This document shows, in pieces, positions 1 through 64,000 of a stretch of 64,000 nt of DNA (position 1 is the stretch's first letter; the number at the start of each line of letters is the position of its first letter). The notes under the pieces are model-generated. The model was not told where the DNA came from and ran no database searches. It was given only the letters and a program-made list of their open reading frames with translations. Source of the DNA: Pseudomonadales bacterium (GTDB lineage: Bacteria > Pseudomonadota > Gammaproteobacteria > Pseudomonadales > JAUIET01). The translations under genes were made by a program, and so were the position numbers. The stretch spans positions 10,405 through 74,404 of the forward strand of contig JBBKXJ010000257.1 of assembly GCA_037969395.1 (NCBI GenBank), given 5' to 3'.

Positions 1-548
1 AGTGTGGTAAGGCGGTCAGAAATGCCACGAATAACCCAAACCAGCGGCTCTACAAACTTTACCCACAGGCGCATTGGGCCAGCTACGATACCAGCGCTGA
101 CCCGCACCGGGTCGGTTACCGAAATGGTTTTAGGGGTGACTTCGCCGAATAGCAGAAGCAGCGGCACCATTACCAACACCGACACCAGGGCGGCACGATC
201 CACGCCGTATAGCGACACCAGAATAGCCGTCATATTGGCCGCAGCGGCTATATTAACCAGCTCGTTACCGCATAAAATAGAGATGATCAGACGCCGTGGC
301 TGGTCCAGCAAGGCATGTAAGGTTTCGGAGTGATGGTGACGCTCGCGGCGCAGTTTCTGCAAATCGAGGCGCGACAGGGAAAATAGCGCCGTCTCGGAGC
401 CGGAGAAATACGCTGAACAACCCAGCAACAACGCTTGTATGCCGAGACGTATGCGCATATCCGTGTCGGCCAGCCGGGACGCATCGAAGGCGAAAAACGC
501 CTTGATCGCCTCCCAGTGCTGCACCAATTCCTGTACCAGAGTCTCCAC
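1..548 (-). CDS. CNNM/DUF21-domain (HlyC/CorC family) membrane protein, N-terminal part; gene runs off the left edge
   Basis: Not in the ORF track because it is edge-truncated. Reverse-strand translation from GTG at 548 reads VETLVQELVQHWEAIK...LLLGCSAYFSGSETALFSLSRLDLQKLRR...ILCGNELVNIAAA, the DUF21 TM-domain signature. AGGAAA lies about 9 nt upstream of the GTG, and an in-frame TAA lies just upstream. Confidence 0.75.
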   Translation of the reverse strand, partial: METLVQELVQHWEAIKAFFAFDASRLADTDMRIRLGIQALLLGCSAYFSGSETALFSLSRLDLQKLRRERHHHSETLHALLDQPRRLIISILCGNELVNIAAAANMTAILVSLYGVDRAALVSVLVMVPLLLLFGEVTPKTISVTDPVRVSAGIVAGPMRLWVKFVEPLVWVIRGISDRLTT

Positions 549-967
549 TGCTTATTTCCTGCGTGCGGTTAGCCGTGCCTCCAAAAGTCTGCGGTATACT
601 TTAACCTACAAACAGTATTGGGACGCGAAAAAGATAGGCACCTCGTGGTTCTGCTCAGCTGCTTAGTGTGCATGGAAGATTTGATTAACTGCCGATCACG
701 TTGGTGGTAATGAGAGCTTTTCAACATTCGGCTGTAAAGGGTGGAAATACCTGCCTGAGTCTAGTGCGGTTTACAGGCTCATCATGTCGCAATGCACTTG
801 CCGATGAAATAAAAGCTGCGGCCAACCGTAACGCTCTGGTTACTTTCGATTACTATGCGTGCCTCGGTCGCCTACCCGGCAATTGATCCGGATAAACTGA
901 CGCGTCGCATAGCAGGTCTGCGGCAACGCCAATGTAATCAGAACCCTGTGTTAAAGGAGAAAAAATT

Positions 968-1648
968 ATGTCATCCACTAATCCACTTGCACGCCTGTTT
1001 GGCAAGTCGCCGTTTACGGCCATGCAGCGTCATATGCGGGTTGTACTGGAATGTGCGCATGAAATTCCGCCATTATTTGAGGCGCTTGCCGCTGGTGACA
1101 GAGCACAGGTGGAGGCCGTTAAAGAACGGATTTTCGAACGCGAAGCCGCAGCAGACTCTATCAAAAACGCCCTTCGCGGCGCACTGCCAAAAAGCCTGTT
1201 TATGCCGGTGGATCGACGTGATCTGCTGGACGTACTGGAAATGCAGGACTCAATTGCCGACACGGCGCAAGACATCGCCGGCCTGCTGGTTGAACGGCCC
1301 ATGGAGCTGCCTGATTTCATGCAGGAAACCATGCTTGCGCTGGCCCGCCGCTGCGTCGATGCCTGCGATCAGTCAGCCAAAATTATCGAAGAGCTGGACG
1401 AACTGGTAGCTATCGGTTTTCGCGGCCGCGAAGCGGCCAGAGTAGCAGAAATGGTCGAGGCTCTGAACCTGATAGAAGACGAAACCGACGAGCTTGGCCT
1501 TGAGTTAACCCGGCGCTTGTTTGAGCACGAAGACGAACTCAAACCGGTGTCGGTCATGATGTGGTATCGCATCATAGAGTGGGTAGGCGACCTTGCGGAC
1601 TACGCGGAAAAAGTAGGCGACCGGCTGCGCCTGCTCATCGCACGTTAG
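968..1648 (+). CDS. DUF47/TIGR00153 family protein (PhoU-like accessory protein of Pit transporters)
   Basis: 226-aa ORF with AGGAG RBS, 52 bp upstream of pitA. Helical PhoU-like sequence ending ...WYRIIEWVGDLADYAEKVGDRLRLL, typical of Pit-associated DUF47 proteins. Confidence 0.85.
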   Translation: MSSTNPLARLFGKSPFTAMQRHMRVVLECAHEIPPLFEALAAGDRAQVEAVKERIFEREAAADSIKNALRGALPKSLFMPVDRRDLLDVLEMQDSIADTAQDIAGLLVERPMELPDFMQETMLALARRCVDACDQSAKIIEELDELVAIGFRGREAARVAEMVEALNLIEDETDELGLELTRRLFEHEDELKPVSVMMWYRIIEWVGDLADYAEKVGDRLRLLIAR

Positions 1649-1700
1649 CTAGTTTGCGACTTAATAACAACAGCAACACCACGTTTAACAGGACAGCTAG

Positions 1701-2966
1701 ATGGAAATCATAAACTCATACGGCACCGTCTTTCTCATTATGGCCATCGTGTTTGGTCTTTATATGACCTGGGGAATAGGCGCCAACGATGTCGCCAACG
1801 CGATGGGTACCTCAGTAGGTTCCGGGGCGATTACGGTCAAACAGGCGATTATCATCGCCGCCATTTTTGAATTTGCCGGCGCTTTTATCGCCGGGGGTAA
1901 TGTCACGTCGACGATTCGCAAGGGCATTGTAGATTCCAGCTCAATTGTCGATGCGCCGGAGATTTTGGTGTACGGCATGCTGGCGTCGCTGCTGGCTGCC
2001 GCTATCTGGTTGATGATCGCGTCGTCGCGTGGCTGGCCGGTTTCTACCACACACACCATCGTTGGCGCGCTGGTCGGCTTTGCGCTGGTCGGGCTTGGGC
2101 CCGAGGCGGTGGAATGGGGCACGGTTGGCCAGATCGTTGCAAGCTGGGTGGTCTCGCCGGTGCTGGGCGGCACCATTGCCTTCCTGCTGATGATGAGCAT
2201 TCGAAAGCTAATACTTAACACCGAAAATCCATTTGCCAGCGCCAAGCGCTGGGGGCCGGCCTATGTTTTTCTGGTTGGATTTATTATTTCTCTGGTAACT
2301 TTATTCAAAGGTTTGAGCCACCTGAACCTGGAACTGTCGGTGGGCGCAAGCTTCATTTCGGCGCTGGTGATTGGCATCGGCGTTGCAGGCATTGGCTGGA
2401 CATTGATTAACCAGGTACAAGTTGACCCTGGTGCCGACCGTGATTTTCACTTTGCCAGTGTGGAAAAAGTGTTCACGCCGATGATGATATTTACTGCTTG
2501 CGCCATGGCGTTTGCACACGGCTCCAACGACGTAGCTAACGGCATCGGTCCACTGGCCGCGGTGGTTAGCATTGTGCAATCCGGTGGTGAGGTGGCACAG
2601 ACATCAGCTCTGCCGCTGTGGATATTGATACTGGGCGGCTTCGGTATCGTCGTCGGCCTGGCAACGCTTGGCTATCGAGTAATGCAAACCATCGGCACGC
2701 GCATTACCGAGCTGACGCCCAGCCGTGGTTACTGCGCGACACTGGCCGCCGCAGCAACGGTAGTGCTGGCGTCGCGCACCGGTTTGCCGGTGTCGACGAC
2801 TCATATAGCCGTCGGCGCGGTGATTGGCGTTGGTCTGGCGCGCGGCATCGGTGCCATTGACCTGCGCGTGATCGGCGGTATCGTCGTTTCCTGGTTTGTC
2901 ACGCTACCCGTCGGTGCCGGTCTGGCGGCGCTGTTTTTCTTTACCTTGAAAGGCATCTTCAGTTAA
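1701..2966 (+). CDS. pitA: inorganic phosphate transporter, PiT family
   Basis: 421-aa polytopic membrane protein. Duplicated PiT signature: GANDVANAMGTSVG in the N-terminal half and GSNDVANGIGP in the C-terminal half. Confidence 0.92.
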   Translation: MEIINSYGTVFLIMAIVFGLYMTWGIGANDVANAMGTSVGSGAITVKQAIIIAAIFEFAGAFIAGGNVTSTIRKGIVDSSSIVDAPEILVYGMLASLLAAAIWLMIASSRGWPVSTTHTIVGALVGFALVGLGPEAVEWGTVGQIVASWVVSPVLGGTIAFLLMMSIRKLILNTENPFASAKRWGPAYVFLVGFIISLVTLFKGLSHLNLELSVGASFISALVIGIGVAGIGWTLINQVQVDPGADRDFHFASVEKVFTPMMIFTACAMAFAHGSNDVANGIGPLAAVVSIVQSGGEVAQTSALPLWILILGGFGIVVGLATLGYRVMQTIGTRITELTPSRGYCATLAAAATVVLASRTGLPVSTTHIAVGAVIGVGLARGIGAIDLRVIGGIVVSWFVTLPVGAGLAALFFFTLKGIFS

Positions 2967-3143
2967 ATTTTTGTTACCATCCAGCGTTAAATTTGATATA
3001 CAAAACGGTCATGTGCGAGCGTTGCAAGTCGTATCCTTTGCGTGCGCGTGCGCGCCGCGCGGCCTGGACCTCAAGTACGAAAAACAGGCACCCTTTTTGA
3101 GTCGCGAGTCGGGCTTGATGGCAGCCCCCAGTTTGCAAGGTGA

Positions 3144-3734
3144 ATGCCCTTGAAAACGGTCGAGGTCGACGACGTCGAATGGGTCAAAGGCATTGCGGTT
3201 CCGCGCGGCGTACATTTCCGTCAAATCATCGTTACCGGTCCACCCTGCAGCGGTAAGTCAACGTTGATTCAAAAGCTGGGCGGCTGGCCCGAAGAAGGCT
3301 ACGTAGACCTCGCGCAACGCGACTGGTGGCGCAGTCGCTGCCTGGCATTCAGGCCGCGTGAAGTGCATTTCGGCATTCCGTTCGAAGGCTTTCGCGAAAG
3401 TCATGCCGTGTTTGACCCCGAATGGCTGGCGGCACCCACCCCGATCAATTTAAAGCTGATACAGATACCCCCCGAAAAACGCTATTTTTTCGATATCGAC
3501 TGGCGGCGCCGCTTTATGTTTGATTTTCAACTGCTGCCAGCCGCGAGACTTTACGCCGTGCGCAAAGCCAGAGCCACTGCGGGAACACACCCAGTAGATA
3601 TAAACCTGAAGAAAAAAGCCGTAGAACGCCAGTGCGCCGTGTATCGGCAGTTAGCCCAGCACTTTAGCCGCTGCGGCATCGGCGTGATTGTACGCACCAG
3701 TTTCGACGGCTTACCGCGCTACGTGGTTGATTAG
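3144..3734 (+). CDS. P-loop NTPase/kinase-like protein of unknown function
   Basis: 196-aa ORF with ATG preceded by AAGGTGA. Walker A is GPPCSGKST. I recognise no further family. The 3' end overlaps the convergent phosphoesterase gene by 24 bp. Confidence 0.6.
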   Translation: MPLKTVEVDDVEWVKGIAVPRGVHFRQIIVTGPPCSGKSTLIQKLGGWPEEGYVDLAQRDWWRSRCLAFRPREVHFGIPFEGFRESHAVFDPEWLAAPTPINLKLIQIPPEKRYFFDIDWRRRFMFDFQLLPAARLYAVRKARATAGTHPVDINLKKKAVERQCAVYRQLAQHFSRCGIGVIVRTSFDGLPRYVVD

Positions 3735-5219
3735 CCCGCGGTCGGTAACGCATGCCTGCCGCTCGTGCGCTGCAAACTCGGCTGCAGAGGGCTGCTCGTT
3801 CAGCCACTCCAGCAGCGCTTCGGTCGGATAAGTTTGCGGCACCATGGTGCCGTCGATGCGAGTAAACAGGCCTACCTGGTTGGCCCGGCAGCTCATGACT
3901 ACGTGATGGTGCTGAGTGTTATCAACGTCCAGCCACAGCGTTCCTTCTTGCGAGCGCGGGTAATGACCCACGATAAACGGTGTATCAGCATCAACCTGCA
4001 GACTCTTACGAAAACGGCGCACATCACCGCTGCTATAGCCAGCGGGGAAACGCGTGCTGCGTGCCCGGTTCCAGGTAATTTCGTGCACCAGGTCGGGAAA
4101 TTGTCTGGCGTTAATCAGCATCTCCAGCGAACACTTACTGCGCATTGGCCCGGCGTGGCAGGCAATAAAGTCAGGCGTTACCACCGCCAAAGGCGATTGC
4201 CGATAAAATAGCTCCAGCGCGGCGCGGTATGCTTCACCACGGGTTTTAACAACGTGTTTCTCCCATAACAGGCCCTGCGGCACGCCCAGCTTCATCAGGT
4301 CATGCGAAAAGCTGTCATGGTTGCCTATAATATAGAATACTTGCCGGGGAAAGCGCAGCTTGAGCTTGAAAATAAGATCCATGATCAATAAAGAAGTGTG
4401 CATCGATTCGGCGCATTCGGGCCGCTCGGAATGCACTGCGTCACCGAGTATAACCAGCGCCGCCGTGCCCTCTTGCAAGCTTTCCAAAAACGAATTTTCA
4501 CTCAGAATTTTCAGCAGGTTATCAACTTCGGCATGCAGGTCGCCTAACACAATAGGCGTTAGCTGCTCGGGCAATGCAACCACAGCACCGGGATTGCCGA
4601 AGTCATCCTGCGCGCGCCGCGCATCATGCTCTAACAGTTGGTTAACCTCGGTAATGGTCTGCAGCGCTGCCTCGGCTGACAGCGGCTGTAGCGGACCGCC
4701 GAATATTTCTTTTACCTGTAGCAAGGATTGGGCCCGCTGGCCGTCTAATTGTGTCCTGCGTGGCTGATGATCGATCAAAGTCACGTAAGTGCCCAGTTCC
4801 GAAATTGGGTCACGAAATACCAGCGCGTCGCCGCTGTGACTCACCGAAAAATGACGCCGAAAAGCTTCCCGAGGCGAACTGAATACGTATTGCTGATACG
4901 CCACATCGCTATCGATGCCAAGTGTAGTATTCGGCGTCAGCCGCTGAAAATGGGCGATGCCGTGACCGTAGCGCTGCGGGTCAAACAGAATAAAATCATA
5001 CGCTGTCTGATCAGTGCCAGAGCCCGGGCGCGGGTCAGGCTGAAGATGCAGAATCTGCTTGCCCAGTTCGACTTCAAAGGTCGGAAAACCCATGATGGGA
5101 ATGCGTATTTCTCTGCCAGAAAGACGCAACTTTTGCGCCAGTTCGGGCACAACGGTCTCACATTCTGGCCGAAAATAACCTTGGATGTTTTTCCAGATTG
5201 ATTGCTTGTTGGTATCCAT
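3711..5219 (-). CDS. PPP-family (calcineurin-like) metallophosphoesterase with N-terminal FHA-like region
   Basis: Metallophosphatase motifs in order: GDLHAE, LGDAVHSE, GNHD, CHAGP, VGHYP. The N-terminal part has an FHA-like pattern (TTLGID...RRHFSVSHSGDALVFRDPISELGTYV). I prefer the start at MDTNKQ (5219, AGGA 7 nt upstream) over the longest ORF start at 5309. Confidence 0.75.
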   Translation of the reverse strand: MDTNKQSIWKNIQGYFRPECETVVPELAQKLRLSGREIRIPIMGFPTFEVELGKQILHLQPDPRPGSGTDQTAYDFILFDPQRYGHGIAHFQRLTPNTTLGIDSDVAYQQYVFSSPREAFRRHFSVSHSGDALVFRDPISELGTYVTLIDHQPRRTQLDGQRAQSLLQVKEIFGGPLQPLSAEAALQTITEVNQLLEHDARRAQDDFGNPGAVVALPEQLTPIVLGDLHAEVDNLLKILSENSFLESLQEGTAALVILGDAVHSERPECAESMHTSLLIMDLIFKLKLRFPRQVFYIIGNHDSFSHDLMKLGVPQGLLWEKHVVKTRGEAYRAALELFYRQSPLAVVTPDFIACHAGPMRSKCSLEMLINARQFPDLVHEITWNRARSTRFPAGYSSGDVRRFRKSLQVDADTPFIVGHYPRSQEGTLWLDVDNTQHHHVVMSCRANQVGLFTRIDGTMVPQTYPTEALLEWLNEQPSAAEFAAHERQACVTDRGLINHVAR

Positions 5220-5480
5220 TGCGGGTCCTGGAACTGGATCACTGCGAACACTATATATCAGTGCAGCGGCTGGATAACAGCTTTTTTCGCCCACTCGGGG
5301 CAGCACCACTCAGCCACTGTTACACTAACGCACGTGCCAATTGATCCAGATCAAGTTACGTTTGAATTAGCCTGGCAATAGCGCGACAAAGACTATTTAA
5401 TATTCAAAGAGATCGCTACGCACGCTGGTGAGAATTATAGCGACCCGGCCCTTCAATCGAAGCATACAGGACGGTACATA

Positions 5481-7766
5481 ATGGAAAAGGCTGAACTCAA
5501 GACTTCACAGCCGAAGCACACTAATAAGTCAGCGGTTACTACTGCGGTGGCAGAAAAGACCGTCGAGTCGCCTGCTGCGCAGACGAATTCTGCGTCCGGC
5601 GAGCAGCCGGCGCACGCTGAAAAATTTGACCTCGATGCGCCGGAGCTGTATCTAAACCGTGAGCTGACCTGGCTGGAGTTCAATCGCCGGGTACTGCATA
5701 TGGGTGCCAACGAGCAGACACCGCTGCTGGAGCGAGTCAAATTTCTCGCTATCATCAGCAACAATCTTGACGAATTTTTTATGAAACGCGTCGGCGGTTT
5801 AAAGCAGCAAATTGCCGCTGGCATCCGCACTCCTACTGTCGACGGTCGCACAGCGCAGGAACAGTTGGCGGCATGCCAGGCGACAGTACGCGATTTGCAC
5901 GAGGAACAAAACCGTGTATTTCGCGAACTGCTGGGCTTGCTCGAAGCGCAGGATATTCGACTTACCCGTTACACCGATCTGCAACCGACAGAACAGGAGA
6001 CGCTGCGCGCCCACTTTATAACCAATATTTTTCCATTGCTTACCCCATTGGCGATGGACCCGGGACATCCGTTTCCGTTCATCTCCAATCTCACTCTGAA
6101 CTTACTGGTAACGCTGCGCTATCCCGGTGGCAGCAAAAACTACACAGCAAGGGTAAAAGTGCCGGTGTCGAAAGACGTTGCGCCGCGCTTTCTGCAAGTT
6201 GGCGACAGCCACACTTTCGTCACCCTTAACGACGTGATCACCGCTAACCTCGACCTGCTGTTTCCCGGCATGGAAATCGTGTCCTGCGAGCTGTTTCGGG
6301 TAACTCGCAACGCGATTGTGGAGGTTGAGGAAGAAGAGGCCGACGACTTGCTGGAAATGATCGAATCGGAACTGCGCGACCGCCACTTCGCCCCCATTGT
6401 ACGCCTGCAGGTTGAAACCGGTATGAGCCCGGAGCATCGCGGTATGCTCGCGGCCGAACTTGGCCTGAACGAAGACGCCGATGTGTTCGATGCCGAATCA
6501 TTGATGGCAATGCGCGATTTGTTCGAGATAGCCGAGCTGGACATTGCCGCGCTGCACGACGCGCCGCACACCCCCATCGACCATACTCGGCTGGCCCACG
6601 ATTCGCGTAATATTTTTCACATCATAAGAGAACGCGGGGCGCTGCTGCTGCAGCATCCGTATGAGTCTTTCAGCAGCAGCGTGGAACGCTTTCTGCGTAC
6701 CGCCAGCGAAGACCCCAAAGTGCTTGCTATCAAGATGACCTTGTACCGAACATCCGAGAAAAGCGACATTATTCAATCGCTGGTTGAGGCGGCGCGCAAT
6801 GGCAAGCAGGTGGCGGTGCTGGTCGAATTAAAAGCCCGCTTCGACGAAGCCGCCAACATCCGCTGGGCACGGCGGCTGGAACGGGCCGGCATTCATGTCA
6901 CCTACGGTGTGATCGGCCTTAAAACCCACAGCAAAGTCATTCTGGTAGTACGCAAGGACTATAGCGGGCTGCAACGCTACGCCCACATTGGCACCGGTAA
7001 TTACCATGTGGGCACCGCCAGTATGTACTGTGACCTGGGTATGCTGACTAACGATGCAGCTATTACGCAAGATCTGACCGAGCTGTTTAACTCCCTGACA
7101 GGCTACTCCCCTCCGCAGCGCTATCGCAAACTACTGACCGCCCCCTTCACCCTCAAAAAGGCATTGATAGAGAAAATCGACCGCGAGATCAAGCTGCACT
7201 CTGCGAATTCGCCTGGTCTTATCCAGCTAAAAATGAACGCGCTTGAGGATGTCGATATTACCAAAGCGCTGTATCGTGCTGCCGAGGCGGGAGTACCGGT
7301 CGATCTTATCGTGCGCGACACCTGTCGACTGCGACCGGGTATTGCAGGCCTGACAGACAGCGTGCGAGTTATTAGCGTTGTCGGGCGTTTCCTCGAGCAT
7401 GCACGCATCTACTATTTCAAAAATGACGGCGCTGAAGAATACTACATTGGCTCGGCCGACCTGATGAGCCGCAACCTGGAAAGCCGTGTGGAAGTGGTCG
7501 CCCCGGTGGAGAATGACAAGCTCCAACAAGAGCTGCGCTTAATACTCGATGTACAACTTTCCAGCCAAACTAACGTCTGGGAAATGCAGTCTGATGGCAG
7601 CTACAAGGAGCGCCATGCAGCCGAAGGTAAAAAATCGCTTAGCCCGCAGGAAACTTTCATCGAGCTGGCGCAAAAGCGGATGACGGCAGCGAGTAAACAT
7701 CGCCAGTCGAAACTGCGTAAGAAATTGCTTAGCCATTTTCACAATCGTCTGAAAAGCAGCAGCTAA
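5481..7766 (+). CDS. ppk1: polyphosphate kinase 1
   Basis: 761 aa. PPK1 N-domain motif ELYLNRELTWLEFNRRVL. Two PLD-like C-terminal domains (GLKTHSKVILVVR..., FLEHARIYYF). Confidence 0.95.
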   Translation: MEKAELKTSQPKHTNKSAVTTAVAEKTVESPAAQTNSASGEQPAHAEKFDLDAPELYLNRELTWLEFNRRVLHMGANEQTPLLERVKFLAIISNNLDEFFMKRVGGLKQQIAAGIRTPTVDGRTAQEQLAACQATVRDLHEEQNRVFRELLGLLEAQDIRLTRYTDLQPTEQETLRAHFITNIFPLLTPLAMDPGHPFPFISNLTLNLLVTLRYPGGSKNYTARVKVPVSKDVAPRFLQVGDSHTFVTLNDVITANLDLLFPGMEIVSCELFRVTRNAIVEVEEEEADDLLEMIESELRDRHFAPIVRLQVETGMSPEHRGMLAAELGLNEDADVFDAESLMAMRDLFEIAELDIAALHDAPHTPIDHTRLAHDSRNIFHIIRERGALLLQHPYESFSSSVERFLRTASEDPKVLAIKMTLYRTSEKSDIIQSLVEAARNGKQVAVLVELKARFDEAANIRWARRLERAGIHVTYGVIGLKTHSKVILVVRKDYSGLQRYAHIGTGNYHVGTASMYCDLGMLTNDAAITQDLTELFNSLTGYSPPQRYRKLLTAPFTLKKALIEKIDREIKLHSANSPGLIQLKMNALEDVDITKALYRAAEAGVPVDLIVRDTCRLRPGIAGLTDSVRVISVVGRFLEHARIYYFKNDGAEEYYIGSADLMSRNLESRVEVVAPVENDKLQQELRLILDVQLSSQTNVWEMQSDGSYKERHAAEGKKSLSPQETFIELAQKRMTAASKHRQSKLRKKLLSHFHNRLKSSS

Positions 7767-8034
7767 CCGCTGCTGTTAGATGCCACAGCCAGATAACAGC
7801 ACGAGCTTTGCTCGCGATAACTATGCTGCGCCAACAAAGTTCACCGGTGTGGTAGCAACAGGCGAACAGGCCTGAGAGCAACAGCAGGACGACGAACTCG
7901 CTGCTGTAGCTAGCTGGCATCGCTGGCTCGAATGCCTTGTACGATAGGGTTATAATAACTGGGCGACGCAGTTGCCCGAAATTTCCCTGGCGACTGCCCA
8001 ACATGTCCCTTGCACCAGCATGCCTCAGGCATTA

Positions 8035-9675
8035 ATGAAATCGACAATAATGGCAACAGTCTCTGCGGCACGACGTGCAAAGCAAACAGTCTCAACAGAA
8101 TTTTTAATTCCCGGCCAGCTCAGCGCCGATCAGATACTGGCGCAGCTGGTACAACACGTTCGCCTGAGCGCCGAGCCGGCACGCACCGTACGCCGCACCT
8201 TTTACGATACCTTTGATTGGCGGCTGTATGCTAACGACGTCATTATTGAAGATCGGCAAGACGGTAAACAACGAACACTGCTGTGGCATAGCCTCAGTAT
8301 TGGCAATAAAGGTAACAACGGTGGGCAGACTGTCTCTGCTGCTCCGCTTCGATTTGCAAAAGATTTGCCCGCCAGCCAATTTCGCGACCGGCTTGAAGCG
8401 ATAATCGAAATGCGCGAGCTGATGCCGCTACTGCAGATTACCGCGCAAGTGCGCTGGCTGCGAGTGCTGGACAAAATCGACAAAACAGTCGCGCGCCTGG
8501 TGATTGAAACAAGTACCGTTCGCCGCCGTCAGGGTAGCAAAGCTCACCCGTTGCCCGACCGAGTCGTCGTCATGCCGGTGAAGGGCTACCAGAAACCGAG
8601 CGTAAAAATAGTATCTCTGCTGGCAGCGATGGATCTCGCAACCACTAGCGAAGACGTCGTGTTAACGTCGCTCGCACTGGTCGGCCACACGCCTGGCGAT
8701 TATTCCTCAAGGCTTGACCTGCAACTGGACCCGTCAATGCGCTCTGATCAGGCAGTGCGCAACATAATGCAGCGCCTGCTGGATGTTATGCTCGCCAATG
8801 AGAACGGCACGCGGAAAGGAACCGACACGGAATTTCTGCACGATTTTCGGGTGGCAATACGTCGCACCCGGTCCGCACTGAGTCAGATAAAGGGCGTGAT
8901 GCCGGAGCGCACGCTTAATCGCTACAAACAGGAATTCGCCTGGCTGGGCCAGGTCACCAGCCCGCTACGCGACCTTGACGTATACCTGCTCAGTTTTGAT
9001 GACTATCGCGACAGCCTGCCAGAATCAGAGCGCGCCAATATAGAGCCGCTGCGAGATTTTCTTTTGCGCCAACAGCAACGCGAGCACAACGCGCTGAAGA
9101 AATCGCTGGGGTCAGCCCGCTATCGTCGCCTGATGCAGGACTGGCGCAAATTTCTCAAGCAATCGGTGAACAAAAACTCCACGCTGAAAAACGGCAGCCG
9201 GCCTATCTTCGACCTCGCCCGGGAACGCATCTGGAAAACATATCGACGCGTCATCAGGGAAGGGGAAGCAATTGACGCCGGCAGTCCGGCTGAGGCGTTG
9301 CACGATCTGCGCAAAAACTGTAAAAAATTGCGCTATTTAATCGAGTTTTTTCAAAGCCTGTTTGCTGCGAAGAAAATAAAGACGCTACTAAAAACGCTTA
9401 AATCTCTGCAAGAGAACCTGGGCGATTTTCAGGACTACGAGGTGCAGGTGACGACATTAAAACAATTCAGCCAACGCATGGTGGCGGAGGAGGCAGCGCC
9501 TACCGAAACGCTGCTGGCGATGGGCATGCTGATTGAAGGACTGGAACGGCGCCAACAGCAGGCTCGGGATGAATTCAGTGATCGCTTCAAGCAGTTTGCA
9601 CAGGCAGACAACCGTGCGCGCTTCCAAAATCTGTTTGCGCTACCTGCGGTTATAAATAAGGATGGCAAGGCGTGA
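8035..9675 (+). CDS. CYTH-like and CHAD domain-containing protein
   Basis: The C-terminal half carries the CHAD pattern (FLHDFRVAIRRTRSALSQIKG, LHDLRKNCKKLRYLIEFF). The N-terminal half looks like a CYTH beta-barrel (RRTFYDTFDWRLY...) but I see no clear ExExK motif. The start is placed at MKSTIM (8035); the longest ORF begins at 7972. Confidence 0.8.
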   Translation: MKSTIMATVSAARRAKQTVSTEFLIPGQLSADQILAQLVQHVRLSAEPARTVRRTFYDTFDWRLYANDVIIEDRQDGKQRTLLWHSLSIGNKGNNGGQTVSAAPLRFAKDLPASQFRDRLEAIIEMRELMPLLQITAQVRWLRVLDKIDKTVARLVIETSTVRRRQGSKAHPLPDRVVVMPVKGYQKPSVKIVSLLAAMDLATTSEDVVLTSLALVGHTPGDYSSRLDLQLDPSMRSDQAVRNIMQRLLDVMLANENGTRKGTDTEFLHDFRVAIRRTRSALSQIKGVMPERTLNRYKQEFAWLGQVTSPLRDLDVYLLSFDDYRDSLPESERANIEPLRDFLLRQQQREHNALKKSLGSARYRRLMQDWRKFLKQSVNKNSTLKNGSRPIFDLARERIWKTYRRVIREGEAIDAGSPAEALHDLRKNCKKLRYLIEFFQSLFAAKKIKTLLKTLKSLQENLGDFQDYEVQVTTLKQFSQRMVAEEAAPTETLLAMGMLIEGLERRQQQARDEFSDRFKQFAQADNRARFQNLFALPAVINKDGKA

Positions 9676-10418
9676 AAGTCATTGCCGCGTACAACATTAA
9701 AGGTGGGGTCGGTAAAACGGCTACTGCCGTTAACCTTGCCTATCAGGCCGCGCGCGAAGGCGCCGCGACTTTAGTATGGGATCTTGACCCACAGGGCGCG
9801 GCCAGTTATTACTTTCGCATCAAGCCTAAAATCAAAGGTGGCGGCAAACGGCTGGTACGCGGCCAGCGCGACCTGGATGATTTCATCCTCGGTACTGACT
9901 TCGAATGCCTCGACCTGCTGCCGGCAGATTTTTCCTATCGCAATATGGATATCTTCCTTGAGCACAGTGAAAAACCGGCGCGTCAACTGCGCAGACTATT
10001 GCGACCATTTGAAGATGAGTACGACTACGTGTTTCTCGACTGCCCGCCGAGTATCTCGCTAACCTCAGAGAACGTGTTCGTCGCCGCCGATGCGTTGTTG
10101 CTGCCGACTATACCGACCACCTTGTCGCTGCGCACTTTTAAGCAGGTGGATAAGTTCTTCAAACAGGAACAGCTTGATACCATCAAGTTACTGCCTTTTT
10201 TCAATATGGTTGATCGGCGCAAACAGCTGCACCGCTCGATTATCGACGCGCCGCCAGACCAGTTGACTGGCCTGCTGCAAACACACATTCCCTACAGCAG
10301 TGAGGTAGAGCGCATGGGCGTACATAGAGCGCCCGTGGGTGAGTTTGCGCCTCGCAGTCGACCTGAGTTGTGTTACCAGGCGCTGTGGCAAGAGGTCAAG
10401 AAAAAAGTGGCCAAATAG
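9672..10418 (+). CDS. ParA/Soj-type P-loop ATPase (orphan, no ParB partner)
   Basis: 248 aa. Deviant Walker A NIKGGVGKTATAVNLA, then WDLDPQG. The GTG start overlaps the CHAD stop (GTGA, 4-bp overlap). No HTH extension and no parB nearby. Confidence 0.88.
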   Translation: MKVIAAYNIKGGVGKTATAVNLAYQAAREGAATLVWDLDPQGAASYYFRIKPKIKGGGKRLVRGQRDLDDFILGTDFECLDLLPADFSYRNMDIFLEHSEKPARQLRRLLRPFEDEYDYVFLDCPPSISLTSENVFVAADALLLPTIPTTLSLRTFKQVDKFFKQEQLDTIKLLPFFNMVDRRKQLHRSIIDAPPDQLTGLLQTHIPYSSEVERMGVHRAPVGEFAPRSRPELCYQALWQEVKKKVAK

Positions 10419-10466
10419 ATCAGCACTAAGTTTTTACAATCTAACATTAAACTGGTATTTTGCGGA

Positions 10467-11120
10467 ATGCGTGCAATTATAACCAGACACTATAAAACCA
10501 TTCAAAACGCCGCCGACGAAATCATGGGTTGGGGCGACGCACCGCGTCACCGCGGCTGGCGCGGCGACGTTGACTTCGTTGAATCACGCTTTCAGCGACG
10601 CGGCTGGATATTCGACGCCGTGTATTCAAGCGATCTGGAACGGGCGCGACAAACGGCGCTGTTTTACGCCCAGCGCCGTGATATAGGCGTTGTTCACAGC
10701 TCTGTCGCGCTCAACGAGGTTAATTACGGCAAGCTGTACAAAAAGAAAAAGAAGTGGGTCGCCGAAAACTACCCAAAGCATAAAAAAGACCCTGACCTGG
10801 TCTATCCGGAAGGCGAAAGTTTTCGCCAGATGCAAACACGCAGCGTGCAATTTATTACTGACATGACCAGGATTCACCCGCATGATACTGTGTTAATTGT
10901 CGTGCACGCCGGTGTGATACGCGGCCTCGTCAGCCATTTTTTAAAGCTTGATTATGCCGACCATTTGCAACACAAAATATCGCATCGCTACATTGGCAAG
11001 TTTATATTCGATGGTAGCGACTGCATCCGCTACAACGAAAAGGGCGAGCGCTCCGGCTTTGTGACCGACCGGATAATCAAGTTACCTGTTGATATACCGA
11101 CCTCAAGCACTGGCAAGTAG
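10467..11120 (+). CDS. histidine phosphatase (phosphoglycerate mutase-like) family protein
   Basis: 217 aa. N-terminal RH motif (IITRHYKT) and distal VVHAGVIRGL histidine motif. Unusual lysine run YKKKKKWVAENYPKHKKD. Confidence 0.7.
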   Translation: MRAIITRHYKTIQNAADEIMGWGDAPRHRGWRGDVDFVESRFQRRGWIFDAVYSSDLERARQTALFYAQRRDIGVVHSSVALNEVNYGKLYKKKKKWVAENYPKHKKDPDLVYPEGESFRQMQTRSVQFITDMTRIHPHDTVLIVVHAGVIRGLVSHFLKLDYADHLQHKISHRYIGKFIFDGSDCIRYNEKGERSGFVTDRIIKLPVDIPTSSTGK

Positions 11121-11123
11121 AAG

Positions 11124-12689
11124 TTACTTCTTCGCCAGCGCCGCTTCCAGCCCCTCACAAAGCGTCTTCAGTACTTTTATTCTGGCGTACGGTTTATCGT
11201 TGCCTTCAACCAGTATCCACGGCGCCTGGCGCGTGCTGGTGTGTTCGATAATATCGTTGACCGCCAGTTCGTACTGATCCCAACTTTCCCGGTTGCGCCA
11301 GTCTTCGTCGGTAATTTTCCAACGCTTGTGCGGTATTTTCTCGCGCGCTTGAAAGCGCGTCAGCTGTTCGTCCTTGCTAACATGAAGCCAGTATTTAACC
11401 AACAGCAGGCCGTGATCAGTAAGCTGCTGTTCGAAGTCGTTAATTTCCGCATAAGCCCGACGCCACTCCCGCTCAGAGGCAAAGCCTTCGATTCGCTCAA
11501 CAAGAACGCGCCCGTACCAACTGCGATCAAAGATATGAAACCTGCCGTCTTTTGACAGTTGGCGCCAAAATCGCCAGAGGTAATGCTGCGCCAGCTCTTC
11601 GTCGCTAGGCGCAGCAAACGGGGTGACTCGGAACTGACGTGCGTCAAGTGCCGCTGTAATACGCCGTATAGCGCCACCCTTACCCGCCGCATCGGGCCCC
11701 TCGAACACGATGACAGCCCCCTTTTTCTGTGCCAGCGCGGCACGCGACAGCAGATTGAGCTTTGCCTGGTACTCTTGCAGCTGCTTTTTATAATCTTTTT
11801 TCGGTAGCTTGAGCGTCATATCCAACGCCGATAGCACTGTGGTTCCCAGCGTCGCGGTCTCGATTATGGCCGCATCGCTGCTGTCGTCTGCATCGCTGTC
11901 TGCTGCCGGTGACTGAGCCGAATTCGTAAGTCGTGCGCTGGACTGTAATTCGACCGCGACTTTTTGCTTTTCGCGCACTGTTTCGATATGTCTGCGTATC
12001 GCGTCACGAATGGTCGTGCCAACAGTCAAACTGCGATAGTACGGGTCCACCCCCTCGACGGTAACCCAGGGCGCAGAACCCTTGCCGGTACGCATAATAA
12101 TTCGCTCCGCAGCTTCTTCGAAGCGATCATAGTTTTCGGAGTTTTTCCAATCCTGTTTAGTGACGCGCCAGCTCGTTAACGGATTTTTTGCGAGCTTTGT
12201 GAGGCGACGTTTTTGCGCCTCGCTGCTCATATGCATCCAGAATTTCAGAATGAGCGTGCCATCGTCGGCCAGCAGTTTTTCGAAGCTAATAATGCGGTCG
12301 AGCGCCTTGTCAAAACCGGGCTCGTCGATCTTTCTGTACGCCCGCTCCAGCAGCGGCTGTGAATACCAGGCACTTAAAAACAGGCCAATTTGCCCGCGCG
12401 GCGGCAGGTCACGCCAAAAGCGCCAATACTGCGGCAACGCCTGTTCCTCTTTGGTGGGCGTTGTATAGGCCTGGGTGAATAGCCAGCGGGGGTCCATCCA
12501 CTCGTTCAGTACGTTAACGGTTTCGCCTTTGCCGCCGCCATCCACGCCACCAAATAAAATGACGACCGAGAACTTACCAAGCTCGCGCAATTGGCGCTGT
12601 ACCTCCAACAACTCCTGACGCAGTAATGGCTCGTGTTGTTTGTAAGCAGATTTCGAAACAGATTGACCCAGCTCTGCGGTTTTGAACAT
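11124..12689 (-). CDS. two-domain polyphosphate kinase 2 (class II PPK2, polyphosphate:AMP phosphotransferase-like)
   Basis: Two tandem PPK2 modules with P-loop-like motifs GGVDGGGKGE and GPDAAGKGG, joined by an acidic/Ser-rich linker. The start is taken at MFKTAELG (12689, GAGGA RBS) rather than the longest ORF (12758). Confidence 0.88.
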   Translation of the reverse strand: MFKTAELGQSVSKSAYKQHEPLLRQELLEVQRQLRELGKFSVVILFGGVDGGGKGETVNVLNEWMDPRWLFTQAYTTPTKEEQALPQYWRFWRDLPPRGQIGLFLSAWYSQPLLERAYRKIDEPGFDKALDRIISFEKLLADDGTLILKFWMHMSSEAQKRRLTKLAKNPLTSWRVTKQDWKNSENYDRFEEAAERIIMRTGKGSAPWVTVEGVDPYYRSLTVGTTIRDAIRRHIETVREKQKVAVELQSSARLTNSAQSPAADSDADDSSDAAIIETATLGTTVLSALDMTLKLPKKDYKKQLQEYQAKLNLLSRAALAQKKGAVIVFEGPDAAGKGGAIRRITAALDARQFRVTPFAAPSDEELAQHYLWRFWRQLSKDGRFHIFDRSWYGRVLVERIEGFASEREWRRAYAEINDFEQQLTDHGLLLVKYWLHVSKDEQLTRFQAREKIPHKRWKITDEDWRNRESWDQYELAVNDIIEHTSTRQAPWILVEGNDKPYARIKVLKTLCEGLEAALAKK

Positions 12690-12965
12690 AGTTTGCTGTC
12701 CTCGCAAATGGCACGCTATGGACTTAACAGTCACACTGGAGTTAAGGCATTCACTCAAGCGCGTTTGCCTGCTTCCCGGTACGAAAATTTGAAACTTGAT
12801 TGTTTCCAGAAAGTCTCACGGTCTCCAACAAATGTATACTATACGTTGGTCCAGATTGTAGCAGCGCAGCAAACTGGGAGACGATCATCAGACCACGGCA
12901 ACTGCACCTGCTATTCTATTTACGGGCAAGAGGTTAAAGCGAACTATCCGCGAACAGAGGGATGC

Positions 12966-14183
12966 ATGGCAAAAATACTGGTTGAAGACAGGGATGAGCA
13001 AACCAAAGTACCTTTTTTACGCGGCATTCTGACCCGCTCGCTGCAGGATGCAGGCCTGTCTTTCGAGGCTGCTTTCGATCTCGCAACCGAAGTTCGCAAC
13101 GATCTTGGCAATAAATCGCAGATCACCACGGACGACTTGCACAGCCTGATCGTTAAGCGGCTCAGGTCGGACAAAAAGAACGATATTGTCGTCCGCTATC
13201 AACAATCGAATTTGCCACGCACGGTTCAGGTGGAACAGCGCGACGGCCAGATGCGGCCTTTTTCAAGATTGCAATATCAAAACGACCTGGAGACTATTGG
13301 CCTCGAAAGCACCGAGGCAATACGCTTTGTCGACACCTTGCACAAGCACCTGACTAATCGAAACATCGAGCAGCTGACATCTACGCGGCTGGCGATGTTG
13401 ACCTACCGTTATCTTCGACAGTCACGCGACCTGGGGCCGGCAGTAGCCAAGCGTTGGCTGGTTTGGCGTGATTTCGTCAACAGTGGTCGCGCTTTGATTT
13501 TCCTCATCGGCGGTACCGCCGGCTGCGGTAAAAGCTCGATCGCCACCACCCTGGCCAGCCGCCTTGATATAGTGCGCACTCAGTCAACTGACATGCTACG
13601 TGAAGTGATGCGTACCATGCTGCCAGAGCAACTGCTGCCAATATTGCACAAGTCATCTTTCACCGCCTGGCAGGCCTTACCGGGCGCGCTGCAAAGCAAA
13701 CGCGTGGTGCCGGAGTCTTTGCTTATCAGCGGCTATCGTGGCCAGGCTGACCTGCTTACCCTGGCACTTGAAGCGGTGATAGCACGCACCCTGCGGGAGA
13801 ATGTATCACTGGTCGTTGAAGGTGTGCATATTCAACCCTCTATGGTGGAGCAACTACGGTCGGATGAAGACGCAACGGTGATACCCATAATGCTGGCCGT
13901 GTTAAAACGCAAAGCGTTGCAACAGCGATTGCAGGGCCGCGGCGCGCAGGTGCGGCGCCGCCGTGCCGCGCGTTATCTGCAATCGTTCGATGAAATCTGG
14001 CGGCTACAGTCGTATCTTTTGTCTGAAGCTGATCGCGCTAATATTCCCATTGTCTCTAACGACGACAGAGACAAAGTATTTCGTGAGATTATGCGCCTCA
14101 CCATTAATACCCTGGCGGAAAGTTTCGATAGCACGGCAGAGGTCGTGTTTAATTCGGATGCAACTGAACCAACAAAGCAATAG
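12966..14183 (+). CDS. ATP-cone plus P-loop kinase, 2-phosphoglycerate kinase-like (COG2074-type architecture)
   Basis: Start at MAKILVEDRD (GAGGGA RBS). The longer ORF from 12633 would overlap the divergent PPK2 start. N-terminal ATP-cone-like segment (VPFLRGILTRSLQDAGLSFEAAFDLATEVRNDL). Walker A is GGTAGCGKSS. Confidence 0.65.
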   Translation: MAKILVEDRDEQTKVPFLRGILTRSLQDAGLSFEAAFDLATEVRNDLGNKSQITTDDLHSLIVKRLRSDKKNDIVVRYQQSNLPRTVQVEQRDGQMRPFSRLQYQNDLETIGLESTEAIRFVDTLHKHLTNRNIEQLTSTRLAMLTYRYLRQSRDLGPAVAKRWLVWRDFVNSGRALIFLIGGTAGCGKSSIATTLASRLDIVRTQSTDMLREVMRTMLPEQLLPILHKSSFTAWQALPGALQSKRVVPESLLISGYRGQADLLTLALEAVIARTLRENVSLVVEGVHIQPSMVEQLRSDEDATVIPIMLAVLKRKALQQRLQGRGAQVRRRRAARYLQSFDEIWRLQSYLLSEADRANIPIVSNDDRDKVFREIMRLTINTLAESFDSTAEVVFNSDATEPTKQ

Positions 14184-14208
14184 CCAGTCACACTGAGCAA
14201 GCGATGCT

Positions 14209-15213
14209 ATGAATACTCAAATCAAACCGCAACTAATCGACAGGTTTAAGCGCCGCGTGAGCTACGTGCGGCTTTCGGTGACTGATCGCTGTGATTTTCG
14301 CTGCGTGTACTGCATGGCCGAAGACATGCAGTTTCTACCGCGCAAACAAATATTATCGTTAGAAGAAATCGCGCGCCTGGCACAAGCGTTTGTGGGCCTT
14401 GGTGTTAGCAAAATTCGCCTCACCGGTGGCGAGCCGCTGGTGCGCAGGAATATTCTGTCGCTGGTTGAAAACATCGCCGCGCTCGACGGCCTGCGCGAGC
14501 TTGCCCTGACCACCAACGGCTCGCAGTTACCCAAACTGGCGCCGCAGCTAAAGCAAGCCGGTCTGTCCCGCATCAATATCAGCCTCGACAGCTTGCAGCC
14601 TGACCGCTTTCGCAAAATCACGCGTACCGGCGATTTGGCAAACGTACTGCGAGGCATCGACGCCGCGCAGGCCGCTGGTTTCAAGCACACCAAAATTAAC
14701 AGCGTCATACTCAACGGCCGCAACGAAGACGAGGTTCTGGATTTGCTCGAATTTTGTCGCAAGCGACAGCTGGATATTTCGTTTATTGAAGAAATGCCGT
14801 TGGGGCTGATCGACGATCATGATCGCGCCCTCACCTACTGCTCCAGCGACGCTGTACGGGCAAGCATAGCGCAACGTTATGAATTAACTCCCAGCGATGA
14901 CAGCACCGCCGGCCCCTCGAAATATTACACAATGCCGGGCAGCGACATTAGGGTCGGCTTTATCTCACCGCACAGCCACAACTTCTGCGCCGACTGCAAT
15001 CGTGTGCGCGTCACTGTTGAAGGCCGCTTGCTACTATGTCTGGGTAACGAGCATTCGGTAGACCTGAAAAGTATTTTACGTGCAGAAGAATGCGACCAAA
15101 AATTGCTTCAGCAAGCGATTATAGACGCCATGCAGCTAAAGCCTGAAAAACATCATTTTAACCTGCACGACGCGCCGCAGATTCTGCGGTTTATGAGTAT
15201 GACCGGGGGTTGA
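14209..15213 (+). CDS. moaA: GTP 3',8-cyclase (molybdenum cofactor biosynthesis protein A)
   Basis: Radical-SAM motif CDFRCVYC near the N-terminus. Second cluster motif [10 protein letters not shown] near the C-terminus. 334 aa. Confidence 0.93.
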
Positions 15214-15245
15214 GCACACTCGCGCCGCGTAATGTCAGTGTCTGC

Positions 15246-16157
15246 TCAAGCCAGCAGACTCGCCAGCGCCGGCTGCAAGTCCGGATACTTGAACGTATAA
15301 CCGCTGTCGACCAACTTTTTCGGCACCACCCGCTGCCCGGTTAGTAACAGCTCCTCAGCCATCTCGCCCACCAGCGTACGCATCACAAAAGCTGGCAGCT
15401 TGAGCTTAATCAAAGTGCGCTTGTTGGTCCGCATCGCCGCGCAAAATTGCGCATTAGTTACCGGTTCTGGAGCGGTAGTGTTAATCGCGCCTGCAATGTC
15501 TGCATGCTGTAATACATACAGGATAACCCCAATAACGTCGTCACGATGCACCCACGACATCCACTGTTTGCCGTCTCCAAACTGGCTGGCAACACCGAAG
15601 TCGAAAGAGCGGCGCAATTCGCTGAAGGCGCCGCCGTCCGGGCCAAACACAACACCGAAGCGCAGCCTGCAGACGCGTGTACCGAATGTTTCAAACTGCT
15701 GCGCTGCGGCCTCCCATTGCTGGCAAAGCTGGTGCGAAAAACAGTCCACCGTTGCTGCCGACTCGTCCAGTTTAGTGTCGCCTTGCGGGCCGTAAAAACC
15801 AATGGCGGATGCGTTGATTAATACATCGGGCTTGTGCTGCAAGCGCTGCACACAGGTAAACAGATCGCGGGTGGTATGCAGCCGGCTGTTGATCAGATTT
15901 TGCTTCTGCTGCTCCGTCCAGCGGCTTTCGGCCAGCGACTCGCCGGCGAGATTTATGATGGCGTGCAGGTGTTCGTCGTCGCTGATTTCATCGAGGCTAT
16001 TGATATAGCGAATGCTGTCAGACTTTTTTTGCGTGAGCGCTTGCTGGCGAGTTAACACCAGCACGCGTTGCCCTTGCTTGCTCAATGCATGCACCAGGGG
16101 CGTGCCGATAAAGCCAGTGCCGCCGGTGATTAAAATCTGCATGTCGTTGGAAGACAT
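15246..16157 (-). CDS. TIGR01777 family NAD-dependent epimerase-like oxidoreductase (YfcH-like)
   Basis: 303 aa. Rossmann motif ILITGGTGFIG and a DUF1731-like C-terminus. GAGGG RBS. The start lies 9 nt after the M48 stop, so it is probably co-transcribed. Confidence 0.8.
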   Translation of the reverse strand: MSSNDMQILITGGTGFIGTPLVHALSKQGQRVLVLTRQQALTQKKSDSIRYINSLDEISDDEHLHAIINLAGESLAESRWTEQQKQNLINSRLHTTRDLFTCVQRLQHKPDVLINASAIGFYGPQGDTKLDESAATVDCFSHQLCQQWEAAAQQFETFGTRVCRLRFGVVFGPDGGAFSELRRSFDFGVASQFGDGKQWMSWVHRDDVIGVILYVLQHADIAGAINTTAPEPVTNAQFCAAMRTNKRTLIKLKLPAFVMRTLVGEMAEELLLTGQRVVPKKLVDSGYTFKYPDLQPALASLLA

Positions 16158-16166
16158 AAAATCCCT

Positions 16167-18113
16167 CTAAAAAATTTTCTGCCCCACCAGTCTTGGCGGT
16201 AGCGGTACATCGAGGCTGTCGGCTACGGCACGAACCAGCTCGACTTCCTGGGGGAGAATCCTGTTATCAGCCATCACACATTGCGCGCAGGCTTTAATCA
16301 GCCGCGGTTTTTGCAGTGGCGCCAGGCTGTTGAGTTTAGCTAACGCCTCGTCAACCGCGCTCAGCGCTGCCTTATCCCTGGCCGGCAGGTTGACGCCGTC
16401 AAAGCCCAGCTCGGCCATGCCTGTGACGAAAGCCTGCTCAGCCTGCACCGCCGACTCTGCACCGGCATAGGCAAGTGCTGTCAACAGCACTGCGCAGTGT
16501 TTTTCCAGTTTCTCAATTTTGTCGTAACGTACTTTCGGCGGCCTGACGCGGCTAAAAACCGGGTCGAGATGACGCACCAGCAGGCGGTGCAAACACCATT
16601 CGAATAAATCGATGTGCTCGTCGGCGCGCATAAGCGCCAGCACCAGCAGTCGAAACGCGCGGTACTGGTCGTGGAACAGCGTCTTCAGTACCGGCATGCA
16701 CAGGTCGATAAGTGGCAACCGATATTCAACGCCTAACTGTTCGATGTCTGGCAGCACGCGCATCAAAGCGGCAACCGTGGGCGCAGTTTCGGCTTGTTCG
16801 ATTTTATCCAGTTGTTGCTCTCGGGTGGCCGGGTCGGTCGCAAACAACAGCGCGTAAATCACTGCTTTGGCGCCGTCGAGTTCGCGCGTCGCTGCAATAA
16901 CACGATCGGTGATGGAGTTAATCAGGTTACGCGAGTGGTCGATATGTGGTTCATCGAGAATGCCGATTGAATCGATCAGGCTCGCACTTTCCCCTTCTAC
17001 CTCGGTGGCAGCGGCAAATCCAGCGGCCTGGTCGCCGACGTCAAAGGAGCTGGCGGTAGACTCGTGAGCGGTGGCGGCACTCAACACCGGATAGTTGCCA
17101 TCCCAACCTGGATCAAGCCGTTTAATGCGTTTGCGTAGCGGTGGATGAGTGGCCAAAAAAGTATTAAACGCGACGCGCACCGCCTGGCCAAAAAACATAT
17201 GGCTGACTTCGGCTGCGTGTGGATGCTGTATTTTTGACCCATGATTTGCTGCGCCAATTTTTTTTAATGCACCGGCGATGCCGCCCGGGTTACGCGTGTA
17301 CTGCACCGCGGAAGCATCCGCCAGAAACTCGCGCTGCCGGCTCACGGAAGCCTTGATAAGATTGCCAAAAAAAGTGCCTGCATAGCCGATAATCATCAAG
17401 CCTACGCCCAGCACCAGAAACGGCAGCGCCCCCTGGTTGTTACTGTTAGACGAGCGCCGCACACTGGAATGCGCGAATGTTCGCATAATGAAGTAACCCG
17501 CCATACCAATCACCATAATGCCGAACAGCGCGCCCATTAAACGGATATTGATGCGCATATCGCCATGCAAAATATGGCTAAATTCGTGGCCAATCACACC
17601 CTGCAACTCTTCACGATTGAGCAGTTGCACTGTGCCGCGGGTCAGGCCGAGCACGGCGTCCTGCGGCTGAAAGCCGGCCGCGAAGGCGTTTACCGAGTCT
17701 TCGTCCATGATATAGACCGGCGGCACGGGCAGGCCGGCTGCGATGGCCATTTCCTCTACCACGTTGAGCACCCGCCGCTCATTCAGTTCACTGGTGTTGC
17801 TGTTTATCAGTCTGCCACCCAGAGACTCGGCCACTACTGCGCCACCACCAGCCAGCGCAGCAACCTTGAACAAACTGGCAGCGCCGATTATTAACACAAC
17901 GCCGAGGCTGATGAATGCCAGTGTTTCCCAGCCAACGCTGCTTAGTGCGGCACGCCAATCGGCGGTGGCAACACTGCCCTGCGTGGTCAATACGGCAAAC
18001 ACTACCACCAATATATTGGTCAGTACTACAAGGCTGAAAACGGCAAGGGAGAAGAGGATGACCAGTTGAGTGGTTTTGCGTCGGGCGCGATCTTGTGATT
18101 CGAAAAAATTCAC
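16167..18113 (-). CDS. M48 family zinc metallopeptidase (HtpX-like) with long C-terminal helical domain
   Basis: 648 aa. N-terminal TM helices and HEFSHILHGD (HExxH). The roughly 300-aa C-terminal extension may be TerB-like (KACAQCVMADNRILPQEVELVRAVADSL). Confidence 0.85.
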   Translation of the reverse strand: MNFFESQDRARRKTTQLVILFSLAVFSLVVLTNILVVVFAVLTTQGSVATADWRAALSSVGWETLAFISLGVVLIIGAASLFKVAALAGGGAVVAESLGGRLINSNTSELNERRVLNVVEEMAIAAGLPVPPVYIMDEDSVNAFAAGFQPQDAVLGLTRGTVQLLNREELQGVIGHEFSHILHGDMRINIRLMGALFGIMVIGMAGYFIMRTFAHSSVRRSSNSNNQGALPFLVLGVGLMIIGYAGTFFGNLIKASVSRQREFLADASAVQYTRNPGGIAGALKKIGAANHGSKIQHPHAAEVSHMFFGQAVRVAFNTFLATHPPLRKRIKRLDPGWDGNYPVLSAATAHESTASSFDVGDQAAGFAAATEVEGESASLIDSIGILDEPHIDHSRNLINSITDRVIAATRELDGAKAVIYALLFATDPATREQQLDKIEQAETAPTVAALMRVLPDIEQLGVEYRLPLIDLCMPVLKTLFHDQYRAFRLLVLALMRADEHIDLFEWCLHRLLVRHLDPVFSRVRPPKVRYDKIEKLEKHCAVLLTALAYAGAESAVQAEQAFVTGMAELGFDGVNLPARDKAALSAVDEALAKLNSLAPLQKPRLIKACAQCVMADNRILPQEVELVRAVADSLDVPLPPRLVGQKIF

Positions 18114-18176
18114 CGCATAGGCTCCCTTATCAGGATGCCAAACCGAGCTTTATGCTTGCTACTACTGGTAAGCTTG

Positions 18177-18773
18177 CTAAAAGCTGACTTTAGGCGCTTC
18201 CTGGATGGCTTCAATATCGTCGTACTCCAACAAAGTGGCGTCTTCGGGATGACCAAACATGGCGGCAAACACGTTCGGTGGGAAGGTTTGTCGATAGGTG
18301 TTATACGCCATAACTGAATCGTTATACGCCTGGCGGGAGAATGCGACTTTATTCTCGGTGGCGGTAAGCTCCTCGCTGAGCTGCATCATGTTTTGATTGG
18401 CTTTCAGATCAGGATACGCCTCCATCACCACGTTCAAGCGGCCCATGGCACTGCCCAACGCGGCTTCTGCTGCGCCAAGCTGTTGCATGGCCTGCGGGCT
18501 GCCGGGGTCGGCTGCCGCCGCCTGCAGGCCTGCCATGGCCTGGTTACGGGCGTTGGTCACAGCCTCCAGCGTTTCGCGCTCATGCGACAAGTAACCTTTG
18601 GCAGTTTCAATCAGGTTTGGAATTAAATCATAGCGCCGCTTCAACTGTACTTCGATTTGTGAGAAGGCGTTTTTGAAACGGTTTTTTAGCGTGACCAGTC
18701 GGTTATAAATTGTGACGACGTAAAACGCCAAACCGACGATGACGACTAGTAGAATAATTGTGGCTGTTCCCAT
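18177..18773 (-). CDS. LemA family protein
   Basis: 198 aa. N-terminal TM helix then YNRLVTLKNRFKNAFSQIEVQLKRRYDLIPNL, typical LemA. Directly upstream of the M48 peptidase, a common pairing. Confidence 0.9.
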   Translation of the reverse strand: MGTATIILLVVIVGLAFYVVTIYNRLVTLKNRFKNAFSQIEVQLKRRYDLIPNLIETAKGYLSHERETLEAVTNARNQAMAGLQAAAADPGSPQAMQQLGAAEAALGSAMGRLNVVMEAYPDLKANQNMMQLSEELTATENKVAFSRQAYNDSVMAYNTYRQTFPPNVFAAMFGHPEDATLLEYDDIEAIQEAPKVSF

Positions 18774-19045
18774 GATCCATCACTCTGTGGCGTTCGCATT
18801 ATTGGCTCGCACGGTAGCATAATTGCAGCAAAAATCGTAAGCGTTATGCGCGACTTTTGGGGCAAGTTACCAGAACACGCGCGCAACGCTGCGTTTGGCT
18901 ATGCCGAGTGACTTACATCCGGCGCCGATAAGGTCAGTCGTTAGTCAGACAATTTACGCAGCGTGTCGGCTAACATGAGCTGCAGCGTAACTGGGCATTT
19001 TCTGTTAGCATTTCCGTTCGATTATTTATTGTTGAGAGTAAAGCC

Positions 19046-19903
19046 ATGCGCTGGAAGTCAGTCCGCCGTAGCCAAAATGTAGAAGACCGGCGCGGCTCTC
19101 GTATATCGCGTAAGGCCAGTATTGGCGGTGGTGGACTCGGCATGCTGGTGTTAGCCCTGGTAGCCATGTACTTCGGCGTAGACCCCTCTGTTGTACTGCA
19201 AGGCGCGGGCAGCGGAACGGCGCCGCAGCAGAGCGAACAGCGCCAGCCACCACCGGCGGGGCAAGACGAATTGGTGGACTTCACCAAAGCAGTGCTGAGC
19301 ACTACCGAAGACACCTGGAACAGTATTTTTAAGCAGCAGCTGAAGCGCCAGTACAAGGAGCCGACTCTCGTGTTGTTCAGCGGCTCGGTCAGTTCGGCCT
19401 GCGGCAATGCGTCAGCGGCAATGGGGCCTTTCTACTGCCCCGGCGACCAGCAAGTATATGTTGATCTGAGCTTTTACAGCGATTTGAAAAATCGATTTGG
19501 CGCACCGGGCGATTTTGCCCAGGCGTATGTGATCGCTCATGAAGTGGGACACCATGTGCAAACTCTGTTGGGAATTTCCGGCCAAGTTATGCAGCAACGG
19601 CAAAAGGTTAACGAAACAGCAGGCAATGCGCTGTCGGTACGGCAGGAACTACAAGCCGACTGCTTCGCCGGCGTGTGGGCTAACCGGGTGGCGCGCACCG
19701 ACATTCTTGAAGAGAATGACCTGGAAGAGGGCTTGAACGCAGCCAGCGCTATCGGCGACGACCGCTTGCAAAAACAGAGCCGCGGTTATGTTACGCCTGA
19801 ATCTTTTACCCACGGCAGCTCGGCACAGCGTGTGAAATGGTTCAAAACCGGGCTGGAAACAGGAGATATGAACCAATGTGACACGTTTAGCTCTTCTGTT
19901 TAG
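19046..19903 (+). CDS. neutral zinc metallopeptidase, YpfJ family
   Basis: 285 aa. N-terminal RSQNVEDRRG, one TM helix, and HEVGHHVQ zinc motif. Confidence 0.85.
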   Translation: MRWKSVRRSQNVEDRRGSRISRKASIGGGGLGMLVLALVAMYFGVDPSVVLQGAGSGTAPQQSEQRQPPPAGQDELVDFTKAVLSTTEDTWNSIFKQQLKRQYKEPTLVLFSGSVSSACGNASAAMGPFYCPGDQQVYVDLSFYSDLKNRFGAPGDFAQAYVIAHEVGHHVQTLLGISGQVMQQRQKVNETAGNALSVRQELQADCFAGVWANRVARTDILEENDLEEGLNAASAIGDDRLQKQSRGYVTPESFTHGSSAQRVKWFKTGLETGDMNQCDTFSSSV

Positions 19904-19932
19904 CCGCCGTTTTCGGCCGTTTTTGTAGCAGA

Positions 19933-21024
19933 TTAATACGGTAATTTACGTCGTATCGTTTTAACCACCGGCATCTCCGGGTTATTGCCAGTCCTCCCCA
20001 CCGTAAATAACGTAGAGTGGCTGCGCTCTATTTTTTCGATATCAATGGGGTTATCGTTAAATTGCAGTACCACTTCACGCGAACGGCCTACCAGCACCTT
20101 GAACGGTGATTTGCCGCTCAGCTGCAGGCTACCGCCCGCTGCTCTGACTTCAGCGATCAGGCGCTGCTGGTCGGCGTCATAAACCTCAACCCAACAGTCT
20201 TTAGCAAACCTGAATGACAGTTCGTCGGCAGCCTGCACAGTATTCGTGTTTAGGTCGACGTCTGCATCGCCAGGGCTCTGATAGGTCGCCGCTATCTCGG
20301 TCAGCTCGCCAGCGTCAGTTATATAGGCAATCGGAGCAACAGTGCTGGTTAGTACCGGCACCGCATTCGCCGGGTCAGGCTGGACCGTGGCAACGGCCAG
20401 TACCGCATTATTGTCTCGAGCAACATCCTCGCCAGCAACAATTCCGCTGCCGACAGTAACCGGCGACTGACCCGCAACTTCAATTTTTGAATTCGTGGCG
20501 TTGTCATTGGTAGCTGTTTGCAAGCCGACCAACAGGCTATCGCGATATTCTGCCAACAGCGCACTAACCCGACTGGGCGTGGTAAATTGCAGCAGCACAA
20601 GCAGGCCCAATAGCAACGTCATGAGCATCAAAGCGCCGGTTAGCCAGCCGCCGAAAGATTGCAATTTAGTGGCGGGAATATCGGTACTTTGATCAACGCC
20701 ACGTTGCAGGCAGGTGCCCATTTGCCGATCATAGATGGCAACAATCGAGTCAGGGTTTAGCTGTACAAGATTGGCGTAATCGCGCAAATGTCGTCTCAGC
20801 AGATCATCGTTCGCGGCCGCTCTGTAGCGGTCTGCCTCTATTGCTCGCAGGTCGGTAACCATTAACTGTAGCTTTCGTGCCGCTTCTTTCTCGGTAATTT
20901 CCTGCGCTTCACGTGCATCGCGCAAGCGGCCACCAGCCGACTCTATAGAAGGCTGCGATACTGTCAGGCGGTTATTGACGCCGCTGATAGCGAATGGATT
21001 TCCGGTTGCACGTCGCTTCGACAT
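19933..21024 (-). CDS. RodZ-family protein (HTH domain, TM segment, DUF4115 C-terminal domain)
   Basis: N-terminal HTH (GGRLRDAREAQEITEKEAARKLQL...LRAIEAD), a central TM helix, and a C-terminal DUF4115-like beta domain (LSFRFAKDCWVEVYDADQQRL...). Confidence 0.7.
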   Translation of the reverse strand: MSKRRATGNPFAISGVNNRLTVSQPSIESAGGRLRDAREAQEITEKEAARKLQLMVTDLRAIEADRYRAAANDDLLRRHLRDYANLVQLNPDSIVAIYDRQMGTCLQRGVDQSTDIPATKLQSFGGWLTGALMLMTLLLGLLVLLQFTTPSRVSALLAEYRDSLLVGLQTATNDNATNSKIEVAGQSPVTVGSGIVAGEDVARDNNAVLAVATVQPDPANAVPVLTSTVAPIAYITDAGELTEIAATYQSPGDADVDLNTNTVQAADELSFRFAKDCWVEVYDADQQRLIAEVRAAGGSLQLSGKSPFKVLVGRSREVVLQFNDNPIDIEKIERSHSTLFTVGRTGNNPEMPVVKTIRRKLPY

Positions 21025-21170
21025 TAGCTTATTTCGCTGCAGATGCAGCGCAGAGTGTAAACCAGAAGAAAATCAGATTCATGGAAAATTACTGCAGTGG
21101 TTTGTCTAGCGTGCGATCGGCTATGTCCAGCGACCGAGCGATGCACATCGATCTGCTATCAGAAAGACGC

Positions 21171-21623
21171 TTAAAGGCGCGACAGCCGCGCCAGCAAACG
21201 GTCCAGCTGATTGGCAAAGGCCTGCCGGTCGCGCTGATCCAGAACTGCAGCGCCGGCGGTTTGTACACCGCTGCTGCGTAGATCATGCATAAAGTTGCGC
21301 TCGCTCAGGCGCTGCCCGATAGTCTCTTTTGAATACAGCTCGCCGCGCGGGTCGATGGCATGCGCGCCCTTAGCCACCACCTCGGCAGCCAGCGGAATAT
21401 CAGCAGTAACAACAATATCGCCAGCGTTCGCCAGTTCGACAATTTTGTTGTCGGCTACGTCGAAGCCAGCCGGCACCTGCATGGCGTGCAGATACTTTGA
21501 CTGTGGATGCTTGATATATTGGTTGGCAACCAGTGTGATGTGGACGTGCTCGCGAGTTGCGGCGCGAAATAGAATTTCCTTGATAACTTTCGGGCATGCA
21601 TCGGCGTCTACCCAAATTTGCAT
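21171..21623 (-). CDS. YaiI/YqxD family protein (UPF0178/DUF188)
   Basis: 150 aa, starting [22 protein letters not shown], the family hallmark. Confidence 0.88.
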
Positions 21624-21651
21624 GCTTTTTCCTCCATTTTTTTACTTACGC

Positions 21652-21909
21652 TTAATCCTCTTTCTTCAGTAGCTCTTGTCGTTCGCGTTCGTATTCCTCG
21701 TAACTTTTACTGGCTAGGCGTTCGCATTCTTCCTGCTGTGACACGGGCTTCTTTTGACAGTCCAATTGATTGTTGTTTTGTAGCGTTGCATAGACATCTC
21801 GATTACTACAAGCTGCCATACTAATGCCGACTACGCCGATAAGTACTACGTAGTATTTCACTATTTCAACCCTCATACTCGTGACCACTGAGACTAACCG
21901 ATCGCGCAT
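21652..21909 (-). CDS. small putative lipoprotein
   Basis: Hydrophobic N-terminus ending in the lipobox-like GISMAAC. The ATG at 21909 overlaps the upstream stop as TAATG, suggesting translational coupling. An alternative start is MRVEIV at 21876. Confidence 0.5.
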   Translation of the reverse strand: MRDRLVSVVTSMRVEIVKYYVVLIGVVGISMAACSNRDVYATLQNNNQLDCQKKPVSQQEECERLASKSYEEYERERQELLKKED

Positions 21910-23555
21910 TACTCGGCAAACGCCACTTCCGTCTCCAGGCTGCGTACTGCGAGCCGATGGAAGTGCATCAACTGCAGCAAAAACTGCTTTATTTCTCTCT
22001 CATCTATTTTGCACGCGACCAGGCTTTGTCGTACAGGCGTTCCAATGGTGGTAAATTCCAGCACATCATCGAGACTGGTCGGCGCGACGTAGGTGAGAAT
22101 TTCATCCACCAGGGCCAGGGTTTGTGTCGGCTGCACGTTGTGGGTAGCGGCATTCAGGTATTGGTCCGCCATATAGTTCATCCATGGGCCCGCCAGAAAC
22201 AACCTGACCGCTTCGGGTACCGGCTGCGGATGCTGGGTCAACTTGCTGCGGATGACATGACTAACGTGTTGCTTCCAGCCGTCAAGGTGCCTTAAGCCGC
22301 TGCGCTGCAGACGCAGGTTTTTTACTCGCCTGGCGACTTGCCGCTCATGTTGCCGCAGCGAAGCGCTAAATCGAAACGCGGCATCGGCAAAGGTTTCGCG
22401 GTTGGGTTGGTCTGCCTCTGTTATGCGCCGCACGACGGCCTTCATTTCCAGCACCAGCGCCGACTTCTGCAAGTCGTCGGCTTCTTCCTGATAAATTTTG
22501 CACGCCTTTGCCAGGCCATTCAGCAGATGCTTAGCCGGGTGTTGGTCGGCATCAGCAAAGCTTGAATCGTCCGACGCCAACTGCACGTAGGGCAAGTAAA
22601 GGTCACTGAACAGGTTGACCAGATGTTCGCTTAGCGAGCGCTTGTCGAGAAAGCCACTAAACAAGTAGTTCACATAGTCGACCGGTTGTGCCGTAGTGCT
22701 GGCAGCGGCTTCGTTGGCGACAGCGGGCGCTGCAGGATCAACTGATGGCACAGCTACGTCGCTGGCGAGTGGCAATGCTGCGGTAGTCGCCGCCTCCAGT
22801 TGCCGCTCAAGGTCCGGGTCAAGCTCAAATTCCGGTTCGGGTTCCGATGGCAACACTATTTCCGGTTCGACCTGATTAGCGCGTAACAAATTCGCCGCCG
22901 CACCGCTATCTTCGCCGTAGCCATCAGTTACGGCGAGAACATCTACCGTGGATTCATCGACGGCGGGCGCCAGGTTGGATTCGCCGCCAAGATACTGGTC
23001 AATATCCGCGTAGAGTACGCCCAGGTGGTGCAGGAATTCGGCATCAAAGACCTTTAAAGCGACCACGCGAGTATGCAGATTCCAGAACAAATTTTGTGCC
23101 GCAGTTTCCAGCGCCAGCGCAAAATGCACCGGTGCCAGCGGATTAGTGCCAAGCTCGATCGCGCAGCCGGTGATTAGCGCGAGGCGCTGGTTTATGCTGG
23201 TCAGCAACTCGGTAAAACGCTGTTCGGCGGCTGACAGCATGGCGGGTAGCGCAAGATCGCCCATCACGGCGTCATGCGTTGTTTCGGTAAACTCAAGTAG
23301 CGCGGCGTCGTAATCAAGCAAGTCTAGAAAATCGACGAATGTATGCTGAATCGAGCGCTTAAACGCTGCCAGAAACTCTGCGTGGGCTGTTTGCGGTAAG
23401 GGCGCAAGCGTCAGGGCGTTGACTTCCTCCGGCTGGCTTTGCTCGGGCGTGTTCATGCCTGTCAGCTGGTCGAGAAAAACACCAAGACGATCGTCGCAAA
23501 ACGCGTGCGTCATTTGTTGCAATTCCTGCAGCTGTATTTTTTTTTCTTGTTCCAT
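21909..23555 (-). CDS. DUF1631-like protein
   Basis: 548 aa. Segments resemble DUF1631 as I recall it (GTNPLAPVHFALALETAAQNL...KVFDAEFLHHLGVLYADIDQYL; FLAGPWMNYMADQYL). It has a central acidic Pro/Glu-rich linker. The family assignment is from memory only. Confidence 0.55.
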   Translation of the reverse strand: MEQEKKIQLQELQQMTHAFCDDRLGVFLDQLTGMNTPEQSQPEEVNALTLAPLPQTAHAEFLAAFKRSIQHTFVDFLDLLDYDAALLEFTETTHDAVMGDLALPAMLSAAEQRFTELLTSINQRLALITGCAIELGTNPLAPVHFALALETAAQNLFWNLHTRVVALKVFDAEFLHHLGVLYADIDQYLGGESNLAPAVDESTVDVLAVTDGYGEDSGAAANLLRANQVEPEIVLPSEPEPEFELDPDLERQLEAATTAALPLASDVAVPSVDPAAPAVANEAAASTTAQPVDYVNYLFSGFLDKRSLSEHLVNLFSDLYLPYVQLASDDSSFADADQHPAKHLLNGLAKACKIYQEEADDLQKSALVLEMKAVVRRITEADQPNRETFADAAFRFSASLRQHERQVARRVKNLRLQRSGLRHLDGWKQHVSHVIRSKLTQHPQPVPEAVRLFLAGPWMNYMADQYLNAATHNVQPTQTLALVDEILTYVAPTSLDDVLEFTTIGTPVRQSLVACKIDEREIKQFLLQLMHFHRLAVRSLETEVAFAE

Positions 23556-23792
23556 AGATCATTTCTTGTTGGCAGTGGTCGGCGACGCGGCAGGCAAATG
23601 TTGCGCTGGATCGTCTCACAAAAACCGCAAAGGCAAACTTACACAGCGCGAGCGCGGTGCACGAACAGCAATTTGCGCTGCGTTAACACGCCATCGATTG
23701 TACGTTATTTGACCGGCCATTATACCCAACCGGATGGTGTATGCTTGCCAGGCTTGCAGTTTTTGCTGCAACACATCAGCAGGGAAATATGC

Positions 23793-25130
23793 TTGGACGA
23801 CGATGCCGTGCTCTTCAAACCTGCTAGCGTCTGGACGCTGGCCTGGCCCAGCATTATCGCAAATTTATGTAATGCATTGGTCAACATCAGTCATATAAAA
23901 ATAATTGGCGCACTGGGTACCACGGCAGTGGCCGCCGTCACCACCAACCAGCGCTTTTTTTTCTTCTTGATGGCCGTATTAATGGGTTTGTCCGCCGCGA
24001 CGACGGCAACGGTGTCACGCTCATGGGGTGCCCGTCAGCCTGCTCTGGCAGCCAGCTATACCTGGAATGCGGTATGGATTGCGGTGGCGCTAACTGCCAT
24101 CATCAGCCTTGTTGTGTTCTTGTTTCCAGCGTTTTTTGTGGCACCGTTTCATCTGGAGGCCGAGGCGGCCGCCTATGCGGCGTTATTGATTCGCTGGATC
24201 AGTGTTTTCAATATGCTGTTCGCGGTTGGCATGATACTCACTACCGCGCTGCGTGCGACCGGCAACGTGATCAGCCCAATGATCTACACAGCGATACTTA
24301 CCGCCACCAACGGCACGCTGGTGTACGCGTTTACCTACGGCAAAGTGGGTCTGCCGTCATTGGGCATCCTCGGTATGCCGGCCGGCATTGGTGTGGCAAC
24401 GGTTATTGTCAATGGCGCGCTCATCTACCTGTGGCTTAGCGGGCGGCTGTCGCTGGCATCGGGCCATCGCACTGGTATGAACCGCGGTCAGGCACGCGAA
24501 CTGGCGGATATCGGTCTGCCGGCGGCGCTGGAGCAGGGGCTGGTGCAGGGTGGTTTTCTGATCTTTCTGGCGCTGGTTGCAGGTTTCGGCACCGCTCCCT
24601 ATGCAGCGTATGGCGTCGGCGTATCGCTGCTGACGGTATCGATTGTGGTCGGCTTTGGCTTTAGCATCGCCGGTGCGACGCTGGTTGGTCAGTATATCGG
24701 CGCTAAACAGCCGGACATGGCGTACAAAAGTGGCTGGCGTGCGACTGGCCTGGCGGTGGCGACCATGACCGGTATTGCCGTGCTCATCGCTTTTTGGGCA
24801 GAGCCGATCGCCCGTTTTTTGGTTGACGACGATGAGGTGGTAGCGCACACAGTGCTATTTATCTACATTCTGGCAGCGATACACCCGCTAATGGGCATTG
24901 AGCTGACGCTGGCCGGTGCATTGCGCGGCGCGGGCGATACCCGCTTTCCCTTGTTCAGCTCACTCTGCGGGCTGGTGTTTGGCCGCATCGGTTTGGCCTG
25001 GTTGTTTGTGTCGCTCGACCTGTCGGTGGTTTGGGTTTACTGCTCATTGGCAGGTGAGTACCTCATTAAGGCGAGCCTGATTACATGGCGGTATCAGTCG
25101 GGTGCCTGGTTGAAACGGCGAGTGCTGTGA
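23793..25130 (+). CDS. MATE family efflux transporter
   Basis: Polytopic 12-TM-like sequence (WTLAWPSIIANL...). The longest ORF (from 23439) would overlap the divergent DUF1631 gene. I prefer the TTG at 23793 (AGGGAAA RBS) or the GTG at 23808. The start is uncertain. Confidence 0.8.
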   Translation: MDDDAVLFKPASVWTLAWPSIIANLCNALVNISHIKIIGALGTTAVAAVTTNQRFFFFLMAVLMGLSAATTATVSRSWGARQPALAASYTWNAVWIAVALTAIISLVVFLFPAFFVAPFHLEAEAAAYAALLIRWISVFNMLFAVGMILTTALRATGNVISPMIYTAILTATNGTLVYAFTYGKVGLPSLGILGMPAGIGVATVIVNGALIYLWLSGRLSLASGHRTGMNRGQARELADIGLPAALEQGLVQGGFLIFLALVAGFGTAPYAAYGVGVSLLTVSIVVGFGFSIAGATLVGQYIGAKQPDMAYKSGWRATGLAVATMTGIAVLIAFWAEPIARFLVDDDEVVAHTVLFIYILAAIHPLMGIELTLAGALRGAGDTRFPLFSSLCGLVFGRIGLAWLFVSLDLSVVWVYCSLAGEYLIKASLITWRYQSGAWLKRRVL

Positions 25131-25160
25131 CGCGGCTAAGGGGGCACGAACGCGAACGCT

Positions 25161-25967
25161 TCAACTTTTGATATTGGCCTGCAGGGCCGGCATATGCGCG
25201 CGCTTCAGCTTGCGCATGCCACCCAGCCAACGATCGTAGTCGGCACTCTTGCGCTGAAAATAGCCGGCAACGTCCGGGTGGGGCAGCAACAGGAAAGTTT
25301 CCTCCGCCAATCCCTGCACGACGCAATCGGCAACTACGTCGGCGCCAATAATGCCATCGTCCCCTGCCGGTCCGCCGCCCTCAAGACCTGCGACCATTCG
25401 GGTTGCCACGGCTTGAGGGCACAGTACCGATACTTTGATGCCCTCGTCGCCATGCGTGATGGCCAGCGATTCGGCAAATCCAAGCGCGGCGTGTTTGGTG
25501 GTTGAGTACGCCGCAGAGCCAATCTGGCTAAGCAGACCGGCAGCAGAAACAGTGTTGAGAAAGTAGCCCTCACCGCGCGCGCGCATGGCGGGTAACGCGG
25601 CGCGGGCTGCGAACATATGCGCTAACACGTTTATTTCCCATATTTTTTGCCAGTGCGCATTGTCCAGTGAGGTTGCGCTCCAATCAGGTAGGTCGGGGTA
25701 AAATACGCCGGCATTGGAACACAGCAGGTCGATCTGTCCGAATTGCTCTTCAGTGGCGGCAACCATGCGTTGAATGTCTGTCTCTTTACTGACGTCAACC
25801 GCCATGGCAACGCCGTCAATCGCGGCAGCGACGGATGCGGCGTTGGTATATTCAACATCGGCTACCACTACCGCACGCGCCTGCTCTGCGGCGAAACGTT
25901 CGCACAGCGCCTTACCTATGCCGTTAGCACCACCGGTCACCAGCACGACTTTATCTTTCAATTGCAT
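25161..25967 (-). CDS. SDR family oxidoreductase
   Basis: 268 aa. VLVTGGANGIGKAL cofactor motif and YSTTKHA catalytic YxxxK. Confidence 0.88.
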   Translation of the reverse strand: MQLKDKVVLVTGGANGIGKALCERFAAEQARAVVVADVEYTNAASVAAAIDGVAMAVDVSKETDIQRMVAATEEQFGQIDLLCSNAGVFYPDLPDWSATSLDNAHWQKIWEINVLAHMFAARAALPAMRARGEGYFLNTVSAAGLLSQIGSAAYSTTKHAALGFAESLAITHGDEGIKVSVLCPQAVATRMVAGLEGGGPAGDDGIIGADVVADCVVQGLAEETFLLLPHPDVAGYFQRKSADYDRWLGGMRKLKRAHMPALQANIKS

Positions 25968-26166
25968 ATTAATCCCTCCAGGCTTGACGATCCTGAGCCA
26001 CCGCTATGATCGCAGTCGGGCATAGTCGCACCGCCACGTGCTTCATGCAATCGGTCAGGCAGAACCACAGGCGCCACGCTGAGTGCGCACAACTTTAAAA
26101 AACAGTTACCGAAGCTGCGGACGCCCAAGGGCACGTCTATTAATTGATTATGTTTATAGCGCCCAT

Positions 26167-26195
26167 AAAAAAGCCTCGACTAGCGAGGCTTTTTT
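26167..26195 (-). terminator. rho-independent (bidirectional-looking) terminator downstream of the PEP-CTERM gene
   Basis: aaaaaAGCCTCGactagCGAGGCTttttt: a 7-bp GC-rich stem flanked by an A-run and a T-run, 24 nt after the stop at 26219. Confidence 0.8.
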
Positions 26196-26218
26196 GGTTG
26201 CTGGGGCAGATTGGCGAG

Positions 26219-26659
26219 CTAGCGTTTGTGATTCAACCGGCGCCGTGCCAGGCCCAGACCAACCAGGCCCAAGCCGAGTAATGCCAAACTGCCAGGCTCT
26301 GGAACACTGGCCGGATCACCGTCAGCATAGCTATTCGCCCACAAGCTGGAACTCTCCAGTATAAAATCGCCGCGCAGCGACTCAACAGTCTTAGACAACA
26401 AGCCGGTCAAATTTAGCGAGGCCCAGCCAAACAGGGTCTCTTCGGTGGTAATGTCTGATGCGGTAAATGACGCACGATCGCCAATTAATTCTGGCTGGCT
26501 AACGTACACCCATTTGCGCTCGCGATCACCGTCGTCGCGGATAACGACCGACATTCCGTAGTTCCCGAAATCGATACTATCTTGCCAGGACATTGGGATT
26601 GCTAGCGCCGCAATCGGCGTCATTAAAAGGCATAGCGCGAACGCGCAAATTTTTTTCAT
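26219..26659 (-). CDS. PEP-CTERM sorting domain-containing secreted protein
   Basis: Signal peptide MKKICAFALCLLMTPIAALA. C-terminal VPEPGSLALLGLGLVGLGLARRR is the PEP-CTERM motif plus TM helix plus Arg cluster. GGAG RBS before the ATG at 26659. Confidence 0.88.
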   Translation of the reverse strand: MKKICAFALCLLMTPIAALAIPMSWQDSIDFGNYGMSVVIRDDGDRERKWVYVSQPELIGDRASFTASDITTEETLFGWASLNLTGLLSKTVESLRGDFILESSSLWANSYADGDPASVPEPGSLALLGLGLVGLGLARRRLNHKR

Positions 26660-27306
26660 GGTGTTGCTCCTTGGTTTGCAACCCGGCGGTACAGAGCACA
26701 ATTGCTACTGCTTTACCCCAGCCGCTCAATCTGGTTGTTTTTTATTTGATTAATTGTTTGAGATGCGGGACATCAGTTAGCAACCTGCACGCCAAGAATA
26801 ATTCTATATTACATTCAATCACTTAGATAGAAACTGCTCGTGAGTCGATGAAAAGTGTTAATTATTCCGTCTATTTATGCCGGATTATTTACTTTTTCCG
26901 TGCTAGAAGGATTGTGAGACAACTTTTAATGCTCCGTTGGTCTGAAAAGATGCGTGTCTATAACTCTTAAGTATTAGTAAGCCTTGAGTTTTCGGCCGAA
27001 CGGACTTGTCAAGTACCATAACTGCTGAGAAGGCGTTCCCAAAAGTTGTAAAAAAACCTGACAAATTACCGTTTTAGTTGAGAACTATTCTACATTCACC
27101 TTGGCAGACGTGGTCCGCTGCGGATCAGTGCGAAAATCACGCCCAGTGGTTATTGTTCGCAATGGCAATAAATCGCCGGCAAAGTTTGCCACTCCCGTCG
27201 GCTGCGCCAACTTAAGCTGTGATACTCTTCGCCGCTTGGGGCTGACTACTTTGATCTATCGGATCAAAGGTAACGCACGTTTTAGAATTCACGGTGGTAT
27301 CGTATT

Positions 27307-28872
27307 TTGTCCTGTTATTTTACCCAACGCATTAGCGAACTCGGCAGCGTCGAAAACCGGGCGACGTTGCGCACGCTGCAGCGCGGCATCGAAAGAGAAG
27401 GCCTGCGCGTGCAGCCGAATGGCGATATTGCGCTAACGCCACACCCGCAGGCACTTGGCGCTGCGCTCACTCATCCGCACATCACGACCGATTTCTCCGA
27501 AGCGCTATTGGAATTTATTACGCCGGTGTGCACCAGCGTCGACGAACTGCTGCGCTGGACCACAGAAATCCATCAGTTTGCATACCAGCATCTTGGCGAT
27601 GAGTTGCTGTGGGCCAGCAGCATGCCCTGCGTGCTGCCGAACGATGCCGATATTCCGGTCGCGCAATTTGGCACGTCAAATATCGCTACGATGAAAACGG
27701 TGTACCGTCTTGGCCTGGGCTATCGCTACGGTCGGGCCATGCAAACCATCGCCGGCATTCATTACAATATTTCGTTTACCGATCCGTTTTGGCAGCGTTA
27801 CCAAACCCTGCTAAAAGATGCTACTCCGCTGCAGGATTTTAAAACCAGTCAGTACCTGCATCTGATCCGAAATTTTCGTCGTTATTCATGGCTACTTATT
27901 TATTTGTTCGGCGCGTCACCGGCAGTGTGCAAATCTTTTTTGCGGGATCGTCCGCACGCGCTGCAGGCGTTTGATAAATCCAGCCTGTACGAGCCGAACG
28001 GTACATCGCTGCGGATGGGCGATTTGGGCTACCAAAGTAACGCCCAGGAAAGTCTTTATGTTTGTTATAACAGCCTGGAAGAGTATGCCCGCACACTGAG
28101 CAAGGCGTTGACAACGCCGCACGCTGACTATGCCGCGCTAGGTACGCATAAAGATGGCAAGCGCATTCAGCTGAACACCAACCTGTTACAAATCGAAAAT
28201 GAATTTTATAGCAGCATTCGACCCAAGCGCGTCACGCACTCGGGCGAGAAGCCACTGTCTGCCCTGCTGGACCGAGGGATAGAATACGTCGAGGTGCGCT
28301 GCCTGGACGCCAACCCCTACCTGCCGCTGGGTATTGATGAAGACGAGATTCGCTTCATCGATGCGTTTATGCTGTTTTGCCTGCTGGAAAACAGCGCACC
28401 GATTGACGTTAAAGAATACGAAGACATCATGGCCACCAGCAAAAATGTTGTTAACAACGGTCGCGCAGCGGATGCCCAGGTCAAGCTTGATGGTCTTTCC
28501 ATGCCGTTGAGCGAGGCGGCGCATAAATTGCTCGCCAACGTAAAGCAGTGCGCCACAGTTCTCGATGGCGCTAGTGATACCAACAAGTTTTCAAGCGCCT
28601 GGGCGCAACAACTTGGCAAGCTTAATAATCCTGATAGCTTGCCGTCAGCACGAATATTGCAGGATATGCGCGACCAGGAGCTGACGTACTACCGTTTCGC
28701 GATGCAGTTAACTCAAGCGCATAAACATGTTTTTGCCGAGCATGAACTGGATCCTGAGCGTACCGCCTATTTTGAGCAGCAAGCGCGCGCTTCAATCGCA
28801 GAACGTGAACGTATCGAACAGCATGACGAGATTTCGTTTGAAGATTTCATGGCGCATTACGACGCCCAATAG
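27307..28872 (+). CDS. gshA: glutamate--cysteine ligase
   Basis: 521 aa. The N-terminus (LQRGIEREGLRV) and overall length match GshA. TTG start, as in E. coli gshA. Confidence 0.93.
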   Translation: MSCYFTQRISELGSVENRATLRTLQRGIEREGLRVQPNGDIALTPHPQALGAALTHPHITTDFSEALLEFITPVCTSVDELLRWTTEIHQFAYQHLGDELLWASSMPCVLPNDADIPVAQFGTSNIATMKTVYRLGLGYRYGRAMQTIAGIHYNISFTDPFWQRYQTLLKDATPLQDFKTSQYLHLIRNFRRYSWLLIYLFGASPAVCKSFLRDRPHALQAFDKSSLYEPNGTSLRMGDLGYQSNAQESLYVCYNSLEEYARTLSKALTTPHADYAALGTHKDGKRIQLNTNLLQIENEFYSSIRPKRVTHSGEKPLSALLDRGIEYVEVRCLDANPYLPLGIDEDEIRFIDAFMLFCLLENSAPIDVKEYEDIMATSKNVVNNGRAADAQVKLDGLSMPLSEAAHKLLANVKQCATVLDGASDTNKFSSAWAQQLGKLNNPDSLPSARILQDMRDQELTYYRFAMQLTQAHKHVFAEHELDPERTAYFEQQARASIAERERIEQHDEISFEDFMAHYDAQ

Positions 28873-28877
28873 CGCGT

Positions 28878-29450
28878 ATGAACTATCTCGCTCACTTTCA
28901 TCTTGCGCAAGCGCAACCGGCCCTGGTCGCCGGTGCACTGCTGGGCGATTACATCAAAGGCCCGCTGCGAGGTGCTCTGCCAGCCGACGTTGAGCGGGGT
29001 GTTACGCTGCATCGCAAAATTGATGCGTTTACCGATGACTATGCGGTGACCCAGCGCCTGCATACTCTGTTTCCGACAGAATATCGCCGCTGTAGCGGCA
29101 TCATGCTGGATGTCTATTTCGACCACTTGCTGGCGCGCAATTGGCATACTTATGAGCAAGATTCTTTGGCGGATTTTTCCCGCCGCGTGCAGGCAAATCT
29201 GACTGCCTATGAAGCGCTACTCACACCTGATGCGGTGCGCTTTAAGCAACGGCTGGCACAGCACGATTTGCTGTCACGCTATGCGCATGCGGCTACTATC
29301 GACAGCACGCTGCAGTATATTGCCGGCAAGCTGCGAGCGCCGAATCCGCTGGCCAGCGCCATGCAACATCTCAGCGCTCGCGATGCGGAACTGGAAGCCA
29401 TATTTCTGGCTTTTTATCCTGCTTTGCAGCGCTTTAGCTCTGCACAATGA
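28878..29450 (+). CDS. acpH: acyl carrier protein phosphodiesterase
   Basis: 190 aa, starting MNYLAHFHLA, the AcpH hallmark. Confidence 0.88.
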   Translation: MNYLAHFHLAQAQPALVAGALLGDYIKGPLRGALPADVERGVTLHRKIDAFTDDYAVTQRLHTLFPTEYRRCSGIMLDVYFDHLLARNWHTYEQDSLADFSRRVQANLTAYEALLTPDAVRFKQRLAQHDLLSRYAHAATIDSTLQYIAGKLRAPNPLASAMQHLSARDAELEAIFLAFYPALQRFSSAQ

Positions 29451-29832
29451 AATTGTTAAACAACAGGTCTGAAACGACCTTACTGCCCTGTTCGTCCTGC
29501 ATCACTTTTTGCACTTCTTCCAGCGCCGCCGCACGCAGCTGCTGACGACCTTCAGCCGAGCTAACCGCGGCATCGGTTTGCTGGCTTAGCAGCAGTATTA
29601 GATTGTTGCGCAAATACGGCAGATGCTGTTCGACCAGCGCGACATCATCCTGCGATTCTACTCGCACAGAGATGTCCACTTTAAGATATTGCAGCCTGGC
29701 GCTAATGCCGTAGTTGGTCACGAACGCCGGCTTGAGATTAATATACTGCGCCTGGTTAGATTCCGCGTGGCTGAAACTGCAAACCGCCATCAACAGCGTG
29801 ACCAGCGCACAGCCGCGTAACATTGATTGCAT
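29434..29832 (-). CDS. FliL-like (flagellar basal body-associated FliL family) protein
   Basis: 132 aa. Signal/TM N-terminus, then YINLKPAFVTNY...LQYLKVDISVRVE...LPYLRNNLILLLSQQT, a FliL-type pattern. There is no flagellar context. The 3' end overlaps acpH by 17 bp. Confidence 0.65.
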   Translation of the reverse strand: MQSMLRGCALVTLLMAVCSFSHAESNQAQYINLKPAFVTNYGISARLQYLKVDISVRVESQDDVALVEQHLPYLRNNLILLLSQQTDAAVSSAEGRQQLRAAALEEVQKVMQDEQGSKVVSDLLFNNFIVQS

Positions 29833-29973
29833 CGTAAACTCCTTTGAAATGGCTCATCTTTCCCCAAAGCATAGTCGATTCATATAGCTGTAGTTGATTC
29901 ATAGCGCTGCACTTGTTTCACTGCGAGCTTTCGCCTAATGTAATGTGTTATTTGAATTTAGCGTAACTCCACC

Positions 29974-30465
29974 ATGCCGGCACCCCGCCCCCTGTTTTTA
30001 CTATTGTTTTTGTTTTGCTGTGGCCTGATGGCATACGGGTTCTATCTGGAATACGTAGAGGGCTTGCAGCCATGCCCACTATGCATGACCCAGCGCGTAT
30101 TTATCGTGCTTTGCGGCATATTTGGCTTGTTAGCATTTCTGCATAACCCAGCTTCTCCGGGAGTCAGAATTTACGCATTCCTGATCACCGTCAGCGGCCT
30201 ATTTGGTGCGGCGATTGCCGGGCGGCAATTATGGCTGCAAAGCCTGCCCGCAGATCAGGCACCGGCGTGCGGACCGAGTCTGGAATATATGTTCGATGTA
30301 TTGCCGTTTACCGAAGCGATTAAGACCCTGATGATGGGTGACGGCAACTGCGCCGAAGTGGTGTGGACTTTTCTCGGCCTGAGTATGCCAGGCTGGACCA
30401 TGATCTGTTTTTCAGGTTTTGCCCTGTTTGGCCTGTGGCACATGCTGCGCAAACCAGTAACATAA
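29974..30465 (+). CDS. dsbB: disulfide bond formation protein B
   Basis: 163 aa, 4 TM helices, CPLC motif (QPCPLCMTQR) and a second Cys pair in the periplasmic loop. Confidence 0.9.
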   Translation: MPAPRPLFLLLFLFCCGLMAYGFYLEYVEGLQPCPLCMTQRVFIVLCGIFGLLAFLHNPASPGVRIYAFLITVSGLFGAAIAGRQLWLQSLPADQAPACGPSLEYMFDVLPFTEAIKTLMMGDGNCAEVVWTFLGLSMPGWTMICFSGFALFGLWHMLRKPVT

Positions 30466-30634
30466 GGCTTTCATACGTTTTGCAAAGGTTGACTTGCTGA
30501 TGCCAGCCGGCTGACCTATGCTGAAGGGTATTATAAAGTCCAGTAATGCTAAAAATACTGAACACTAACAAAAGCATAACGTTTGGCTAAAATAGGCCAC
30601 ACACAACCAATAGACTAGGGACGAGCATCACACC

Positions 30635-31060
30635 ATGATTGAAGAATGGCTACAACAGAGACAACACCTCATCGTGCAGTACTGTTCGATCTGTGGTGTA
30701 CACGAGCAGATCAACGACTCGCCAACCAAAATACAGCGCTTGAAATCATTTTGCCAAACGCTGGTCGACTATGCCTCGGCCGGCCATTTTGAAATCTACA
30801 AAAAACTGGTGCACGAGGCCGAGCAAGCCAACCCGTCTGTGTTGGCAACTGCCGAAAAAACCCTGCCGCAGATACAGGAAACTACAGAAATTCTTCTGGA
30901 CTTCAACGACCTTTACGAAACCGAGGAATTGACCGAAGAGATGCAGGTCAAGTTGGCCAGACACTTGTCGAAGCTGGGCGAAGCTATGGTGACGCGTTTC
31001 GATCTTGAAGACGAACTGGTGGGTTTGGCGCATAGCCCGAAAACTGCGACACGGGCTTAA
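30635..31060 (+). CDS. rsd: Rsd/AlgQ family anti-sigma-70 regulator
   Basis: 141 aa. WLQQRQHLIVQY...FCQTLVDYASAGHFEIYKKL matches the Rsd/AlgQ pattern. Confidence 0.82.
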   Translation: MIEEWLQQRQHLIVQYCSICGVHEQINDSPTKIQRLKSFCQTLVDYASAGHFEIYKKLVHEAEQANPSVLATAEKTLPQIQETTEILLDFNDLYETEELTEEMQVKLARHLSKLGEAMVTRFDLEDELVGLAHSPKTATRA

Positions 31061-31120
31061 GCTTCACAACACGGTACAACTCCTCGGTAAAGCGCCAACA
31101 CTGAACTACACTTTACAGTA

Positions 31121-31145
31121 GCGTCCTGTGATGACCACAGGACGC
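31121..31145 (+). terminator. hairpin downstream of rsd/algQ (possible terminator)
   Basis: GCGTCCTGTG-atgac-CACAGGACGC, a perfect 10-bp stem 60 nt after the stop. The T-rich tract is only about 10 nt further on, so it is not canonical. Confidence 0.5.
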
Positions 31146-31180
31146 CAGCATTGCTATTTTACTGTTACAGGGTAGTTTCC

Positions 31181-32176
31181 ATGCCAATTGGTTTAACCAA
31201 CCGCCTCAAGCCAATCATTGTTGTTGCCAGCTTGCTGCTTTGTGCTTGCCGCAATGACGTCGCACCCGGCGATAGTCTCGAACTCGCCAGTCAAGGCGCT
31301 TACAGCGCAGCGCTTTCTAGCGATGGCCAGCGCGCTATGATTGGCGCAATTAACCAGGGCGGCAGCCTGTGGGATCTCAGTAGCAATGCGCGCAAGTTTG
31401 ACTGGAATCACGCCAGCGGGGAATTCTCAGTCATCAGCGCGGCGGCTTTTTCGCCAGCGGCGAACTTTGCACTGAGCGCCAACACGCAAACGCTGGTACT
31501 GTGGGATGCAACCAGAGGCGCAGGTCTGCGCTACTGGACCACGCCAGACCGTGTGCTTGACATCGATCTCGGCCCCGAGGGTAACTTTGCTCTGCTTGGG
31601 CTGGAGAATTTTACTGCCGTACTGTTCGACGTGCGCCGCGGTGGGATTAAACGTGTGTTCACCCATGCCGACAGGGTACGCAGCGTCGCCTTCAGTGACG
31701 ACGGCACGCTTGCCTTGTCAGGCTCGGCCGATCAGACCGCGAAACTGTGGGACGTACGCTCAGGCAAAATGCTGCACAGCATGCAGCACGCCGATGATGT
31801 GCGGCTGGTAGCGTTGGCACCGCAAAACGATCTGGCATTTAGCGTTAGCAAATACGATAAAGCGGTGATCTGGAGCGCCGTCGACGGGGCCGCCGTTGGC
31901 GAATTGCCGCTGCGCGCCTTTGCACTGCAGCGCGGGCTGACGTTTACCGCCGCCGTGTTCTCCAACGACTCAAGTCAATTGCTGACCGGAACATCGGATC
32001 GCGTCGTACAATTGTGGGATACGCGTTCGCTGCAAGAAATACAGCGCTGGACAATACCGAAGCGTAAGGCCTGGAAACCAACCAGCGCCGCTATTCTGGC
32101 GCTGGCGTTTGGTGCAAAGCCGAATGAATACTACGCGGTAGCATCAAACGGCTATGCTCACAGACTAAAGCGCTAG
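31181..32176 (+). CDS. WD40-repeat lipoprotein
   Basis: Lipobox LLLCAC after MPIGLTNRLKPIIVVAS. WD40-like repeats (VRSVAFSDDGTLALSGSADQTAKLWDV; LLTGTSDRVVQLWD). Confidence 0.8.
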   Translation: MPIGLTNRLKPIIVVASLLLCACRNDVAPGDSLELASQGAYSAALSSDGQRAMIGAINQGGSLWDLSSNARKFDWNHASGEFSVISAAAFSPAANFALSANTQTLVLWDATRGAGLRYWTTPDRVLDIDLGPEGNFALLGLENFTAVLFDVRRGGIKRVFTHADRVRSVAFSDDGTLALSGSADQTAKLWDVRSGKMLHSMQHADDVRLVALAPQNDLAFSVSKYDKAVIWSAVDGAAVGELPLRAFALQRGLTFTAAVFSNDSSQLLTGTSDRVVQLWDTRSLQEIQRWTIPKRKAWKPTSAAILALAFGAKPNEYYAVASNGYAHRLKR

Positions 32177-32182
32177 CCGCGC

Positions 32183-32989
32183 TTATTTTGCCGCTTCCGT
32201 CTCTTTTGGCTGTGCGGCAGCCGCTGCTTCAGCTGCGGCTGCGGCCGCTTCCTTGTCCTTGATTTCCAGCAGTTCTACTTCGAACTGCAGTGTGGAATTA
32301 GGACCGATGTCACCGCCTGCGCCACCTGGGCCATACGCCAGGTCAGCCGGAATAACCAGCTCCCATTTCGAACCCACTGGCATTAACTGCAGCGCTTCGG
32401 TCCAGCCGGGAATGACCTGATTTACGCCAAACTCTGCGGGCTGACCGCGCTTGTAAGAACTATCGAACTCGGTGCCGTCGAGCAGAGTGCCCTTGTAATG
32501 TACCGAAACGAGATCCTCGGCTTCGGGCTTGGCGCCATCGCCTTTGGTTACAACCTTGTACTGCAGTCCGCTGTCGGTCGTCACTACGTCTTCTTTTTTG
32601 CCGTTTTCTGCTAAAAATGCTTTGCCGGCTTCTTCATTTTTGGCGCCAGCCGCTGCCTGCTCTTCCTGCATTTTAGCCATTTGCTGCTGCTGAAAAGCCT
32701 GCATGGTTTCGGCAATCTCTTCGGGCGTCATCAAGCGCTCGCTGTCGTCGCTGCCGGCGGTAAGCCCTTCAGTAAAGGTAGGTATATCGAGCTTGATTGC
32801 GTCGGTTCGAAAGCGGTCGCCAAGGCTCAGGCCCATGGCGTAGCTGACTTTTTTCTCTTGCGTATCCAGCTTGGAAGTCGCATCGCTGGACTTTTCAGTG
32901 GCTTCTTCAGGCGCCGCTTCTTTTTTCTGATCACAAGCAGACAACGCCAGCACGCCCATCAATGCGACGGGCAGGTAAATAAGTTTCAT
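32183..32989 (-). CDS. FKBP-type peptidyl-prolyl cis-trans isomerase (FkpA/Mip-like, lipoprotein signal)
   Basis: Lipobox LALSAC. C-terminal FKBP domain (VHYKGTLLDGTEFDSSYKRGQPAEFGVNQVIPGWTEAL). Confidence 0.9.
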   Translation of the reverse strand: MKLIYLPVALMGVLALSACDQKKEAAPEEATEKSSDATSKLDTQEKKVSYAMGLSLGDRFRTDAIKLDIPTFTEGLTAGSDDSERLMTPEEIAETMQAFQQQQMAKMQEEQAAAGAKNEEAGKAFLAENGKKEDVVTTDSGLQYKVVTKGDGAKPEAEDLVSVHYKGTLLDGTEFDSSYKRGQPAEFGVNQVIPGWTEALQLMPVGSKWELVIPADLAYGPGGAGGDIGPNSTLQFEVELLEIKDKEAAAAAAEAAAAAQPKETEAAK

Positions 32990-33092
32990 AAAGCTTCCTT
33001 AAAACGGTTATAAAATAGGCACGATGCAACAACAGCGATGGTTGTTGATCACAACGGGCGCATATATACCATGAAGCAATGATTAAAGTCTG

Positions 33093-33602
33093 TTAAATAT
33101 TATCGAGTGCAGCTTTGCGGAGGTCAGCCGTTTTTTGCAGGTTTTTAGCGTCATCGATCAGCTTGGGAATATCTGTTACGGGCACGCTGGTCGGGAAGGC
33201 CAACTTAAAGCCCGAACCACCATTGCCGCTGTCGGCCTGTCCGCGTTCGCGGACTTCTACAGGCTGCATTATATTAGCCATTTGCGGCATATCCTGCACC
33301 AGCACGTCGCCTGCGGCTGCGGGCGGCGGCTCGTTGGAAAACTGCCAACGACCTTGTGCGTCTTGCCACTTATAAAGCCTGGGCGTTTTCATCCCGAAGC
33401 CAGTCGACGTGGCCCCCTGCAGCTTGGCGCCAGACTTGTTCCACATGTTGGACAGTTTGTTGCGCACACCGTTTAGCGAAACGTTGTCAGGCATCCAATC
33501 ATTCAATGACATTAATGGCTTGCCACTCGGCCCGACAATGAACGTCGGTGCAATCAACAAACCGAGTAGCGATAACAGCATCATTTTATGGCGAATTTTC
33601 AT
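33093..33602 (-). CDS. DUF4124 domain-containing protein
   Basis: Signal peptide followed by LYKWQDAQGRWQFSNEPP, the DUF4124 core. Confidence 0.75.
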   Translation of the reverse strand: MKIRHKMMLLSLLGLLIAPTFIVGPSGKPLMSLNDWMPDNVSLNGVRNKLSNMWNKSGAKLQGATSTGFGMKTPRLYKWQDAQGRWQFSNEPPPAAAGDVLVQDMPQMANIMQPVEVRERGQADSGNGGSGFKLAFPTSVPVTDIPKLIDDAKNLQKTADLRKAALDNI

Positions 33603-33724
33603 AGCTAGGTTGGTCTCAATATCTGAACTCGTGCATTAAGATTAGCTCAAAAATTGCGCGCTGGCCCGCAAGGCAGCCGTCTATAGCATTAGTTTTTAGT
33701 AGCTGCCATCCTGCAGCCGGGAAG

Positions 33725-34261
33725 TTATTGTAAGGCTTGCTTGCTTTGAATTTGATCGTCGCAACACAGCGCAACCGCTAGCTCACGCACTAAATGAGCT
33801 GCCTCAGTAGACTTCAATGGCCAGCCCGCACGATACGCGAGCAAGTTTTGCAGCACCCTATTGTCAGCCAGGCAAACACCAGACACACATTTTTGCTGTG
33901 GTAGTGGCCTGGTACACGCGATAGCGATAATGTGCTGCTCCAGTTGTTCGGCCTGCAGCTCAAGCGCCTTTAACTGCTGATAGCATTCATCAGCGGCTAG
34001 TAGCTGCACGCGTTGGCGCAAATTACGAATTGGTTGCGTATAGCGCCGATTAAAAGGCGTTATATGTTCAGCGATTCGAAACCAGTCCTGCGCTTCAAGC
34101 ATTTGCCCCAGGTGGCCGAAAAACCCGCCAAGCAGCAGCAGATTAACGTTCGCTGCATGCTCGTCCTGCAAGCGCAAACACAATGATTGCACATTGGTCG
34201 CGGCATAAGCCGTCAGCGAATAGCGCCAGTAGCGGCCTGCAAACCGGGTAGCCTCAGCCAT
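33725..34261 (-). CDS. TIGR02444 family protein (DUF2390)
   Basis: 178 aa. The N-terminal YWRYSLTAYAATNVQSLCLRLQDEHAANVNLLLL matches my recollection of this family. Confidence 0.6.
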   Translation of the reverse strand: MAEATRFAGRYWRYSLTAYAATNVQSLCLRLQDEHAANVNLLLLGGFFGHLGQMLEAQDWFRIAEHITPFNRRYTQPIRNLRQRVQLLAADECYQQLKALELQAEQLEQHIIAIACTRPLPQQKCVSGVCLADNRVLQNLLAYRAGWPLKSTEAAHLVRELAVALCCDDQIQSKQALQ

Positions 34262-34285
34262 GACCGCGGAGGTACAGACGTCGCA

Positions 34286-36415
34286 TCAACTGCGCCGCCA
34301 GGCATGAAATTTTTCGACCCAGCGCAACAGACCCTGCGGTGTATGCTTTTTCTGCCATTCGCTGGCGGCAAACTTATTCGCTTCCGTCAGGGTGGGGTAA
34401 ATATGAATAGTGCCCATGATTTTTTTCAAGCTAAGACCGTGCTTCATCGCCAGCACAAACTCGCTGATCAGCTCGCTGGCATGATAGCCAACAATAGTCA
34501 CACCCAGAATCTTACCCGAGCCGCCCGGCCGCGTTAGCACCTTGACGAACCCATGCGCCTCGCCATCGGCGATGGCCCGATCAAGGTCTTCAATGTTATA
34601 GCGGGTAACTTCACAGGCGATGTTTTTTTCCTGCGCGTCCATTTCATTCAGACCTACCCGCGCGACCTGAGGATCGGTAAACGTGGCCCACGGAATTACC
34701 GAGTAGTCGACCTTGAACTTTTTCACCACGCCGAACAGTGCGTTGACGGTGGCAAACCATGCCTGGTACGACGCGGTATGGGTAAACTGGTAGGGCCCGG
34801 CAACATCGCCGCAGGCATAGATATTGGGGATGCGGGTACGTAAATAGTCGTCGACCATCACCGTACCATTGCGATTGAGCTCCAGACCTAGCGCTTCCAG
34901 GCCCAGGCCTTCCGTGTTAGCGCGGCGCCCAACGGCTATCAGTATTTTTTCGAAATCAATGCGTTGTTCCGTGCCGTCTTGCTGCACCACAAGCGCCCCC
35001 TCCTCGGCTGCCTGCGCTTTTGCGTTGAGAACAATATTGACGCCGTCGGCCTCTAGCTGACGCGCCACCTGCGCGGCGGCATCCTCGTCTTCGCGCGGCA
35101 GAATCCGCGGCTCCATATCCAACAATGTCACCCTGGAACCCAGCCGCGCAAACGCCTGCGCCAGTTCGCAGCCAATGGGACCAGCGCCCAGGATAAGCAG
35201 ATTTTCAGGCAGAGCCTCCAGCTGCCAAACATTATCAGAGGTCAAATACGGTATCTGGTCTATGCCTTTGATGGGCGGCACGAAGGGCCGCGCGCCGCTG
35301 GCGATGATAATATTACCTGTGGTGATTATGCGGTCGTCGACCTCGACCTCGTAAGGCGACACGATGCGTGCCTGCCCGTGCACGCATTCCACCCCCAGTG
35401 ATTCGTAGCGCTCGACCGAGTCGTGCGGCTCTATGCGAGCAATAATTTTTTGCACCCGGCGCATCACTGCTGCAAAGTCAGTTTTTATAGCGCCACTGTG
35501 CTGCAAACCATAATCGTCCATACGCTCGAAATAATGGCGCATTTTGGCCGAGCGCAGCAGCGCTTTGCTTGGTACACAGCCGGTATTCAGACAATCGCCG
35601 CCCATCTTGTCTCGCTCAATCAACACGGCCCTGGCTTTTACGGTAGCGCCGATCAACGCCGCCACCAGCCCGGCCGAACCGGCACCAATCACAACGACGT
35701 TGGCATCCAGCCTGGCGGGTTTTTTATAGTCTGCCATCGCCCTTCTCCGTTTGATAATATCCATCACTTTTCTCACAATAAAAGGAAATGTGGCCAGCAG
35801 TAGAAACGATGCCAGCAATGCCGGTGACAACACCCCACCAACACTGTCTACCTCGGCCAGCTGTTTACCGGCGTTAACAAAAACCATAGTGCCCGCTAAC
35901 ATGCCGACCTGACTGACGAAGAAAAACGTTAGCAGCTTGATGGGCGTCAGGCCCATCAGCAGGTTGACCAGAAAGAATGGAAACACCGGTACCAGGCGCA
36001 CGCTAAACAAATAAAACGCGCCGTCTTGTTCAACGCCTCGATTGATGGCATCCAGCCGGTCGCCGAACCGATTCTGCACCCATTCGCGCAGCAGCACGCG
36101 TGCTACCAGGAAGGCAATGGTAGCGCCGATTGTACTGGCGAAAGACACCAGCAGCAGCCCAATCCAAAAGCCGAATATTGCACCGCCTGCCAGCGTCATC
36201 AATGCAGCACCGGGTAACGATAACCCGGTGACCACAACATAAACACCGAAATACACCAACGCTGTTTGCGCGGGGTGTTGCTGGTAGTAGTCAAACAAAC
36301 GGTGTTTTTGCTGGTTGAAGTATTCCAGCGTGAGGTAGCTGTCGATGTCGAAGGCAAAGAATGCGATGATGGCGGCAAGTAATAGCCCGAATAGCAGCCA
36401 TTTGTTATTTGTCAT
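34286..36415 (-). CDS. fusion protein: TVP38/TMEM64 (DedA/VTT) membrane domain plus pyridine nucleotide-disulfide oxidoreductase
   Basis: 709 aa. N-terminal roughly 230 aa are a multi-TM VTT/DedA-like domain. The C-terminal part has FAD-binding VVIGAGSAGL, redox-active GGDCLNTGCVPSK, and a dimerisation domain (HIYPTLTE). Confidence 0.88.
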   Translation of the reverse strand: MTNNKWLLFGLLLAAIIAFFAFDIDSYLTLEYFNQQKHRLFDYYQQHPAQTALVYFGVYVVVTGLSLPGAALMTLAGGAIFGFWIGLLLVSFASTIGATIAFLVARVLLREWVQNRFGDRLDAINRGVEQDGAFYLFSVRLVPVFPFFLVNLLMGLTPIKLLTFFFVSQVGMLAGTMVFVNAGKQLAEVDSVGGVLSPALLASFLLLATFPFIVRKVMDIIKRRRAMADYKKPARLDANVVVIGAGSAGLVAALIGATVKARAVLIERDKMGGDCLNTGCVPSKALLRSAKMRHYFERMDDYGLQHSGAIKTDFAAVMRRVQKIIARIEPHDSVERYESLGVECVHGQARIVSPYEVEVDDRIITTGNIIIASGARPFVPPIKGIDQIPYLTSDNVWQLEALPENLLILGAGPIGCELAQAFARLGSRVTLLDMEPRILPREDEDAAAQVARQLEADGVNIVLNAKAQAAEEGALVVQQDGTEQRIDFEKILIAVGRRANTEGLGLEALGLELNRNGTVMVDDYLRTRIPNIYACGDVAGPYQFTHTASYQAWFATVNALFGVVKKFKVDYSVIPWATFTDPQVARVGLNEMDAQEKNIACEVTRYNIEDLDRAIADGEAHGFVKVLTRPGGSGKILGVTIVGYHASELISEFVLAMKHGLSLKKIMGTIHIYPTLTEANKFAASEWQKKHTPQGLLRWVEKFHAWRRS

Positions 36416-36632
36416 GCTCAGCTCTCAAGTGCGCTGCGGTGCGCCAGCTAATTTTAGTGGGGGAAACTTGATAGACTGTAACGCAATTGCTCAGTTCATG
36501 CATCGTGCGCTGGCGCGGGCAGTAAACGTATACACTTTTGCAATATGCATATAACAAGCCGCAGCTTGAATATTAGTGGAGCTGCCCATATTATTCTGTG
36601 CAGCACGAAATACCTAATTCTGGAGATAGATA

Positions 36633-36959
36633 ATGAGCGACACCATTGTTCACGTAACCGACGCCAACTTCGAAGATGAAGTGCTTAAATCTGACGTTCC
36701 CGTATTGGTTGATTACTGGGCGGAATGGTGTGGGCCATGCAAAATGATTGCACCAGTGCTGGAAGAAATCGCCAAAGACTACGATGGCAAGGTCAAAATT
36801 TGCAAGATGGATGTAGACGCTAACCAGGACACGCCGCAAAAGTTTGGTATTCGCGGCATTCCAACGCTGATGATGTTTAAAGGGGGCAACGCCGAGGCTA
36901 CCAAAGTGGGCGCATTGTCAAAAAACCAGCTAAGCGAGTTCATCAACGCCAGCGTTTGA
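36633..36959 (+). CDS. trxA: thioredoxin
   Basis: 108 aa with WAEWCGPCK active site. Confidence 0.96.
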
Positions 36960-37032
36960 CCCTCGTTCAACCATCTTTGAAATCTGAAACTGTGAATTAG
37001 TTGCGGCTGCCAACCGGGTAGCCGCGCTAAAC

Positions 37033-37062
37033 TTGCAAATAGGCTGGACTTCTGCCTAAAAT
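37033..37062 (+). promoter_or_regulatory. candidate sigma70 promoter of rho, followed by a C-rich/G-poor leader
   Basis: TTGCAA-18 nt-TAAAAT. The downstream leader of about 145 nt contains cacccttttttcccccaaattctctcgctctt, a rut-like composition consistent with the known autoregulation of rho by attenuation. A GCGGCT/AGCCGC hairpin at 37003-37025 precedes it. Confidence 0.35.
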
Positions 37063-37213
37063 CGAACTATATTATTTTGAGTCACCCTTTTTCCCCCAAA
37101 TTCTCTCGCTCTTTGAACAAGCCTTAGTTTCAGCACAGCGAAAAAAAATCAAAAACCCGCGCGCATGCTCTGCCGCACCCCTGTTGTATACTCCTCACAA
37201 GTCGCAGACCTAT

Positions 37214-38473
37214 ATGAACTTAACCGACCTGAAGACCAAACCTATTTCTGAACTCGTCGAAATCGCTAAAGACATCGGTCTCGACAACCTCGCACGATCA
37301 CGTAAGCAAGACATCATCTTTTCGATTCTCAAGCGCCACGCCAAAAGTGGCGAAGACATCTATGGTGATGGCGTACTGGAAATACTGCAGGACGGCTTTG
37401 GTTTTCTGCGTTCGGCCGACTGCTCCTACCTGGCCGGTCCCGACGATATTTACGTATCTCCAAGTCAAATAAGACGCTTCAATTTGCGCACTGGCGACTC
37501 CATCTCCGGCAAGATCCGCCCGCCGAAAGACAGCGAACGCTATTTCGCGCTGCTTAAAGTCAGTGAGATCAACTTCACCAAGCCCGACAACTCGCGCCAA
37601 AAAATTCTATTTGAAAACCTTACGCCGCTGTTTCCTACCGAGCGTCTGGTGTTGGAAACCGGTAACGGCAGCACCGAGGACTTGTCTGGTCGCATCATCG
37701 ATTTGGTCGCACCGATAGGCAAAGGCCAGCGCGGCCTGATCGTATCGCCACCGAAAGCCGGTAAAACAATACTGATGCAGCATATTGCGCAGTCAATTGT
37801 GCGCAACGATCCTGAATGTTACATCATTGTGCTGTTGATTGATGAGCGGCCGGAAGAAGTCACCGAAATGCAACGCTCGGTACGCGCAGAGGTGGTCGCC
37901 AGTACCTTCGACGAACCCCCCTCGCGGCATGTACAGGTTGCCGAAATGGTGATAGAAAAAGCCAAGCGCCTGGTAGAGCATAAGAAAGACGTGATTATTT
38001 TGCTCGACTCCATTACCCGCCTCGCACGCGCCTACAATACCATCGTGCCATCGTCGGGCAAAGTGTTGACCGGTGGTGTCGACGCACATGCGCTGGAGCG
38101 ACCAAAACGTTTCTTCGGCGCGGCGCGCAACATCGAAGAAGGCGGCAGTCTGACGATTATGGCCACCGCCCTGGTCGACACCGGCTCGAAAATGGACGAG
38201 GTTATCTACGAAGAGTTTAAAGGCACCGGCAACCAGGAAATACATCTGGACCGTAAAATCTCGGAAAAAAGAATCTACCCGGCCATCAATATTCGCCGCT
38301 CAGGCACACGCCGCGAAGAGCTGCTAACAACCGAAGACGAGCTGCAAAAAATGTGGATTCTGCGCAAACTGCTGCATTCCATGGAAGACAGCCCCGCCGT
38401 TGAATTTTTGCTCGACAAACTCAAAGACACCAAAACTAACGACGAATTCTTCGCCTCCATGAAACGTAAGTAA
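37214..38473 (+). CDS. rho: transcription termination factor Rho
   Basis: 419 aa from [15 protein letters not shown], near-collinear with E. coli Rho ([36 protein letters not shown]). The longest ORF start at 37184 is rejected. Confidence 0.97.
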
Positions 38474-38482
38474 ATACAAGTA

Positions 38483-39967
38483 TTGCGCGTGGACAATATA
38501 AAGTACAAAGACCTGCGCGAATTTATAGACTTTTTGGAAGCCCGGGGCGAACTCAAACGCATTAAGACTGAAGTCGATCCGCGTCTGGAAATGACCGAAA
38601 TCTGCGACCGCACCTTGCGTAACGGCGGACCTGCACTATTATTCGAAAACCCCACTAACTACGCAACGCCAGTACTGGCTAATCTATTTGGCACTACCCA
38701 ACGCGTGGCGTTAGGTATGGGCCAGGCTGACCCCTCGCATCTACGCGAAGTCGGTAAGCTGCTGGCTGCGCTGAAGGAACCAGACCCACCGAAGGGCTTT
38801 AAAGACACCTGGGAGAAGCTGCCACTGCTTAAACAGGTGCTTAACATGGCACCGAGAGTGGTGAAGAACGCGCCGGCACAGACCCACTGTTTCGAGCATG
38901 ATGATGTCGATTTGCACACCCTGCCGATCCAAACCTGCTGGCCGGAAGATGCTGCGCCACTTATGACCTGGCCGCTGGTGATCACCCGTGGACCGCTCAA
39001 GGAGCGACTCAATCTTGGCATTTATCGCATGCAGCTGCTAGGTAAAAATAAGCTCATCATGCGCTGGCTGTCGCACCGCGGAGGCGCGCTGGACTTCAAG
39101 GAATGGCAAGACGCTCATCCCGGCGAGCCCTTCCCCGTTGCCGTCGCACTGGGCGCCGACCCGGCGACTACCCTGGGCGCGGTCACCCCTGTACCCGACA
39201 CCTTATCCGAATACGGTTTTGCCGGTTTGCTGCGCGGCGCAAAAACGGAAATAGTTAAGTGCCTGAGTAATGACCTGCATGTACCGGCCACTGCAGAGTA
39301 TATTCTGGAGGGGCATATACAGGCGGGAGAGATGGCCGATGAGGGACCGTTCGGCGACCATACCGGCTATTACAACGAAGTTGAACGCTTCCCGGTTTTT
39401 ACGGTTACACACCTTACGCATCGGCCCTCGCCTATTTACCACAGTACCTATACCGGGCGGCCACCCGATGAACCAGCGATTCTCGGCCTTGCCCTCAACG
39501 AAGTATTCGTGCCCTTGCTGCAAAAGCAATTTCCTGAGATTACCGACTTCTATCTACCGCCGGAGGGTTGCTCCTACCGGCTCGCCATTGTCACGATCAA
39601 AAAGCAATATCCCGGGCACGCCAAACGCGTCATGATGGGCGTGTGGTCTTTTCTACGTCAATTTATGTATACCAAGTTTGTTATCGTCACCGACGATGAC
39701 GTTGACGCACGCAACTGGAAGGATGTGATCTGGGCGCTCACCACGCGCATGGACCCGGTACGCGACACGATAACGATGCAGAATACGCCCATCGACTACC
39801 TCGACTTTGCCTCCCCGGTCGCCGGCCTCGGTTCGAAAATCGGCTTTGATGCAACCAACAAATGGCCCGGCGAAACGCAGCGCGAGTGGGGTAGGCCGAT
39901 CACCATGAAGGCCGACGTCAAACAGCGTGTGGACGCTATGTGGGACAGCCTTGGAATAGGCCAGTAA
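38483..39967 (+). CDS. ubiD: 4-hydroxy-3-polyprenylbenzoate decarboxylase
   Basis: 494 aa. [21 protein letters not shown] matches the UbiD N-terminus. The start is TTG at 38483 or GTG at 38489. Confidence 0.93.
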
Positions 39968-39970
39968 ACT

Positions 39971-41215
39971 CTAACTCGCCGCGCTGATCTCTTTGTGCGG
40001 CTGTGGCAAATTCGGCAAGCCGTTGGTACTGAGCATAAGACCTTGATGAAAACTGTCATAGCTTTGCTGGAACTCCCCCAGACTTGCCAACAGCCGACCC
40101 TGTTCTGCATAGCCCTCCGCATCAGGGCTGATGCGAATGCTTGCGGCAAAGTATTCACGCGCCTTGCCCCATAGCTCATTCATCAGGCTTAAACGACCCA
40201 GCGTCAACAGTAAGCTGGCATCTTCAGGTCGCTGCTGCAACCAACGTTCAGCGGTGAGCAGTTGTTTACTAACGTCCTGCCCTTTTACTGTTCCATACAG
40301 GCGAGCAAGGTCGGCATCCCAGTTTTTTTGCAAATGGCTTCGCAGCACCGCTTCTGCTTGCGTGTTTTCTTCCGCTGCGGCTAGTGCACGAGCGTAAATA
40401 CCTACCAATCGAGGATCTTTCCTAAGCGCTTTCGGCGTACTCTCCCACTGGGTTATAATGGCCGCAAGCGGCGCCGCGTCTTTTTTCCCTGCCTCGGCCA
40501 GCGCGCCTTCGTAAGCGACAAATTCCACTAACTGCAGCTCATCTGCAGCAAGCGCTTTTTGTTTGCGCAGTGGTGGTAACAACGCTTGCACTGCGTTCCA
40601 GTCGCCCAGCTGCTCATTGACCGCTACCGACATACGCAGCGCCTGAGGATGCTCAGGGGCCAGCGCACGCAGTTCGGTTAGCGTGGTCAGACACTGCGCA
40701 AACTGATTATTTTTGAGCTGAATTTCAGCCTGCGTTAATGCAATGGCAACGTTGGCATCAGGTGTTGTCTCTTGCGCTTTTTTCAAGTACTGCGCACACT
40801 GGTCATCCTCGCCTAGTGCTTCACTCGCGCGCGCCGCCATCAGGTAGTTAAGCAAGGGAGTCGGTGAATTTTCGGCGCCTTTGGCAAAGGTGTTTAGCGA
40901 GCGCCGCCAGCGACCTTCGATGTATTCAATCAACCCCTCCGTAAGCTGCGCCTCACTGCGACGTGCGTCACGCCCCTGTAACCAGTGTTGCAAACTGCGG
41001 CCCGAGTAGCGTAGTTGCAACAGCGAACGTAACAAAAACCAGCCCAGCGCCAGCACCAGCACCAGCGCTGTTAACGCAGCCCACAAGTTAGCTTCCACGC
41101 TTATTTGGTCATAGGAAATAAGCACGTAGCCCGGACTGCGCACTACCAGTATCGATAAACCGATGGCGCATACCAGCGCAACCAGACAAATAATAAATAG
41201 CCTTAACACCGTCAA
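39971..41215 (-). CDS. hemY: heme biosynthesis protein HemY (TPR membrane protein)
   Basis: 414 aa. Two N-terminal TM helices then TPR-like repeats. It is last in the hemC-hemD-hemX-hemY order. Its stop lies only 3 nt from the convergent ubiD stop. Confidence 0.85.
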   Translation of the reverse strand: MTVLRLFIICLVALVCAIGLSILVVRSPGYVLISYDQISVEANLWAALTALVLVLALGWFLLRSLLQLRYSGRSLQHWLQGRDARRSEAQLTEGLIEYIEGRWRRSLNTFAKGAENSPTPLLNYLMAARASEALGEDDQCAQYLKKAQETTPDANVAIALTQAEIQLKNNQFAQCLTTLTELRALAPEHPQALRMSVAVNEQLGDWNAVQALLPPLRKQKALAADELQLVEFVAYEGALAEAGKKDAAPLAAIITQWESTPKALRKDPRLVGIYARALAAAEENTQAEAVLRSHLQKNWDADLARLYGTVKGQDVSKQLLTAERWLQQRPEDASLLLTLGRLSLMNELWGKAREYFAASIRISPDAEGYAEQGRLLASLGEFQQSYDSFHQGLMLSTNGLPNLPQPHKEISAAS

Positions 41216-42861
41216 ACCTCCTCAGCCGCGTTGGCTGCTTCGTCCTGGGTGCTTGCTTCAGGTTCGTCGGTTGCGGGTTCTTTCCCGGGCTTCGCTTCTG
41301 AGTCAGGTGTTTTTGCCGGTTGTTGTTTTGAGTTAGCTTCGACTTGTGACTTTTCTGCTTTGTCTTTCTCGTCTTTCCCGCCCTTCGCGTTTGACTCCTG
41401 ATCTTGCTTTGACTCCTGATCTTGCTTTGACTCGGGCTCTTGCTTTGACTCGGGCTCTTGCTTCGCCTCGGGCTGTTGTTTCGGCGCAGGCTCCGCCTTC
41501 AAGTTCGCTGTTTGCTCGGCTTCCGGTTGTGTCGGTGACGCGGCTTTTACTTCTGCCTGCGGCTTATTCTTCTGCAGCACTTGCTGTGCCGCTTCAGCTT
41601 TTATTTTTCTGCTGTACTCGCTGTCGGTATATTCTTTCAAAGCGCGATAGGAACCGCTAATGTCAGGTAGTGGCGGGTCAATATTAGTCTTACGCGCGGC
41701 TTCCAACGTCTCCAGCGCCGCCTGGGTAGCGGCATCTTCGCTGATGAAGTAGCGCGCGATCCACTGCTGTGCTTTATCGAGGCTCTGTTGATAGATATCA
41801 GGCTTTTGTGCCAGTAGCGCCAGCTGAGCCTGCTCCAGCATCAGCCGCAGATTTTGCCGCAGGTATAACTCCTGTTGCGGCGGCAGCATGGCTTCGACCG
41901 GCTGGTCGCGCTGTCGCACCACGAATACCTTACCAAGCGTCTGCTTGATCGCACCACCGACCCGCGTAACGCTGTCGCGCCAGGTTGGTTGTTCGGGCAT
42001 GGTCGCCTCTACAGACTCTTCCTGTTCATCGTTGCTGAATTCGGGAATATCGTGCAGTTTCAGTTCATCGATGCCGCCGGTCAAGCTGGCCAGGCTCAAA
42101 TATTCGCCGTCTACGTCAACCGATTCGGTGCGGCTCAACGCGGCAATATCGTCGGCAATCGCTCGCCGCACGTGAACCAGGCTAACGTCGTCAATCTCGC
42201 GTAAAATCTTATCCGCCGATTGCAGCATGGCAAGCGGGCCGCTGATTTCCTTGCTCATCAGAATACGTTGGTTCGCCAGCCGCAGCAGATATTCAGTTTC
42301 GGCCATTAACCATTCGTCACGATTGGTCTGGGTAAGCGCCTCCATTTGCCGGGTTTGCCTGCCCACAGTTTTTTCTAGCAGCTTTAGTGTATTTTGCGTC
42401 GCCGTCAATTCTCCCTCGCGAGTGATTGACTCCTCGCCAAGCTCAGCCTGTAACGTATTAAAGTCGTCTCGCAAATCATTGCGTACGTCATCACGCACAT
42501 TAGCAATCGCATTTTGCGTTTCCTGCAGCTTACTCTTAAGCGCCAGCTTGCTGCCTTGCTCCATTTGCCACTGCTGCCACAGGTAGTACACGCCGTAACC
42601 TGCAGCTCCGCTAAGCCCGAGCGTGCACAGTAGAAAAAACCAAAGCAAGCCCGTGCGCGGTCCTTTTTTTTGCGCATTAACTGCGTTGCTGTCGCCGTAG
42701 TCGGCCTGGTCTGATTTTTTTTGATCTTCTTTTTGGGCACTGACGTAAGCTTTCGCCCTGGCAGCCCTTTCGGTGCTGCTGACGTTTCGCTGTTGTGATT
42801 TTTGTTCGGATTTTGACGCGGCGTCGTTAGGTTTATCGCCGAGCTTTTTGCTGTCTACCAT
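41212..42861 (-). CDS. hemX: HemX-like protein (annotated in databases as uroporphyrinogen-III C-methyltransferase-like)
   Basis: 549 aa. Charged N-terminus, one TM helix, coiled-coil region, and a repetitive acidic/Lys C-terminus. It sits between hemD and hemY, with 4-bp and 7-bp overlaps with its neighbours. Confidence 0.8.
   Translation of the reverse strand: MVDSKKLGDKPNDAASKSEQKSQQRNVSSTERAARAKAYVSAQKEDQKKSDQADYGDSNAVNAQKKGPRTGLLWFFLLCTLGLSGAAGYGVYYLWQQWQMEQGSKLALKSKLQETQNAIANVRDDVRNDLRDDFNTLQAELGEESITREGELTATQNTLKLLEKTVGRQTRQMEALTQTNRDEWLMAETEYLLRLANQRILMSKEISGPLAMLQSADKILREIDDVSLVHVRRAIADDIAALSRTESVDVDGEYLSLASLTGGIDELKLHDIPEFSNDEQEESVEATMPEQPTWRDSVTRVGGAIKQTLGKVFVVRQRDQPVEAMLPPQQELYLRQNLRLMLEQAQLALLAQKPDIYQQSLDKAQQWIARYFISEDAATQAALETLEAARKTNIDPPLPDISGSYRALKEYTDSEYSRKIKAEAAQQVLQKNKPQAEVKAASPTQPEAEQTANLKAEPAPKQQPEAKQEPESKQEPESKQDQESKQDQESNAKGGKDEKDKAEKSQVEANSKQQPAKTPDSEAKPGKEPATDEPEASTQDEAANAAEEV
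41391..41480. repeat. 18-bp in-frame tandem repeat x5 inside hemX
   Basis: Units are TTGACTCCTGATCTTGCT x2, TTGACTCGGGCTCTTGCT x2 and TCGCCTCGGGCTGTTGTT. They encode hexapeptide repeats (AKQEPE/SKQEPE x2/SKQDQE x2). Confidence 0.9.
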
Positions 42862-43682
42862 CGCTTCGCCTTTTTCAACTCGTTAGGTGCGGCAGCGGTG
42901 CGTGCAGCACGCCACCAGTTGCAAAGTGCGTATGATACATCAGTCAATCGCATACTCCGAGCGGTCAGCACATTGCGGAACCCCTGCGCCTGCGCGGCGG
43001 CTGTTACGCGCGCGCCCGGTGCCAGTAGCAGTGTAGTCTGCAGTTCGGCAAACACCTCAACGGTGCGCGCCATGCGAGTCAAATTGACTACCCCGGCAAC
43101 GCTGGTAGCCGCAACGGCGTGCGGCCGCCATAGTTTTACGTTGCTAGCCAGCTGCGCTTCATTAGCACCCGGATAAGCGCGCCGATAGAGCTCGGCTTGA
43201 GTCACCTCAGCCCCACGCGCCCGTAGCGTCTGTGTGATCAGTTCGCGCCCGCCCTGCCCTCTGAATACCAACACTCGCTTACCAGACAGCGACTGCAGCT
43301 CTGGCAGCGACAATAACGTTTCGCTATCAACCGCGTCGCTGGTTCGCATAGTAAAACCCGCCGCTGCGGCCGCATTGGTCGTCTTGTCACCAACGGCGTA
43401 ACAGGTCGTTGCCAAAGGGATCGGTAGCTCGCGTTCCAGCAGGCAGGCATGGGCATAGCTTACGGCATTGGTACTGACAAAAATGCCAATATCATAGTGC
43501 TGCAATTGCTTAAATGCCGCATCTGTTTGTGCGTCTGCGACGATGGGCTCTATGGCAAGCACCGGCACATGGCGCAAACTCGCACCCAGTTGCTGCAACT
43601 CTTGCTGCCATTCATCCGCCTGCCCTGCGGGGCGAGTCAGCAGCATCCTTAGTCCAGCCAGCGCCGGCTTAACGTGAGACAT
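42855..43682 (-). CDS. hemD: uroporphyrinogen-III synthase
   Basis: 275 aa. The ATG abuts the hemC stop. LLTRPAGQ N-terminal motif and position in the hem operon. Confidence 0.88.
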   Translation of the reverse strand: MSHVKPALAGLRMLLTRPAGQADEWQQELQQLGASLRHVPVLAIEPIVADAQTDAAFKQLQHYDIGIFVSTNAVSYAHACLLERELPIPLATTCYAVGDKTTNAAAAAGFTMRTSDAVDSETLLSLPELQSLSGKRVLVFRGQGGRELITQTLRARGAEVTQAELYRRAYPGANEAQLASNVKLWRPHAVAATSVAGVVNLTRMARTVEVFAELQTTLLLAPGARVTAAAQAQGFRNVLTARSMRLTDVSYALCNWWRAARTAAAPNELKKAKRW

Positions 43683-44627
43683 CTAGCTCGCTGCCCGCGC
43701 TGCAGCGAGAATTTTATCGCCGCCGGCGGCCAGTATTTCTTCTGCCAGCCCCTCCCCCAGCACGTCGGCTTCAATGGCTGCGCCGCGTCGTTGTCTGATG
43801 ATCATTTGCGCACCGTCGAGGGATACAACCCTTGCCTCCAGGGTAAGCATGTCGCCATCTAACTGCGCAAATGCGGCGATAGGAACCTGACAGCCGCCGT
43901 CAAGGCCGCGGTTCAAGGCACGCTCGGCGCGCACACAATGGCTGGTTTGCAAATGGTTTAATTCGGCGACAAGTTTATTGATCAGCGCATCATCGGCGCG
44001 GGTCTCAATGCCTATCGCGCCCTGCCCCGGCGCCGGCAAACAGATTTTTGGATCGATGATTTCGGCAATTTGATCGTCCATCCGCAGACGCTTCAAGCCG
44101 GCCTCGGCAAGAATGATCGCGTCGTAGGCGCCGTCGTGCAGCTTCTGTAAACGAGTGTTGACGTTACCGCGCAGGTCAAGCATCTTAAGATCGCCGCGCG
44201 CGGCAAGCATTTGGCTGCGGCGACGCAAACTGGACGTGCCAAGTCTTGCGCCTGGCGGTAAGTCGGCAAAGCTGGCGAAGTTGGGCGCAATAAAAGCATC
44301 AAATGGACTGTCACGTTCGCAAATTGCTGCCAGCCGCAAGCCCGGAGGGAAGTGCATTGGTACATCTTTCATCGAGTGAACGGCGATGTCGGCCCGGTGC
44401 TCCAGCATGGCCACTTCCAGTTCTTTGATAAACAGCCCTTTGCCACCGATTTTCGACAACGGTGAGTCAAGCAGTTGATCGCCGCGAGTGGTCATGCGGA
44501 CCAGCTCGACCTGCAATTCGGGATAACGCTGCATGAGTACACTTTTGACGTATTCTGCCTGCCATATAGCCAACTGGCTTTCGCGGGTAGCGATACGCAG
44601 CGGACGATCCATAACCATTACTGTCAT
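43683..44627 (-). CDS. hemC: hydroxymethylbilane synthase (porphobilinogen deaminase)
   Basis: LRIATRESQLAIWQAEYV... matches HemC. There are several clustered candidate starts (TTG 44633, ATG 44627/44618/44612), so the exact start is uncertain. Confidence 0.93.
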   Translation of the reverse strand: MTVMVMDRPLRIATRESQLAIWQAEYVKSVLMQRYPELQVELVRMTTRGDQLLDSPLSKIGGKGLFIKELEVAMLEHRADIAVHSMKDVPMHFPPGLRLAAICERDSPFDAFIAPNFASFADLPPGARLGTSSLRRRSQMLAARGDLKMLDLRGNVNTRLQKLHDGAYDAIILAEAGLKRLRMDDQIAEIIDPKICLPAPGQGAIGIETRADDALINKLVAELNHLQTSHCVRAERALNRGLDGGCQVPIAAFAQLDGDMLTLEARVVSLDGAQMIIRQRRGAAIEADVLGEGLAEEILAAGGDKILAAARAAS

Positions 44628-44657
44628 TCCCAAACGGAAAAGACGAATTATGCCATG

Positions 44658-44885
44658 AGAGCCACTAGCGCAGGAACATAAGAGCCTTCAGCGCAGAAAC
44701 AAGAGAGCCTTTAGCGCAGAAATAAAAAAGCCTTTAGCGCAGAAAAAAAAGAGCCGTTAGTGCAGCAAGATAAGAGCCATCAGCGCAGAACCACAAGAGC
44801 CTGCAGCGCAGGACTAGCGCCATTGGCGTGCGAAAATGAGAGCCCTGAGCGCAACAAATACAAGAACCGCCCACATGTTTACAAG
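44658..44885. repeat. 23-bp tandem repeat array (7 exactly phased units plus 2-3 degenerate units) in the algR-hemC intergenic region
   Basis: Units start at 44658, 44681, 44704, 44727, 44750, 44773 and 44796, with consensus AGAGCCnTnAGCGCAG plus a 7-nt A/purine-rich variable tail. Degenerate copies lie at about 44819, 44839 and 44863. The region is non-coding, with stops in the forward frames I translated and no ORF of 60 aa or more fully within the array in the ORF track. Confidence 0.9.
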
Positions 44886-44913
44886 CGGCTGCATTGTTGA
44901 ATAAGACAGAGAA

Positions 44914-45657
44914 TTATAGGTTTTGCAGTAATTTTCTAACGTGTGGCAGATGGCGACGGCTTACCTGCGGCAAGGCCTCGGTTTCGTTCAAGCGCACACA
45001 GTGGGCGCCCTCTGCGTCGCGCTCCATGCCTTCCACATGCTTTAAGGCGATCAGTGCGTTGCGGTGAACGCGCAGTAGCTTATCGGGATATTCAGCCTCA
45101 AGCTCTTTTAACGTGTCGTCGATCAATAGTTCACCACCTGAGTGGTAAGCAGTGACATATTTATGATCAGCGAGGAACACTCTGATCTCTTCCATCGGCA
45201 CCATTTGAATGCCGCGACGCGATTTTGCTGTGATGTGCGTACGCTGCTTAAGTGAACAATCACTATCGTTAGCAGCCTCCAGAGACATAAGCTGGAGTTT
45301 GTTGACTTGACGCGCCTTCTCAAGCGCGATCAGCAAGTTTTCCTGTCGAACCGGTTTTAACAGGTAGCCCGCAGCCTGGGCTTCGATTGCTTCAACGCCG
45401 TAGTCATCGTATGCGGTACAAAAGATGATCGCTGGCGCATTTTTAGCCAGCGCAATCTGTTTCGCCGCCGCAACACCGTCCATTTGCGGCATGCGTACAT
45501 CCATCAAAATAACGTCGGGCCGGGTTCGATCGCTGAGCGCCACGGCTTCCTCTCCGTTGGCAGCTTCGGCAACGACATGCCACGTTTGGGTATCATTAAC
45601 CATGCGCTTCAAGCGGTCTCTGGCCAGTGGTTCATCGTCGACGATAAGCACATTCAT
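44914..45657 (-). CDS. algR: LytTR-family response regulator AlgR
   Basis: 247 aa. Receiver domain (MNVLIVDDEPLARDRL...) plus a C-terminal LytTR domain. Synteny is algZ-algR-hemC. Confidence 0.9.
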   Translation of the reverse strand: MNVLIVDDEPLARDRLKRMVNDTQTWHVVAEAANGEEAVALSDRTRPDVILMDVRMPQMDGVAAAKQIALAKNAPAIIFCTAYDDYGVEAIEAQAAGYLLKPVRQENLLIALEKARQVNKLQLMSLEAANDSDCSLKQRTHITAKSRRGIQMVPMEEIRVFLADHKYVTAYHSGGELLIDDTLKELEAEYPDKLLRVHRNALIALKHVEGMERDAEGAHCVRLNETEALPQVSRRHLPHVRKLLQNL

Positions 45658-45763
45658 CTTGATCTTATTCCTGTCTGTTTAATCCGTTAATGCTCTATAC
45701 ATGAGCTGAGCAAACTCTGAACCAGGCCAGGCGTCTTTACCACGGGTCTTTTTCAGAGATTCC

Positions 45764-46822
45764 TTAATTAAAATAGTAGCTTATTATTGCAAGAAAGCGA
45801 TTTTCGCTGACTTTGGCCTGTAATACTGCGTCGCTGCCAAAATGCGCCTGCAAGCGCTCGCGGGTATTGACCAAAGCCATACTGTTACCTTTATGTTTGA
45901 ACGCATCGGCCTTAGCGCTGTCAGGCAGCGGATTAGCAACACTAATCTCGCAGCGCTGGCCCTCAATCGCCACCTTGATAACCACGGTACCGCCCGCTGC
46001 ACGCGGCTGAATGCCGTGGTACACCGCGTTCTCCAGTAACGGCTGAATTGTAAGCGATGGTATTTTCACCGCGTCGTCCAGCGCCGGCAGCTGCCAATCA
46101 ATGCGTAGTCGGTCACCCATACGTAACTGTTCAATGGCAAGATACTGTTCGCATAATGCCAGTTCCTGTTTTATCGGCACCAACTCGGTCGCAGCCTTTA
46201 AGCTGGCGCGAAACAGTTCCGCAAGATCTTCAACAGCTTTTTCTGCCATCACGGGATTGCTGCCAATCAAACTGGCAACGCTGTTTAGGCTGTTGAAAAG
46301 AAAATGCGGGCGAATACGCGACTGTAAGGCCTGAATGTGCGCCTGTAGCTGAGCCTGCTGCTGCACCAGTAACTGCTGCTGAAGATACAAGTAGCGCAGG
46401 GCGATACCGCCGATTACCGCAACGATAGCAAGATTCGCCAGAACGCGCTGCCAATCGAATACATGTACTGCAGCGCTGGTCACAAACGTGTGCAGCAACC
46501 ACTGCGCAAATATGCTGAACAACAAGCTGACCAACAGAATCAGCGCGTAGCAGAGCAAGGCACCGCTAATACGTGGCAGGCGGGCAACACAGGCGCGTAC
46601 CTGACACAGCACGGCAGCGCACAGCAACGCATTCCACTGCACAAAAAAAGTCAGATTGGCGAAGTGCAGCCAGTCGAAAGGTAGCAAGCGGCCATTGCTG
46701 AGCGTCACTACCAGCACCAGCAACTGCGCCGTTAGAATCAGAAATAACAATGGTTGAACCTTGCACAGGTCCGGCAGCTGAAAGTGCTCCATTACGGGCA
46801 CTTGGGAATCTTTTATTGTCAT
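45764..46822 (-). CDS. algZ: sensor histidine kinase AlgZ/FimS (LytS-type, His_kinase domain)
   Basis: N-terminal LPDLC motif, several TM helices, and RIRPHFLFNSLNSVASL (LytS-type H-box). The start could be ATG 46822, TTG 46858 or ATG 46792. Confidence 0.85.
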   Translation of the reverse strand: MTIKDSQVPVMEHFQLPDLCKVQPLLFLILTAQLLVLVVTLSNGRLLPFDWLHFANLTFFVQWNALLCAAVLCQVRACVARLPRISGALLCYALILLVSLLFSIFAQWLLHTFVTSAAVHVFDWQRVLANLAIVAVIGGIALRYLYLQQQLLVQQQAQLQAHIQALQSRIRPHFLFNSLNSVASLIGSNPVMAEKAVEDLAELFRASLKAATELVPIKQELALCEQYLAIEQLRMGDRLRIDWQLPALDDAVKIPSLTIQPLLENAVYHGIQPRAAGGTVVIKVAIEGQRCEISVANPLPDSAKADAFKHKGNSMALVNTRERLQAHFGSDAVLQAKVSENRFLAIISYYFN

Positions 46823-46971
46823 GTTCTCAGTGTCGTAGTAAAAGCGCCTTTGCGCCAATGACAGGCGCTGTCGACGGCTGCTGCAGCGGCATAAACCCGC
46901 TATACTGCCGCGCTTTTATGCCACTTTTTTATCAAGCCGCATTGGCGCGCACTTAAATACGTACTGGACCC

Positions 46972-48384
46972 ATGACCAAACACAATCAGAACGACACCAA
47001 CACTAGCTGGGGCGGGCGCTTCAGCGAACCTACCGATGCCTTCGTACAGCGGTTTACCGCCTCGGTTGATTTTGACCAGCGCCTGTTTGAGCAGGATATA
47101 GACGGCTCTCTGGCGCACGCAGCAATGCTGGCACAACAAGACATATTAACGGCCGACGAATTGCATTCTATTCAACAAGGCCTGGAGGAAGTTCGCACAG
47201 AAATCAAAGCAGGGCAGTTCGAATGGTCAATCGCGCTGGAAGATGTGCATATGAACATTGAAGCCGCGTTGACCGCCAAAATTGGCGTCACCGGCAAAAA
47301 ACTGCATACCGGCCGCTCGCGCAACGATCAGGTGGCTACCGACATTCGTCTCTACCTGCGTGAAGCCCTCGACACTATTTGTGTTGAACTCACCCGCCTG
47401 CAGGCCGTGCTGACGGCTATTGCCGAGCGCGAAGCGGCTACCATTATGCCTGGCTTTACTCACTTGCAAACCGCGCAGCCGGTTACCTTCGGGCATCATA
47501 TGCTGGCCTGGTTCGAGATGCTGGAGCGCGACTATGGCCGATTGCAAGATTGCCGCCGGCGGCTTAATTATTGCCCGCTGGGTGCCGCCGCACTGGCTGG
47601 CACGACCTATCCCATTGACCGCGACTTCACCGCCACACAGCTCGGTTTTAGCGCACCAACCAACAACTCGCTGGACTCGGTCAGCGACCGCGACTTCGCC
47701 ATTGAATTCTGCGCGGCGGCCAGTATTGTGATGACTCATCTTTCCCGTTGCTCAGAAGAGCTTGTGCTGTGGACCTCGGCGCAGTTCGACTTTATTCGTT
47801 TGCCGGACCGCTTCTGTACCGGCTCGTCGATTATGCCGCAGAAGAAAAACCCGGATGTACCGGAGTTGGTGCGCGGTAAAACCGGTCGTGTTAACGGTCA
47901 TCTCATCAGCCTGTTAACGCTGATGAAAGGCCAGCCGCTGGCTTACAACAAGGACAATCAGGAAGACAAGGAACCGTTGTTCGACACGGTCGATACCTTG
48001 CACGACTGTCTGCGCGCCTTTGCTGACATGCTGCCGGCACTGGAGACCAAGCCTGAGGTTATGCGCGAGGCGGCGCTGCGCGGCTATGCCACGGCCACAG
48101 ACTTGGCTGACTACCTAGTTAAAAAAGGTCTGCCATTTCGTGACGCGCACGAAGTGGTAGGCCACGCCGTGGCCTACGGCGTGTCTAACAATAAAGATCT
48201 GGCTCAAATCGATCTTGCTGAATTGCAAAAGTTTTCGGCGTTGATTGGTGACGATGTTTACTCAGTATTGAGCCTCGACGGTTCGGTTGCCGCACGCAAC
48301 CATTTAGGTGGCACCGCGCCTGAGCAAGTGCGTCAGGCAGCAGTTACCGCTCGACACAACATGCAGCAACGCAACGAAGCGTAG
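46972..48384 (+). CDS. argH: argininosuccinate lyase
   Basis: 470 aa. [24 protein letters not shown]-terminus and [12 protein letters not shown] signature. Confidence 0.96.
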
Positions 48385-48470
48385 CAGCCTCTCCATTTTT
48401 TTCGACAGCGGCGTTTTTAGGCTGTCGCTCACGTATAATCATTTACTGAATTTCACAGGTGAAGGCTGTT

Positions 48471-48629
48471 ATGCGGCAACTGACGTTAATACTTCTTGTT
48501 ATGTTGCTGCTAGCCTGCGGTCAGAAGGGGGATTTATATATGCCCGATGAGAGCTCCGCCGACTCTTCGCAGAACGGCGAACAACAGGATTCCGCACCCA
48601 AAGACAACGACAACGACAACGACAATTAG
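48471..48629 (+). CDS. lptM: LPS-assembly lipoprotein LptM (YifL/LppL family)
   Basis: 52-aa ORF below the track threshold: MRQLTLILLVMLLLACGQKGDLYMPDE...DNDNDNDN. It has a lipobox and the CGQKG-LY-P family motif. AGGTGAAGG RBS. It sits immediately upstream of lysA-dapF, as in E. coli and Pseudomonas. Confidence 0.8.
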   Translation: MRQLTLILLVMLLLACGQKGDLYMPDESSADSSQNGEQQDSAPKDNDNDNDN

Positions 48630-48633
48630 AAGC

Positions 48634-49884
48634 ATGGATCATTTTCAATACCACAACGGCGAACTGCATGCAGAGCAAGTGGCCTTAAGAGAGATCGCCG
48701 CACGCTTCGGCACGCCGTGCTACGTGTATTCGCGGGCTGCGCTGGAACAGGCTTATGCTGCCTACGCCGATGCCTTGCACAACGTAGACCACTTAATTTG
48801 CTACGCGGTGAAAGCTAACTCGAATCTCGCGGTGTTGAATGTACTGGCGCGCCTTGGTGCGGGTTTCGATGTAGTCTCCATTGGTGAGTTGGAGCGGGTG
48901 CTGGCGGCCGGCGGTGAAGCAGGTAAGTGCGTATTCTCCGGCGTCGGCAAAAAGGCCTGCGAATTACGGCGTGCGCTGGAACTTGGCATTTTTTGTTTTA
49001 ACGTTGAATCGGCGGCGGAGTTGCACACGCTGCAGGAGGAGGCGGCACAAATGCAGTGCAGCGCACAGGTGTCGTTGCGCGTTAATCCCGATGTCGACGC
49101 CCGCACCCACCCCTATATTTCTACTGGCCTGCGCGACAATAAATTTGGTATTGATATTAACCAGGCCCCTACGCTCTACGCCGCCGCGCAGAGTGCGGCT
49201 AATCTGGAGGTGGTGGGCATCGATTGCCATATTGGCTCGCAGCTGACCAGCGTGGAACCGTTCCTCGCGGCACTGGACCGGCTGCTGGATTTGTACGACA
49301 AGCTGAGCGTCAGTGGCATCAACATTAAGCATATCGATTTGGGCGGCGGTCTGGGCGTGCGCTATGAATACGAAACCCCGCCAACACCTGAAGACTACCT
49401 GAGTCGCGTACTCGAACGTCTGGGAGACAGACACGTACAGCTGCTACTTGAACCCGGCCGTTCAATATGCGCCAATGCTGGCGTGCTGTTAACCGAAGTG
49501 ACTTGCCTGAAGGAGAACGGCACAAAAAATTTCGCCATTGTCGACGCGGCGATGAACGATATGCTGCGCCCGGCGCTCTACGATGCGTGGCTCGGTGTCG
49601 ACCCGCTGCGTAACAGCGCCACGGCGCCACAACGGGACTACGATATTGTCGGTCCGGTGTGTGAGTCTGGCGACTTCATTGCGAAGCAACGGCGCCTGGC
49701 CTTAAGCGCCGGTGACCTGCTGGCGGTGCGCTCGGCCGGCGCCTACGGATTTGTGATGAGCTCAAACTACAATACCAGGCCGCGTGCCGCCGAAGTGATG
49801 GTTGACGGTAGCGCCGCGCATATTGTCAGGCAGCGCGAAACGCTGCAAGATCTGCTGCGCGGCGAGTCGCTGCTGCCGCAATAG
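48634..49884 (+). CDS. lysA: diaminopimelate decarboxylase
   Basis: 416 aa from MDHFQYHNGELHAEQV. PLP-site region YAVKANSN. The longer ORF from 48547 only reads lptM out of frame. Confidence 0.94.
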   Translation: MDHFQYHNGELHAEQVALREIAARFGTPCYVYSRAALEQAYAAYADALHNVDHLICYAVKANSNLAVLNVLARLGAGFDVVSIGELERVLAAGGEAGKCVFSGVGKKACELRRALELGIFCFNVESAAELHTLQEEAAQMQCSAQVSLRVNPDVDARTHPYISTGLRDNKFGIDINQAPTLYAAAQSAANLEVVGIDCHIGSQLTSVEPFLAALDRLLDLYDKLSVSGINIKHIDLGGGLGVRYEYETPPTPEDYLSRVLERLGDRHVQLLLEPGRSICANAGVLLTEVTCLKENGTKNFAIVDAAMNDMLRPALYDAWLGVDPLRNSATAPQRDYDIVGPVCESGDFIAKQRRLALSAGDLLAVRSAGAYGFVMSSNYNTRPRAAEVMVDGSAAHIVRQRETLQDLLRGESLLPQ

Positions 49885-49921
49885 CTGTCGCCGCAATAAG
49901 AGGTAAGGAATAGATCGCTCC

Positions 49922-50752
49922 ATGCTGCTTCGCTTCACAAAAATGCACGGTCTGGGCAACGATTTCGTTGTGATTGATCGTCTCTCCCAGCACGTTAGGT
50001 TAACTAAAGGCCTGGTAAAGCGTTTGGCTGACCGCCGTTTCGGCATCGGCTTCGATCAACTGCTGGTGGTTGATCATCCGCACGATCCTGACGTCGATTT
50101 CCGCTACAGCATATATAACAGCGACGGCAGCGAAGTGGCCCAATGCGGCAACGGCGCACGCTGTTTTGCCAGGTACGTGACCGACAAACGCCTCACCGGC
50201 CGCAACCCCATTCGGGTGGAAACCAATGCCGGCTTACTCGAACTGCAAATAAGGAAAGACCAACAGGTGCGCGTTAATATGGGCGTACCCGAGCTAGAGC
50301 CGCAGCGCGTGCCGTTTCTCGCACCGCAACGCGCTTTAACATATACGTTAGAAGCTGGCGGTCGACAGTTCGAGCTAAGCGCCGTGTCACTGGGTAATCC
50401 ACACGCCGTTATCGTGGTCGACGACTGCGCCAACACGCCGGTAATTGAGCTGGGCCAACACATCGGTGCGCACGCAGACTTCCCGCAAGGGGTTAACGTT
50501 GGCTTTATGCAAGTGCTGAATCGAGACAATTTTGAGTTACGCGTGTTCGAACGCGGCGCCGGCGAAACCCTGGCCTGCGGCAGCGGTGCCTGCGCCGCCA
50601 TGGTCGCCGGCAATACCCGCGGCTTGCTTGCCAACAAGGCAAACGCTCACATGAAAGGGGGCCTGCTGCAATTGGAGTGGCGAGGCGAGGGTGAACCGGT
50701 GTTTATGACTGGCCCGGCCACTACCGTTTACGAAGGACACATACGTATATGA
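49922..50752 (+). CDS. dapF: diaminopimelate epimerase
   Basis: 276 aa. FTKMHGLGNDFVVID N-terminus, with catalytic Cys motifs (QCGNGARC, ACGSGACA). Confidence 0.95.
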   Translation: MLLRFTKMHGLGNDFVVIDRLSQHVRLTKGLVKRLADRRFGIGFDQLLVVDHPHDPDVDFRYSIYNSDGSEVAQCGNGARCFARYVTDKRLTGRNPIRVETNAGLLELQIRKDQQVRVNMGVPELEPQRVPFLAPQRALTYTLEAGGRQFELSAVSLGNPHAVIVVDDCANTPVIELGQHIGAHADFPQGVNVGFMQVLNRDNFELRVFERGAGETLACGSGACAAMVAGNTRGLLANKANAHMKGGLLQLEWRGEGEPVFMTGPATTVYEGHIRI

Positions 50753-51447
50753 ACACATCGATTTCGGCACATAAGAAAATAACCGTGACCGCCGAACAGG
50801 TAGCCGATTTTCTGCAGGAAAATCCTGACTTTTTCTCGCGTCGACCCGGCTTGCTGTGCGACCTGACCTTACCTCATCAGCGCGGTCAAGCCGTGTCGTT
50901 AGTAGAACGGCAGGTCGCTCTTTTGCGTGAGCGCAATATTGATATGCGCCGGCGGCTGGCTGAGCTGCTGGAGAATGCCAACGCCAACAATGAGCTATTC
51001 GAGAATACCCGCCAACTGGTGCTGGATCTTATTGAGGCGAGATCGCTGGTTGAGCTAACCGAGGCGCTGCAGCGCAGCCTCAGGCATGACTTCCACGTTG
51101 AGTTGCAATGCTTATGCTTGCTGACCGAACAGCAACAATCGCTGCCGTCAACTGTGCGCTGCGTCAGCCGTGAGCAGGCGCAGGCTGCTATCGGCAATCT
51201 GCTAACGGCACAGCAGGTTGTGTGCGGCGTACTGCGCGAGCAAGAGCTGGCGTTTTTATTTGGCGATGCAGCGACCAGCGTAGGGTCAGCAGCCGTTATC
51301 CCTCTGCTGGCTGAAAAGCATATCGGCGTGCTGGCGGTAGGCAGTAAAGATCCTCTGCATTTTCAGTCGGGCATGGGTACACTATTTTTAAACTACATCG
51401 CGGAAATGCTCAACCGCACTGTGCCGCAGTTTCTGCCACCGGAATAG
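50749..51447 (+). CDS. DUF484 family protein (YigA-like)
   Basis: 232 aa, with a 4-bp overlap with dapF. VADFLQENPDFF N-terminus. It keeps the conserved dapF-DUF484-xerC position. Confidence 0.85.
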   Translation: MNTSISAHKKITVTAEQVADFLQENPDFFSRRPGLLCDLTLPHQRGQAVSLVERQVALLRERNIDMRRRLAELLENANANNELFENTRQLVLDLIEARSLVELTEALQRSLRHDFHVELQCLCLLTEQQQSLPSTVRCVSREQAQAAIGNLLTAQQVVCGVLREQELAFLFGDAATSVGSAAVIPLLAEKHIGVLAVGSKDPLHFQSGMGTLFLNYIAEMLNRTVPQFLPPE

Positions 51448-51451
51448 TTCA

Positions 51452-52354
51452 ATGTTGCAGCAAGATGTCGACGATTTTCTTGGCTACCTGCAACATAACC
51501 GCGCGCTGTCTAAACATACGCTGAGCAGCTACCGACGCGACCTCGCCAAACTTACGAAATTTTGCGCTGAGCGCGAGCTAGGCGATAGCGCGCAGCTGCA
51601 GTCCGGCGACGTGCGTGATTTTATCGCTGGCGAACACCGCAGGGGGTTGTCGGGCCGGAGTATTCAGCGCCTGCTGTCTGCGCTGCGTTCGTTGTATCGG
51701 CATTTGAATAAAGTGCATGGCTTAAAGCATAATCCGGCCGCAGGCGTGCAAGCGCCCAAAGCGGCTCGCCTGCTACCCAGGGCGGTCGAAGTCGACGAAC
51801 TACAGCACTTCCTCAATTTGCCAACCGATAGCTGGATAGGCTGCCGTGATCGCGCGATGTTTGAGCTGCTCTACTCTTCCGGCTTGCGCCTTGATGAACT
51901 TGTTAGCCTTAATCGCGCCGAATTGAATCTGAGCGAGGGCAGAGCTGAAGTCAAGGTAGCCCACGGCAAAGGCGACAAGGCGCGCGTTGTGCCGGTGGGC
52001 AGCATCGCCTGCGGCGCGTTACGAGACTGGCTTAAGCGTCGCGCTGAGCACGAGGCAGAGGAGGAGCAGGCAGTTTTTATCAGTCAGCGCGGCCAGCGCA
52101 TTAGCCCGCGCAGTGTGCAGGCGCGGCTGCGTTACTGGAGCCAGCGTCAGGGCTTACGACAAAGCCTGCATCCGCATATGTTACGCCATTCTTTCGCCAG
52201 TCATCTGTTACAGTCGAGCGGTGATTTGCGCTCCTTGCAAGAAATGCTGGGCCACGCCAATATCGCTACCACACAGATTTACACCCACCTCGACTATCAA
52301 CACCTGGCGGCGGTTTACGATAAAGCCCATCCACGCGCCAGCAGGAAGAAATAA
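51452..52354 (+). CDS. xerC: tyrosine recombinase XerC
   Basis: 300 aa. Catalytic-region motifs LYSSGLRLDELV, HMLRHSFASHLL and LGHANIATTQIYTHL. Chromosomal dapF-yigA-xerC-yigB synteny. Confidence 0.92.
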   Translation: MLQQDVDDFLGYLQHNRALSKHTLSSYRRDLAKLTKFCAERELGDSAQLQSGDVRDFIAGEHRRGLSGRSIQRLLSALRSLYRHLNKVHGLKHNPAAGVQAPKAARLLPRAVEVDELQHFLNLPTDSWIGCRDRAMFELLYSSGLRLDELVSLNRAELNLSEGRAEVKVAHGKGDKARVVPVGSIACGALRDWLKRRAEHEAEEEQAVFISQRGQRISPRSVQARLRYWSQRQGLRQSLHPHMLRHSFASHLLQSSGDLRSLQEMLGHANIATTQIYTHLDYQHLAAVYDKAHPRASRKK

Positions 52355-53068
52355 ATGGCTCGCGTACAGTTACTCACCTTCGACCTGGACGACACACTGT
52401 GGGAAGTACACCCGGTATTAGTTGCGGCCGAGCGCAGCGTTACCCGGTTTTTACAGAGCAACTGCCCGCTGGTGCTGGAGAGATTAAAAACCGAGGACTT
52501 TATCGAATTGCGTCGCAAGCTGTTTGCCACCGAGCCCGAGTTACGCCATCAAATTAGCCAACTGCGAATTCGCGCCATGCAAATTGCTCTGCAGCAAAGC
52601 GGTTATGACGAAGCGCAGGCACAGCGATTGTCGCTGCAGGCATTTGAGGTATTTATTGAAGCACGTCATGCGGTGGCCTATTTCGATGGCGTGGTCGACA
52701 GCCTTGAGAGTTTGCACAGTCAATATCAACTGGGCGTGTTAACCAACGGCAACGCCGACATCAACCGGCTGGCTATCAAATCCTATTTCAAGTTTGCCAT
52801 TGCGGCAGAACATATCAACGCCAGTAAGCCAGCGCCTGACCATTTTCATAAGGCCATGCAGCTGTCAGGTGCCAGTGCCGAACAGATGATTCATATTGGC
52901 GATCATCCCGAGCACGACATCTACGGCGCACAGCAGCTTGGTATCAAGACTATTTGGGTCAACTTGAATAATCAGAAATGGCCGGATGCCGAGCCGCCAA
53001 CGGCAGAAGTACGAAAGTTTTCTGAACTGGCGACAACGGTTGCGAAAATTGGAAACAGTGATAAATAA
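52355..53068 (+). CDS. HAD family hydrolase (YigB-like)
   Basis: 237 aa. FDLDDTLW motif I and GDHPEHDIYGAQ motif IV region. It starts right after the xerC stop. Confidence 0.85.
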   Translation: MARVQLLTFDLDDTLWEVHPVLVAAERSVTRFLQSNCPLVLERLKTEDFIELRRKLFATEPELRHQISQLRIRAMQIALQQSGYDEAQAQRLSLQAFEVFIEARHAVAYFDGVVDSLESLHSQYQLGVLTNGNADINRLAIKSYFKFAIAAEHINASKPAPDHFHKAMQLSGASAEQMIHIGDHPEHDIYGAQQLGIKTIWVNLNNQKWPDAEPPTAEVRKFSELATTVAKIGNSDK

Positions 53069-53127
53069 CGTGAAGGCAGTACTGCGCACACGGTCATTTT
53101 AAATTACCGCATGCACTCGCTTTTATA

Positions 53128-53403
53128 TTAAATGGGCTGGCTGCCATAATTACTGGTTGGCTTACGCGGCGGGTCGGCGCGTAAATTTGCCTCTACTCGC
53201 GTGATTTTACCGCCTTCTGCGAGAAATGCTTCTATCTCGCTCTGCAGCTGAGCGCGAACCGGATCACGTGCTGCCACGGTGCGGCCTTCTGCCCAGTCAT
53301 CTTTGTATGCATCGACCGGCACATCCGATTTTTTGGCTTTGGTCATTTTGGCTTTCGTGGCTTTAACTTTGGTCGCCTTAGCCTTAATTGCTTTCCCTTT
53401 CAT
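53128..53403 (-). CDS. sutA: SutA-like RNA polymerase-binding transcriptional regulator with lysine-rich N-tail
   Basis: 91 aa. The C-terminal half EIEAFLAEGGKITRVEANLRADPPRKPTSNYGSQPI resembles the SutA helix plus C-tail as I recall it (...ADPPKKP...YGSRPI). Its position between xerC/HAD and glnK-amtB matches the P. aeruginosa sutA locus as I recall it. Confidence 0.55.
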   Translation of the reverse strand: MKGKAIKAKATKVKATKAKMTKAKKSDVPVDAYKDDWAEGRTVAARDPVRAQLQSEIEAFLAEGGKITRVEANLRADPPRKPTSNYGSQPI

Positions 53404-53533
53404 AATGTTCCCCGTTGAATCTGAGCAATCGCTCGTTTAAATTGGCCTTATATTTATAGTTGACGACCACGGGTTTGCAATTATTCAGGGGCGTTGAATT
53501 GCTCCAGCGTGTAAAAAACGTGATTCACGACTG

Positions 53534-53559
53534 CAAAGTGTGCGCTACCGCACACTTTG
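53534..53559 (-). terminator. hairpin downstream of the distal P-II gene (probable terminator)
   Basis: CAAAGTGTGCG-ctac-CGCACACTTTG, a perfect 11-bp stem 48 nt after the stop at 53607. On the minus strand a T6 run follows about 15 nt later. Confidence 0.5.
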
Positions 53560-53606
53560 TTATCGAAAATTTGCTTGTAGCAAGGTGGGAAAATGATGTA
53601 TGAGAT

Positions 53607-53975
<369 letters not shown>

Positions 53976-54033
53976 TTAAGGAAACGACGACGAAGTCCAT
54001 GCCGCACCTGCCGATGCTGAATGGATCGAACGC

Positions 54034-54489
54034 CTATTTTGGACAACGCTTACGCAGATAATCGCTTAACTGCTGTTCATATTCTGCGCGTTGCTTATCG
54101 CTGTAGATGTCTCGCTCGCCGTCTTTGCGAGCGACATAGAGGTACCCCGCCCGGCGGCTCGCAGCATACGCGCGCTGAACTTTCGCGCAACGCTGACGCC
54201 GCTGCGCCAATTGTCGACTTTCTTCAGCGTGCTGCTGTTGTTGCTGATCGCGCTCAGTATCCCACACTTTGAGTAACGCACGATTACGCTGTCGGTATTG
54301 CTCAAGCTCTGGATCAATCTCTGCAGGACGAACATCAATGTCAATTTCCTGGGCCTGTTGGCGTGCCGGCGCCTGATCGCTGAAGTGAACCTTACCGTTG
54401 GCATCTGTCCACTTATAGATACCGGCCTGTGTTGCACTATGACCGCCGATAACAATAATGCTGAGAATAAATAGTATGGCTCGCTGCAT
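54034..54489 (-). CDS. DUF4124 domain-containing protein
   Basis: Signal peptide, IYKWTDANGKVHFSDQAP core, then a charged Gln/Arg-rich helical tail. Confidence 0.75.
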   Translation of the reverse strand: MQRAILFILSIIVIGGHSATQAGIYKWTDANGKVHFSDQAPARQQAQEIDIDVRPAEIDPELEQYRQRNRALLKVWDTERDQQQQQHAEESRQLAQRRQRCAKVQRAYAASRRAGYLYVARKDGERDIYSDKQRAEYEQQLSDYLRKRCPK

Positions 54490-54580
54490 GAATTACACTT
54501 TAGTCGCTATCGATTCTATAAATATAGATCGACATGCAGCCAGTGTGTGCGCAGTTGGTCGGATGCAAGAGAACCGCCGT

Positions 54581-54612
54581 GCAGGCTGCGCCGTGTGTAT
54601 GGCGCAGCCTGC
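54581..54612 (-). terminator. strong hairpin immediately downstream of amtB
   Basis: GCAGGCTGCGCC-gtgtgtat-GGCGCAGCCTGC, a perfect 12-bp GC-rich stem 30 nt after the amtB stop. The downstream U-tract is weak (cgguucucuu). Confidence 0.5.
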
Positions 54613-54641
54613 GTATTGCTCGACGGTGTGCTCAGCGCACG

Positions 54642-55910
54642 CTACTTTGCAGAAATAAACTCCGGGTAGGCTTCCATACCACACTCGGAAAGATCACCCC
54701 CATCGTACTCCTCTTCCTCACTGACGCGTATGCCCATGACAAGTTTCAGCACGCTCCACACAATCAGGCTGGTGCCAAACACCCAAACGAAAATTGTGGC
54801 GGCTCCTAGCAATTGACCGCTGAAGCTGACATCGGCGTTGGTCAGCGGCACTGCCAGTAAGCCCCATAAACCCACTGTGCCATGCACCGAGATGGCGCCA
54901 ACCGGGTCATCGATTCTGACCTTGTCTAATAACACGATAGAGAATACCACCAGCACACCGCCGACCGCGCCAATACCGGTCGCCGCCAACGCTCCGGGTG
55001 TTGACGGCTCTGCGGTGATAGCGACCAGCCCGGCGAGCGCGCCGTTCAACGCCATTGTCAGGTCGGCCTTGCCGAACATAAAGCGACCGACCAGCATTGC
55101 CGCAATCAGCCCGCCGGCAGCAGCCATATTAGTATTCAGAAACACCATAGCTACACTGTTTGCCGAGGCGATATCGCCGAGCTTCAGAACCGAGCCGCCG
55201 TTAAAGCCAAACCAGCCCATCCACAGAATGAACATGCCGAGTGTCGCCATAGGCAAATTTGCACCGGGAATGGGGTGTACTTCGCCATTGGCGCCGTATT
55301 TACCCTTGCGAGCACCTAGTAACAGCACGCCTGCCAGTGCAGCAGCCGCACCAGCCATATGCACGATGCCCGAGCCGGCAAAATCCGAGAAGCCGGCATC
55401 GCCGAGGTTGTACATGCCGAACACATCGGCACCGTTCCAGGTCCAACTGCCTTCCATAGGATAAATAAAGCCGGTCATTACCACGGCAAAGGCAAGGAAT
55501 GCCCACAGCTTCATGCGTTCGGCTACGGCGCCGGAAACAATCGACATAGCGGTTGCGACAAACACTACCTGGAAGAAAAAGTCAGAGGGGGCGGCATATA
55601 CGGAATCTCCGTCGAAACCGTTTTCGGTGGAGGCTGCAAGCGCTTCCTTCACCAGGGTTTCACCACCTTGTATGCCGCTGAGGAACAGCGTGCCGTCATA
55701 CATAATCATGTAGCCGCACAGCATGTACATCAAACACGATATAGAATACAGGGCAACGTTTTTAGTCAGTATTTCCGCGGTGTTCTTGGTGCGCACAAGG
55801 CCGCCTTCCAACATGGAAAAGCCGGCGGCCATCCACATAACCAGGGCACCGCACATTAAAAAATAAAATGTGTCGATAGCATACTGTAGTTCAAATATTT
55901 GGTTTTCCAT
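54642..55910 (-). CDS. amtB: ammonium transporter
   Basis: 422 aa polytopic protein. Amt signature region DFAGSGIVHMAGAAAALAG. Directly downstream of glnK. Confidence 0.95.
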   Translation of the reverse strand: MENQIFELQYAIDTFYFLMCGALVMWMAAGFSMLEGGLVRTKNTAEILTKNVALYSISCLMYMLCGYMIMYDGTLFLSGIQGGETLVKEALAASTENGFDGDSVYAAPSDFFFQVVFVATAMSIVSGAVAERMKLWAFLAFAVVMTGFIYPMEGSWTWNGADVFGMYNLGDAGFSDFAGSGIVHMAGAAAALAGVLLLGARKGKYGANGEVHPIPGANLPMATLGMFILWMGWFGFNGGSVLKLGDIASANSVAMVFLNTNMAAAGGLIAAMLVGRFMFGKADLTMALNGALAGLVAITAEPSTPGALAATGIGAVGGVLVVFSIVLLDKVRIDDPVGAISVHGTVGLWGLLAVPLTNADVSFSGQLLGAATIFVWVFGTSLIVWSVLKLVMGIRVSEEEEYDGGDLSECGMEAYPEFISAK

Positions 55911-55974
55911 GGTCAGCTCTCCAAAGGGCTGCTGTTTTTACAGTGAAAGATAAGGGCAAGACGGCATGCAGGGA

Positions 55975-57059
<1,085 letters not shown>

Positions 57060-57105
57060 TGCGTATCCTTTTAGATAAGATAGAGTTGTATGTCTGGCGT
57101 ACAAC

Positions 57106-57121
57106 AGCAGATGCCGTGCCA
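57106..57121 (-). promoter_or_regulatory. candidate sigma54 (-24/-12) promoter for the porin-glnK-amtB unit
   Basis: The minus strand reads TGGCACggcatCTGCT (consensus TGGCAC-N5-TTGCW), roughly 45-60 nt upstream of the ATG at 57059. Confidence 0.6.
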
Positions 57122-57226
57122 TCTGCTGTTTTATCCTTTTTTACAAATAGTTATGGATTGTCAACGACGTTATGACGATAAGTGTGTCACAAATAGCGCG
57201 CAGATTTGGTGCGACGCAAAGGCCTA

Positions 57227-57243
57227 AGCACCGAAACAGTGCG
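57227..57243. promoter_or_regulatory. candidate NtrC-type enhancer site
   Basis: AGCACCGAAACAGTGCG has the GCAC-N7-GTGC spacing of the TGCACC-N5-GGTGCA NtrC consensus. It lies about 110 bp upstream of the sigma54 promoter, and a TGGTGC half-site is nearby at about 57207. Confidence 0.35.
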
Positions 57244-57344
57244 TTTGTGCAAGAATCATGGCGGCATCGATCAGAGAACAATCTATTTCATGATAATTCG
57301 ACCTCGGGTAGAATGGCAGCACCGACAACTACGGCGCGGCTGGC

Positions 57345-57593
57345 ATGTTAAGAGATCGAATTATCAATCAGTTCAATGAACAACTGAGTAGCCTGTTCAA
57401 GGAACGCGGAACCGAGCAAGGTGGCGAGCTGCAGAAAAGCGTTCACCTGCTGGTACAAAACGTATTCAGCAAGCTGGACCTGGTGACGCGTGAGGAGTTC
57501 GACGCGCAGCAGGAGGTTTTGCAAAAAACCCAAGCTCGGGTGGCCGAGCTTGAGGCCGACCTGGAACAATTGATAGAAACCACCCAGCACTAA
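57345..57593 (+). CDS. ubiK: ubiquinone biosynthesis accessory factor UbiK (BMFP/YqiC family)
   Basis: 82 aa. LVTREEFDAQQEVLQKTQARVAELEADLEQL coiled coil, typical of UbiK. Confidence 0.85.
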   Translation: MLRDRIINQFNEQLSSLFKERGTEQGGELQKSVHLLVQNVFSKLDLVTREEFDAQQEVLQKTQARVAELEADLEQLIETTQH

Positions 57594-57656
57594 GCGCCGC
57601 AGAGCGCAATAAAACCCGGCACGGCCGGGATATCCGCATCCAGGGAAGGAGCAACT

Positions 57657-59183
57657 ATGTCATTAGCGATAGTATTTACCCGCGCCCAGCTGGGTATAGA
57701 AGCGCCGCCGGTAGCGGTTGAAGTGCATCTATCCGGCGGCTTACCCAGCTTTACTATCGTCGGCCTGCCGCAAACGGCGGTAAAAGAAAGCAAAGACAGA
57801 GTTCGCAGCGCTATTCTCAATGCGCATTTCGATTTTCCAGCCAGCAGAGTGACCGTCAATCTCGCTCCGGCCGATTTGCCGAAGAGCGGTGGCCGTTACG
57901 ATCTTGCGATTGCGCTAGGTATTCTGGTGGCCTCGGGACAAGTGCCGAAGCAGCGGTTGGAAGATATGGAATTCTATGCCGAGCTGGCATTGTCTGGTGC
58001 GCTGCGCTCGATCGACGGGGTGTTACCTGCCGTGGTGCAATCCCACAAGGCGTTGCGTGCGGTCGTCATCGCACCGCAAAACGGCGCGGAAGCCGGCATG
58101 GTACAAGACGCCGAAGTCTACTGCGCCGCGCACTTGCTGGATGTGTGCGCACACTTAAACGGCAACAGGAAGCTGCCGCTCAATAATGCGGTCACGCCCC
58201 TGAGCGTCACACCTTGTGCCGATCTGGCCGACGTTAAAAGCCAGGCCACCGCCAGGCGAGCGCTGGAGATTGCCGCCGCCGGACAGCACAACTTGCTGTT
58301 GGTCGGCCCGCCCGGCTCGGGCAAAACCATGTTGGCTAGCCGCATGCCGGGCATTTTGCCACCGCTGAGTGAACAGGAGGCGCTGCAGGTGGCTTCAGTT
58401 TATTCGATTAGTAAGCACCCGACCGAGCTGGCGTTGCGCCAGCAGCGGCCGTTTCGCTCTCCTCACCATACTGCTTCGGGCGTAGCGCTGGTCGGTGGCG
58501 GCAGTCCGCCCCGGCCTGGAGAAATATCTCTTGCGCACCACGGAATTTTATTTCTCGATGAACTGCCGGAGTTTCCGCGACATGTACTGGAGGTACTGCG
58601 CGAGCCGATGGAGTCCGGCAATATTCGGATTTCGCGCGCGGCACATCAGGTGGATTTCCCCGCCCGCTTCCAGCTCATCGCCGCGATGAATCCATGCCCT
58701 TGCGGCTATTTCGGCAGCAACGACCGTCATTGCCGTTGCACCCCCGATCAGGTACAGCGTTACCGTGATCGCATCTCCGGGCCACTGCTGGACCGCATCG
58801 ACTTGCACGTCAATGTGCCGCGTGTCAGGGCTCAGGAGTTAAGCGACGACAAGGGAGACTGCGAAACCAGCGCGACCGTATTGCACCGCGTGACGAACGC
58901 AGGCCAGCGGCAACATGCGCGCGACGGCCACGCCAATGCCCTGCTCAGTGGCAAAGCGCTAGCCACAGCTTGTGTACTGAAAGAATCAGACCGTCAGCTG
59001 TTAAATTCAGCAATGGAGCGATTGCAACTATCGGCGCGGGCTTATCACCGCATTTTGCGCGTGGCGCGCACCATTGCCGACCTGGAGGGTGATGCGACCA
59101 TCGCAACTCGGCATCTAACGGAAGCGCTTAGCTATCGCGTGCTGGACCGGCAGATCAGCGCACTACAACAAAACGCTTCCTGA
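57657..59183 (+). CDS. YifB family Mg chelatase-like AAA ATPase (ComM)
   Basis: 508 aa. The N-terminal Lon-like domain starts MSLAIVFTRAQLGIEAPPV. Walker A GPPGSGKT. C-terminal ChlI-like domain. Confidence 0.92.
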   Translation: MSLAIVFTRAQLGIEAPPVAVEVHLSGGLPSFTIVGLPQTAVKESKDRVRSAILNAHFDFPASRVTVNLAPADLPKSGGRYDLAIALGILVASGQVPKQRLEDMEFYAELALSGALRSIDGVLPAVVQSHKALRAVVIAPQNGAEAGMVQDAEVYCAAHLLDVCAHLNGNRKLPLNNAVTPLSVTPCADLADVKSQATARRALEIAAAGQHNLLLVGPPGSGKTMLASRMPGILPPLSEQEALQVASVYSISKHPTELALRQQRPFRSPHHTASGVALVGGGSPPRPGEISLAHHGILFLDELPEFPRHVLEVLREPMESGNIRISRAAHQVDFPARFQLIAAMNPCPCGYFGSNDRHCRCTPDQVQRYRDRISGPLLDRIDLHVNVPRVRAQELSDDKGDCETSATVLHRVTNAGQRQHARDGHANALLSGKALATACVLKESDRQLLNSAMERLQLSARAYHRILRVARTIADLEGDATIATRHLTEALSYRVLDRQISALQQNAS

Positions 59184-59189
59184 CCAGGT

Positions 59190-59966
59190 TTATTGCGGCA
59201 CAAACGCCCGCTCAATGACATAATGACCGATATTGCCGCGCCGCGTTTCCACAAAACCGCGCGCGTCGAGCAGCGCGCCGACATCTTTTAACATCGCCGG
59301 ACTGCCACACAACATAAAGCGGTCGTCTTGCAGGTTGGGCTCAGCAATATTCAAATCGCGAAACAGTTTGCCGCTGTCGATCAAATCGGTGAGTCTGCCG
59401 CGATTGCGGTAATCCTCGCGCGTGACGGTGGGATAATACAGCAGCTTGTCTCTCACCTCATCGCCAAAAAACTCGTTGTCGGGCAAGTCTTCGGTAATCA
59501 TTTGCTGATAGGCCAGTTCTGCGCTGTGGCGGCAACCGTGCGCCAATATGACCTTGTCGAACCGCTCATAGGTTTGCGGGTCTTTTATGATGCTAATAAA
59601 CGGCGCAAGCCCGGTGCCAGTGGCTAGCAAGTACAGGTGCCGCCCCGGCAATAAATGATCGACTACCAGCGTGCCAGTGGGTTTGCGGCTGACCAGTATG
59701 TCATCTCCCACCTGTATATTTTGTAGCTTCGAGGTCAACGGCCCATCCGGCACCTTAATGCTAAAGAATTCCAGCTCATCTTCGTAGTTAGCGCTCGCTA
59801 TGCTGTAGGCACGCAGCAGTGGACGGCCGTCCTCACGCTGTAAACCCAGCATGGTAAAGTGGCCATTCTCAAAACGAAAACCCGGGTCACGCGTTGTGGT
59901 GAAGCTGAACAGATTATCGGTCCAGTGACGCACGCCGGTGACTTGTTCGGTTGCAATAGTTGTCAC
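59190..59966 (-). CDS. fpr: ferredoxin--NADP(+) reductase
   Basis: 258 aa. RAYSIAS FAD motif, GTGLAPF NADP motif, and a C-terminal ERAF end, as in proteobacterial Fpr. Confidence 0.92.
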   Translation of the reverse strand: MTTIATEQVTGVRHWTDNLFSFTTTRDPGFRFENGHFTMLGLQREDGRPLLRAYSIASANYEDELEFFSIKVPDGPLTSKLQNIQVGDDILVSRKPTGTLVVDHLLPGRHLYLLATGTGLAPFISIIKDPQTYERFDKVILAHGCRHSAELAYQQMITEDLPDNEFFGDEVRDKLLYYPTVTREDYRNRGRLTDLIDSGKLFRDLNIAEPNLQDDRFMLCGSPAMLKDVGALLDARGFVETRRGNIGHYVIERAFVPQ

Positions 59967-60484
59967 GTTTCTCTCCCATGGCTAAAGCTTGTTATATGTT
60001 AAGTTAGCGCAGGATTTGATATAAGTGAAATACATATAAATTATATTCTTATATCTCTTATAGCTATAAACGCCAGTTAAAGAAGCTCGCGTAAATGCCA
60101 GTGCGTAATTCAATTGGCGCGCTGAAAACCTATAATTTCAACATGAACTCAAGTTGGCAGATTCGGTGTGAGGAGTTGCTGCCAGCAAGGCAGCTGCCAG
60201 TCATCGCATCGCACTTCCTGCGGCATTAGCAATAGCTCACTACCAATGGTGTATTTAACGGATTGCTCCAGCGCGACTGAGTTGCCACGAGTGCTGTGGT
60301 TTGTCGCGCTGTGGGCGGATGGTGTTGCGACCAAGGCGGTGATCGGGTTTGTTATTCGGGCTTGGTTGCTGTAGGTGTAAGCAGCATTGAGCATGCGGCC
60401 AGGACTGAATTTCCGCTACAACGCTGTGCTATGGTACGGTAGTTTGTAGTCGACTGTCCTTTCCAACTATTACCGGGAGCCCTC

Positions 60485-60898
60485 ATGTTCAAAACAATTG
60501 CAATACCCATCGACCTTGCCCACGTCGACAAACAACAGAAAGCGATTGCTATCGCGGCCGATATGGCCAAGTCTTACCAGGCTTCAGTGGTGCTGGTCGG
60601 GGTGACTACCACGGCCCCCAGCAGCCTCGCTCACGACCCGGAAGAGTATGCGCAAAAGCTGGCCGATCTTGCCGCAGAGCAGTCGAAGACGCTAGGCGTC
60701 ACGCTAGCCAGCAAGGCAGTTGCCAGTGTCGACATCAGTATCGATTTAGAAAAGCAACTAGACCGTGTTGTACACGAAATCGGGGCCGACCTTGTGGTGA
60801 TGGCCACGCATGTGCCCGGCTTGCATGACTTTTTGTTCAGGTCACATACGAAATACTTTGCGTCGCATACTGATGTATCGGTGCTCATCGTTCGGTAG
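60485..60898 (+). CDS. universal stress protein (UspA family)
   Basis: 137 aa. MFKTIAIPIDLAH start and C-terminal ADLVVMATH...VSVLIVR pattern. Confidence 0.85.
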   Translation: MFKTIAIPIDLAHVDKQQKAIAIAADMAKSYQASVVLVGVTTTAPSSLAHDPEEYAQKLADLAAEQSKTLGVTLASKAVASVDISIDLEKQLDRVVHEIGADLVVMATHVPGLHDFLFRSHTKYFASHTDVSVLIVR

Positions 60899-60935
60899 TT
60901 AGCCGCGTCGTAATGGCTGTTAACTTTGAACCGAG

Positions 60936-60986
60936 GGGCACACACCTTAGTCTACCTGGCGTTGACGCTTAAATAGGTGTGTGCCC
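60936..60986. other. 12-bp perfect inverted repeat with 27-nt loop between convergent usp and VOC genes
   Basis: GGGCACACACCT...(27 nt)...AGGTGTGTGCCC. It could be a bidirectional terminator or a protein-binding site. There is no adjacent T-run. Confidence 0.35.
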
Positions 60987-60995
60987 TTGCACTAT

Positions 60996-61790
60996 CTAAT
61001 TGCGTGGTCCAACCAACGAAAACGCAGCGCCTTGCGGGTCCATGCCATTCATTGCAAACTCGCCGCCGGGAATTTCCATTGGCTGCTGTGTGATCTGACC
61101 GCCATTTTCCTCTATCGCTTTACACGCTGCATCGATACCGGCCACACGGAAATAATAGGACCAGGCCGAGACCGGCATCTCATCCGGGCGCGGCATTACG
61201 GCGCCGATCATGCCGGGACCATGATGGAAGAACTGATATTTTCCCATAGGCCCCATATCCATGTCCTCTTCCTGGCGCCAGCCGAACTGGTCGGTGTAAA
61301 AGGCCACTGCACCGGCCTGATCGGTGGTGGCAAGTTCGTTCCAGGCGCAATGGCCAATCATGGGCTCAGTCGCCGCAAAAGCATTGCTGGTAGCATCCGG
61401 GTTGTCTGCTGGAGGTGTGGGTTTCATGATATAGAACATTACGCCCTGCGGGTCGGCCACTAAGGCGATGCGGCCAACATCAGGTATATCCGATGCTGCC
61501 ATATGTATGCTGCCACCCGCCGCCTCGATAGACTTTGCCGAGGCATCGACATCGTCTACATTGATATAACCCATCCAGCAGGGCTGCGCACCATTCGACT
61601 TCATTTCATCGGTGAGCGGCATCAGCCCGCCGACGGCTTCTTTGTTTGCCGAAAACACGCGGTAATCCATATCTTCCACGCCACTATCCTCGAATGTCCA
61701 GCCGAGAATTTTCGTGTAAAAATTCTGCGCCTTATCGGCATCGTTTGTCATTAACTCATACCAGATGAAATCGCCATGCTTGTTTGACAT
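60996..61790 (-). CDS. VOC (glyoxalase/bleomycin resistance) family protein, two-domain
   Basis: 264 aa. FIWYELMTNDADKAQNFYTKILGW in module 1, repeated as a CAWNELATTDQAGAVAFYTDQFGW-type module 2. Confidence 0.85.
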   Translation of the reverse strand: MSNKHGDFIWYELMTNDADKAQNFYTKILGWTFEDSGVEDMDYRVFSANKEAVGGLMPLTDEMKSNGAQPCWMGYINVDDVDASAKSIEAAGGSIHMAASDIPDVGRIALVADPQGVMFYIMKPTPPADNPDATSNAFAATEPMIGHCAWNELATTDQAGAVAFYTDQFGWRQEEDMDMGPMGKYQFFHHGPGMIGAVMPRPDEMPVSAWSYYFRVAGIDAACKAIEENGGQITQQPMEIPGGEFAMNGMDPQGAAFSLVGPRN

Positions 61791-61846
61791 TTTGTCTCTC
61801 CTTACGGTGGGGTTGGGATCGCTCAGTGTTTAGTAGCGATGCTGTA

Positions 61847-62218
61847 CTATTTTTCCAGCGTCACTACCGGTGTAAAACCGCCATAAATGAGGCGCCTGCC
61901 ATCGAACGGCATCGGATTCTTCTGCGGGTCCATGCGCGGATCGGTTTTCATCAACTCGTCCATTTTCCCCATTGCTGCATCGCGCGTGGCTTTGTCCGGC
62001 CATTCGATCCAGGAGAACAGCACCGCCTCGTCTTCTTTGGCTTTAACGGCAGCAAAAAAGTCCGTGGTCTTGCCCCTGGGTACATCATCCTGCCAGCATT
62101 CAAGAATGCGGTTAGCCCCCAACTCCATGAACGCCGCATCGGCCTTGTTCGCGTGTTCGATAAACTCTTCTTTTTTCGCCTTTGGGCAAGCTAAAACGAA
62201 ACCGTCTATATAAGTCAT
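61847..62218 (-). CDS. DUF1428 domain-containing protein
   Basis: 123 aa, starting MTYIDGFVLACPKAKKEEF, the family hallmark. Confidence 0.85.
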   Translation of the reverse strand: MTYIDGFVLACPKAKKEEFIEHANKADAAFMELGANRILECWQDDVPRGKTTDFFAAVKAKEDEAVLFSWIEWPDKATRDAAMGKMDELMKTDPRMDPQKNPMPFDGRRLIYGGFTPVVTLEK

Positions 62219-62679
62219 TTCTCTTCTCCTAGTTCACAGGAAAGGTTGTCGAGCGCCGCGCCGAACCCACTGCGGGTATCAGCTAACATTTCTTCATCGC
62301 CCATTGCTGCCACTTGAATGGTGGCCTTCAGCGCTGAGCCCTGCTTTGTTGCAGAAAACTCCAGCGTATGCAGCGCGCCCGAGAGGGTAGCGTCACCCAT
62401 TGAAACGCGCTCTGAATAGACGATTCGTTCATTCGGTTTTATGTCAAGATAAACAGCTTCGACCAGAAACTGAGGGTCATCTTTTGCGCCACAGCGCTGC
62501 AGGTCCTTGCCGCCTATTTCGAAATTCGACTCATCAAATATCAATACGGCGGTGGGCGAGGGTACGCCCCAGCGTACACGCGCGTTCGGGTCGGCAAAGG
62601 CCTGAAAAAGCGCTTCAACAGGAGACTGAAATTCGCGCTCGATAAGCAATGTATCGTGAAATATTTGAGTGTCGCTCAT
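62215..62679 (-). CDS. SRPBCC (AHSA1/START-like) domain-containing protein
   Basis: 154 aa. LLIEREFQSPVEALFQAFADPNARVRW is typical of the Aha1-like SRPBCC family. 4-bp overlap with the DUF1428 gene. Confidence 0.8.
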   Translation of the reverse strand: MSDTQIFHDTLLIEREFQSPVEALFQAFADPNARVRWGVPSPTAVLIFDESNFEIGGKDLQRCGAKDDPQFLVEAVYLDIKPNERIVYSERVSMGDATLSGALHTLEFSATKQGSALKATIQVAAMGDEEMLADTRSGFGAALDNLSCELGEEK

Positions 62680-62708
62680 AACGAATATCTCTTTCGATAA
62701 TTTCAGTT

Positions 62709-62870
62709 TCAGTCATCCAACGTTGGATACCAGTCGCTGCCGCCGTCGGGATAGTCCGCCGGCGCTGTGTGCACCGCGTCGATATGTGACTCAGGCAACA
62801 AAGAGGCATAAAATTTCGCTGCTGCTTCTGCGTTTCTATCGAACCACAGGCAAGTGATTATTTCGGTCAT
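62709..62870 (-). pseudogene. truncated PhnB-like/VOC (3-demethylubiquinone-9 3-methyltransferase domain, PF06983-like) gene remnant
   Basis: 53-aa ORF with a strong GGAGGA RBS: MTEIITCLWFDRNAEAAAKFYASLLPESHIDAVHTAPADYPDGGSDWYPTLDD*. It matches only the first third or so of the ITPCLWFD...AEEAA.FY family, which is normally about 140-160 aa. It stops 29 bp before the next gene. Confidence 0.5.
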
Positions 62871-62893
62871 GCTATTCCTCCGTTAGTCCTCCG

Positions 62894-63355
62894 TTATTGT
62901 TTACAAGACAAGCTTGCAAACTCCGCCAGCAACGTTTCGAATTGCTCCATTGGTGGAAACTCTTTGAAACTGTGTTGCGCCGGAGTCTTGACCCACGGCA
63001 ACTTCTCCGCAGTACAGGTTTCGAGAAACGGCACGAAATCTCTGCGTTCGTCCAGCATCATCGCGCGCACATTGACGAATTCATCCATGCCTGCCGGGCG
63101 AGTAAACATCCAGCTCATGCAATGCGAACAATGGAAGTGCCGATCTTCGCCGTGCAGACCACCGATCACCGGTTCTCCTTTAGTCACGGAGAAACCCGAA
63201 GCAGGGACTCCGACGCTTAGTGAGAAGGCACTGGCGGACATGCGCTGACAGCCGCTGCAGTGGCAGGCGCTGGTGAATAGCGGTGCGGCGGAAATTGCGA
63301 TGCGAACCCGTCCACAGCGGCAGCCGCCTTGCAGTGGGAGTTTCCAGTTAGACAT
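62894..63355 (-). CDS. GFA family protein (glutathione-dependent formaldehyde-activating enzyme/CENP-V fold)
   Basis: 153 aa. Zn-binding Cys pattern GGCRCGRVR...CHCSGCQR...HCSHC. Confidence 0.85.
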
Positions 63356-63375
63356 GTTTCCTTCTTTGAGAATGG

Positions 63376-64000
63376 CTACTGACTCGGCGGCGCGTGTCGA
63401 TCAAAAGCCGCCAACTGATCAGCCAGCGCTTTCTGGAAGGCGGATCTTGCTTCGTTGCGCTGTTTATAACGGGTCAGTGCCGGGAAAGCTTCGAGAATAT
63501 CCGTATGCCGCAGGTCGCGCAAGACTGTGGTCATTAGAATATCGGCCGCCGTGAAGGCACCCTCCAGATATTCGCGCTGCTCCAATTGCGGGGCAAGTTC
63601 GCCCAGCCGTTTTTCGATCATAGTGACCACCTGTGGGCGACGTAGCTTAGCCCATTCCTCTTTACGCGAGAAAAAGTCGATATCCGCAAGGTTGCTAATA
63701 TGCGGTTCCAGCGTGTTCAGCGCTGCGAACGTCCAGGTTGTAACACGGGCACGTTCATTGGCGTCGGCTGGCAGTAGCGCCGCAGACTTGCCGGCTATAT
63801 GCAGCACAATCGCGCCGGACTCGAACAACGTTAAGTCGTCTTCCTGATAAACAGGAACCTGAGCAAAAGGCTGCTGCTTACGATAGCTGCTGGAGCTCTT
63901 CTCTTCCTGCCCAATCAAGTGCTCTTCATAGGCTAACCCTGCTTCCTCCAGCGCCCAACGAACACGCAAATCACGCACCGAACCCCTGGCAAAGTCCGGT
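63376..64000 (-). CDS. glutathione S-transferase family protein (N-terminus beyond the right edge)
   Basis: GST N- and C-domain pattern ([13 protein letters not shown]..., [21 protein letters not shown]). The frame stays open upstream of the tracked GTG (..[11 protein letters not shown]..) to position 64000, so the true start is probably outside the window. Confidence 0.8.

Follow-up and report, generated by a model that had tools for sequence, protein, structure and literature searches.

A conserved CHAD–ParA gene pair is a candidate system for positioning polyphosphate granules

The mechanism that positions polyphosphate (polyP) granules is stated as unknown in reviews and in a 2026 cyanobacterial study, and only AlgP has so far been implicated in granule placing, in Pseudomonas (PMC9239181). 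A 64,000-nucleotide stretch of a Pseudomonadales genome, referred to below as the window, encodes a ParA-type ATPase directly behind a CHAD protein. What does such an ATPase do beside a protein of the polyP-binding type, and is the arrangement more than an accident of this genome?

The CHAD–ParA gene pair and its neighbourhood

The original prediction described a CHAD gene and a gene for a 248-aa ParA ATPase carrying the motif KGGVGKT, with an overlap of 4 bp, and the ORF calls, Pfam matches and sequence agree on all of these points (Table 1). The GTG start of ParA (9672–9674) and the TGA stop of CHAD (9673–9675) share the bases GTGA, an overlap indicating translational coupling from CHAD to ParA. 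In-frame starts of the CHAD ORF lie at 7972, 8020, 8035 and 8050; the protein is 541–546 aa long, with 541-aa relatives fitting the start at 8050 and one 546-aa relative fitting 8035. The pair does lie downstream of ppk1, as described, at a distance of 268 bp on the same strand. The two-domain PPK2 expected on the other side is also present, but it is convergent on the minus strand, and a His_Phos_1 gene lies between it and ParA. This gene begins 48 bp after ParA and is possibly in one transcript with it, and His_Phos_1 or SixA-like genes occur again near the pair at other loci. An Rfam scan of the window gave no match, and promoter and terminator scans returned sites no commoner than chance.

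Table 1. Features of the CHAD–ParA locus, in positions of the window.
Feature	Position	Strand	Basis or remark
ppk1 (polyphosphate kinase 1), context gene	5481..7766	+	four PPK1 Pfam domains
CHAD protein (TTM-like/CHAD, phosin-type polyP binder)	8035..9675	+	Pfam CHAD E 5.6e-65; start alternatively 8050 (541 aa)
Beta-rich N-domain of CHAD protein, predicted TTM/CYTH fold	8095..8694	+	AF2 strands, Foldseek
Long-type CHAD domain, predicted polyP-binding surface	8701..9633	+	phmmer, contact residues
GTGA stop/start overlap CHAD–ParA	9672..9675	+	read from sequence
ParA/MinD-family ATPase, 248 aa, pI 8.9, without adjoining ParB	9672..10418	+	Pfam AAA_31/CbiA
Deviant Walker A KGGVGKT of ParA, signature Lys10 and Lys15	9699..9719	+	invariant in 81/81 family members
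Basic Gly-rich stretch FRIKPKIKGGGKRLVRGQRD of ParA	9813..9872	+	conserved; in place of corresponding Soj helix region
DRRK motif of ParA	10212..10223	+	R183 aligned to Soj R189
His_Phos_1 (histidine-phosphatase) gene	10467..11120	+	Pfam E 1.9e-27
Two-domain PPK2, convergent context gene	11124..12758	-	Pfam PPK2 E 4e-137, 2 stretches

The neighbourhood survey drew on species-representative genomes and covered the 80 ParA relatives nearest to the window protein, which gave 79 testable loci. In 75 of the 79, ParA was directly preceded by a CHAD gene in the same orientation, and stop and start codons overlapped at 50 loci (-4 in 37, -1 in 11 and -29 in 2). The paired loci span a GC content of 43–76% and include Sedimenticola, Methylomonas, Nitrotoga, Trichloromonas and Acidimicrobiales MAGs; the pair was also found in 6/7 sampled Chlorobiaceae places and on Paracoccus plasmids. 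Because the adjacency recurs in nearly all testable related loci, it is beyond chance or local accident, and CHAD–ParA is a translationally coupled module of two genes, conserved in several phyla. The pairing is conserved beyond close relatives, one of the conditions that the original prediction had set. Two papers, of 2019 and 2024 (PMC6416229, PMC10892726), had described the synteny of the two genes in Acidithiobacillus. For about 20 database clusters of ParA and CHAD proteins, the longest contigs are equally long, which suggests that the pair is co-located in metagenomes as well.

Several departures from this pattern were observed. First, one Chlorobium locus encodes the CHAD protein without ParA. 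Second, at one locus the partner is reduced to the CHAD domain alone. Third, in Halomonas, Pontibacter, Marinobacter and Sphingomonas there are ParA relatives at 40–49% identity that have no CHAD gene close by. Mean pairwise identity is 61% for ParA, 46% for the CHAD domain and 29% for the N-domain. A mirror-tree comparison of ParA and CHAD distances gave a Spearman correlation of 0.53–0.60, which is uninformative since shared phylogeny yields the same result.

Phosphate genes are a frequent part of the surroundings, with pst, pho, ppk or phosphatase neighbours at 32/80 loci. The specific setting beside ppk1 and ppk2 does not generalize: adjacency to either was seen at 9/80 loci only, ppk1 lay inside the fetched flank at 7/80, and linkage to ppk was consequently dropped as a defining feature of the pair. 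Among the sampled Chlorobiaceae loci, ppk1 is 5' of the pair in 5 of 7. No third conserved gene accompanies the pair in the 80 loci, and two ORFs considered for that role, LRR-like in Chlorobiaceae and RHH-like in Paracoccus, were rejected as lineage-specific. At 7 related loci, a HhH protein with a Lys-rich tail is encoded 3' of ParA.

A phosin-type CHAD protein with a divergent N-domain

The window protein scores 220 bits against the Pfam CHAD profile (cut-off 25.6), and its AF2 model, with a mean pLDDT of 80, matches the CtCHAD–polyP structure 6QVA in a Foldseek search (E 8e-16, TMt 0.92; two four-helix-bundle fold). In a phmmer search the CHAD domain, residues 223–533, matched 3E0S/6QV7 at E 5e-49. 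These comparisons lead back to the module itself: the CHAD partner of the module ParA in C. tepidum TLS is Q8KE09, whose CHAD domain has been crystallised with polyphosphate and binds polyP, not nucleic acids (PMC6537752). Over the structural alignment, the window domain is 34% identical to that of Q8KE09. Of the 11 CtCHAD contact residues that were mutated in PMC6537752, the window protein has an identical or a basic residue at ten (H253, R256, R260, R296, R418/Y419, R438, K441, K386, K389 and K390), the sole change being R385 to W. The residues of the window protein that were checked (H264, R267, R271, R307, R428, Y429 and K451) are invariant among 27 relatives. Judged by its sequence, the CHAD half is closely related to a protein with demonstrated polyP binding, whose contact residues it retains.

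The N-domain is predicted to be a divergent eight-stranded TTM/CYTH tunnel fold. Its AF2 strands span residues 16–176, and Foldseek aligned it, at about 10% identity, with ThTPase, CYTH cyclases and SaTTM (E 6e-5 to 1e-3, TMt 0.5–0.67). The domain carries the conserved motif YD(S/T)FDWRLY and belongs to a family of 1410 clusters, mainly of ~520-aa proteins. There is no ExExK motif in the first strand, T-E-F-L-I-P, and the orthologue consensus xEFIIP has a near-invariant Pro where ExExK has Lys. The Pfam CYTH profile found no match up to E 10 in seven diverse orthologue N-domains, and CYTH is absent from the precomputed Pfam annotation of 240 homologues. The earlier description of the protein as CYTH-like holds for the predicted fold (Foldseek E 4e-11 to YgiF, around 1e-4 to TTM/CYTH proteins) but not for the Pfam family or the catalytic motif, and a canonical CYTH enzyme is not supported.

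These features bear on one alternative explanation of the locus, in which the CYTH–CHAD protein works as a polyP-regulated class IV adenylate cyclase ('ACAci', PMC6416229) or YgiF-like tri/polyphosphatase, and ParA is accessory or unrelated. The TTM-then-CHAD domain order is that of E. coli YgiF (5A60), a cyclase has been proposed for the Acidithiobacillus orthologue (PMC6416229), and the N-domain has a number of invariant Arg, Lys and acidic residues. YgiF itself, however, has the ExExK motif that the window N-domain lacks, a canonical CYTH protein has a gene of its own in the Paracoccus operons, and the conserved translational coupling to ParA would be left unexplained. Taken with the negative Pfam searches, this makes an enzyme quite improbable.

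A ParA-type ATPase without DNA-partition partners

The second protein matches Pfam AAA_31 at E 6.8e-35 with the signature NIKGGVGKT, while no NCBIfam model reaches its own cut-off; there are weak matches to BcsQ-type models. The lysines K10 and K15 of Walker A, D37 and D39 of Walker A' and D123 of Walker B are kept in 81/81 family sequences, so that the deviant Walker A motif was read correctly and all ParA/MinD catalytic motifs are intact. Homologues number more than 8000, and the top 120 are all at least 68% identical. The best relatives in the PDB are Soj-type, with 83 bits to 8RAY and 58 to HpSoj, compared with 41 to McdA and 39 to MinD. Foldseek also aligned the AF2 model, which is moderately confident (pLDDT 64, pTM 0.71), with the Soj-type structures 8RAY, 2BEK and 6IUB (E 1e-10 to 1e-12, TM 0.66–0.72). 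The model has no membrane-targeting helix at the C-terminus.

The family is set apart from ParB-linked Soj with 100/100 bootstrap support and is 30–33% identical to ParB-linked ParAs. To this extent the ParA forms a group of its own, a question that the original prediction had raised, but the CHAD-linked ParAs within the family do not come out as a clean clade (bootstrap 14/100 and 38/100), and members without a nearby CHAD gene exist. Like Soj and the type Ib ParF, the window protein is an ATPase of about 250 aa with a deviant Walker A and a Soj-like fold. It differs from the ParA–ParB–parS and ParF–ParG systems in having neither ParB, ParG nor parS.

Absence of DNA-partition partners was part of the original prediction and was borne out. 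A parS scan gave one match with 3 mismatches where 2.0 are expected by chance, no repeat arrays were found in 7600–10700, and no ParB/Spo0J/Noc homologue came up in the whole window or in the 80 loci when Spo0J, Noc and two ParBs were used as tblastn queries. It is thus very improbable that this ParA is a DNA-partition ATPase of a chromosome, chromid or plasmid, with the CHAD gene as a passenger or an unconventional centromere binder. That reading draws on family members that open a Halomonas 1.8-Mb replicon record and a Pontibacter plasmid record, and on the Paracoccus copies, which are plasmid-borne with a small RHH-like gene 5'. Against it, most loci are chromosomal with pst/pho neighbours, no RHH homologue was found in the window or the 80 loci, and CHAD domains do not bind nucleic acids (PMC6537752).

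Some basic residues of the ATPase bear on whether it might bind DNA. The DRRK motif is well conserved (R183 in 81/81 sequences, R182 in 64/81, K184 in 79/81). In Soj, R189 and R218 are the arginines for non-specific DNA binding; the numbering used here is from B. thuringiensis Soj and is assumed to equal that of B. subtilis. The R189 equivalent is invariant, whereas the R218 equivalent is acidic (D/E) in the ParA family, so that DNA binding by the family is not assured from its sequences. The family is basic overall, with a median pI of 9.2 versus 5.2 for Soj. The window protein also has the basic, Gly-rich stretch FRIKPKIKGGGKRLVRGQRD, in which R49, K55, G56, G57, R60, G64 and R66 are invariant and which the AF2 model leaves at a pLDDT of 27–44.

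A basic ParA could itself bind polyP, so that the granule surface would serve as its matrix or the protein would move back and forth between granule and nucleoid, with the TTM-like/CHAD protein as its regulator. The unusual pI, the invariant basic stretch together with the DRRK motif, and the poor order of the stretch in the model, as for a ligand-dependent loop, are all consistent with this. But the stretch is not conserved in the module ParAs of Chlorobaculum or Paracoccus, and no ParA is known with polyP as its matrix, which makes this explanation improbable, if less so than an enzyme.

A candidate machine for placing polyphosphate granules

On the present evidence, we give an even chance to the reading that CHAD–ParA is a dedicated two-component system acting on polyP granules by ParA-type positioning or partitioning. 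The TTM-like/CHAD protein would coat the granule through its basic CHAD surface, while the ATPase would dimerise on ATP and bind a polyanionic matrix, most probably the nucleoid. Granule-bound CHAD protein would then engage the ATPase and turn it over, and a ParA-type diffusion-ratchet, as used by McdAB for carboxysomes, would space the granules, keep them apart and share them between daughters. We infer the ParA–CHAD contact, the identity of the matrix, the stimulation of the ATPase and the positioning phenotype alike. The positioning reading is supported by the conserved pair, the intact ATPase motifs, the lack of ParB and parS, and the polyP-binding orthologue Q8KE09, and further by the Soj-like fold, the invariant R189 equivalent and the basic character of the ATPases and by the phosphate-related genes near the pair at 32/80 loci.

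Several observations count against it. First, a basic N-terminal peptide of the CHAD protein, which the original prediction had proposed as the ATPase stimulator, is not conserved: orthologues begin 3–8 residues ahead of strand 1. Neither terminus in fact conserves a basic peptide of the kind used by ParB, ParG and McdB, and this candidate was given up. Second, the Soj R218 equivalent is acidic, some ParA relatives lack a CHAD gene, and the ParA model is of low confidence. Third, there are the CHAD-only Chlorobium locus and the partner consisting of a CHAD domain alone. Lastly, phosin deletion in several organisms did not substantially disrupt granule formation (PMC13081873).

The same genetic linkage would fit an ATPase that acts as an ATP-dependent switch for the biogenesis, size, number or surface composition of granules and does not move them over the nucleoid, for example by loading and unloading the CHAD protein or recruiting enzymes. 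Recruitment switches are known among ParA/MinD relatives, for example BcsQ and MinD, and weak BcsQ-type matches were noted above. The partner is a folded two-domain protein and not a disordered adaptor, and ParA is far more conserved than either of its domains. In contrast, the nearest relatives by structure and sequence are DNA-riding Soj-type ParAs, the Soj R189 equivalent is invariant, and the protein has no C-terminal membrane-targeting helix. We regard a switch as unlikely, though less so than the other alternatives.

The positioning reading finds its closest parallel in McdAB, which likewise consists of two genes, for a ParA-family ATPase and a cargo-bound partner, without ParB or parS, and serves a nucleoid-associated non-DNA cytoplasmic body, here proposed to be the granule. 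The window ATPase is not a McdA orthologue by score, with 41 bits to McdA 6NON/6NOO versus 83 to the Soj-type ParA, while every member of the 81-sequence ParA set reaches at least 342 bits with the clade profile. Its partner is a folded TTM-like/CHAD protein, in contrast to the disordered McdB (a comparison by fold), and is encoded 5' of the ATPase, not 3' as for McdB. The neighbours are phosphate genes with no carboxysome linkage, and the proposed cargo is a granule of inorganic polymer. Phosins, R. eutropha PptA and PptB among them, have no described ATPase partner. AlgP, on which the even spacing of polyP granules in Pseudomonas aeruginosa depends, addresses the same problem, granule placing along the nucleoid (PMC9239181), but is a histone H1-like protein and no ATPase, and the window holds no AlgP-like gene.

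The literature searched yielded no characterised CHAD–ParA system, positioning hypothesis or experiment, in keeping with the original prediction, although earlier CHAD papers may mention ParA neighbours. With slightly less than even confidence, we propose that this would be the first dedicated ParA/MinD-type positioning and partitioning system for an inorganic storage granule, with a phosin as cargo adaptor, in hundreds of species of at least four phyla. In a stronger variant, the basic ParA would read polyP as matrix or signal. From its sequence features, CHAD–ParA is the best candidate so far for a machine that places or partitions polyP granules.

CHAD proteins ('phosins') are known as granule binders but have no known function; with the two genes in one conserved operon, phosin and ParA-type ATPase each acquire a testable role. 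Carriers of the module are culturable, and some are amenable to genetics, which makes the hypothesis directly testable; they include Chlorobaculum tepidum TLS, Methylomonas lenta, Sedimenticola selenatireducens, Paracoccus spp. and Acidithiobacillus. If true, it would add a new class of cargo to those of the ParA/MinD family.

Gene layout and phosphate context of the pair

ORF calling and Pfam searches confirmed the original prediction that a CHAD gene and a ParA-type ATPase gene overlap downstream of ppk1. The ATPase GTG start at 9672 and the CHAD TGA stop at 9673–9675 share the motif GTGA, and a gap of 268 bp separates ppk1 from the CHAD ORF. A two-domain PPK2 is indeed nearby, but it is convergent on the minus strand and so not strictly downstream in the operon. 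Other context genes assigned with Pfam/NCBIfam were an ATP-cone/2-phosphoglycerate-kinase-like gene, a PHO4 transporter and a Metallophos gene. The first of these, as called, overlaps the PPK2 5' end, and its 51%-identical homologue in a related locus (L012) likewise adjoins PPK2. Since genes upstream of ppk1 encode the PHO4 phosphate transporter, the 532-aa Metallophos protein and a 196-aa product whose sole match is a weak P-loop hit, the pair sits within a phosphate-metabolism island.

Features of the window and of related loci (L-numbers, fetched from other genomes or plasmids; coordinates after the colon are within the locus)
Feature	Position	Strand	Evidence or remark
PHO4 transporter, 196-aa ORF, Metallophos protein	1701-5309	Metallophos -	upstream of ppk1
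ppk1	5481-7766	+	ORF calling, Pfam
CHAD ORF	end 9675; in-frame starts 7972, 8020, 8035, 8050	+	Pfam CHAD E 5.6e-65
ParA-type ATPase ORF, 248 aa	9672-10418	+	Pfam AAA_31/CbiA/ParA-type models
His_Phos_1 gene	10467-11120	+	downstream of ParA ORF
Two-domain PPK2	11124-12758	-	convergent
ATP-cone + 2-phosphoglycerate-kinase-like P-loop protein	12633-14183	+	divergent from PPK2
HhH ORF, ~125 aa	L003:8924-9301	+	HHH_5 domain
Different CHAD protein (Nitrotoga-like)	L016:2173-3813, L024:3570-5228		match limited to CHAD core
CHAD frame broken across two frames	L079:6438-7998, L080:6345-8004, L035:6962-8004		MAG contigs
Chlorobium sp. locus lacking ParA	L082:687-9862
Chlorobiaceae 250-285-aa ORF	L094:4128-4980, L095:4183-4980, L098:2647-3501, L099:2746-3501, L101:2728-3501		no Pfam match
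Paracoccus five-gene operon	L083:4299-7651, L096:2288-5653, L097:2273-5707		plasmids
ParA without CHAD partner (Marinobacter nauticus VT8 pMAQU02)	L085:6001-6747		41.5% identical

The CHAD protein and its ATPase

The C-terminal 310 residues of the CHAD protein matched Chlorobaculum tepidum CHAD structures (E 5e-49), and its AlphaFold model (pLDDT 80) superposed with TMt 0.92 on 6QVA, the polyphosphate (polyP) complex of CtCHAD, the crystallised domain of protein Q8KE09. CHAD domains bind polyP and not nucleic acids, and CtCHAD was mutated at 11 residues: H253, R256, R260, R296, R418/Y419, R438, K441, R385, K386, K389 and K390 (PMC6537752). When aligned to CtCHAD, the window protein is identical or basic at 10 of the 11, and those checked in 27 relatives (H264, R267, R271, R307, R428, Y429 and K451, counted from start 8050) were invariant.

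The N-terminal ~200 residues are beta-rich in the predicted structure and match TTM/CYTH folds; with Foldseek, the whole model matched E. coli YgiF (E 4e-11), and hits to other TTMs were near E 1e-4 at ~10% identity. Clustered at 50% identity, this N-domain family falls into ~1400 clusters, in nearly every case within ~520-aa proteins. That the CYTH-CHAD protein is an enzyme, a cyclase or polyphosphatase, remains a rival explanation, already put forward for Acidithiobacillus 'ACAci' (PMC6416229); against it may be set that xEFIIP stands in place of the ExExK motif in orthologues, and that the Pfam CYTH profile matched none of seven diverse orthologues even at E 10. A conserved basic N-terminal tail, envisaged in the original prediction as stimulating the ATPase, was looked for among the orthologues and none was found.

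Across 81 family members, every ParA/MinD catalytic residue of the ATPase (K10, K15, D37, D39, D123) is unchanged. A non-motile ATP switch in granule biogenesis remains an alternative role for the ATPase. No curated NCBIfam model reached its cut-off against the ATPase. Among solved structures, Soj-type ParAs come nearest (8RAY, 83 bits; HpSoj, 58; TthSoj, 56), followed by McdA (41), MinD (39) and ParF (33), and Foldseek, with an ATPase model of modest quality (pLDDT 64), agrees on the nearest. DNA partition remains a rival role for the ATPase, yet its components are absent from the window, as had been claimed: we found no ParB/Spo0J/Noc homologues, one parS match with 3 mismatches versus 2.0 expected, and neither repeat arrays nor Rfam elements.

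Conservation within the family is high, the top 120 among >8000 homologues being ≥68% identical, and its proteins are basic, with a median pI of 9.2 versus 5.2 for Soj. The DRRK motif arginine aligning with Soj R189 is invariant and the position aligning with Soj R218 is acidic; in Soj, both residues have a role in DNA binding. A conserved basic Gly-rich stretch, residues 48–67, is specific to the proteobacterial/actinobacterial group and absent in Chlorobaculum and Paracoccus ParA proteins. With such basic proteins, ParA itself binding polyP also remains a rival reading.

Conservation of the pair

A one-genome-per-species scan returned at least 587 ParA relatives, of which the best 80 (56–74% identity) were fetched. 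Among these, 79 loci could be tested, and in 75 of them a full-length CHAD gene directly precedes the ParA gene in the same orientation; the pairing extends to Chlorobiaceae and Paracoccus plasmids, confirming that it is conserved beyond the window. The stop/start overlap is -4 in 37 loci, -1 in 11 and -29 in 2, while the rest mostly have gaps ≤17 nt. In two of the four exceptions, both Nitrotoga-like, another CHAD protein 0.9–2.8 kb upstream takes the place of the usual overlapping partner; a third locus has none, and the fourth has a CHAD domain only. Hosts include Sedimenticola, Methylomonas, Nitrotoga, Thiodiazotropha, Trichloromonas and high-GC actinobacterial MAGs, with locus GC of 43–76%. 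The CHAD frames split in three MAG contigs are probably sequencing frameshifts, not pseudogenes; in one (L035) the N-domain is entirely missing and the CHAD gene directly follows ppk1.

When all ORFs flanking the pair in the 80 loci were clustered de novo, no third universal gene emerged. Recurrent lineage-specific neighbours are PstS/A/B-like, PhoU, PhoB/R-like, His-phosphatase, PPK1 and PPK2 genes; phosphate-type neighbours (Pst/Pho/His-phosphatase/PPK) occur in 32/80 loci and ppk genes in only 9/80. In the seven closest genomic relatives (L002–L007, L010), an HhH ORF with an extremely Lys/Gly-rich tail lies ~200 bp downstream of ParA, recalling AlgP, the histone-H1-like polyP-granule spacer in Pseudomonas; it has no counterpart in the window.

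At the C. tepidum TLS locus encoding Q8KE09, the order is ppk1, LRR-like ORF, CHAD gene and, after 2 nt, a 247-aa ParA. At the Chlorobaculum sp. locus L081, the ParA, near-identical to that of C. tepidum, shares 50% identity with its window counterpart; between the CHAD proteins of L081 and the window, identity is 31% over the full length. The pair occurs in 6/7 sampled Chlorobiaceae places. In the Chlorobium sp. locus lacking ParA, the order is pstC/A-like, pstB-like, phoU, 368-aa ORF, TTM-like/CHAD gene and ppk1, so the CHAD protein can stand alone beside Pho genes. The Chlorobiaceae 250–285-aa ORF separates ppk1 from the CHAD gene, its end abutting or overlapping the CHAD start; the sole copy translated (L095) has ~23-residue Cys/Asn/Gly repeats with an LRR-like look.

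Three Paracoccus plasmids carry a conserved operon of RHH-like small ORF, CHAD, ParA, CYTH and NUDIX. The separate canonical CYTH gene suggests that a catalytic TTM is supplied separately. The first ORF (62 aa, with a basic N-terminal tail), judged RHH-like by eye and not from a profile, resembles ParG-type partners or operon repressors.

In PLSDB, family members stand at 35–49% identity versus ≤33% for ordinary ParB-linked ParAs. A separate ParA clade was recovered in part: a neighbour-joining tree places the family apart from ParB-linked Soj/ParA (100/100 bootstrap), but CHAD-linked members form no resolved clade (14–38%). No CHAD gene lies near the Halomonas, Pontibacter, Marinobacter and Sphingomonas family relatives, and therefore either the linkage arose or disappeared within the family, or a partner gene lies at another site in these genomes. 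The pMAQU02 ParA, which may serve another cargo, has a divergent pyruvate kinase and PHB-related genes (phbB) on one side and a gene for a BMP-family binding protein on the other.

A candidate positioning system for polyphosphate granules

The folD-ppk-parA-CHAD synteny was reported in Acidithiobacillus in 2019 (PMC6416229) and 2024 (PMC10892726), without a positioning hypothesis. PolyP reviews, ParA/MinD reviews and a 2026 S. elongatus study contain no account of a ParA system acting on polyP and speak of an as yet undiscovered mechanism; our searches for CHAD/phosin, ParA and polyP granules found nothing beyond this synteny, two key older papers lying outside their coverage.

The evidence is best read as pointing to a two-component ParA-type system with the polyP granule as cargo. 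Established are the two genes with their translational coupling and conservation, the binding of polyP by an orthologous partner (Q8KE09), the intact catalytic motifs and the absence of DNA-partition components. The CHAD surface would tether the partner protein to polyP, and the ATP-bound ParA dimer would sit on a polyanionic matrix, probably the nucleoid. We infer that ParA and the CHAD protein make contact, whereby the granule-bound partner would speed ATP hydrolysis; the expected phenotype would be granules that are spaced and partitioned. We consider this specific mechanism evenly balanced between right and wrong, and hold a functional ParA–CHAD partnership on polyP to be considerably more probable. 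The module is real, widely conserved and functionally uncharacterised, and is best placed among ParA-type positioning systems as one whose cargo and adaptor are both new.

Follow-up and report, generated by a model that had tools for sequence, protein, structure and literature searches.

The strictly phased 23-bp array that fills the spacer between algR and hemC in this Pseudomonadales genome is, in our judgement, likely to be the tandemly amplified 5′ end-module (hereafter, the box) of a family of interspersed non-coding repeats, and not a binding-site array belonging to algR–hemC. The window, that is, the whole stretch of DNA that was analysed, is 64,000 nucleotides long and comes from an assembly (G000) of 5.65 Mb in 428 contigs with a G+C content of 53.7%. 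The genes are found on the minus strand in the order algZ/fimS-like kinase, algR, spacer, hemC, hemD, and hemX, and the features of the region are as follows, where L021 and L022 are the loci of the two closest relatives.

46858 to 45764, minus strand: algZ/fimS-like histidine kinase gene (ORF list).
45657 to 44914, minus strand: algR, the upstream gene, a response regulator with a LytTR domain (ORF list; Pfam Response_reg and LytTR on an identical protein).
44865 to 44890, minus strand: terminator-like hairpin and T-run 3′ of algR (terminator scan; comparison with L021 and L022).
44839 to 44854, plus strand: eighth box, AGAGCCCTGAGCGCAA (pattern match with 1 mismatch).
44812 to 44838, plus strand: putative 27-nt remnant, GACTAGCGCCATTGGCGTGCGAAAATG, after unit 7 (weak alignment to the body of a 102-nt element, model positions ~24–50).
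44658 to 44818, plus strand: seven phased 23-bp units (TRF, pattern search, nhmmer, and cmsearch).
44647 to 44655, minus strand: TGGCATAAT motif just upstream of the hemC leader (by-eye alignment with L021 and L022).
44618 or 44633 to 43683, minus strand: hemC, the downstream gene, encoding porphobilinogen deaminase (ORF list).

The start codon of hemC is likely the ATG at 44618, a choice that agrees with the ATGGTT start seen in relatives. Further along, hemX has 18-bp in-frame repeats of its own, (KQEPES)n at 41390–41493, with a unit, GCAAGAGCCCGAGTCAAA, that has AAGAGCC in common with the box.

An initial annotation, made from the letters of the window, had described seven units phased at 23 bp, and both TRF and a pattern search agree with it. 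TRF places a 23-bp array at 44667–44811 (6.3 copies, 81% matches, score 164). Searching the 64-kb window for AGAGCCNTNAGCGCAG with up to 2 mismatches yields eight matches where 0.79 are expected, every one of them in the algR–hemC spacer, and none of 100 shuffled sequences reached eight or more; the starts of seven of these eight are spaced exactly 23 bp apart, from 44658 to 44796. Variation among the units is indeed concentrated outside a near-invariant core, as had also been claimed, with mismatches in 2 of 91 cells at the 13 core positions and in 23 of 70 cells at the 10 other positions (Fisher p = 5.7e-8). Read on the gene-sense strand, the unit is CTGCGCTnnnGGCTCT followed by a T-rich 7-mer; the forward orientation of the box is that of the plus strand, antisense to both algR and hemC.

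Past the seventh unit, the same annotation had two or three degenerate copies extending to about 44885. What we find instead is a 27-nt stretch, one out-of-phase core at 44839–44854, and then the hairpin. The eighth box lies 43 bp from unit 7 and hence falls out of phase. The stretch at 44812–44838 may be what is left of the body of the ~102-nt element described below, given a local nhmmer match of 44795–44840 to HMM positions 3–50 that has an E value of 3e-4 in the spacer alone and is not significant genome-wide. A cmsearch alignment would make 44836–44909 an end-to-end copy with an internal deletion, but the match is weak (14.3 bits, E 0.45), and part of it is more simply the ancestral terminator, since the stem is common to L022. 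Because that stem (AGCCGC/GGGCGGTT) is shared with this relative, the hairpin at 44865–44890 is probably the ancestral algR terminator. It is present in four other samples too, and the hairpins of L315 and L317 show a few loop/stem differences from that of the window (GCCGCCTGTAAACTTGTGGGCGG versus GCCGCTTGTAAACATGTGGGCGG) alongside an identical AlgR protein.

Relatives were found by an AlgR protein scan, with one genome taken per species; it places the organism among uncultured Pseudomonadales, close to Porticoccaceae. In the two closest relatives, L021 and L022 (AlgR 87% and 90% identical, respectively), one finds after the algR stop a GC-rich hairpin and T-run, then GTGGCATAAT(C/T)(C/T)GTCTTTTCCGG, and then the hemC ATGGTT. 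The array is absent from the algR–hemC spacer of both, as it is from that of six relatives with 70% AlgR identity. Both landmarks, the hairpin at 44865–44890 and TGGCATAAT at 44647–44655, are kept in the window, with ~200 bp of repeat DNA between them. Since its closest relatives lack it, the array is most likely not an AlgR or hemC control element, and the examination of this spacer in related genomes, which the initial annotation had itself proposed, counts against a regulatory reading. The suggestion that the array serves as hemC promoter or 5′ leader is not supported either: the spacers of L021 and L022 consist of the terminator hairpin, GTGGCATAAT, and hemC only, and the box is found after pstB too.

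The array abuts the conserved motif directly, with GGCTCTCA running into TGGCATAAT. The latter fits an extended −10 promoter (TGnNATAAT) and may have a promoter role, although a consensus promoter scan returned no −35/−10 pair on either strand. If TGGCATAAT is an extended −10, this would explain why replacement of the −35 region was tolerated.

LytTR regulators bind direct repeats, and known AlgR/LytTR operators include the algD and fimU sites of Pseudomonas aeruginosa. The array is like these in placing direct repeats near the gene of a LytTR regulator. The proposal that it consists of AlgR sites, or of an iteron-like operator, autoregulating algR or driving hemC draws on this established knowledge, on the position beside algR, and on the occurrence of CCGTTAGTG in one unit; we regard it as highly improbable. 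The AlgR 9-mer (CCGTTCGTC / CCGTTTGTC) has no match with up to 1 mismatch in 44658–44885, and in the window as a whole there are 18 such matches versus 13.6 expected. The array is not conserved along with AlgR, being absent from relatives in which the protein is 87–90% identical. Unlike an AlgR operator, the box is also seen after pstB, at more than 20 loci that have no connection with AlgR, and in genomes throughout the order. The earlier idea of a conserved recognition element can thus be kept in part: the core acts as a conserved box that reappears elsewhere in the genome and in further genera, whereas its identification with AlgR/LytTR binding sites is not supported.

The least probable of the readings considered here is a small RNA, either structured or Hfq-binding (ARN-rich), or else a cis-regulatory leader. 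The plus-strand spacers of the array, as read from the sequence, are ARN-like (e.g., AGAAACAAGAGA). Rfam 15, however, gave no relevant match in the algR–hemC spacer at E values up to 10 and none in 11 family loci at E values up to 1, and neither strand of the array folds better than shuffles (MFE z-scores of +0.92 and +1.65), which disposes of the structured-RNA option raised at the outset. The promoter scan found no consensus promoter on either strand, the alignment of the dispersed element holds no covariation beyond shuffles, and the array is absent in relatives.

A search for the core elsewhere in the assembly, as recommended in the initial annotation, was productive, uncovering both further intergenic arrays and a dispersed element of ~102 nt. 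The arrays formed by the core, AGAGCCYTYAGCGCA, include ones with 18- and 20-bp periods.

C204:4183–4350: 20-bp period, eight copies, with the first base one after the pstB stop.
C108:31125–31242: 18-bp period, six copies.
C80:20287–20384: 18-bp period, four to five copies.
C10, C123, and C220: two to three box copies each.

Their orientation relative to transcription is mixed, being sense at C204, C108, and C80, and antisense in the window and at C220. Tracing outward from single box copies, AGAGCCCTCAGCGCAG was found to be the start of the ~102-nt element, which reads TGAGAGCCCTCAGCG-CAGAAATTCTGC-NCCGCTGTCGCG..AAACAGCG..CACGCAGTTTGTAAGCGGG-GCAGAATTTATG-TTTCATAAGAG. There are 22 copies in G000 by nhmmer (E<1e-5) and 21 by a cmsearch covariance model, all of them intergenic and in every orientation relative to the neighbouring genes. 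The 5′ end of the element is the box AGAGCCYTYAGCGCAG plus an A-rich tail, and the window units align to element positions 2–23 (nhmmer); one of these units is read by cmsearch as model positions 1–16 joined to 94–102, that is, as the first 16 nt and the last 9. At C80, C10, C220, and C123 the box arrays are followed by the element body. The number of boxes before this ~80-nt body is 1 at C262, C267, C413, and others, 2–5 at C220, C10, C123, and C80, and 7–8 in the window and at C204, with the caveat that the body match in the window is weak.

Within the element there is an inverted repeat of 16 pairs, with 78% of cells paired as opposed to 35–46% when the partner is slid; it is internal (columns 17–34 with 74–90) and not terminal. 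RNAalifold gave −0.8 kcal/mol and no consensus fold. Because the long stem, although it pairs well, shows no covariation beyond shuffles, we treat it as a sequence-conserved inverted repeat and not as a proven RNA helix. The two ends of the element share a direct ATRAGAG motif, which could be target or element sequence.

Several other repeats in the assembly should be mentioned. A weak match to the 102-nt covariance model (13.2 bits, E 0.81) at 27804–27842 on the minus strand of the window, in an AT-rich spacer before gshA, is probably due to chance. TRF lists 94 tandem arrays with periods of 14–30 bp in G000, and an RGCTCT motif is common to several unrelated arrays (C108:20308, with a 22-bp period; C243:20029; C391:9769; and 29872–29920 of the window). 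A separate class of short arrays duplicates a junction between genes whose stop and start codons overlap (..CAGCC(A/G/T)TGAGC..), as at C158:6941–7019 of G000 and at L009 (G007), L012 (G017), and L013 (G024); those of G017 are 21-bp units that make up a chain of 7-codon mini-ORFs, where each end is the next start (GTGA/TTGA/ATGA).

The covariance model detects 0 copies of the 102-nt element in 60 relatives, two of which belong to the same genus; judged by these sequence comparisons, the full element is species-specific and inserted. Empty sites are seen in closest or same-genus relatives both in the algR–hemC spacer and in the region upstream of iscS, and this pairing of filled and empty sites in close relatives is MITE-like; neither of the two comparisons provided a clear case of target-site duplication. 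Upstream of iscS, G000 and the same-genus genome G001 share the promoter region ATACTTGACTnAnTTACTnGGTTTTTCGTAG. From there to the iscS ATG is 27 nt in G001, whereas G000 has an element in reverse orientation that ends in GAGCGCTGAGGGCTCTC immediately before the ATG. This copy (C352:20133–20231; locus L280, 1501–1601) takes the place of the native iscS 5′ leader, and the 27-nt leader of G001 (L318) is unrelated to it. Directly before the start codon, the box (GAGGGCTCTC, then ATG) is the only Shine–Dalgarno-like sequence, and would appear to supply the ribosome binding site of iscS.

The box is not restricted to this genome. We searched the order with the pattern AGCCYTYAGCG-N5-13-AGCCYTYAGCG, with the same pattern read backwards as a control. 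The pattern is present in 48 of 401 genomes (47 of 400 without G000) and in 36 of 157 genera, while the control gave 0; elsewhere in the class it is present in 3 of 298 genomes, that is, in 1% of genomes versus 12% in the order. A metagenome scan with a rather loose pattern returned many further arrays among the matches listed, mostly from marine samples; a strain variant of the algR–hemC locus was not found among the matches listed.

Because many of the order-wide matches are coding repeats, arrays in coding and non-coding sequence were separated before any conclusions were drawn. The coding arrays are in-frame GAG-CCY-TCA-GCG (Glu-Pro-Ser-Ala, or EPSA) repeats in long ORFs, with periods that are a multiple of three in 27 of 28 cases. 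EPSA-type linker arrays, always with these codons, are found in other genera of the order at L234, L237, L240, L251, L255, and L256. Like their non-coding counterparts, the coding arrays are almost confined to the order, and the same DNA-level core is found in both.

There are at least 44 non-coding arrays, which contain stop codons and have periods of 18–24 bp that are not only multiples of 3: 18 bp (12 arrays), 19 bp (5), 20 bp (4), 21 bp (7), 23 bp (7), and 24 bp (4). Genome G355 possesses ~22 such loci, many of them at contig ends. One of its arrays spans the region from the groES stop codon to groEL, and an array in G336 that from the ntrB stop to ntrC; the stop codons of pstB (C204), groES (G355), and ntrB (G336) are in or at the first unit. 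Two candidate rules were tried and discarded. That arrays always start at a stop codon is true of only 6 (plus 1 divergent start) of the 44 non-coding arrays, many of which have short flanks, and a mini-ORF rule (ATG/GTG/CTG-CGC-TGA on the reverse strand plus a Shine–Dalgarno sequence) does not hold for most arrays in other genomes, which have no start codon at that place. The 102-nt element does not follow the arrays in G355 and G336; what all the arrays have in common is therefore the ~18-nt box unit, the G000 element being a composite of local origin. A literature search by core sequence found chance primer matches only.

Elements of the REP/REPIN type, maintained by a RAYT (Y1) transposase, offer another explanation, in which the array would be a BIME-like cluster. 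Both groups are extragenic, are often located just after stop codons, and have undergone lineage-specific expansion, and the 102-nt element (though not the array) has the ~100-nt size and the inverted repeat expected of REPINs; furthermore, G000 contains eight Y1_Tnp (IS200/RAYT-type) loci. Nevertheless, we think this very unlikely. The amplified 23-bp unit has neither palindrome nor inverted repeat and no GTAG-type head, and no copy of the element is located within ±1.5 kb of any of the eight Y1_Tnp genes. Y1_Tnp is found in 26 of 47 array-positive genomes, no different from the 224 of 401 that form the background, and is missing from the array-richest genomes (G355, G275, G305, G312, G108, and G061). 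Since co-occurrence is only at background and the array-richest genomes have none, the REP/RAYT model is unsupported. Y1_Tnp, the candidate mobilising enzyme tested, showed no association, and no such enzyme was identified. Two of the Y1 loci in G000 (C177:5172–6134 and C93:24715–25683, or L289 and L290) encode paralogous proteins of ~320 aa in which an N-terminal Y1 transposase domain (E ~1e-11) precedes a long C-terminal extension, and their flanks carry neither box nor element.

As the core is conserved within arrays, across loci, and across genera, it is the box on which constraint acts in these repeats; the source of this constraint could be the spreading mechanism, gene conversion, or a cellular function. 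The last of these would make the box the recognition site of a conserved Pseudomonadales protein or RNA-binding factor, with the arrays functioning as ribosome standby or re-initiation sites or as a DNA platform, and with the array in the window tuning hemC. We rate this as unlikely, while acknowledging the points in its favour. The core is conserved over 36 genera while spacers and periods vary, and the arrays are nearly restricted to one order; arrays begin at stop codons within the co-transcribed pairs pstB–phoU-like, groES–groEL, and ntrB–ntrC; the Shine–Dalgarno sequence of iscS comes from a box; and the RNA of the array is less structured than shuffles, as for a landing pad. Against it stand the mixed orientation of the arrays, their 18–24 bp periods, which put sites on different helical faces, and the lack of arrays at the same loci in the closest relatives. 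The array in the window has the terminator upstream of it and the putative hemC −10 downstream, and so may be little transcribed. Moreover, a long upstream ORF ends at the array edge in just the 6 of 44 non-coding arrays mentioned above, though many of these loci have short flanks. Even so, a 13-nt core kept across 36 genera exceeds what is usual for selfish minisatellites, and a cellular function could be underrated by our preferred explanation.

Under that explanation, the amplified box, the history of the locus would have been as follows. One box-bearing copy would have landed in the gap between terminator and promoter, and its first 23 nt would then have been multiplied locally by slipped-strand or unequal recombination; such local multiplication would be the reason for strict phasing within an array and for a different period at each locus. 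Differences between the units would later have built up in the spacer, with the box kept constant either by being recognised by whatever spreads the family, or through gene conversion templated by the ~30 other copies in the genome, or by both. Each strand of the box carries stop codons and Shine–Dalgarno-like purine runs (TAA/TGA-AGAG forward, TGA/TAA-RGG reverse), so that it would be able to lie between the genes of an operon and still leave the downstream gene open to translation. Since both the hemC leader and the putative extended −10 remain intact on the downstream side, the array is most likely passenger DNA that is tolerated and affects spacing modestly at most. Among the options listed in the initial annotation, the fallback of a variable minisatellite or an array for another factor comes nearest to this outcome.

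Contigs from elsewhere also inform on the array. Five public contigs from five samples encode an identical AlgR; one of the samples corresponds to the assembly ERZ21818094, the others to the runs SRR28403182, ERR695597, SRR22508400, and ERR12047048. Four of the five contigs extend into the spacer. These four agree with the window up to the first core beside algR, and all end there, with one going on with different sequence. Because the contigs of four samples match up to this core and then break, the array must be present in natural populations and be a branching point of the assembly graph. Polymorphism in length or sequence at the array is thereby suggested, though not proved; contigs from other samples yielded neither a full-length alternative allele nor two strains that differ in copy number, and an exact-protein look-up of HemC with two start choices retrieved no contigs.

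Among known repeats, the best analogues by organisation would be the pneumococcal BOX elements and the MIRUs. BOX elements have the structure boxA-(boxB)n-boxC, in which the internal 45-nt boxB is amplified in tandem, and are found in one genus (Croucher et al. 2011, PMC3049150). The modular amplification of our box would parallel that of boxB: both families are small, interspersed, non-coding composites in which one short module is tandemly amplified to a variable number, both are spread over numerous intergenic sites, can be transcribed along with neighbouring genes, and can form or alter the ends of genes, and neither is adjoined by a dedicated transposase. The amplified module here is, however, the 5′ terminal 18–24 nt instead of an internal 45-nt boxB, it also forms stand-alone arrays that lack the remainder of the element, and its core extends across ~36 genera and not one. 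As organisms and composition differ, we class the family as working like BOX and not as a member of it.

MIRUs, as far as they are summarised in PMC3184786 (after Supply et al. 1997), are minisatellite-like sequences between operon genes, with units of 40–100 bp that have small ORFs of their own and are proposed in that summary to be harmless in operon junctions. Going by that account, the resemblance lies in the position between operon genes, in ends that overlap the stop or start codons of neighbours, and in absence from the homologous site in related species. Such overlap is found here with the pstB, groES, and ntrB stops and the iscS ATG, but it is not universal: a systematic count puts it at 7 of 44 arrays. 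In contrast to MIRUs so described, our units are 18–24 bp long, non-coding, inserted in either orientation, and unrelated in sequence.

For the locus itself, the result removes a tempting regulatory annotation: the array at algR–hemC is uninformative on AlgR targets or on the control of hemC. For the family, we have a repeat that is absent from Rfam, with a core present in non-coding arrays of about a quarter of the sampled genera and in almost none elsewhere in the class, and the doubling of this core as in-frame coding repeats is an unusual property. A bolder reading, which we put forward tentatively and consider doubtful, is that the 13-nt box AGAGCCYTCAGCG defines an undescribed, Pseudomonadales-specific repeat system, a portable intercistronic module with stop codons and Shine–Dalgarno-like runs on both strands and a non-RAYT spreading machinery, which has colonised pstB–phoU, groES–groEL, ntrB–ntrC, and algR–hemC, sometimes provides the ribosome binding site (iscS), and undergoes in-frame expansion of the EPSA type. 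If this were true, the arrays would be a lineage-wide source of variation in expression and protein length, and not junk. Should the box have no partner, the arrays would still be useful markers for strain typing (VNTR), besides being known to break contigs when marine MAGs are assembled; should it have a dedicated one, it would offer a tractable entry into how short interspersed repeats spread and persist in operons.
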